32,000 bases of DNA from an uncultured archaeon (GTDB taxonomy: Archaea; Iainarchaeota; Iainarchaeia; Iainarchaeales; DATDZZ01), in assembly GCA_964373795.1 (NCBI GenBank), contig CAYJVY010000003.1:59383-91382 (forward strand), written 5' to 3'. The notes beneath the pieces were generated by a model, which ran no database searches, had not been told where the DNA came from, and saw only the letters and a list, made by a program, of their open reading frames with translations. The position numbers were made by a program, and so were the translations under genes. The first letter of the stretch is position 1; each line of letters starts with the position of its first letter. Shown here in pieces: positions 1 to 32,000 of this stretch.

Positions 1-1
1 G

Positions 2-688
2 AAAAAGCTTTTACATGAATTCAAGAAAAAAGATTTTCCAAACTATTTTGATGAACAAAGATTCGGCTCCGGAAACTTAGCACAAATACTTGGACAACAA
101 ATTTTGAACAGCAATTTCGAAGAAGCTGTGAAGATATTTTTAACAACTGCCTCTGAAAAGGATTCTGAGATTTCTAAAAACTTGAAGAAGATTATTTTAC
201 TTAATTGGAGTAATTGGAAAAAAATTTTGCAGGAAATTCCTATTGATTTTTCAAATAAACGGAAAGTGTTTGAGTTTTTACTTGTTAATTCAAAAGACTT
301 TGAAAAAGCTTTTTGTTTTTTGAATCAAAATTTGTTGAAAAGATTTTTGAAGCAGTTTCAAAGTTTTCAATTTAATCAAGAGTTAAAAAATCAAATTTTG
401 AAAAATAACTCTAAACAAAAATTTATTCAAATTTTGGAGGAAAAATTTCCACTGCTTGTTTCAAGGAAATCCATTAAACGATTTTTATTTGTTTCTGGGT
501 TTAAGGATTTTAAAGTAGTTGTTCTAAAAAGAAATACTTGTTTTAAAGTTCAAAAATTAAAATTATTGAATGTTTCAAACGATGAATTGTTTTCTGAAAA
601 GAAAAAAGCAATTATTTCTTTTGTTTTGAAAAAGGGTTGTTATGCTACTGTTTTTTTGAAATGCCTTCAAGCTTTTTTTGGTGAGTGA
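2..688 (+). CDS. truD: tRNA pseudouridine synthase TruD/Pus7 family, C-terminal part (5' end lies outside the window)
   Basis: The reading frame is open from the window edge and is in frame with the listed 104..688 ORF. KKDFPNYFDEQRFGSGN matches the TruD/Pus7 NYFxxQRFG motif. The C-terminal GCYATVFLKCL resembles the family tail. Confidence 0.8.
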   Translation, partial: KKLLHEFKKKDFPNYFDEQRFGSGNLAQILGQQILNSNFEEAVKIFLTTASEKDSEISKNLKKIILLNWSNWKKILQEIPIDFSNKRKVFEFLLVNSKDFEKAFCFLNQNLLKRFLKQFQSFQFNQELKNQILKNNSKQKFIQILEEKFPLLVSRKSIKRFLFVSGFKDFKVVVLKRNTCFKVQKLKLLNVSNDELFSEKKKAIISFVLKKGCYATVFLKCLQAFFGE

Positions 689-748
689 AAACTTATTTAA
701 ATCATTATTGGACTCAAATTGATTATAACAATTTGTTGAAGGGGTTCA

Positions 749-973
749 TTGCTTAAACGAATTAATTTTAGGAGTAGATTGTCAAATACTAGACTGTATT
801 TTTCTAAAGTTAAAGAAAAAGTCGGTGAGAAAAAAAGAAAAGCAATAAATAGCGCTCGTGATACAACTCTTACATTGGCTTTTTTTGCAGGAGTAATTGG
901 ATCTCTAATTGGCATGTTTTTTCAAGAAGGTAAAAGATCTATTGCTAGTAGATTTAAACGCAAAAAGAAGTAA
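749..973 (+). CDS. Hypothetical small membrane protein (one hydrophobic helix, basic C-terminal tail)
   Basis: 74-codon ORF with a TTG start. T-ending codon usage matches neighbouring plus-strand genes. TLTLAFFAGVIGSLIGMFF is a TM-like segment followed by RFKRKKK. No family recognised. Confidence 0.25.
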   Translation: MLKRINFRSRLSNTRLYFSKVKEKVGEKKRKAINSARDTTLTLAFFAGVIGSLIGMFFQEGKRSIASRFKRKKK

Positions 974-982
974 TTTTTTTGG

Positions 983-3388
983 ATGATCGAAATGGAAGCA
1001 GCTTTAAAAGAAAATAAATGGTTGAAGGAATTGGAGAAACCAATTATTGAGGCTTGGAAGAAAGAAGAAACATATAAGATTGACTTGAATTCTAAGAAAA
1101 AATTGTTTTCAATTGATACTCCTCCACCTTATGTTAATACTCCTATTCACATTGGGCATGCAACGACTTATGTGTTAATGGATATGTTTGCGCGTTTTAG
1201 GAGAATGAAGGAATTTGAAGTATTGTTTCCTTTAGGGCTTGACAGGAATGGTTTGCCTATAGAGATTGCAGCTGAAAAAAAATTTAATGTAAATTTTTCC
1301 CAGCTTTCAAGGGAAAAAATTTTGGAATATTGTGAAAAACTTTTATCAGAGTCTTCAACTGAATCAATTGATTCTTTTTTGAATTTAGGAATTGGATTTA
1401 ATTCTTACACTATTGGCACAAATTTAGGGCAAGTTTATTTAACTGATTCAGATGACTATCGAGCTTTAACTCAGGGAACTTTTATTGATTTGTGGAATAA
1501 AGGATTAATTTACGAAGACGAAAGAATTAACAATTACTGTCCTGGTTGTAGGACAACTATTGCTGATGCAGAAATTGATTATAAAGAAATTTCTTCACAG
1601 TTTTCAGATGTCATATTCAAATGCAAGGAAACAGGCGAAGATTTAATTATTGGCACTACTAGGCCTGAATTAATTCCTTCAATTGCAATGGTTATTTTTC
1701 ATCCAGAAGATGAAAGATATAAAAAATTAGAGGGAAAAACAGCTATTACTCCTTTGTTTGGAATTGAGGTTCCAATTAAGGCTCATCCTTTTGCAAAAAT
1801 GGATAAAGGAACTGGACTAGTAATGATGTGTTCAGCTGGAGACACAACTGATATATGGTTTTTTCGAGAGCAAGGATTGAAAATAATTATTTCCATAAAC
1901 CAAGATGGTTTAATGAATAAAAATGCTGGTTTCTTGGAAGGATTGAAAGTAAAAGATGCCCGCAAGAAAATGATTGAATTATTGCGAGAAAAAGGATTGA
2001 TTGTAAAGGAAACAAAAATTTTGCATAGAACTCCTGTTTGTGAAAGGTCAAATGACGAAATTGAATTCATTGCAATGAAAGAGTTTTACGTTAAACAAGT
2101 TGAATTCAAGGACAAAATGCGTGAGCTTGCTCGCGAGTTGAATTTTTTTGCAGATTCTTCTAGACAGATTTTACTTGATTGGATTGATTCAGTGACAATT
2201 GATTGGCCGATTTCTAGAAGAAGGTATTATGCAACTGAAGTACCTTTATGGTATTGTAAAAACCAGAAATGCAAGCAAATAATTCTTCCACCAAAAGGAA
2301 AGTATTTCAAGCCTTGGAAGGAAAAACCTCCAATAAAGGAGTGCCCTAAATGTAAAGGAAAAGAATTTGAAGGCGAGACAAGGGTTTTTGATACATGGTT
2401 TGATTCATCAATCTCCCCGCTTTATATCCTTGGATATGAAAGGTTTCCGGAGTTTTTTAAAAAACATTTTCAATGCAGTTTAAGGCCTCAAGGAAAAGAA
2501 ATTGTTCGAACATGGCTTTATTACACTGTTTTAAAGGATTTCTTGTTAACTGGAAAAGTGATTTTCAAAGACGTGTGGATTAATTATCATATTGTTGATG
2601 AAAAAGGAATTAAAATGTCAAAGCGTTTAGGAAACGTAATAGATCCACACAAAGTATTGGAAAAATTTGGAGCAGAACCTTTCAGATTATGGTGTGCAGT
2701 TGAAGGAAGTTTAGAGAAAACTGATTTACGTTGTTCTTTTGAAAGAATTGAAGGAGCAGGAAAAACTTTAGTAAAGCTTTGGAATGTTGCAAGATATGTT
2801 TCGCTTTTTTCAGAGCCAAAAACAAAGCCAAAAAAACTTAATTCATTAGATGAATGGATTTTATCAGAGTTGAATGAATTAATTTCTTTTTCCGAGGAAA
2901 GATTTTTTTCATACGATTTTCATAATCCTGCAATTCGTTTAAGGCATTTTATTTGGGAAACATTTGCATCACATTATTTAGAGTTAGTTAAAACTCGTGC
3001 ATACAATTCTGAAAACAAGTTCAGCAAAGAAGAACAAGACTCAGCTTTATTTACTTTACATTATTGTTTGAAAAATTTGTTGAAATTACTTGCTCCAATT
3101 ATTCCTTTAATGACTTTCAAAATATTTAAAGAATTATATAAAAAAGATGTGCATTTTGAAGAATTTCCTAAACCAGAGTTTTCTTTCAAGCAAGAGTTTT
3201 CAACTCAAGAATTAAGTGAATTAAATTCCTTGATTTGGAAAATAAAAAAAGATGCAGGAAAAAGCTTGAAAGAAAAAATTTCTCAAGCAATTGTGCATGA
3301 AAAATTCAAATCACTTGAAAAAGATTTAATTGTAACTCACAACATTGAAAAACTTTTATTTGCAGATAAAACTGAAATAAAACTTTAA
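983..3388 (+). CDS. valS: Valyl-tRNA synthetase (class I aaRS)
   Basis: HIGH motif (PPPYVNTPIHIGHATTY) and KMSKS motif (KMSKRLGN). Editing-domain signature GTTRPELIPSIAMVIFHPEDERY is typical of ValRS. ISRRRYYATEVPLWYC and zinc-knuckle CxxC pairs are present. The 801-aa length is typical of archaeal ValRS. Confidence 0.85.
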   Translation: MIEMEAALKENKWLKELEKPIIEAWKKEETYKIDLNSKKKLFSIDTPPPYVNTPIHIGHATTYVLMDMFARFRRMKEFEVLFPLGLDRNGLPIEIAAEKKFNVNFSQLSREKILEYCEKLLSESSTESIDSFLNLGIGFNSYTIGTNLGQVYLTDSDDYRALTQGTFIDLWNKGLIYEDERINNYCPGCRTTIADAEIDYKEISSQFSDVIFKCKETGEDLIIGTTRPELIPSIAMVIFHPEDERYKKLEGKTAITPLFGIEVPIKAHPFAKMDKGTGLVMMCSAGDTTDIWFFREQGLKIIISINQDGLMNKNAGFLEGLKVKDARKKMIELLREKGLIVKETKILHRTPVCERSNDEIEFIAMKEFYVKQVEFKDKMRELARELNFFADSSRQILLDWIDSVTIDWPISRRRYYATEVPLWYCKNQKCKQIILPPKGKYFKPWKEKPPIKECPKCKGKEFEGETRVFDTWFDSSISPLYILGYERFPEFFKKHFQCSLRPQGKEIVRTWLYYTVLKDFLLTGKVIFKDVWINYHIVDEKGIKMSKRLGNVIDPHKVLEKFGAEPFRLWCAVEGSLEKTDLRCSFERIEGAGKTLVKLWNVARYVSLFSEPKTKPKKLNSLDEWILSELNELISFSEERFFSYDFHNPAIRLRHFIWETFASHYLELVKTRAYNSENKFSKEEQDSALFTLHYCLKNLLKLLAPIIPLMTFKIFKELYKKDVHFEEFPKPEFSFKQEFSTQELSELNSLIWKIKKDAGKSLKEKISQAIVHEKFKSLEKDLIVTHNIEKLLFADKTEIKL

Positions 3389-3432
3389 TGCTTTTAGTAA
3401 GTTTTTTATAGTTCAATGCATTTTAATTATGC

Positions 3433-3969
3433 ATGAAATTGCTTGTGTTTTCATTTCTTTTAATTTTTTTAGGCGGCTGTATTTTGCCTTTAACCTTTGA
3501 TTCTGGATTGGAAAGAGTTTCATCTATTGGAGAAAAATTTGAAGTAAAAGAAGGATTTGTCGTTCCGCCAAAAAAAGAAAACCTTGAACCATATGCAAGT
3601 GAATTAAAGGCTTTCAAAAAAGAATTGGAAGGAAATTCTTCTGAAGAAGCAAAAGCATTAAAGTTATTAGTTAATGGAAGACTGGCTTTAGTTGAATCTC
3701 AAAAAGAGTTTTTAAATGCTTTAGAAAACCAGCAAATTGCAATTTCAAAAGATGAATTTGATTGTTCAAAAGAATATGGAAAAGCATTCAAAGGATTTCA
3801 AACAGCAATTGCTAGTGCAGAAGAAGCAGTTGATGAATTAAATCAACTTGAATTAAAAACAGATTTTGCAGTAAAAATAACTGGAAAAGATGGGTATAAT
3901 TTGAGTTCAACTGCTTTGACTTTTTTAGAAACTTTAAAGCCTTATTCTGAAATAACTCCTTCTTGCTAG
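3433..3969 (+). CDS. Secreted lipoprotein-like hypothetical protein
   Basis: N-terminal signal peptide ends in the lipobox-like FLGGC. The remainder is helical and charged. No family recognised. Confidence 0.55.
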   Translation: MKLLVFSFLLIFLGGCILPLTFDSGLERVSSIGEKFEVKEGFVVPPKKENLEPYASELKAFKKELEGNSSEEAKALKLLVNGRLALVESQKEFLNALENQQIAISKDEFDCSKEYGKAFKGFQTAIASAEEAVDELNQLELKTDFAVKITGKDGYNLSSTALTFLETLKPYSEITPSC

Positions 3970-4009
3970 TTTTGATATTCTTTTATTCATTTCTTTTCCT
4001 AAGCCTTTA

Positions 4010-4627
4010 ATGCAAGACTTAATTTTAATTAAAAAAGGTGCTGAAGCAGAATTATTTAAGTCAGAGTTTTTAGGAAAAAAAGTTTTAATCAAAAAAAGGG
4101 TTTCAAAAAAGTATAGAAGAAAAGAATTAGATGAAAAGATTAGAATTGAAAGAAATAAACGAGAAGCAGTTTTATTACATAAAGCTAAAATAATTGGAGT
4201 TCGAACGCCAATTGTTTATAGAATTGACTCTGAAAAAAAAGAACTAGTAATGGAGTTCATTGAAGGCAATAGATTAAAGGATGAATTAAATGAAAAAAAC
4301 TTGAATTATTGTTTTGAGTTTGGAAAAATTGTTGCAAAACTGCATAACGCAAACATTATTCATGGAGATTTAACTACTTCAAATATGCTTGTTCAAAACT
4401 CAGGTTCTTCGCAACTTGTTTTAATTGATTTTGGCTTGGCTTTTGAGTCAAATAAATTAGAGGATAAAGCAGTTGATTTATTGAATTTAAAGAAAACTTT
4501 TCTTGCAACTCATTTTAATTTAATGATTGGTTGGGACAAGTTTTTAGATGCTTATAAAAAAGAAACAGGTTTTAATTCAATTGAATCAAAGTTAGATGAA
4601 ATAGAAAAAAGAGCTAGATATCATTAG
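4010..4627 (+). CDS. bud32: KEOPS complex kinase Bud32 (Kae1-associated RIO-type kinase)
   Basis: Small 205-aa kinase fold. It has GAEAELFK, the catalytic loop IIHGDLTTSNMLV and the DFG-like LIDFGLA. The length and order of motifs are typical of archaeal Bud32. Confidence 0.85.
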   Translation: MQDLILIKKGAEAELFKSEFLGKKVLIKKRVSKKYRRKELDEKIRIERNKREAVLLHKAKIIGVRTPIVYRIDSEKKELVMEFIEGNRLKDELNEKNLNYCFEFGKIVAKLHNANIIHGDLTTSNMLVQNSGSSQLVLIDFGLAFESNKLEDKAVDLLNLKKTFLATHFNLMIGWDKFLDAYKKETGFNSIESKLDEIEKRARYH

Positions 4628-4630
4628 TGT

Positions 4631-6574
4631 TTGAGGGATTACTTGAAAAAAATTTTATTTATTTTAATTCTTTTCTCACTATTTTTTTTACTTGGCTGTA
4701 TTCTTCCTAAAATAAAAAACGATGTAAAAGTTGATCCTCTCCCGAAAATTGATAACCATATTTCAAAGGTCTTATTAAATTCTTGTGGAAATAACATTTG
4801 TGATTCTGAGGAAAATAAAATTACTTGTCCTCAAGATTGTTTAATTAAAAAAAATAAAACTGAGAAGTGTAATTATAATAATTTGTGTGAAGGATTTGAA
4901 GGGCAAAGCTGCAGTGACTGCCAATGTTTAAACGGAGTTGTATGCAATGGATTGTGTTTCAATAATTTGAATTCAAGTGAATGCTTTGAAGGGGTTTTAT
5001 TTAACTCTGAATTTATTGGAGAAAATTCTTGTAAAACTTTAAGTGAATGCCCTAAAGAAAAGCCTTGCAAGGTTCCAGGGGAATGTGAGTCTTTTAATTT
5101 GCCTTTAAAGGTTTCATTTAATTTGCCTCAATTTTTGGAACTAGGGCAAGAAACTAAAGGGAAAATTATTTTTTATAATACTTTTGATTCTGTTTTAAAG
5201 CAAAAAATTAGAATATCCTTATATGATTTGCAGGTAAAAGATTTGCATGGAAAAGATTTTAATTTATTGAATGAAGTTACTGTTAACGCAAACGATTCAC
5301 TTGAATTTGATGTAATTGTTGTTCCATTAAAATTAAGTGATTCTGTTGGATTTGATTCATTGGATAAAGTAATCATGAATATTGAATTAGAGTCTTCTCA
5401 AGGAGAGGAATTTAATTCTCCTTTTCGTTTTAATGCATTTGTTTTTGATAAAAAAACTGCCTTGAAGTGTGGAGAAAATTATTGGAATTTTTCAGGAGTG
5501 TGCGTTGGAGAAATATTTTTTCCTTCAGCTAATTGTTCTTTTGGAAAGAACTGCATTGATAAAGAAAGTTTTTGGGATTTTAACAAGAGAGATGTTTTAG
5601 CTAACGGAAAAAAATCTGTTGCAATTCTTTCATTAAACCTGCCTTTGGAGTCAAAAAATAATCTTTCAACTTCAAGTATTAATTTATTGTTTGAAGATGT
5701 TAATAATTGGTTTGAAAGAGAAGCAATTAGATATACAAAGCAAAAAATGCTTTCATTTGAACCAAAATTTTTTGGAAACTTTGAATTGTCTTTAAATGAA
5801 AACTCTTTTGAATGGGGTGCAAGAAACTTTTTACAAGAAAAACTTAAAATTGATTTAAACAAATTTGATTTTGTTTTAATTGTTTTGCCTTCTCTTCCTA
5901 AAACCGATTTAGGAGAAGCTGCAGGTTATTATTATGGAAATGGAGACATACTATTGTTAGATTCAGCTGCTTTGAATGAAGAAACCGTTGTTCATGAATT
6001 AACTCATGGATTTGGTTGCAAGGATTTGTATGAAAAAAAGTTTTTATGTAATTATCATTGGAATAGATCTCTTTTATGTGCAGGAGCTTGGATTGCAGGA
6101 GACCTTCTTTCAACTAGTGAATCAAGTACTCAGTATTTGAGTGACAGAGTTTTAGGAAACTGTGCTGCTGAAATTGGTTGGAGTGATGTAGACAACGATG
6201 AAATAATTGATTTAGTGGATGAAAATATTTCAACTGTTATTCCAAATGAATTTACTGGAATTGCTTTCAAGGATTTAAATTACTTTGTAACGCAAGAAGA
6301 ATTTTATTTCTTGTATGAAAATTATAACTATGGGATGGGGCCTGGAACACTAGCTATTTTAGGAAAACTAGTTGATTCTACAACTAATTCTCTTATTGCT
6401 GGAAAGGTTTCAGTAAAGGATTTGAATTCAATGCAAGGAGACTTTAAATGCTTGGATGAAGATATTGATGGAATTTTTTTCTGTAGAATTAGCCCTGAAT
6501 TTGTTTCAAATACAATTACTTTGCAAGCAGAATTTGAAGGGTTTAAAACAGAACAAGTAATTCAATTAAAGTAA
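4631..6574 (+). CDS. Secreted, cysteine-rich lipoprotein-like putative zinc metalloprotease
   Basis: Signal peptide with the lipobox-like LLGC. The start is TTG at 4631 or the in-frame TTG at 4643, which gives MKKILF. The N-terminal region is Cys-rich (CGNNICDSEENKITCPQDC). HExxH motif in VVHELTHGFGC. Confidence 0.6.
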   Translation: MRDYLKKILFILILFSLFFLLGCILPKIKNDVKVDPLPKIDNHISKVLLNSCGNNICDSEENKITCPQDCLIKKNKTEKCNYNNLCEGFEGQSCSDCQCLNGVVCNGLCFNNLNSSECFEGVLFNSEFIGENSCKTLSECPKEKPCKVPGECESFNLPLKVSFNLPQFLELGQETKGKIIFYNTFDSVLKQKIRISLYDLQVKDLHGKDFNLLNEVTVNANDSLEFDVIVVPLKLSDSVGFDSLDKVIMNIELESSQGEEFNSPFRFNAFVFDKKTALKCGENYWNFSGVCVGEIFFPSANCSFGKNCIDKESFWDFNKRDVLANGKKSVAILSLNLPLESKNNLSTSSINLLFEDVNNWFEREAIRYTKQKMLSFEPKFFGNFELSLNENSFEWGARNFLQEKLKIDLNKFDFVLIVLPSLPKTDLGEAAGYYYGNGDILLLDSAALNEETVVHELTHGFGCKDLYEKKFLCNYHWNRSLLCAGAWIAGDLLSTSESSTQYLSDRVLGNCAAEIGWSDVDNDEIIDLVDENISTVIPNEFTGIAFKDLNYFVTQEEFYFLYENYNYGMGPGTLAILGKLVDSTTNSLIAGKVSVKDLNSMQGDFKCLDEDIDGIFFCRISPEFVSNTITLQAEFEGFKTEQVIQLK

Positions 6575-6583
6575 TTTTTTTTT
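6575..6583 (+). terminator. Oligo-T tract (T9) immediately after the stop codon, a candidate archaeal intrinsic terminator
   Basis: TAA at 6572-6574 is followed directly by nine T residues. Archaeal RNA polymerase terminates at oligo-T runs. Confidence 0.35.
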
Positions 6584-6748
6584 AACAGAAATGTGCGGGA
6601 AAGCTATTTAAACATTTCTTTAGCAAAATAAATTAATCTAATAGTTTTTGTTTTGCGTTTTTAACTCGATGCGATTGAAAACGCGCCCAAAGATTTAGTG
6701 CTGTCCTCGAAACAGTACTTTTGAAGGTTTTTTTTACAAGTGATTTTA

Positions 6749-7204
6749 ATGGCTAAAATGCATTCAAGAAGTAAAGGTAAAAGTAAGTCAACTCGTCCAG
6801 TGAGTAAAACTGTTCCTGAATGGGTTGAATTAAAGCCAAGAGAAGTAATTGAATTAATTATCTCTTTTAATAATCAAGGTTTAACTCCTGCAGAAATTGG
6901 AACTCTTTTAAGAGACCAATATGGAGTGCCGAACGTTAAATCTTTAACTGGAAAAAAGATTGAACAAATTCTTCAAGAAAATGGAGTTATTCAAGACTTT
7001 CCAAGAGATTTATTGAATTTAATTAAGAGAAGCGTTAACTTGCAAAAACACATGAATGAAAATAAAAAAGATTTTTCTGCTAAAAGGGGTTATCAACTAA
7101 CTGTTTCAAAAATTAGAAGACTTGCAAATTATTATCAAAAAAATGGAAAACTTTCCAAGGAATGGAGTTATACTCCTGAAACAGCAGCATTATTAGTGAA
7201 GTAG
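6749..7204 (+). CDS. rps15: 30S ribosomal protein S15 (uS15, S15P/S13e)
   Basis: MAKMHSRSKGKSKSTRP...PEWV...LTPAEIGTLLRDQYGVPNVK is the classic archaeal S15P/S13e N-terminus. ATG at 6749 is preferred over the listed GTG at 6740. Confidence 0.93.
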   Translation: MAKMHSRSKGKSKSTRPVSKTVPEWVELKPREVIELIISFNNQGLTPAEIGTLLRDQYGVPNVKSLTGKKIEQILQENGVIQDFPRDLLNLIKRSVNLQKHMNENKKDFSAKRGYQLTVSKIRRLANYYQKNGKLSKEWSYTPETAALLVK

Positions 7205-7217
7205 TGAAGTGTATTTA

Positions 7218-7331
7218 ATGCAATATGAATTTGAATTAAAAAAGTTGAAGAAAGTAATTAAAGAAAAAGGTGAAATGGATTTAGAAAATCTGTTGAAAAA
7301 ATTAGATGAATTAATTGTTGAGGGAAATTAA
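7218..7331 (+). CDS. Possible 37-aa helical micro-protein between rps15 and rps3ae
   Basis: ATG-initiated ORF encoding MQYEFELKKLKKVIKEKGEMDLENLLKKLDELIVEGN. Its TAA stop overlaps the ATG of rps3ae by one base (TAATG). It is too short to appear in the ORF track. Confidence 0.25.
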   Translation: MQYEFELKKLKKVIKEKGEMDLENLLKKLDELIVEGN

Positions 7332-7912
7332 TGGCTGAAGAAGTAAAAAAGCGTTCAAAGGATAAATGGAAGAAAAAGAAATGGTTTGAAGTTTTTTCAC
7401 CTGATTTATTGGATAAAAAAAAGATTGCTGATACCATTGCCGAAAAACCTGAGCAATTAATTGGAAGAAATATTTTAGTGAGCGTTAGAGATTTAAGTAG
7501 TCAAGCAAAAAAAGTCCATATTTTGTTGAGATTTAAAATTAATAACGTTCAAGGATTAAAGGCTTATACTGCTTTAGTTGGCCATGAAGTTATTGGAAGT
7601 TATTTGAAGAGATTTGTTAGAAGAAACGCAAGTAAAATTCAATTAGTGCAAACGGTTTCAACAAAGGATACTAAAAAAGCTAATGTAACCTCTGTTGTAA
7701 TTTGTCAGAGGAAAATTTCAAAAGACAAGGAAACAGCTATTAGAAAAATCGTGGAAGAAGAAATTGATTCAAAGGCAAAAAAACTTAATTTTGATGAATT
7801 AGTTCAAGACTTTGTTTTTGGAGGTATTCCTGGAAATATTTTTAATGCAGCTAAAAAAGTTGCTTTAATTAAAAGAGTGGAAATAATTAAATCTCGTCCT
7901 TTAAGTGAATAG
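7331..7912 (+). CDS. rps3ae: 30S ribosomal protein S3Ae (eS1)
   Basis: KDKWKKKKWFEVFSPDLL..., the internal LVGHEV and the 193-aa length match the archaeal S3Ae family. Confidence 0.9.
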   Translation: MAEEVKKRSKDKWKKKKWFEVFSPDLLDKKKIADTIAEKPEQLIGRNILVSVRDLSSQAKKVHILLRFKINNVQGLKAYTALVGHEVIGSYLKRFVRRNASKIQLVQTVSTKDTKKANVTSVVICQRKISKDKETAIRKIVEEEIDSKAKKLNFDELVQDFVFGGIPGNIFNAAKKVALIKRVEIIKSRPLSE

Positions 7913-7915
7913 GTA

Positions 7916-8626
7916 ATGCCTTTAATTGAAAATTTTTTTATAGAAAATTTAATTATAGTATTAATTCTATTAACTTTTTCACTAATTTCTTATTGGAAGC
8001 AATTACTTGACTTAGAAGGAATTCTTTTAGGATTAATTGTTGGAGTAATAACCTATGTTTTAGGAGGCTTTTACTCCTTTATTGCAATAGTTGTATTCTT
8101 TATTGTAGCCGAATCCTCTACAAAGATTGCAAGAAAAATTAAAGTAAATGGAAAACCTCATGAAAGAAGAAACATTGAAAATATTTTAGGAAACTCTGGA
8201 GCAGCATTACTTTCACTTGCATTGATTTCAGTTTCTCCAAACATTGCTTTTTTTGGATCAATTGCAGCAGCTTTAAGTGACACTATTTCAGGAGAAATTG
8301 GCATGCTTTCCAAGTCAAAACCTAGAATGATTACTTCATTTAAAGAAGTTGAACCAGGAACAAATGGAGCAATTTCTTTGCTTGGATTGATTGCAGGCCT
8401 TATGGGAGCTGCATTAATTGCATTAATTTATTTCCTTGCTTCAAACAATTTGCTTTACGCTTTTTATGTATTCATTGCAGGTTTTATTGGATCATTAACT
8501 GATTCATTTTTAGGAGCAACTCTTGAAAAAAAAGATTTATTGAATAATACTTCAGTTAATTTTTTGGCTTCAGCTTTTGGAGCAATACTTGCGTTAGCAT
8601 TATTTTTATTTTTCAAACCGTTTTAA
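7916..8626 (+). CDS. DUF92/TMEM19-family integral membrane protein (the family of plant VTE6 phytyl-phosphate kinase)
   Basis: Polytopic membrane protein with the repeated family motifs AAALSDTISGEIG and GSLTDSFLGATLE. Confidence 0.6.
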   Translation: MPLIENFFIENLIIVLILLTFSLISYWKQLLDLEGILLGLIVGVITYVLGGFYSFIAIVVFFIVAESSTKIARKIKVNGKPHERRNIENILGNSGAALLSLALISVSPNIAFFGSIAAALSDTISGEIGMLSKSKPRMITSFKEVEPGTNGAISLLGLIAGLMGAALIALIYFLASNNLLYAFYVFIAGFIGSLTDSFLGATLEKKDLLNNTSVNFLASAFGAILALALFLFFKPF

Positions 8627-8699
8627 GAAATCATTGTCCGCGACATAAATATTTTTGATGATATTTTTCTGCTTTTCAAAAAGTTTTTGCTGCTTCGGA

Positions 8700-8708
8700 T
8701 TTTTTTTT
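8700..8708 (+). terminator. Oligo-T tract (T9) in a convergent intergenic region, a candidate terminator for the DUF92 gene
   Basis: Nine consecutive T residues lie about 74 nt downstream of the stop at 8626. Confidence 0.3.
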
Positions 8709-8745
8709 ACTTTCTAAGCCATGCTTTCACTTTAAATTTTGAGTT

Positions 8746-9450
8746 CTAAAAAATTTCTATTTTTGGAAAAGATTTATTTAAAATAAATGTTTTAGTTTCT
8801 CCATTGCAAAATTTTTGCACTAATTCACTTAATTCTTTAATTATTTTTTCTACTTCTTGTTTTGAAACTGGTGGCAAGCCTTCTGTTACAAGTGAAACGT
8901 TTTTTGTTTCTTCAGTCATTCGAGTTTTATGGCTTTCTCTCCAATTCCATCTCCTGCATAAAACTTCTTTTTCATCGCAATAAATTATTTCTCCTTTTTG
9001 AGGATTTTTAATTTCTTGAGAATTTAATTCAATGAATTTTTCATTGCCTTCAGCAAATTTTAGTGAAATATTTCCTTCAACTTTGTCTAAATTGTCTCCG
9101 CCAATTGGAATCAAGTGCTTTAGTGAAACAAAATTGTATAAGTCAACTAACTTGTTTATGTGTTTTAATTGAATTCCTTCTAAAGTCATTCTATACAAGT
9201 TTTCAACAGAGCATTTGTATTTTTTTGGTTTTGCTCCAAAAGAAGTAAAAGCTTTTCTCCAGCAATCAATTTTAGGGTTTTGTGAAAGAGTTTCAGAATT
9301 AAATTTACTTTGAATTTCTATTTGTTTTTCTTTAAGCAATGCCATTATTTCTTTATTTTCGCCTTGATTGTTTAAATTTGTTGCAATAACTATTCCAATA
9401 TTTAGTTCTGGAAATTTTCCAAAAATTGAGTTTTCAATAATAAAATGCAT
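8746..9450 (-). CDS. Solo B3/4 domain protein (PheRS-beta B3/B4-like, COG3382-type)
   Basis: INKLVDLYNFVSLKHLIPIGGDNLDKVEGNISLKFAEGNE matches the B3/4 domain core pattern (lVDiyN..Sl....PiGg.D.dk..g.l.l). Confidence 0.7.
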   Translation of the reverse strand: MHFIIENSIFGKFPELNIGIVIATNLNNQGENKEIMALLKEKQIEIQSKFNSETLSQNPKIDCWRKAFTSFGAKPKKYKCSVENLYRMTLEGIQLKHINKLVDLYNFVSLKHLIPIGGDNLDKVEGNISLKFAEGNEKFIELNSQEIKNPQKGEIIYCDEKEVLCRRWNWRESHKTRMTEETKNVSLVTEGLPPVSKQEVEKIIKELSELVQKFCNGETKTFILNKSFPKIEIF

Positions 9451-9470
9451 TTAAATCTTTTTAATTGAAT

Positions 9471-9550
9471 TGCTTCGCACGTCGAGCGCGAACCGTTCGG
9501 CTGGTTAGGCCAATGCCAACACTGGTATTCAGATCAGTCGGATGTGGTGG
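9471..9550. other. GC-rich structured intergenic island (candidate small RNA or 3'-UTR structure)
   Basis: Roughly 58% G+C by hand count, in AT-rich surroundings. Local hairpins are TTCGC...GCGAA (about 9474-9492) and, on the minus strand, CCAGTG-TTGG-CATTGG. No cloverleaf could be drawn. Confidence 0.3.
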
Positions 9551-10519
9551 CTAGCTTTGAATTCCTTTTAATTGGCTTTCTTCTTTAAAGGAGGTGCGAA
9601 ATCCTTTTCCAAATGCATATCCTAGTTCTGAAAATAATTGATTGAAACTAAATTCTTTTTCACTGTAATTAACTATTTCAGGAGATTCAATGCCTGCAAG
9701 TTCTGTTGCCCTATTAATTGCTGTTTGCTTGTTTCCAAGAAAATCAATTAATCCGTGTTCTTTTGCTTGTTTTCCTGATAAAATTCTTCCATCAGTTATT
9801 TCATCAAAGGAAGGCTTTAATCTTTCTCCGCGGAATTTTTTAATGTCTCCTTTAAAGTTTTCATAGGCTTGTCTTAAAATATCTTGAAAGATTTTTTCTT
9901 CTTCTGCAGTTAAGTCTTTGAAAGGTGAGCCAATTGCTTTGAATTTTCCTTCCTTAAGAATTGTTACTTTTACTCCGTGTTTTTCAAGTAATTCTTTTAA
10001 ATTAATTAATTCAGTTATTACTCCAATTGATCCAGTTAAAGAATCTTCATCTGCCACGATTTCATCTGATGCAGCTGCAATATAGTAACCTCCTGATGCT
10101 CCGATGTCTGAAATAAATGCTACTATTGGTTTGTTTACGTCTCTTATTTCTTGAACTATTTGCTTTGTTGCAATAACTCCTCCTCCAGGGGAATTAATTT
10201 CTAAAACAATTGCGCCAACACTTGAATCCGCATTTGCATCTTTAATGTTTTGAATAACTCTTTCAACGCTTAAAGTTGACTCTAAATTGCTTTCCTCTAA
10301 TGAAATCACTCCTTTAACTGGAATTACAGCTATTTTGTATGGCTTGAATAAATTAAAAGAATTTTTTTGAGAGCTTGCTCCTAAGCCGGCTAAAACAATT
10401 ACGCTAACAACAATCAACACAATTAATACTATAGCTCCTATTACTGCAATTGGAACAATTAATGGAATATTTAATTTGTTTTCTTTTTTGTGAAACATTT
10501 TAATCAGTTGAATAATCAT
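9551..10519 (-). CDS. sppA: Signal peptide peptidase SppA (S49 family, 36K type)
   Basis: N-terminal TM helix. The S49 motifs EINSPGGGV and ASGGYYIAAASDEIVA...SLTGSIGV are present. Confidence 0.85.
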   Translation of the reverse strand: MIIQLIKMFHKKENKLNIPLIVPIAVIGAIVLIVLIVVSVIVLAGLGASSQKNSFNLFKPYKIAVIPVKGVISLEESNLESTLSVERVIQNIKDANADSSVGAIVLEINSPGGGVIATKQIVQEIRDVNKPIVAFISDIGASGGYYIAAASDEIVADEDSLTGSIGVITELINLKELLEKHGVKVTILKEGKFKAIGSPFKDLTAEEEKIFQDILRQAYENFKGDIKKFRGERLKPSFDEITDGRILSGKQAKEHGLIDFLGNKQTAINRATELAGIESPEIVNYSEKEFSFNQLFSELGYAFGKGFRTSFKEESQLKGIQS

Positions 10520-10574
10520 TTTTAAGACTAATTATTTATAAATTGTTTAAAAGAAATGCTTTTAATTTTAGGTA

Positions 10575-11093
10575 GTGGGTTTTTTGATTAATTTTTTGAT
10601 TTTAGCGTTATATATTATTCCAATGTATGCAGCAAATCCTTCTGCAATGTTTTTTGGAGGAAAAACTCCTTTAGATTTGAACAAGAAGTTTTTTGATGGC
10701 AAACCTTTTTTTGGAAAAGGTAAAACCTTTAAAGGAACTTTTTTTGGAATTCTTGCAGGAATTATTGCAACTCTTTTATTGAATCAAGTAATGATTTTTT
10801 ATTCAATTAGTTTTCCAGCCAATTATTTATATTTTGGAGTTTTAGCTTCAATTGGCGCGATTTTAGGAGACATTGTCGGAAGCTTTATTAAGCGAAGACT
10901 TGGAATAGAATCTGGAAAAGAGTCCCCAATATTGGATCAATTGGATTTTGTTATAGGAGGAATGATTTTGGCTTTCCCTATTTATGTTCCTGAATTAATT
11001 GAAATAATTATTTTAATTATTGCTACTTTAATCTTTCATAGACTGGCAAACTTTGTTGCATTTAAATTGAAGTTAAAAAAAGTTCCTTACTGA
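10575..11093 (+). CDS. carS: CDP-archaeol synthase (CDP-2,3-bis-O-geranylgeranyl-sn-glycerol synthase)
   Basis: DUF46/CarS pattern with YAANPSAMFFGG, FGKGKTFKGT, GDIVGSFIKRRLGI and PILDQLDF. Small polytopic membrane protein with a GTG start. Confidence 0.8.
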   Translation: MGFLINFLILALYIIPMYAANPSAMFFGGKTPLDLNKKFFDGKPFFGKGKTFKGTFFGILAGIIATLLLNQVMIFYSISFPANYLYFGVLASIGAILGDIVGSFIKRRLGIESGKESPILDQLDFVIGGMILAFPIYVPELIEIIILIIATLIFHRLANFVAFKLKLKKVPY

Positions 11094-11098
11094 GTTTC

Positions 11099-11596
11099 AT
11101 GGAATTAAAAAATTTTTTGGAAAAAAAGTCAATTGTTTTTTTACTAAAGTTTTTCATAATTTTTTTCTTTCTTCAATGGCTTATTTTTTTTCTAGATATT
11201 TCTTTTATTCAGAAATGGGTTGCATTAATTGAAGGAAAATTTCTTGGCTTGCCAGTTCAAGGAATACTTGTTTTTGTTGGTCAACAGCCTTTCGAGATTA
11301 GCGTTAATTGCACTGGATTGATTTCTGCTGGAATTTTGGCTTCAATAATTTTTTCCTTGAAAAAGCCTGGCATTAAGTTAAAGCTTGCAACTTTTTTTTT
11401 GGGAGGAATTGCATTGTTTTTTGCAAACCTTGTAAGAGTTTACTTTGTATTAGTTTTTGCTCAAATATTTTCTGTTCAAGCAGCGGAATTAGTTCACATT
11501 ATTAGTTGGTTTGCAATGTCTGTTTTAATTTTGTTGTTGTGGTATTATTCTTCAAAAGTTTTTACTGGAATTAAAAGTTTTGAAGGATTCTTGTAG
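11099..11596 (+). CDS. Exosortase/archaeosortase-family transpeptidase (small variant)
   Basis: Polytopic membrane protein carrying the family triad in the expected order. These are Cys in VNCTGLISAG, Arg in FANLVRVYF and His in ELVHIISW. Confidence 0.6.
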   Translation: MELKNFLEKKSIVFLLKFFIIFFFLQWLIFFLDISFIQKWVALIEGKFLGLPVQGILVFVGQQPFEISVNCTGLISAGILASIIFSLKKPGIKLKLATFFLGGIALFFANLVRVYFVLVFAQIFSVQAAELVHIISWFAMSVLILLLWYYSSKVFTGIKSFEGFL

Positions 11597-11615
11597 ATAA
11601 AAATATTTATTTGAT

Positions 11616-13256
11616 TTAGTTTTTCTTTAAAACTGTTTTCATGATTTCAGAAAATGCTGGGCGAGCAATTGTTACTGCAAGAATTGCTCCGGAAATTGTT
11701 ACAATTGCAAATCCAACTAGTTTTCCTAATCCTACTCCAAATAAAATTATTGGAAGCATTGTTGCAATAACAGTGACTGTTGCAACAATTATTATGAAGA
11801 AAGCTTTTTTTGCTCTTTCAATTAAAGTGTATTCTCCTGCTATTTCTCCCCCTCTAAGTAATTCATCTGTTATTAATATTTGATGGTCAACTCCTGTTCC
11901 AACTACTGCTAGGATTCCTGCAACAGATCCCAAGTCTAGATTCCAATTAATTAGTGAAGCAAATCCTAGAATCATTATTACTTCACTTATTCCAGTTAAA
12001 ATAATTGGAATTGCAAGTTTTAATATTCTGTATCTAATGAATAAAACTAATGCTACTACTAGAATTGCAAGTGCTCCAATAAATATTGCACTGCTAAGTG
12101 ATTCTTTTCCAAATGTTGGAGAAATTGATTCTTTTGAAATATCCTCTACTCCTATTGGAAGGCTTCCGGTTTCTAATACAACTCTTAAGCCTTCTAATTC
12201 TTTTCTAGAACTTTCAGCAGTAGCAGAAAATCCTCTAATAACTAAAGAAGAGTTAACTTGAGAATCTTCAACTCTTGCAATAAATGGTTGATTGCCTGTA
12301 ATATCTGGATTTAAAGAAATAATATTTCTTGCGCCTGTGGCAGTCCAAATCCAGGGCTGTGGAGGAATTTCTTTAACTTCTTTTACAATGAATCCAATTT
12401 CTTTTAATTTTTCTTTAATGCTTGAACTAACGCCTGAATGAATTAATGCGTATTTGTTTTCTTTTTTTGCCTCACTTAATTCTTGTACTTGTTGAAGACT
12501 TAGATTCGCGTCTACAAGGAATTCTTTTACTCCTGAATTTAATAATAATTCTTCAATTCGTGTTTGAGGAGGAATTCCTTCAGAGTCAATTCCTGTAAAC
12601 AATTCGTTTTTGTTTTTTTCAAAAACTGTTCTAGGAATAATTAAAACACTTTTTTTTGGCTTGTCAATAAAGAAATATGTTTCACTGCAATTAAATGCGT
12701 TTCCAGAAGAAGGATCCAATCCAGTTAAAGTGCATTTATGAAATATTTCTTTTGAAAACTTTTTAGCTCCGTCTTCAGTTAAAGTGAAAGGTAGAATCCA
12801 AACAAATTGATTTCCTTGAGGAGCAAATCCATATCCTTTTTGAGGGTCTCCTATTACTCTGAAAATATCTTCTCCTTCTAAAATTTTTTTTCCTTCAAGC
12901 ATTACTTCAAATTTCCCTTGCGATAAAATTAGTGTTTTAAGGCTTTCAACTGTTTGAGGATCTGTTTCAGCTATTTGAGCTTGAATAAATTCAAATCCTT
13001 GGGTTTCATTTCCAATTGTGGTTACTCTTGCATCTTTTAATCCAGTCCAATCCAATCTTTTTTGAATAGTGTTTTGAATTTGATTTGCTAGTTCCACGTC
13101 TTTTATTGGCTCAGATAATTGAATTAAGAAAAGCGTTCCTCCAGAGAAATCAATTCCAAAACTAATTCCTTTAAAGAAAATTAATCCTAAAGCAATTAAT
13201 ACGACTGCAACCCATACAATGATTTTCCAATTCTTTGCAATTTTTTCAAAATTCAT
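11616..13256 (-). CDS. secD: Protein-export membrane protein SecD
   Basis: N-terminal TM, a large extracytoplasmic domain, then a 5-TM bundle (GISEVIMILGFASL, GILAVVGTGVDHQILITDE). Its start overlaps the secF stop (ATGA). Confidence 0.85.
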   Translation of the reverse strand: MNFEKIAKNWKIIVWVAVVLIALGLIFFKGISFGIDFSGGTLFLIQLSEPIKDVELANQIQNTIQKRLDWTGLKDARVTTIGNETQGFEFIQAQIAETDPQTVESLKTLILSQGKFEVMLEGKKILEGEDIFRVIGDPQKGYGFAPQGNQFVWILPFTLTEDGAKKFSKEIFHKCTLTGLDPSSGNAFNCSETYFFIDKPKKSVLIIPRTVFEKNKNELFTGIDSEGIPPQTRIEELLLNSGVKEFLVDANLSLQQVQELSEAKKENKYALIHSGVSSSIKEKLKEIGFIVKEVKEIPPQPWIWTATGARNIISLNPDITGNQPFIARVEDSQVNSSLVIRGFSATAESSRKELEGLRVVLETGSLPIGVEDISKESISPTFGKESLSSAIFIGALAILVVALVLFIRYRILKLAIPIILTGISEVIMILGFASLINWNLDLGSVAGILAVVGTGVDHQILITDELLRGGEIAGEYTLIERAKKAFFIIIVATVTVIATMLPIILFGVGLGKLVGFAIVTISGAILAVTIARPAFSEIMKTVLKKN

Positions 13257-14299
13257 TTGATTCCCTTTTTTTCAGTATAGTAAAGTAATATTGGGGCATT
13301 CATTAACCATGTTGAAATAATGTCTGCAAATAATCCGAATAAAATAACTATTGCTATTTCAAAAATAAAATTAATTTGATTTAAGTAACTTATTACAACC
13401 ATTACAGTAATTGCTGCAATAGTTGTAAGAGTCATTGTTAAACCTGTTTTCATTGCATCAAATGCTCTTTCTCTTGCATCCTTTTCATGCCTTTTTAATA
13501 CTCTGTCAGTTAACAATATATCTGTATCAACTGAGTAACCTATTAGCATTAACAATGCGGTTATAGTGCTTAAACCTAGAGGGATTTTGAATACACTCAT
13601 TAATCCAAGCGCTCCAAGAATATCAAATGCTGCTGCTCCAATTACTGCTGCACTTGGAATAAATTCTCTAAAGAAAAAGAAAATACTTATTACAACTAAA
13701 ACAAATCCAATTAATGCTACTTTAAGAGCTGACTCCCAGAAAACCGATCCAAAAGTTGGAGGAACATCATCTACAGTAAAACTAATTTTTTCATTTGAAT
13801 TAATTGTTGAAAGAATTGTTTTCTCCAAACTTAATTGAAGTGCTTGCTTTGAATTCAAAAAAGCTTTATTAGTGAAGGCAAATAATTCTTCTGCATTAAG
13901 TCCTTCTTCTGGAACATCTGAATAAAAATTTTTAATTTGCTCTAAAACTTTTTTTGAATAATTTTTTGATTCCTCAGGATTTGAATTCAATAACTCTTTT
14001 GCTTTCCCTAAATTGTTTTTTGCTTGTTCTAAGGTTTTGTTTTGAGCATAAGAAATAATTAATCCCTTACCTGTTTTAAGTACCTCTAAATCCTTTAAAT
14101 TAAAATTTTTTTCCAAAGAAGACTTAATTAGTTCTGCATTTGTTTGCTCGGGAATTCCTCTAACAGTAATAGTTGTTCCGCCAATTAAGTCTTTTCCTTT
14201 CTCTATTCCAGGGGAAACAAATATAAAAAATAAAAATATAATTGCAAGCATCAAAGTAATTATTGGGAAAAACTTGTAATTGAATTTAAATATGTTCAT
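13253..14299 (-). CDS. secF: Protein-export membrane protein SecF
   Basis: TM1, a smaller loop domain, then a C-terminal RND-like bundle (LIGYSVDTDILLTDRVLKR). It lies upstream of secD, as in archaeal secFD operons. Confidence 0.85.
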   Translation of the reverse strand: MNIFKFNYKFFPIITLMLAIIFLFFIFVSPGIEKGKDLIGGTTITVRGIPEQTNAELIKSSLEKNFNLKDLEVLKTGKGLIISYAQNKTLEQAKNNLGKAKELLNSNPEESKNYSKKVLEQIKNFYSDVPEEGLNAEELFAFTNKAFLNSKQALQLSLEKTILSTINSNEKISFTVDDVPPTFGSVFWESALKVALIGFVLVVISIFFFFREFIPSAAVIGAAAFDILGALGLMSVFKIPLGLSTITALLMLIGYSVDTDILLTDRVLKRHEKDARERAFDAMKTGLTMTLTTIAAITVMVVISYLNQINFIFEIAIVILFGLFADIISTWLMNAPILLYYTEKKGIK

Positions 14300-14402
14300 T
14301 TTATTTCACAAAATTAAGTAAATTGTTTTAATTGAATATTATATTAACTTGTTGTTAATTGAATTAATAAGAAAAGCATTTTAAAGATTTGTGGGGAATG
14401 AA

Positions 14403-15422
14403 ATGCAATTAAATTATATTTTTAAAGCCAATGATTTACTTGATAACGCGTTTAGAAAAGCAAGAAAAGAATCCTCTAATTTAAAGAAAGTGCCTTTTAA
14501 AGTTCAAAACTTTAAAGTAATTAATGCAAAAACTGCGGAAAAAATTAAAATTGAAACAGCAGGAAATTATTTAATTGACAGATTAAATGAATTAGTTAAA
14601 GGCACTGTAAACTTTGAAGAATTACATCCATTTTATAGAGAAATATTAGAGGTAACAATCGATGTAATTGCTTTAAAGAAAGCTCTTTCACAGTTTAATA
14701 AAGTAGTAAAAATAATTAAAAAAATTAAAAGAGAATCCATTAAAAAACTTCATCAAATAAAAACTGAAAAAGAGCTTAGAAGGTTTTCAGAAATAACTAA
14801 CCAGTTTTATGGCCGAGCATCATCTTTAATTAAAAGCCTTGACTCAAGCATTGAAGTTATAATTGATTGTAGAACAAAATTAATCGAGTTTCCAAAAATT
14901 AAGTTTGATTTGCCTTCAATTATTTTATCAGGCTTTCCTAATACGGGCAAGACAACTATTTTGAAAAGGTTAACTGGAGCAAAAGCAGAAATAAACGTTT
15001 ATCCTTTTACAACTAAGTCATTAAAGCTAGGGTATTATGTTTTTCACTATCTAGAGATTCAAGTAATTGATACTCCTGGATTGTTGGATAGGCCTTTAGA
15101 TAAAAGAAACAATATTGAAAAAAAAGCCTTAACTGCATTAAAGCATTTAGGAAACTTAATAGTATTCATTGCTGATCCGACAGAAGAATGTGGGTATGAA
15201 ATTGAAGAACAATTTAATTTATTTCAAGAAGTGAAAAAAGAGTTTCAATCTCCTTTAATTTTAGTTTTCAATAAAATGGATTTAGCAAAAAGCGAACAAC
15301 TAGAAAAAGCAAGAAACTTGTTTAATGAAAAATTTATTGAAACAGGAGAAGGAATTCAAGACAATTTGAGTGAAGAAATTTATAATAAATTAAAAACCTC
15401 GATTAGTTTACAGGCAAAATAA
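14403..15422 (+). CDS. NOG1-family GTP-binding protein
   Basis: NOG1-type N-terminal helical region followed by a GTPase domain. G1 is GFPNTGKTT, G3 is DTPG and G4 is NKMD. ATG at 14403 is preferred over the listed GTG at 14391. Confidence 0.75.
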   Translation: MQLNYIFKANDLLDNAFRKARKESSNLKKVPFKVQNFKVINAKTAEKIKIETAGNYLIDRLNELVKGTVNFEELHPFYREILEVTIDVIALKKALSQFNKVVKIIKKIKRESIKKLHQIKTEKELRRFSEITNQFYGRASSLIKSLDSSIEVIIDCRTKLIEFPKIKFDLPSIILSGFPNTGKTTILKRLTGAKAEINVYPFTTKSLKLGYYVFHYLEIQVIDTPGLLDRPLDKRNNIEKKALTALKHLGNLIVFIADPTEECGYEIEEQFNLFQEVKKEFQSPLILVFNKMDLAKSEQLEKARNLFNEKFIETGEGIQDNLSEEIYNKLKTSISLQAK

Positions 15423-15457
15423 TTTCTAATTTAAGGATTTCCTTTCAATAATTATTT

Positions 15458-17623
15458 ATGAATGTAGAAGAAATTGTATTAAAATGCAATTCATTTAACG
15501 AATTTAATGAAATGCAGAAAACTGCTTTGCAAAAAGGTTTGTTTGAAAAATCAATGATTGTTTCAAGTCCAACTGCTTCAGGGAAAACAGTTTTAGCAGA
15601 ATTAACTGCTTTGAATTCAATTTTAAACAATAAAGCAAAGGTTGTCTACACTTGTCCTTTGAAGGCTTTAGCTTCAGAGCATTTCACTGACTTTAAAAAA
15701 AAATATTCAAAGAATTTAAAGATTAAAACAATTATTTCTACTGGAGACTTTGATTCTAGTTCAAGTCATTTAAGTAAATTTGATTTAATTTTTTCAACTT
15801 ATGAAAAAATTGAGTCATTAATTAGACATAAATCTTCTTGGCTTTCAAGCATTGGGTTATTAATTGTGGATGAAATTCATGAAATTGATTCAGATAGAGG
15901 GCCAACTTTGGAAATGCTTGTAACAAAGCTTAGATTAATGAATCCTTCAATGAGGGTTTTAGGTTTAAGTGCCACTATTCCAAATGCAAAAGAATTAAGT
16001 GAATGGCTTCAAGCAACTTTAATTGAATCAAATTACAGGCCAATTCCTTTAAGTGAAGGAGTTTACTTTAATCAAGAAATAAAGTATTCAAAAAAAAATG
16101 AGTTAGTGGAAAAAGAAAAAGATTCTTTGAATGAATTAATTTTAAATACATTGAAGAAAGAAAAACAAGCACTAGTTTTTTGTAATTCAAGGAAACGCGC
16201 AGAAACAGTTGCTAGAAAAATTTCTCATTTAATTAAAAAACAATTAAATGAAAAACAATTAATTGAATTAAAAAATGAAGCTGAAAAAGTTTTAAATGCA
16301 TTAGAACAACCTACAGAGCAATGTAAGAATTTATTTCAATTAATTGAACAAGGAATTGCTTTTCATCATGCAGGTTTAATGCAGGAACAAAGAACAATAA
16401 TTGAAGAACTATTCAAGCAAGGAAAATTATTAGCTCTAACTTCTACTCCTACTTTAGCAGCCGGAGTTAATATTCCAGCTAACACAGTAATTATTCCGAC
16501 AATTTATAGATATGGAAGATTTGGAATGGAGCCAATAACTGTTCGCGAATTCAAGCAAATGAGTGGAAGAGCTGGCAGGCCAAAATATGATGTTGAAGGA
16601 AGAACAATTTTGATTGCAAAAAATGAAATAGAACAAGAAGAATTAATGCATTCATATGTGAATGGAAAAATTGAAGAAATTACTTCAAAGCTTTCAATTG
16701 AACCAATTCTTAGAACTCATTTGCTTTCATTAATTGCTTCAAACTTTGTTTTTGACTTGAATTCAATGGAGCAATTCTTTTCTAAAACATTTTATGCAAA
16801 ACAATTCAAGGATTTAGCTCATTTGTTTTACAAATTAAATGATGTATTAAAGGAATTAATTGAAATGGATTTTATTCAAACAACTGAAAAAGGATTTAAT
16901 GCAACAGTTTTAGGGCAAAGAGTTGCAGAACTATATTTAGATCCAATTACAGCTTTTAATTTAATTCAAGCACTTAAAAATAATAAAATTGGAAAAGAAT
17001 TAAGCTATTTAATGCTTTTAAGTGATTCATTTGAGTTATATCCTTTTCCAAGCATTCCAAAATCACGAGAAGGAATTCTTTGGGCTGAATTAAGTGAAGC
17101 AAAAAAAGAATTATTTTTTGATTTAGATAGAAAAATGTTTGAAGACAACTCTATTTTGAATAAATTTTTTTTCTCTCAAATTTTAATGCAATGGTTAAAT
17201 GAAGTTTCAGAAGAAAACTTGTTAAAAGAATTCAAAATCCAGCCAGGAATTTTGCGTTCAAAACTAGAAATAATTGACTGGCTGTTGTATTCATCAATTG
17301 AATTGGAAAAACTTTTAGAGCAATCAACTCACTTCAAGCCATTAACTGATTTAAGGCTTAGAGTGAAATACGGAATTAAATCTGAACTACTTTCATTAGT
17401 TCAACTTAAAAATATTGGAAGAGTTAGGGCAAGGCTTTTATTCAAAAACCATTTGCGAACAATTAGCGATTTAAAGAAAACAGATTTAAATAATTTAAGC
17501 AGGATTTTAGGGCCAAAAATTGCTTTAAATGTAAAACATCAATTAGGCCAAGAAAAAGAAATAAATGAGAAAGAAATTCAAGTAAAACAAGTTGAAGGGC
17601 AATCAACTTTGGATGGGTTTTAA
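15458..17623 (+). CDS. hel308: Hel308/Ski2-like ATP-dependent DNA helicase
   Basis: Walker A is PTASGKT and the DEIH box is VDEIHEI. SATIPNA, FHHAGL, TPTLAAGVNIPA and MSGRAGRPKYD are present. A C-terminal HhH-like domain is present (GRVRARLLF). Confidence 0.85.
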   Translation: MNVEEIVLKCNSFNEFNEMQKTALQKGLFEKSMIVSSPTASGKTVLAELTALNSILNNKAKVVYTCPLKALASEHFTDFKKKYSKNLKIKTIISTGDFDSSSSHLSKFDLIFSTYEKIESLIRHKSSWLSSIGLLIVDEIHEIDSDRGPTLEMLVTKLRLMNPSMRVLGLSATIPNAKELSEWLQATLIESNYRPIPLSEGVYFNQEIKYSKKNELVEKEKDSLNELILNTLKKEKQALVFCNSRKRAETVARKISHLIKKQLNEKQLIELKNEAEKVLNALEQPTEQCKNLFQLIEQGIAFHHAGLMQEQRTIIEELFKQGKLLALTSTPTLAAGVNIPANTVIIPTIYRYGRFGMEPITVREFKQMSGRAGRPKYDVEGRTILIAKNEIEQEELMHSYVNGKIEEITSKLSIEPILRTHLLSLIASNFVFDLNSMEQFFSKTFYAKQFKDLAHLFYKLNDVLKELIEMDFIQTTEKGFNATVLGQRVAELYLDPITAFNLIQALKNNKIGKELSYLMLLSDSFELYPFPSIPKSREGILWAELSEAKKELFFDLDRKMFEDNSILNKFFFSQILMQWLNEVSEENLLKEFKIQPGILRSKLEIIDWLLYSSIELEKLLEQSTHFKPLTDLRLRVKYGIKSELLSLVQLKNIGRVRARLLFKNHLRTISDLKKTDLNNLSRILGPKIALNVKHQLGQEKEINEKEIQVKQVEGQSTLDGF

Positions 17624-18826
17624 TTATTTGTTTACTTCTTTTTCAATTACTTCTCTAATTTTTTTTGCATCTAAATCCAATTTAATGAAACGTGTTTGTC
17701 CTTTATATCCTTGTCCAGAATTAGTTGTAACAATTAATCCATACATTTCTAATTCACTAACATATTGCCTATACCATCTAGAACTTATGGGATTTTCTTG
17801 ATATCTTTTTGCAAGAGAAGAATATTCATTGAACACTTCTCCTGAAAAAACTAATTCTTTTTCTTCTTCCCCAGTTATTTTAGTTAAACCGCTTGAACGC
17901 ATGCTTACATTGGCAATTGCAAGTAAAACTAATTGTTCTTGAGTTGGAAGAGTTGAAATCATGTTAAAAATAATTTCTTCTTCAACTTTTTGCTTTGCTT
18001 CTAGTACTTGGACTTCCGAAACTTTTTGCAAAGAATTATTATCTGCTTGTTCTCCTGCTCTAAGTAAAAGCATTACTCCTGTCCTAGCATCTCCAGATTC
18101 TTTTGCTGCAATTGCTGCAGCTAAATTTATTGCTGGTTGTTCAACAGTGTTTTCCTTAAATGCTAGTTTAACTCTTTGTTTTAGTATTTCAGTTAATTCT
18201 TCTGCATTATATGGAGGAAAAACCATTTCATGTTCGCATAAACTGCTTTTAGTTCTAGGATCTAATCTGTCTTTAAACATTAAATTATTTGATACTCCTA
18301 CAATTGAAATGCTTCCCTTTCCTATTTCATCGTTTGCTCTTGTAAGAGAATAAATTAATTCATCTAAATCCTTTACCTTGTCTATTTCATCTAAAACAAT
18401 TATTACATCTCTTTCTGTTTCCTTCACAAATTCAATTAATTTTTCTAAAACAAATCCAGAACTATATCCTAAAAAGTTTTTATTAGGATAAAACTCGTTA
18501 ACACATTTCAATAAAGCCCTGTATTTAGATGAATGGTTTCTGCAATTAACATAACAAGTTTTTATGTTAACCTTATTTTTTTCAGCAAATTCATTTAATT
18601 GCGATAAAACAAATTTAGTTACACTTGTTTTACCAGTTCCTGTTTTACCATATAGAAAAAGATTATTAGGTTTTTTTCTATTTAACACAGTTCCAAGAAC
18701 TGAAGTAATTTCTTTTATTTGATTTTCTCTAAAAGGAAGTTCATTTGGAATGTAATGAGGCATTATTAAATTTCTGTCCTTAAAGACTGTTGGTTTTTCT
18801 AATTCGGCCTGAAAAATATTTTCCAT
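17624..18826 (-). CDS. cdc6: Orc1/Cdc6 replication initiator
   Basis: AAA+ domain with Walker A GKTGTGKT and Walker B VLDEIDK. GDAR sensor region (ESGDARTG). A C-terminal winged-helix segment is present. Confidence 0.9.
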   Translation of the reverse strand: MENIFQAELEKPTVFKDRNLIMPHYIPNELPFRENQIKEITSVLGTVLNRKKPNNLFLYGKTGTGKTSVTKFVLSQLNEFAEKNKVNIKTCYVNCRNHSSKYRALLKCVNEFYPNKNFLGYSSGFVLEKLIEFVKETERDVIIVLDEIDKVKDLDELIYSLTRANDEIGKGSISIVGVSNNLMFKDRLDPRTKSSLCEHEMVFPPYNAEELTEILKQRVKLAFKENTVEQPAINLAAAIAAKESGDARTGVMLLLRAGEQADNNSLQKVSEVQVLEAKQKVEEEIIFNMISTLPTQEQLVLLAIANVSMRSSGLTKITGEEEKELVFSGEVFNEYSSLAKRYQENPISSRWYRQYVSELEMYGLIVTTNSGQGYKGQTRFIKLDLDAKKIREVIEKEVNK

Positions 18827-18895
18827 TAAAAAATTCTTAAAAGAACTAATTTAAATCATTACTAATCTATTTTTTATTCTACATAATTACTTTTG

Positions 18896-21800
18896 TTAGA
18901 TATTTCTTGGAATTTTTTTTTGCTCTACTTTTTCTTCTTTTTTTCTTGAATAAAATTTTATTCCTATAATTAAAACAATTAAAATTACTAAAGGGTATAA
19001 TGCAAGAGGGATTTGCAAATTTTTCGCATTCTTATTCAAAGAAAGAAGTGAGGTGCCTGCATTTGCATACTTTAATGCATCTAAATATTTTTTTTCTTCC
19101 AAGTTTTTTTGAGCTTCTTCAATTATTTTTTTTGCATCTTCTTTTGGATTTTCTTTTAATAAAAACTCTGCTTGCTTAACTTTACCTATTGCACTATTCT
19201 TAATCGAATCTTTTTTACTTTCTAATTGGCTTTTAATTTCTTGAAGTCTTTTAATTGAATTTTCAATTTCTTTAGCATCTTTTTCATTTGAAGCTATTTC
19301 TAAAAATTTGTTTTCATTAAAAAGTGATTCAATTTCATTTAACTTGTTAGTATTTATTTTGTTAATGATTTCTTTTGATTCTCTTTTAAAGTAGCTTAAT
19401 TCTTGCTTGCTTAAAGGAATATATTTTGCCAATTCATTTAATTCATCTTTACTTAAACCATCGAAAAGATCTTCAAATTCCTGAATTAAGTTTTCAATTT
19501 GCCTATTACTTATTAATTCATTTAACTGTCTTGCGTTTAAAATAATTTTTTCAGATTTAGATTTTAATTCATTTTTTAAATGATTTTCTAAATTTATTTT
19601 TTCTTTTGAAAGCGAATTCAATAATTCATTTGCTTCAAAATATTTTTCTTCATTAAACTTGGTTAAAATTTCTTCTTTCATTGAATTAATTTTTTTTTCT
19701 TCATTGCTTGGAGGGTTTTCAAGTTTTGAATTGTTTATTTTTTCAAAAATAGTGTTTAATTCATTTGTTGTGAAAAGATATTTTGCCATTAATTCTTTTT
19801 TTATTTTTGGGAAAGACTTACTTTGCATTAAACTTTGGATTTCTAAAAGTATTTTCTTTTCTTCAAGAATTTTTTGGTTTAATTCATTTTCTAAAGCTGA
19901 GTTAAATTTTTCTTTTAATTCGTTTAAGTATTGCTTTAATTCAATTGTTTTATCCTTCATATTAGTTTTTTCTAATTCATTTAATTCTTTTTCTAAATAA
20001 TTAATTTGTTCTAATGCTTCTTTTTTTAATGAATTAATTTCAATTAAGCTTTTTTCATAATCTGTATTTTTTTTTGAAAGGTCATTTATCTTTGATTTTA
20101 GTTTTTCAAGTTTTGAGATTTTTTCTTTATTATCTTGAATTTGCATTAACTTATTTAGTTCTTTTAATTCATTTAATGCCTGTTCTTTTACCTCTTTAAA
20201 GTCCGATAAAATTAGTAAATTAACTTCCATTTCAATTTCTTTCTCAACTTTTTCAATTAATTTATCTAAATTTTCAATTTTTTTATATAGTGTTAGAGTT
20301 ATTTCTTCCTCTTTATTCAAGTTATTTAAATTGAATTCAATTTTGTTTGTTGTTTGATTTAATTTAATACTTTTTCCGCTTTCGTTAAATAGCTCTACTG
20401 TGATTAGAGTTTCATTTAAATTGAATTGATTTAATGAAATAACTGTGTTTTCAATATTTAATGGTAAATTGTTTTTGATCTTTATTTCTTGAACTATTTC
20501 AAATTCTTTTTCATTTAATTTAATAATTTCTTCTTGGGGTAATGACACTTTTATTGGGTTTAATATATAATAGTAAATTGAAATTATTTGATTATCTTTT
20601 GGTTTTTCAATTAAAAAACTTATTTCATTTTCTTTTAACCCGAACGGAATTTTTTTGTTTTCAGAATAAATACTTACTTCATTAAGTAAATCGATTGGTT
20701 GAATTAACTCTGTTGAAACAACTGCTTTTTCTATTTCTCTTAATAGATTTATTTTAATTTCTTTTAAGATTAGCGCTTTTTTTTCACTTGCATTTAAAAC
20801 AATTGTTTTGATTTCTGAAACATTTATCTCATTAAATTCTTTCACTGTTAACTCTGTTTGATTTAAGGGCAATTCGTTTAATGTAACCTCAATTTTATTG
20901 TTTGAAATGCTGGTTTTAATTATATTTTGAGTTTTACTTACAATTTCTGTTTCATTTACTTTATTTAATGGAATTGAAATATTTATTTCTTCATTTATCT
21001 GTTCATTAAAAGGGTTTTTTACAACATATTTTGTTAAGACTTCAATTTTTTTATCAGTTTTAAATAACTCGTTTGATAAACTTTGTATTTCTATATTTTC
21101 TTCTAAAAATATTTTTAGTTCTTGAATTAATTCAATTCTTATTTCATTAAATAGTTTAAGTAACTTATTTTTTATTTCAAGTTTGTTTTTAATAATTTCT
21201 TCAACTTCATTGCTTGAAAATAATTCATTGAAATAATTTATTTGAGTTTTAAATTTTAATGCTTTTGAAGTTGAAAGTGTTCCAAGTAATTCTAAATAAT
21301 GGTTTGTTTTTTTAAGCAAGTCTTTTAATTCACTTAAATCAAAACTTGAATATGCATAAAACGTAATGTCCTTTTTCAGTTCAATACAATAATTTTTTCC
21401 ATTAAAATATTCTTTATTTTTTTGAATTAATTTTAAGTTATTCAATCTTTCAAAAAATATGTTTTTTATTTCAGGATTTTTTAATAATTCGTTAACTTCA
21501 TTTAAGCATTTTTCAAATCCTTCTTTTTCGTTTACTTCAAATTCTGTGAATTGATTTATAGCTTTTTTGAAGAGTTTAAAATCTTCTACTATTGGTTTGC
21601 ATTGAATTAATTTTTCTTTTTCAGTTTTCGTTTCATTGAATTTAATTATTTTGCTTGTTAATTTGTTTTTTAATTCAATTACTTCTATTCGGTCAATTTT
21701 TTCTTTATTTATTTCATTACGGATAAAGTTAGCTCTTGAATTGCATAAATCAATTAATTCATCTGTTAATTCATTTGAGTAAAAAAGAGTTTTATCATTT

Positions 21801-23038
21801 AATAACTTTAATTCACTGTTAATGTTTTTTAATTCAATTACTTTTTTTCCATTTGAAATATTGTTGAAATAATTCTTGTTTAACAATTTGTTTAACTGTT
21901 TTTTTAATTCGTCCAATTTTTCAAAATTGTTTTGCTTAAATTGATTTATTTCATTCAACTCAAATTTTTGTGTTTGAATTTCTTTTCCTTCCTGCAATAA
22001 CGAGATTAGTGAAGAAATGAATTCTTCATTAAAGCTTTGATAACTATTTGAATCTAATGCATTTAATTGTGTTTGAATTGATTCAATTAAGAACTTGTTT
22101 TCATTAATTAACTCATTTGTTTTTTCTTTTAAATTTTTCTTATTTTTAGCAATTGTTTTAATTAAATCAATAAATTTTTCAGTAGCGGAATTACTTGGAG
22201 AGGCTAATGAATCAAATAAACTGAAAAATTCTGATGGATTTGCTTTTCCTAGTAAAATGTTTCCTTGAACTGTTTTATCTAAAAAATTAATTTTATGTAC
22301 TAATGCAAAAGCTGAGTTTTTAATTATTGCAGCAAAAGGATTATTCTTTAATAGAATTGAAAAAATTGTGTTATCTATTTCCGCGAACACGTCAATTAAA
22401 GTGAATTCTTTTACAGTTCTAGTTGAATCAATTGCTTGAATTAATTTATTTAATTCATTTGATTTGAAAAAATATAATCCAACAAATGTTTTAGAATTTT
22501 TATTTCCATTGAATAAATCATTTAAATTATTAATTAAGTCTAAATAAGAGTCAAAAATTGGTTCTTCTTTTATTAAATTAATTTCCTGTAATTCAAGTTC
22601 TTGAATCTCTAAAACAATTATTTCTAATGCAATTAAATTTAATTTATTTAATTCTTCAATTGCTTTATTTAAATATGAAATTGATTCGTTTGCATGAAAG
22701 GAAAGATTTGAAACAAATCTTTGGTTGCATTCTTTGTTTATTTCGTTTAAACTTGTTCTAATCTTGTTAAAATAAAACCAAGAAAATGCCAAAGAATTTT
22801 TATACAAACCAATTTTTTGATTTAATGCTAAGGAAAACTCGCTTAAATCATTTTCAGGCAATAATTCATTAACCTTATTAAAACAGGCTTCTTTTGATTC
22901 ACAAAAAGGAATGGATGTTGAAGGAAAAGAAGTTAAACTCAAACAAACTCTTCTCTGAGAAATACTTAACTCATTTACTGGATCAATGCAGCCAATCAAG
23001 AAAAGAAAAGACAGAAATAAAAAAATCTTTAGCTTCAT
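18896..23038 (-). CDS. Giant (1380 aa) coiled-coil envelope protein with an N-terminal lipobox-type signal peptide and a C-terminal TM anchor
   Basis: The N-terminus is MKLKIFLFLSFLFLIGC. Long N/K/E/L/I-rich heptad-like stretches are interrupted by a beta-rich segment at about residues 680-900. The C-terminal hydrophobic helix PLALYPLVILIVLIIGI is followed by a basic tail. No family recognised. Confidence 0.7.
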   Translation of the reverse strand: MKLKIFLFLSFLFLIGCIDPVNELSISQRRVCLSLTSFPSTSIPFCESKEACFNKVNELLPENDLSEFSLALNQKIGLYKNSLAFSWFYFNKIRTSLNEINKECNQRFVSNLSFHANESISYLNKAIEELNKLNLIALEIIVLEIQELELQEINLIKEEPIFDSYLDLINNLNDLFNGNKNSKTFVGLYFFKSNELNKLIQAIDSTRTVKEFTLIDVFAEIDNTIFSILLKNNPFAAIIKNSAFALVHKINFLDKTVQGNILLGKANPSEFFSLFDSLASPSNSATEKFIDLIKTIAKNKKNLKEKTNELINENKFLIESIQTQLNALDSNSYQSFNEEFISSLISLLQEGKEIQTQKFELNEINQFKQNNFEKLDELKKQLNKLLNKNYFNNISNGKKVIELKNINSELKLLNDKTLFYSNELTDELIDLCNSRANFIRNEINKEKIDRIEVIELKNKLTSKIIKFNETKTEKEKLIQCKPIVEDFKLFKKAINQFTEFEVNEKEGFEKCLNEVNELLKNPEIKNIFFERLNNLKLIQKNKEYFNGKNYCIELKKDITFYAYSSFDLSELKDLLKKTNHYLELLGTLSTSKALKFKTQINYFNELFSSNEVEEIIKNKLEIKNKLLKLFNEIRIELIQELKIFLEENIEIQSLSNELFKTDKKIEVLTKYVVKNPFNEQINEEINISIPLNKVNETEIVSKTQNIIKTSISNNKIEVTLNELPLNQTELTVKEFNEINVSEIKTIVLNASEKKALILKEIKINLLREIEKAVVSTELIQPIDLLNEVSIYSENKKIPFGLKENEISFLIEKPKDNQIISIYYYILNPIKVSLPQEEIIKLNEKEFEIVQEIKIKNNLPLNIENTVISLNQFNLNETLITVELFNESGKSIKLNQTTNKIEFNLNNLNKEEEITLTLYKKIENLDKLIEKVEKEIEMEVNLLILSDFKEVKEQALNELKELNKLMQIQDNKEKISKLEKLKSKINDLSKKNTDYEKSLIEINSLKKEALEQINYLEKELNELEKTNMKDKTIELKQYLNELKEKFNSALENELNQKILEEKKILLEIQSLMQSKSFPKIKKELMAKYLFTTNELNTIFEKINNSKLENPPSNEEKKINSMKEEILTKFNEEKYFEANELLNSLSKEKINLENHLKNELKSKSEKIILNARQLNELISNRQIENLIQEFEDLFDGLSKDELNELAKYIPLSKQELSYFKRESKEIINKINTNKLNEIESLFNENKFLEIASNEKDAKEIENSIKRLQEIKSQLESKKDSIKNSAIGKVKQAEFLLKENPKEDAKKIIEEAQKNLEEKKYLDALKYANAGTSLLSLNKNAKNLQIPLALYPLVILIVLIIGIKFYSRKKEEKVEQKKIPRNI

Positions 23039-23197
23039 AGAAAAAAAGTCAAAGCACGCATTTAAAATAAATTCTTTAAATTCGTTTTTTAACGAACAAC
23101 TAGTTTTTAAATAAGGCCTTATAAATTATTTTTGCACATAATTCTTGAAAAACTTCATCGAAAATCATATTAATTAATTTGATTTAATGTTTATCAA

Positions 23198-23728
23198 ATG
23201 AAGAGATTATTTTTTTTATTTTCCTTGATTTTAATTTTGCCTGTGTTTTTTGCACAGCCTATAGAAGATCTTGTAGAAATTAATTCAATGAAGCTAAGCA
23301 TTGCAGGAAAAGAATCAAATGTTTTTGATTTACAGAATGCTTCAAATATTAAAGTAGAACTACAAATTGAAAGTAAAAGTATTGCTTCAAATGGCAATAT
23401 TTCGTTAAACTTGATTTCTTTGGATTCAAAAAATTCTAATGCAATTGGAAGCATTCCCTACAGCTTAGCTGTTAAAGGAAGCACTGGAGACAAAAAAGAT
23501 ATTAACATGCAAATTAATTTAAGTTCTTTTTCTCAAGGAAGTTATGAATTAAGAGCAGAAATAACTCCTTCTCCACTAGTTGCAGAAGATAAATCAAACA
23601 ATGTTTTAAGTAAATCAATTACTTTAACTAAGTCGAGCAAACCAATTTCAATAAGCGAATTTGACATGCTTTTGCTTCCCTTTATTGCATTAATTTCTCT
23701 TGCATTAATTTTTCAAAATTCACGTTAA
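23198..23728 (+). CDS. Small secreted Ig-like (CARDB-like) protein with a C-terminal sorting-signal-like TM tail
   Basis: Signal peptide MKRLFFLFSLILILPVFFA. The beta-rich body ends in a CARDB-like AEDKSNNVLSKSITL. The tail is ISEFD, the hydrophobic helix LLLPFIALISLALIF, then QNSR. Confidence 0.5.
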   Translation: MKRLFFLFSLILILPVFFAQPIEDLVEINSMKLSIAGKESNVFDLQNASNIKVELQIESKSIASNGNISLNLISLDSKNSNAIGSIPYSLAVKGSTGDKKDINMQINLSSFSQGSYELRAEITPSPLVAEDKSNNVLSKSITLTKSSKPISISEFDMLLLPFIALISLALIFQNSR

Positions 23729-23759
23729 TTTAAAAAACTAATTTAATTAATTCTTTTTT

Positions 23760-24359
23760 ATGCTGTCCTTAGAACAAGGAGAAAAACTAGTTAAAATTGC
23801 TAGAAAATCAATAGAATTTTTTTCCGTTACTCGAAGAATTGTTACAGATTTAAACGATGAAAAAGAATTCCAAAACCTTTTCCCGGTTTTCATTGCAATA
23901 AAAAACCAGCCATCGAATTCTATTCGAGGAGGAATTGCTTTACTAAATCCATCAATTCCTTTATGGAATGCAGTTATTCAAACAGCAATTAATGCAGCAT
24001 TTAAGGATCCGCGATTTTCAGAAATAAAATCAAACGAATTAAATAAAGTCGTAATTGAAGTAAGCATTTTAACTACTCCTGAAGAACTGCATGGAGATAG
24101 AAAAGGTTTTCCAAATCAATTAATTGCAGGAATAGATGGCTTGATAATTGAAAAAGGTTCTAAAAAAGTTTTAACCTTGCCAAGTGAAGCACTTGAATTA
24201 AATTTGGATTCAAAAAAATTATTAGAATTGACTTGTAGAAAAGCAAATCTTCTTTCAACTGCTTGGTTTGAATCCAGGACAACTGTTTACAAATTTCAAA
24301 TGCAAACCTTTAAAGAAATTCAACCAAAAGGACAAGTAATTGAAGTTACCCAGAACTAA
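23760..24359 (+). CDS. AMMECR1 domain protein
   Basis: AINAAFKDPRFSEIKSNEL...VIEVSILTTPEEL matches the AMMECR1 core. The usual RGCIG motif reads RGGIA here. Confidence 0.8.
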   Translation: MLSLEQGEKLVKIARKSIEFFSVTRRIVTDLNDEKEFQNLFPVFIAIKNQPSNSIRGGIALLNPSIPLWNAVIQTAINAAFKDPRFSEIKSNELNKVVIEVSILTTPEELHGDRKGFPNQLIAGIDGLIIEKGSKKVLTLPSEALELNLDSKKLLELTCRKANLLSTAWFESRTTVYKFQMQTFKEIQPKGQVIEVTQN

Positions 24360-26316
24360 AAAACATGTTCTTAATAACTGTTGTTGAAAGGAAAAACCCT
24401 GACATCATTAAAAGAGCAATTATTTCAAGCACAGTAAAAATGCTGTAAGAATCCTTAATAAAAATTTCAGTAAACAAATTATTCACTATTGTTAAAGGAA
24501 GAATTGAAGTAAACAATTTAATTAACGGGGCAATAAAATCTAAAGGAAAAATTATTCCACTTAAAAAAATCATTGGAATAACTAATAACAAAGATCCAAG
24601 AATTGCTGTTGACTCATTTTTAGTAAAATTAGAAATAAATAACCCTAAAGAAACAAATGTAAGAGCCGCTAAACCAACTCCAATTAATCCAATAAAAATT
24701 TTCGTAATAGTAGGAGTAATCCCAAATCCAATAAAGTCATATCCAAATACTGGAAAAGGTAAATTAATTTTAGTAAAAGCATAAACCAAAATAATTAATG
24801 CAATTACAAAAGCAATCAATATTTGTCCTAACACTTTTCCAAACACTAATTTTAATTGAGTAGTAGAACTTAACCTCATTCTCAAAAAAGCTCCTTGCTT
24901 GTCTTCAGTAATAGCGGAAAAAGAACTTAAAAGCAAGCAAGTTAAAAGCAATACAATTGACAATACAATTGGAGTTAAAATTCCTAAAACAGTTACATCT
25001 TTATACAATAACTGTTCTTTTACAATTATTGGTTGAGCAATAAATTTTGGATCCCTATCACTTAACTGTTTTAGAATGTTTGAAAAATCCTGAATTAATG
25101 TTTTCGAGTCCTGCAATCTTAAAGTTAAAGCATCCTTGGAAGTTCTACCATCGCTCACTAAAGCTCTAGTGCTATCAATTGTTTCAGTTAAAGCTCCTGC
25201 TTCCTTATTTAAATCACTTAAATCGTTTTTAAAAGTATCAATAGTGAATCCTAAAGTTGTTAACCTATTTTTTCCATCCTGAACCCGAATATTTGTGCTA
25301 GTTAAAACATTTTGTAACTCAATTAACTTGTCATCAGCTTGCCTTATTTTGGTTTTCGCATTTCTTAAATCAATTAAAGCTGACTGCACTTTTGCTAAAT
25401 TCTTATTATTTTCTCGCTGCAAATCCCTAATAGTGGCTAAAGTATTTGGCTCGTTTTTAAAAGTCTGCTCAGCATTATTTAAAGTATTCCTAATGTCAAG
25501 CAAAGTAATTTCAAGGTCTTCTAAATCAGTAATCGATGAATCAACTTTCCCTTCATAAACAAATAATTCATTTCTAGCATTAGAGGTTTCAGTTTGAAGT
25601 TTTTGAACATCGGTTTCAGTTTTAGTTAAATCCGCTTTAAAATCATTTACAGTTGAATCAACATTTGAAACATTTTGACTTTGAAAATCCAAAATTCTAT
25701 TAATTTTATCAGCATCAATTCTATTAACATTGCTTTCCAATTGATTTAATTTGTCTCCACTTTTATTTAATTCATCTAAATAACCATCAATCTTTCCAAC
25801 TTCTCCACTTAAATTTTGATTAACCTGATCAAGTTTTCCAAGCATTAAAGAAATAATTTCCTTAGTAGTGTTAACTTCAATTATTTTAATTACATTCTGA
25901 ATCTGGCTTTTAATTATTTTTGAAGTAGCAAAATTAGAGTTATCCAATAAAACATCAATCTTTATTTGCTCGGCCTTAGTTGCTTTATCGTTAATAACTA
26001 ATCCAACAAATACAAACTGTTTCTTCAAATCATTTTCAACACACTCTCTAGTAGCACATAAAGGCTTTAACACTTCAACTCTAGGATTTTTCTCCAACAA
26101 AGAAACAAATTCATTCACTTGTTCTTGACTTGCGCCTTCAATTTGTTCAGGAACTAAAACCGAAACAGAAACTTTATCCACTCCTTGACTGCTTCCAAAA
26201 GCCAATGCAAGAATCAAAGTAATCAAAATAGGATAAGCAACAATCAACCAAATAGTCATTTTCCTTGTACGAATTAAATCAAATTCCTTTAAAACAATGC
26301 TTAAAATTCGCCTCAT
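24346..26316 (-). CDS. ABC-2 type permease with a large coiled-coil ectodomain (YhgE/Pip-like architecture)
   Basis: N-terminal TM, then a roughly 400-aa extracytoplasmic region with a long N/D/L/T-rich coiled coil. A C-terminal 5-TM ABC-2 bundle follows. Its start overlaps the ATPase stop (ATGA). Confidence 0.75.
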   Translation of the reverse strand: MRRILSIVLKEFDLIRTRKMTIWLIVAYPILITLILALAFGSSQGVDKVSVSVLVPEQIEGASQEQVNEFVSLLEKNPRVEVLKPLCATRECVENDLKKQFVFVGLVINDKATKAEQIKIDVLLDNSNFATSKIIKSQIQNVIKIIEVNTTKEIISLMLGKLDQVNQNLSGEVGKIDGYLDELNKSGDKLNQLESNVNRIDADKINRILDFQSQNVSNVDSTVNDFKADLTKTETDVQKLQTETSNARNELFVYEGKVDSSITDLEDLEITLLDIRNTLNNAEQTFKNEPNTLATIRDLQRENNKNLAKVQSALIDLRNAKTKIRQADDKLIELQNVLTSTNIRVQDGKNRLTTLGFTIDTFKNDLSDLNKEAGALTETIDSTRALVSDGRTSKDALTLRLQDSKTLIQDFSNILKQLSDRDPKFIAQPIIVKEQLLYKDVTVLGILTPIVLSIVLLLTCLLLSSFSAITEDKQGAFLRMRLSSTTQLKLVFGKVLGQILIAFVIALIILVYAFTKINLPFPVFGYDFIGFGITPTITKIFIGLIGVGLAALTFVSLGLFISNFTKNESTAILGSLLLVIPMIFLSGIIFPLDFIAPLIKLFTSILPLTIVNNLFTEIFIKDSYSIFTVLEIIALLMMSGFFLSTTVIKNMFFSSG

Positions 26317-27287
26317 GTTTTTTCTCCAGCAGTTTTTTCAAAATCCCTAATCTTCTTTCCAGTCAAATTAATGAATACATCCTCTAATTCTGGTTCACGA
26401 ATATGAGAAGACTTAATTTCATACTTGGATTTTCTAATAAAATCAGTTATCTGAGTAACCTTAGACAAAGAAACCTCTTTCTGAAAAGAAATAATTAATT
26501 GATTCCCTAAAATTTTTCCATCATCAAATCCGACAACTACCTTCAAAGAATCCAAAAGCAATTCATCAAAAGGTTTATCCAAATTCAATATAACAATTTT
26601 CTTTCCGCCATATTCTTGAATTAATTTCTCAGGCGAGCCTTCAACCAAAATCTTTCCCTTGTTCATTATAGCAATTCTATCACACAATTCTTGAGCTTCA
26701 TCCATGTAATGAGTAGTTAAAATCATTGACTTTCCATGCTTTTTCAATTCCTTTATTTTATCCCAAAACATTGCTCTAACACTTGGATCTAGTCCAACAG
26801 TTGGTTCATCCAAAAAAATTATTTTCGGATCATGAATCAAAGCCAAACCAATATTAACAAGCCTCTTATACCCTCCAGATAAATGCTCAATTTTTCTTTC
26901 CTCAAACTGCTTCAAATTCAGCCATTCAAGCAAAAACTCTACTCGTTCAATTAATTTATTATTAGGAATATCATACAACCTGCCAAAAAACAAAAAATTT
27001 TGCTTAACAGTAAACCCCTGATAACAAGCAATTTCTTGCGGAACAACTCCAATAAATTTATTAAAAAACTTGAAAAAAAATCCAACCTTTTTACCCAAAA
27101 CATAAATATTCCCAGAAGAAGGCGAACTCAAACCACAAGCAATTTTAGCCAAAGTAGACTTGCCTGCTCCGTTAGGGCCAAGCAAACCATAAATCTCATT
27201 CTCATTTAAATAAAAATTAGAACTCTCTAAAGCAACAAACGAGCCAAACTTTTTTGAAACATTTTCAATTCTTAAAACTTCAGTCAT
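26313..27287 (-). CDS. ABC transporter ATP-binding protein (ABC-2/DrrA-like)
   Basis: Walker A is GPNGAGKST, the signature is LSGGYKR, Walker B is IIFLDEPTVGLD and the H-loop is TTHYMDE. Confidence 0.9.
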   Translation of the reverse strand: MTEVLRIENVSKKFGSFVALESSNFYLNENEIYGLLGPNGAGKSTLAKIACGLSSPSSGNIYVLGKKVGFFFKFFNKFIGVVPQEIACYQGFTVKQNFLFFGRLYDIPNNKLIERVEFLLEWLNLKQFEERKIEHLSGGYKRLVNIGLALIHDPKIIFLDEPTVGLDPSVRAMFWDKIKELKKHGKSMILTTHYMDEAQELCDRIAIMNKGKILVEGSPEKLIQEYGGKKIVILNLDKPFDELLLDSLKVVVGFDDGKILGNQLIISFQKEVSLSKVTQITDFIRKSKYEIKSSHIREPELEDVFINLTGKKIRDFEKTAGEKT

Positions 27288-27292
27288 TCTCT

Positions 27293-27466
27293 CACCCGTC
27301 GTTCAGCCGTGCAAGGTTCAGCCCTTGAAGCGCCGTTCAGCCGGCGAGGCTGAGTGCCCACGTGGGCATCGCGCTTGCCGCGCGAGACTACAGCTGAAGG
27401 GTCACGTGACCCCTCGCACTCGACGGGCGTGACCGCGAGCAAGGCTGAACACAATGCTTTGCATTG
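27293..27466 (-). ncRNA. Candidate structured RNA or 5' leader (GC-rich multi-hairpin element) directly upstream of the ABC operon
   Basis: About 67% G+C (hand count 107/160 over 27291-27450). At least six helices are present, including two hairpins with covarying stems and the identical TTCAGC loop. The element ends at a GGGTGAG SD-like box and the ATG at 27287. No known RNA family consensus was recognised. Confidence 0.45.
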
Positions 27467-27560
27467 AACAACATTCCAGCTAATTAAATTATTCACGCTA
27501 AAAGTGTGAAACAATTATGTACTACTTTTACTAAAGCTTATTGTTAACCATGTTTGGAAA

Positions 27561-27809
27561 TTATTTTGAACTACAAGAATCAATTACTTCTTGAGGGCAT
27601 TTTTTTAAATAACAATTTAATTCTTGATGACAAAGATTTAGAGAAATTTCTCTGGCTTTAAGTTTTTCAGGATCCTCTGCTTTAAGCAAAGGAGAAATAA
27701 ATTGAGTTCCAATAATTGTTCCAACAATTAATCCAATTAAAAGAATTGCAATCAAAATCAAATGACTTGACTGAATTGGAAGATCGTTTTCCGCAGTTAA
27801 TTTACTCAA
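27561..27809 (-). CDS. Small single-pass membrane protein with a 4-Cys C-terminal domain
   Basis: 82-codon ORF with a TTG start and the TM helix LILIAILLIGLIVGTIIG. The C-terminus is CHQELNCYLKKCPQEVIDSC. It lies on the same strand as the ABC operon, just upstream of it. Confidence 0.4.
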   Translation of the reverse strand: MSKLTAENDLPIQSSHLILIAILLIGLIVGTIIGTQFISPLLKAEDPEKLKAREISLNLCHQELNCYLKKCPQEVIDSCSSK

Positions 27810-27859
27810 TTAAATCACTGCAAAAACTAAGTGCAAACCAATTAATTAAATTAATTGTT

Positions 27860-28903
27860 TCAATTTTTTGCAATTGACAGGCTATCAAAATCAATTTTCA
27901 AATCCATGTCTTTCAAATCAGGGCGGACAAGCAGGCAAACCCTTGCAGTCTCAAATTCATCCCTGAAAAAATACCCGCTTTCACTAGCAATTTTTTTCGC
28001 AAATTCTCGAACATCGCCCATGGAAGGCATTTTATCTTCTTCTAATTTCAATCTACTTGGTCCAACCCAAGAATAACCTTTAACTTCAACAAACATTGGA
28101 TTTCCTCTTTTAATTATTGGTCCCCATTCTTTTTCATAAGACATATTTTTTCCTTTAACAGCAGTAACTCGAATAACAGTTCTAGTATTCATTTTAGCCA
28201 TTACATCCAATGACTTCATCATTTTCTCCCAAGAATCACTTTCTTGAGGTCTATTTAATTCAATATGCACTTGCTTGTTAGGAGAATCAAAACTCATATA
28301 CAACTGAGTAGGCAAAGGAATTTTCTCCAATACCTCTGGTCTAGAACCATTAGTAACTAAAAAAGTAGTAATCCCTTTATCATGATATGCTTGAATTAAT
28401 TCAGGTAACTGCTTATATAAAGTGGGCTCTCCACTCAAAGAAATTGCAACATGCTTAGGAGTATGACTTGCAAGCCATTTCTCTTTATCCACATACTGGC
28501 TTCCGCCCAAACCAGAAAGCTGTTGATTCTGCCTCTCAATTGATTCCTCAACCAATTCACTTACATCGTCTTTATACTCGATTTCGCGATTAGGAATAAC
28601 TGTCCTCCAACAATAATCACAACCATAATTACACACAGCAGTAATAGGAGTCATTTGAATACATTGATGACTTTGAATGCCGTAAAACTTCTGCTTATAA
28701 CAAGCAGTTCCGCCAGAAATAGAACTCCTAGTATAATGACAAGTCTTCACAGCTCCTAAAGCTCCAACTCTAGCATATTGCTGTCTTCTCAAAACCTTCT
28801 CCAAACCCTTAGGCAAGGTCTGAGGATCAGGCAAAACCTTTTTAGAATCCGAATTACTCTTATCTGAAATCTGAATTAATTCACTCAATTTCTCACCATT
28901 CAA
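27860..28903 (-). CDS. taw1: tRNA 4-demethylwyosine synthase Taw1/TYW1 (radical SAM)
   Basis: The radical-SAM cluster motif is CNYGCDYCW. KFYGIQSHQCIQMTP, SLSGEPTLY and the second-cluster N-terminal Cys residues match the family. The only in-frame start found is TTG at 28903, so the true start is uncertain. Confidence 0.88.
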   Translation of the reverse strand: MNGEKLSELIQISDKSNSDSKKVLPDPQTLPKGLEKVLRRQQYARVGALGAVKTCHYTRSSISGGTACYKQKFYGIQSHQCIQMTPITAVCNYGCDYCWRTVIPNREIEYKDDVSELVEESIERQNQQLSGLGGSQYVDKEKWLASHTPKHVAISLSGEPTLYKQLPELIQAYHDKGITTFLVTNGSRPEVLEKIPLPTQLYMSFDSPNKQVHIELNRPQESDSWEKMMKSLDVMAKMNTRTVIRVTAVKGKNMSYEKEWGPIIKRGNPMFVEVKGYSWVGPSRLKLEEDKMPSMGDVREFAKKIASESGYFFRDEFETARVCLLVRPDLKDMDLKIDFDSLSIAKN

Positions 28904-28904
28904 T

Positions 28905-28956
28905 CGCCGTCTCGCGCGGCGTGCGCGAGCAACTATTTGGTCGGCTTCAAAAAGCC
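28905..28956 (-). promoter_or_regulatory. GC-rich leader with mutually exclusive hairpins abutting the taw1 start codon
   Basis: CGCCG-TCTCGCG-CGGCG (28905-28921) overlaps CTCGCGC-GGCGT-GCGCGAG (28911-28929). A third hairpin is GGCTT-CAAA-AAGCC (28943-28956). Confidence 0.35.
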
Positions 28957-29088
28957 TGTTACTCTACTTATACAAATATTTCACTTAAATAAAAATATAA
29001 AACTATTCAATTACACACAAGCTAAAAAATTTATGTAGAAAAAATATTTTCCAGAAAAATGGAAAACATTGCACGAAAAAACATAATA

Positions 29089-29098
29089 TTTATATATA
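29089..29098 (+). promoter_or_regulatory. TATA-box-like element for the PRC-barrel gene
   Basis: TTTATATATA lies about 50-58 nt upstream of the GTG start. This leaves a short leader that contains the SD-like GGAGTGA (29144-29150). Confidence 0.35.
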
Positions 29099-29146
29099 GG
29101 TTACACTTTTATCTAATATCAATTTATTTTTTTTATTGGTTAAGGA

Positions 29147-29410
29147 GTGAGAAACGTGTATAAATATACTATAGCAAGACAATTAGCTACAAAAAGAGTT
29201 ATAACAAATAGAGGAGATGAAGTAGGAAAACTATTAGACTTAATAGTAAACGAGGTTTCAGGAGAAATAGAAGCACTACTAGTGGAAGTAGACAGAGACA
29301 GCAAAGTAGTACGAAAACCAGGATCAGAAAGAAACATCAGCATTCCATTTTCAGCAGTAACAGCAGTAAGCGATGTCTTCATTGTAGACGAAAGAGAACT
29401 ACCTCAATGA
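29147..29410 (+). CDS. PRC-barrel domain protein
   Basis: VITNRGDEVGKLLDLIVNEVSGEIEALLVEV...ISIPFSAVTAVSDVFIV fits the PRC-barrel pattern. The start is GTG at 29147 or the in-frame GTG at 29156, preceded by GGAGTGA. Confidence 0.75.
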   Translation: MRNVYKYTIARQLATKRVITNRGDEVGKLLDLIVNEVSGEIEALLVEVDRDSKVVRKPGSERNISIPFSAVTAVSDVFIVDERELPQ

Positions 29411-29427
29411 CTTTTTTTAACTAAAAT

Positions 29428-30573
29428 TTATTTTAAATCCAAAAAAAGTTTTTTGTTCTTCCAGTCAATTTTTTTGACTGGATTAACTAAAATAATTCTT
29501 TTATCCACAGCCAAATCAAACTTATACATAATCTCTTTTTCTGTTAAATTCTTTTCCATTCCTTTTTTAATTCCGTTAATTACTTCTTGTATAAAAGAAT
29601 AATTTGAGTAAAGCAATTCCCCTTTTTTAGTGAACTCTGCTTCTAATGCTTCAAACCTTTTTCTAGCCTGTTCTTGTTCTCTTAAACTGAATTCAAGTTT
29701 TTTCAATTCTTTTTCAAATTTTTCTTGAATTCCTTTTTTCTTATCAATTAAAACCGGTTTAGAATAAATCGAGTCAAGTGCTTCATTTAATTCCTTGAAT
29801 TCTTTTTCCGACTTAAATGCCGTTAACTTTATTGGCACTAACACTTCTTTTTTGTCTTGCAATACAATGTTTGGTCGGAATTTTTTTAAATCAATTAAAT
29901 ACAACTCATTTATTTTTTCTTTTAATGTTTGAACTTGTTTTTCGTTTACTTTTTTTGCCTGCAAATTTTTTTCAATTTTTAATTGCAGTAAAATGTCTTC
30001 AACATATATTGGAGCAATATTTATTTCCTCAATTAAGGCTCGAATTAAATCTTTTTCCGAATTTGCTAAAACCTTTTTTAAGTCCTCTTCATTTAAAGTT
30101 AAAGGATTTAAGCCTCTAGAAGGAGGTAATTCATATTTAACATTCTTTTTCAATTCTCTGTCCTTGAATTTTTCTTTTCTAAATGGAAGCAAAATATTTC
30201 CTTCCCTGTCTAATAAAATTAAGTTTCCTTCTGCAAACAATTCAATTACTAAATTGAGTTCTTGAAATTCAATTAAAATAATTCTTTCAAAAGAGTATTG
30301 CTTTATTTCTTCAATTTTTTTTCCAATTAAATGTTTTTTTAAAAACAATCCATATCCATGAGGAAAAGCCGGAGCTTCAAACTTGAATTCAGTTAAATAA
30401 ATTACTGGATTTTTTTGCAAATTAATAATTAAATCTTTAGAGCCTTTTACAGTTCGCAGTTTGAATTTGAAAACGCTTTCCTCTACTTCTTGAATCTTGT
30501 TAATAAATGCCCCTCTAAGAAGAGGTTTGAGTTCTTCAACCAGGTAAGCCAGAGTTAAATTATTTAATTGCAT
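29428..30573 (-). CDS. NFACT-N family protein (Rqc2/RqcH/FbpA-like), short form
   Basis: MQLNNLTLAYLVEELKPLL..., EGNLILLDREGNILLPF and VKYELPPSRGLNPL match the NFACT-N domain. The internal ATG at 30573 is preferred over the listed start at 30657, which would overlap the divergent CYTH gene. Confidence 0.75.
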   Translation of the reverse strand: MQLNNLTLAYLVEELKPLLRGAFINKIQEVEESVFKFKLRTVKGSKDLIINLQKNPVIYLTEFKFEAPAFPHGYGLFLKKHLIGKKIEEIKQYSFERIILIEFQELNLVIELFAEGNLILLDREGNILLPFRKEKFKDRELKKNVKYELPPSRGLNPLTLNEEDLKKVLANSEKDLIRALIEEINIAPIYVEDILLQLKIEKNLQAKKVNEKQVQTLKEKINELYLIDLKKFRPNIVLQDKKEVLVPIKLTAFKSEKEFKELNEALDSIYSKPVLIDKKKGIQEKFEKELKKLEFSLREQEQARKRFEALEAEFTKKGELLYSNYSFIQEVINGIKKGMEKNLTEKEIMYKFDLAVDKRIILVNPVKKIDWKNKKLFLDLK

Positions 30574-30625
30574 TAATAAATGGTTTCTGAAAACAAATTT
30601 AAAGCCTTTCAATAAAGAATTTATA

Positions 30626-31177
30626 ATGCCAAAGACATGGAAGGAAACAGAATTCAAATTTCCAGTTCAAAGCTTTACAAGAATTAAAAAACTGCTTAAA
30701 AAGCTTAAAGCAAAAAGACTTGGAAAAGAATTCGAATACAATGAATTATTTGATTTTTCAGACAAACGATTGCGAAAAAAAAAGCAAGTAATAAGACTAA
30801 GAAAAGCTGGAAAAAATTTTTTAACATTCAAGGGAAAAACAATTCATCACAATACTCTGCGGGTCAGAGAAGAACGCGAACTAGAAATAGAAGACTTCTA
30901 CATAATGAAGTTTGTTCTTGAAAAACTCGGCTTAAAAAAATGGTTTGCCTATGAAAAATATAGGGAAACCTTTTACTTGAATGGAGCGGAAATTGTTTTA
31001 GATGAACTTCCTTTTGGCAAATTTATTGAAATAGAAGGCTCTAAAAGCATGGTTTTAAAAATAGCTAAGTCTTTAGAAATGGATTTAAAAACCGCTCTGA
31101 AAAATAATTACTTAGAATTATGGCAACAGATTTGTTTAAAGGAAAAGAAAAAATTTTCAGATTTATTGTTTAAATAA
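30626..31177 (+). CDS. CYTH domain protein (class IV adenylate cyclase/triphosphatase fold)
   Basis: The N-terminal ExExK-like motif is ETEFKF. RLRK...FKGK, REERELEIED and VLDELPFGKFIEIEG are also present. Confidence 0.8.
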   Translation: MPKTWKETEFKFPVQSFTRIKKLLKKLKAKRLGKEFEYNELFDFSDKRLRKKKQVIRLRKAGKNFLTFKGKTIHHNTLRVREERELEIEDFYIMKFVLEKLGLKKWFAYEKYRETFYLNGAEIVLDELPFGKFIEIEGSKSMVLKIAKSLEMDLKTALKNNYLELWQQICLKEKKKFSDLLFK

Positions 31178-31212
31178 TTTTTTTCTAAGACTTGAATTTT
31201 TGAAGGGTTTTA

Positions 31213-32000
31213 ATGGCTTTAGATAAAGTTTCACTTGAAAATGGTTTAAGGGTTTTGCTTGACTTTCAGGAAACTGAAACTGTTTCAGTTTTTTGCCTTG
31301 TAAGAGTTGGCTCTGATATTGAAGATGCAAAGGTTAGCGGAGTTTCTCATTTTTTGGAACACGTTTTATTTAATGGCCCGGAACATTTAACTAAAAAAGA
31401 TTTAAGTGAAAGAATTGATTCAATTGGAGGAGAAATTAATGCTTTCACTTCAAATAAAATTACTGTTTTCTATGTTAAAGTGTTATCTAAATATTTTGAT
31501 AAAGCGTTTCAAACAATTGAAGACCTTATCTTGAATACTTTTTTTAAAGAACAAGAAATAGAGGATGAAAAAAAAATTATTTTAAGCGAAATAAATCAAA
31601 CCAAGGATAACCCTGAAAGAATTATTTTTGATTACTTGCAGGAAGAAATGTTTCCAAACCATCCTTATGGGAAGCACGTAATTGGCACTGAAGAAACAGT
31701 TAAAAAAATGACTAAAAAAGATATTGAAAACCATTTCAAAAAATACTATGTTCCAAACAACATGGTTTTAGGTATTTCAGGAAAATTTGATAAAGAAGAA
31801 GTATTAAAAAAAATCCAGGGAACTTTTGGTAAGAGAGAGAAAACTGATTTACAAGAAGAGTTTTTTCCAATTCCTAAAAAGATTTTGAAACAAAAAATTG
31901 AGGAAAGAGATTTAAATGCAACTCACTTGGGTTTAGCTTTAAGAGTAATGAACTCTAAATCAAGCGAAGCTTATGCAATGAATTTAATTAATGCAATTTT
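31213..32000 (+). CDS. M16 (pitrilysin/insulinase) family zinc peptidase, N-terminal part (3' end lies outside the window)
   Basis: ATG at 31213 opens a frame that runs to the window edge. The inverted zinc motif HxxEH is present in GVSHFLEHVLFNG, followed by EINAFTS and HPYG. Confidence 0.8.
   Translation, partial: MALDKVSLENGLRVLLDFQETETVSVFCLVRVGSDIEDAKVSGVSHFLEHVLFNGPEHLTKKDLSERIDSIGGEINAFTSNKITVFYVKVLSKYFDKAFQTIEDLILNTFFKEQEIEDEKKIILSEINQTKDNPERIIFDYLQEEMFPNHPYGKHVIGTEETVKKMTKKDIENHFKKYYVPNNMVLGISGKFDKEEVLKKIQGTFGKREKTDLQEEFFPIPKKILKQKIEERDLNATHLGLALRVMNSKSSEAYAMNLINAI

Follow-up and report, generated by a model that had tools for sequence, protein, structure and literature searches.

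GC-rich palindromic repeats are best known from Proteobacteria and from mitochondria. The REP/BIME families, including the GTAG- and CGTC-tagged repeats, consist of extragenic GC-rich stem-loops of 16-20 nt with 5-7-bp stems and short loops; their sub-types carry alternative complementary stem residues, and the units are found singly, as dimers in opposite orientation or clustered, and a cluster can adopt a larger fold (Di Nocera et al., 2013, PMC3733652). Many REPs are transcribed and act as RNA hairpins. In the AT-rich mitochondrial genomes of yeast and other organisms, palindromic GC clusters show a sporadic, lineage-specific distribution, and new composites arise when smaller palindromic units merge and are shuffled (Wu and Hao, 2015, PMC4478555). 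A third system for comparison is the riboswitch or attenuator platform that sequesters the Shine-Dalgarno (SD) sequence by one of several mutually exclusive helices.

Here, we analyse a GC-rich, hairpin-dense element that lies directly upstream of an ABC-2 transporter operon in a 32-kb stretch of archaeal DNA, which is called the window in its full length. With the REP/BIME families the element shares the size, stem length and loop length of its stem-loops, the complementary stem changes between sub-types, the extragenic position and the arrangement of units as single copies, oppositely oriented pairs and larger clusters; the transcription of many REPs into RNA hairpins would be a further likeness. 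It resembles the mitochondrial GC clusters as a GC-rich palindromic block in a very AT-rich genome, with a sporadic, lineage-specific distribution and a composite build from smaller palindromic units. The likeness to SD-sequestering platforms lies in a set of mutually exclusive helices, with the ribosome-binding site covered by one of them, and in the place in front of a transporter operon. An earlier note on this DNA had taken up this last likeness and proposed a riboswitch- or attenuator-like element.

Results

Composition and authenticity

A recount of the region 27291-27450 yielded the same 107 G+C among 160 nucleotides that had been counted by hand in the earlier note, corresponding to 66.9% compared to 28.7% across the 32-kb window. 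The region is the strongest GC peak of the 32 kb, with 70% reached in 80-nt windows. The coordinates of all features are collected in Table 1.

A composition as sharply foreign as this (67% vs 29% GC), together with a stop-free ORF of 76 codons that spans the element, would fit an assembly chimera, a contamination or the fragment of a horizontally acquired GC-rich coding gene. However, two other read sets yielded Logan contigs that cover the junctions at 100% identity (proximal junction in L001, 27340-26050; distal junction in L218, 29239-27404), and the element is therefore not an assembly artefact. The read sets ERR3478686 and ERR4904390 also contain the organism. Nor is it a coding fragment, since the translated 76-codon ORF has no Pfam match and no relative among 5.8 billion proteins. 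A blastn search with the element returned no match in plasmids and phages, and palindromes of this density are not coding-like. The explanation by a chimera, contamination or a foreign gene is thus effectively refuted. Two of the Logan contigs end inside the element. We rejected these breaks as evidence for a repeat, because they are explained by low coverage: a further contig of the same sample ends in ordinary AT-rich DNA and all of them are about 1-2 kb long.

Table 1. Features of the GC-rich element, the ABC-2 operon and the two further GC islands (positions refer to the window)
Feature	Position	Strand	Remarks
GC-rich composite element, whole	27291-27450	.	66.9% GC
Three direct copies of GTTCAGCC	27301, 27316, 27335 (span 27301-27349)	+	each followed by 7-11 nt; direct-repeat family D2
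Hairpin A1, CAAGG-TTCAGC-CCTTG	27312-27327		loop holds copy 2 of GTTCAGCC
Hairpin A2, CGCCG-TTCAGC-CGGCG	27331-27346		loop holds copy 3 of GTTCAGCC
Alternative hairpin, TCAGCC-GGCGA-GGCTGA	27337-27353	.	mutually exclusive with A2
Module M1	27348-27391	+	GGCTGAGT, then palindrome C1, then hairpin B1
Palindrome C1, GCCCACGTGGGC	27356-27367		perfect, 12 nt, CACGTG core
Hairpin B1, TCGCGC-TTGCC-GCGCGA-GAC	27369-27388 (hairpin proper 27369-27385)		in M1
Module M2	27392-27440	+	diverged tandem copy of M1: AGCTGAAG, then palindrome C2, then B2
Palindrome C2, GGTCACGTGACC	27400-27411		perfect, 12 nt, CACGTG core
Expanded hairpin B2, CTCGC...GCGAG	27413-27439		in M2
Inverted copy, GGCTGAAC	27443-27450	+	pairs with any of the three GTTCAGCC copies
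Small AT-richer hairpin, CAATGC-TTT-GCATTG	27452-27466	.	distal edge of the element
Enclosing helix	27301-27308 / 27443-27450		
Anti-SD segment, CGCCCGUCG	27421-27429	-	pairs with 27293-27301, 9 bp, one G-U in mRNA sense
SD-like GGGUGAG	27291-27297	-	3 nt before the ABC ATPase ATG
ABC transporter ATPase gene (PF00005)	26313-27287	-	typical N-terminus, MTEVLRIENVSKKFG
ABC-2 / YhgE-like permease gene	24346-26316	-	operon with the ABC ATPase
TATA-like AATAATTTAATTA, likely operon promoter	27481-27493	-	geometry inferred from other genes of the window
Candidate leaderless ATG with putative uORF of 20 codons	27464, to TGA at 27404-27402	-	read by eye, inferred
B-type hairpin of island 3, CTCGCGC-GGCGT-GCGCGAG	28911-28929	.	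upstream of the Taw1-like radical SAM gene
Units of island 2	9475-9506	.	between S49 peptidase and B3/4-domain genes
B-type hairpin of island 2, TCGCAC-GTCGA-GCGCGA	9475-9491		
A-like hairpin of island 2, AACCG-TTCGGC-TGGTT	9491-9506		sole hairpin with 5-bp stem and TTCRGC hexaloop outside the element
Candidate repeat units			TCGCRC-N5-GYGCGA; 5-bp-stem/TTCRGC-loop hairpins; SSNCACGTGNSS

Anatomy of the element

All the helices listed in the earlier note were recovered with their coordinates and sequences, and the density of hairpins is far above expectation. Perfect hairpins with a stem of at least 5 bp account for 8 entries (6 distinct), compared to 1.6 +/- 1.5 in 1000 dinucleotide-preserving shuffles, none of which reached 8. 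The z-score of the fold is -2.9 for the minus (mRNA) strand and -2.4 for the plus strand. As had also been noted before, a short repeat is present three times against one inverse copy (GTTCAGCC and GGCTGAAC, respectively); these four are the only occurrences in the window, where 0.35 would be expected, and not one of 100 shuffles reached four. The motif YTCAGC is present in six copies within 150 bp, three forward and three reverse.

The three direct GTTCAGCC copies occupy the third of the element that is closest to the gene, and the spacers between them form hairpins A1 and A2. These hairpins have identical TTCAGC loops, but their stems differ at four of the five positions and every difference is compensated. 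Copies of one unit type thus differ by compensated stem changes. According to the module alignment, the following part of the element is built from two tandem modules of ~45 nt (M1 and M2), each consisting of GCTGAR, a NNNCACGTGNNN palindrome and a TCGCGC-type hairpin.

The six YTCAGC copies in both orientations within 150 bp and the two 12-bp palindromes, both perfect and both centred on CACGTG, are located between TATA-like box and ATG and would also be consistent with an array of operator or iteron sites, bound by a transcription factor or some other DNA-binding protein that controls the operon. We regard such an array as very improbable: sites in duplex DNA have no need of the complementary arms, differing in sequence, that surround the motifs here. 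The array would also be placed beyond the likely transcription start, and orthologous operons do not contain it. Furthermore, the genes upstream of the ABC operon encode an 82-aa membrane protein and a Taw1-like enzyme, and no regulator gene is adjacent.

Operon context and predicted leader folds

The ATG at 27287 is the start of the ATPase, as judged from the typical N-terminus of the protein. In most genes of the window, 20-35 nt lie between a TATA-like box and the ATG and an SD is missing, which corresponds to a leaderless style. The ABC operon is exceptional in the window: here, the GC block separates the TATA-like box from the ATG, and the sequence confirmed the SD-like GGGTGAG that the earlier note had placed at the edge of the element, followed by this ATG. 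Placed by the TATA-like box, the transcription start would lie near 27455-27465.

The 9-bp helix between 27421-27429 and 27293-27301, which covers the SD and contains one G-U pair in RNA, is present as proposed. It crosses the enclosing helix, and the two are mutually exclusive. With either helix enforced, the predicted free energies are nearly the same (-88.0 kcal/mol for the enclosing and -88.3 kcal/mol for the anti-SD helix), and each is predicted to be populated to ~45-50%. The predicted pairing probability of the GGGUG within the SD-like box is about 0.5-0.8. The folding predictions hence agree with the earlier view that mutually exclusive helices include the ribosome-binding site, as in the expression platforms of riboswitches and attenuators. 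On the other hand, three forward and three reverse copies of YTCAGC explain why so many alternative pairings exist. Because repeated complementary motifs lead to such pairings automatically, the predicted bistability is not independent evidence of a dedicated regulatory leader.

The evidence from G-U pairs for the transcribed strand is mixed, with two helices favouring the mRNA sense and one the opposite sense. We found no intrinsic-terminator-like site and no oligo-T terminator on either strand. Attenuation by intrinsic terminators is not known as an archaeal mechanism.

Related hairpins in two other GC islands

A scan for at least 66% GC in 24-nt windows detected four segments in the 32 kb. 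Three of them are intergenic, namely the element, 9471-9511 (island 2) and 28896-28937 (island 3). The hairpin motif TCGCRC-N5-GYGCGA occurs exactly three times in the window, once in each of the intergenic islands (27369-27385, 9475-9491 and 28912-28928), with an expectation of 0.00. Allowing up to three mismatches added B2, resulting in four matches in the window compared to 0.01 expected. The motif was found neither in 1.2 Mb of unrelated, mostly GC-rich loci nor in about 100 kb of related archaeal DNA. Hairpins with a 5-bp stem and a TTCRGC hexaloop likewise number three in the window, all of them within GC islands.

Pairwise comparison of the islands gave three matches. B1 (27369-27388) agrees with island 3 at 18 of 20 positions in inverted orientation (p<0.002), a second match, this time direct, connects B2 with that island (p about 0.012), and a segment of B2 agrees with island 2 at 14 of 16 positions (p about 0.018); these shared pieces are short (16-20 nt), and the comparison covers three loci in one 32-kb window. 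An overall similarity between island 2 and the element was rejected, as it is not significant beyond the short units. We also rejected a shared SD/start context of the ABC ATPase and Taw1 genes (GGTGAGARAWTGASTGAA), which scores no higher than comparisons with other gene starts.

All three islands directly precede a gene start, with the three genes on the same strand. They differ in module order, orientation and length (about 40, 85 and 160 nt), and the adjacent genes, encoding the ABC transporter, the Taw1-like enzyme and a B3/4-domain protein, are functionally unrelated. A different order and orientation of the same units next to unrelated genes is the signature of a dispersed palindromic repeat. 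In accordance with REP/BIME elements, A1, A2, B1, B2, C1 and C2 are short (about 15-40 nt), GC-rich imperfect palindromes, and the units are clustered in both orientations as mosaics, B1 being inverted and B2 direct relative to island 3. As for REP-type tags, GTAG-TC precedes B1 (minus strand) and CGTC precedes the unit of island 3 (plus strand), while none is present at island 2; these are three copies only.

The two palindromes with a CACGTG core, the hairpin at 27337-27353, the tandem modules and the related hairpins at two other intergenic sites are features beyond those described in the earlier note.

Searches for known RNA families and related sequences

With gathering thresholds, no part of the window matched any Rfam family, be it of riboswitches, leaders, sRNAs, ribozymes, SRP, RNase P or rRNA. 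For the element, E-value mode gave chrB-a on the plus strand as the top result (24.5 bits compared to a cut-off of 43.9, E=0.05), and nothing was found for island 2. ARAGORN detected no tRNA or tmRNA gene in the whole window, and the TTCAGC loops comprise 6 nt instead of the 7 nt of a tRNA T-loop. The absence of an Rfam match agrees with the earlier note, which had recognised no tRNA, SRP, RNase P, C/D or known riboswitch consensus. By inspection, we rejected a tRNA-like T-arm, C/D boxes, a BHB intron, an integron attC site, a retron and an ORB/origin, as the defining geometry is absent in each case; the same holds for an H/ACA RNA, despite an ACA on the plus strand directly behind the enclosing helix.

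In archaeal genomes of high AT content, a GC-rich island is often the sign of a structural RNA gene. The three islands with their common hairpins could accordingly belong to a paralogous family of independent small non-coding RNA genes, encoded on either strand. TATA-like runs are also present upstream on the plus strand, and one hairpin of island 2 contains a G-T pair that is valid only on this strand. We nevertheless consider RNA genes of this kind improbable. Neither Rfam nor the tRNA search produced a match at any threshold, inspection revealed no arrangement of C/D or H/ACA boxes, and an oligo-T terminator is missing on both strands. In addition, the islands are unequal in length and module order, the element abuts SD and ATG without a spacer, and it is absent from relatives.

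Larger collections were scanned for sequence patterns. For three copies of GGCTGAAC with variable gaps, a genome collection gave more than 120 matches in GC-rich bacteria; among the matches listed, all are due to chance and none is element-like beyond the pattern itself. With tighter gaps, each of the 90 matches in metagenome contigs was an unrelated tandem repeat that lacked the 7/11 spacing. The B-unit had five chance matches among viral contigs, in phage contigs of 64-70% GC.

Orthologous operons

We compared seven orthologous ABC-2 operons (L122, L124, L125, L126, L224, L225 and L226) with ATPases of 43-54% identity. The closest ATPase relatives are at most 54% identical, and those that are named belong to metagenome-assembled genomes of Diapherotrites/DPANN; at this distance the lineage is poorly sampled, which limits the comparative analysis. 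In all seven operons the upstream region is short and AT-rich, and a TATA-like box precedes the ATG at a distance of about 20-40 nt; a GC-rich leader was found in none of these distant relatives. With 30-33% GC, two of the seven genomes match the window in AT content. At the relatives' loci, GC islands are located only inside coding sequence, and neither the orthologous operons nor the ~100 kb of DNA from related genomes contain anything element-like. At our locus, there is no target-site duplication flanking 27300/27451, no clear terminal inverted repeat beyond 8-12 nt and no transposase, including RAYT (IS200/IS605-like Y1), among the ORFs of the window.

According to the earlier note, a lack of conservation in related genomes would count against a riboswitch- or attenuator-like element, and the element is indeed conserved in none of the orthologous operons (0/7). 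The structural part of that proposal, a multi-hairpin block with mutually exclusive helices of which one covers the SD, is supported. The reading as a sensor is not supported, because the element is not conserved in orthologues, has a repetitive and not an aptamer-like build, and shares its hairpin units with islands next to unrelated genes.

Another explanation is that the ABC-2 operon has a leader RNA dedicated to its regulation in cis, with a trans factor tipping the equilibrium between folds in which the SD is free or sequestered. Candidate triggers would be a protein binding the GCUGAA loops (as a CsrA-type multi-site or a boxB/MS2-type interaction), a small ligand, temperature or translation of the 20-codon uORF. 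Several features fit: two hairpins expose identical hexaloops while their stems differ, with every change compensated, a further copy of the motif is found 8 nt from the SD as the third one, the G-U pair of the anti-SD helix is valid only in mRNA sense, and the crossing, mutually exclusive helices are within 0.3 kcal/mol of each other. Moreover, the element ends exactly at an SD where most genes have none, its z-score of -2.9 was obtained for the mRNA strand, and all three islands are 5' of gene starts. Against these points stand the seven orthologous operons, none of which conserves the element, and the metagenome, viral, plasmid, phage and protein searches without a homologue. The architecture is repetitive, the alternative pairings follow automatically from repeated complementary motifs, and the same units recur in other order and in opposite orientation in the leaders or spacers of the unrelated Taw1-like and B3/4-domain genes. 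On balance, a dedicated leader is possible but unlikely.

The targets of CsrA/RsmE and the CsrB/RsmZ RNAs are multi-hairpin protein-binding RNAs in which several hairpins carry the same short loop motif. The element resembles them in its repeated loop motif with one further copy next to the SD, but the motif is GCUGAA instead of GGA. We know of no CsrA-like protein in this lineage.

Discussion

We favour, with modest confidence, the explanation that short palindromic repeat units of high GC content form a mosaic that is specific to this lineage and similar to REP/BIME elements or GC clusters. The mosaic is located between TATA box and start codon of the ABC-2 operon in an AT-rich, Diapherotrites-like DPANN archaeon. 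In this lineage, the block may have entered the space between promoter and start codon by insertion, or may have grown there by duplication. On the DNA level, duplication and hairpin-templated processes would let its units spread or expand, with hairpins forming in RNA and possibly also in single-stranded DNA during duplication events.

The cluster would be co-transcribed as a leader of ~170 nt and make the ABC operon SD-dependent in a genome in which most genes look leaderless. Judging from the predicted energies, this leader could flip between two near-isoenergetic folds, one of which pairs the GGGUG of the SD with CGCCC at 27425-27429. With a partly sequestered SD, translation is probably dampened, modulated or structure-dependent, and the stable 5' structure may protect or stabilise the 5' end of the mRNA. 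We infer that such regulatory effects are a by-product of the repeats, at most an exaptation, rather than the task of a dedicated ligand sensor.

Several observations speak against a repeat mosaic. The shared pieces are short and come from three loci, the locus shows neither a target-site duplication nor clear terminal inverted repeats beyond 8-12 nt, the window has no transposase, and the G-U pairs point to no consistent strand. All islands are 5' of genes, which would also fit a functional leader motif, and the A-type units combine conserved loops with variable stems, which is more typical of a recognised RNA or single-stranded DNA hairpin than of young DNA repeats. The last point also separates the element from the REP/BIME families, since its A-type units conserve the loop and not the stem. 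Further differences are the archaeal host, as REP/RAYT systems have been described mainly in Proteobacteria, the lack of RAYT or any other transposase among the ORFs of the window, the inconsistent tags and the position of the islands 5' of genes, while REPs are mostly 3' of genes; the units are known here from three sites in 32 kb. The mitochondrial GC clusters differ in being organellar instead of part of an archaeal chromosome, and mobility, copy-number variation and target-site duplication are documented for them. What distinguishes the element from SD-sequestering riboswitch or attenuator platforms is its repetitive modular build and the absence of a conserved aptamer, an Rfam family and conservation in orthologues.

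A more far-reaching version of the repeat mosaic, which we put forward tentatively and consider rather unlikely, is an undescribed DPANN palindromic repeat family that was exapted as a translational switch. Here, the insertion would have made a leaderless gene SD-dependent, and the ~170-nt leader would toggle between SD-free and SD-sequestered states, driven either by a factor reading the three GCUGAA motifs or by translation of the uORF (27464-27402), which would unwind the anti-SD strand.

If the repeat mosaic is the correct explanation, GC-rich palindromic repeats are expanding in a streamlined DPANN genome that is extremely AT-rich. They could then reshape genes at their 5' ends and, in the present case, would have turned a probably leaderless operon into one with a long, structured and SD-dependent leader. 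This would have a bearing on genome evolution and gene expression in DPANN archaea and point to a possible source of new regulatory RNA. It also cautions against taking every GC-rich leader with dense hairpins in an AT-rich genome for a riboswitch.

Apart from the genes discussed above, core archaeal genes of the window encode the ribosomal proteins S15 and S3Ae, CDP-archaeol synthase, SecD/SecF, a NOG1-type GTPase and a Hel308-like helicase, as well as Cdc6/Orc1, AMMECR1 and NFACT; the Taw1-like protein, another of this core set, is a wyosine radical-SAM enzyme.

Gene starts and a third GC-rich island

Most genes of the window lack a Shine-Dalgarno (SD) sequence and have a TATA-like box located 20-35 nt 5' of their ATG, which suggests that their mRNAs are mainly leaderless. 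Exceptions to these SD-less starts are the genes for the ABC ATPase and the Taw1-like protein, both of which have GGTGAG-type SD boxes behind GC-rich hairpins. For the latter gene, the hairpins CTCGCGC-GGCGT-GCGCGAG and GGCTT-CAAA-AAGCC lie within the third GC-rich island; after them, in minus-strand sense, come GGTGAG and a TTG (28888). This codon, and not the TTG at 28903, may be where the Taw1-like gene really starts.

Features discussed in this section, with their positions in the window
Feature	Position	Strand	Remarks
B3/4-domain gene	8746-9450	minus	second island lies between its ATG and the S49 peptidase stop
Second GC-rich intergenic island	9462-9567		GC up to 68%
S49 peptidase gene	9551-10519	minus	second island lies between its stop and the B3/4-domain ATG
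Cdc6/Orc1 gene	17624-18826		neighbour of 1380-aa ORF
1380-aa ORF	18896-23038	minus	adjoins Cdc6/Orc1 gene
Candidate leaderless uORF, 20 codons	27402-27464	minus	MQSIVFSLARGHARRVRGVT
82-aa ORF	27561-27809	minus	gene call in two Logan assemblies
Third GC-rich island	28896-28965		divergent intergenic region, Taw1-like gene/PRC-barrel gene

The second GC-rich island

Three hairpins are found within the second island: TCGCAC-GTCGA-GCGCGA, AACCG-TTCGGC-TGGTT and ACTGGT-ATTCAG-ATCAGT. An Rfam search of this island returned no match, and its fold z-scores reached only -0.7 to -0.9.

Proposed leader and upstream region of the ABC operon

The candidate uORF begins 17 nt 3' of the TATA-like box of the ABC operon and covers the 5' arms of the two competing helices, the anti-SD helix and the enclosing helix. 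The 82-aa ORF, which had no Pfam match, is predicted to contain a single transmembrane helix and has a tail rich in Cys (C-x5-C-x4-C-x8-C); at its place, the closest orthologous loci have a 67-68-aa ORF and a DUF192 gene. In the orthologous ABC-2 operon locus L126 of a related archaeon (CAZNZM010000003.1), one GGCTGAAC is located at L126:3645, 5' of the ABC ATPase gene in an extremely AT-rich spacer of 380 nt. Since about 0.3 occurrences are expected, this single copy is probably due to chance.

ORFs without Pfam match

Pfam searches gave no match for the 1380-aa ORF or for the ORFs at 4631-6574, 3433-3969 and 23198-23728. The DNA of the 1380-aa ORF is rich in AT-rich imperfect direct repeats (families D3-D9), and this repeat content suggests a repetitive or coiled-coil protein as its putative product.
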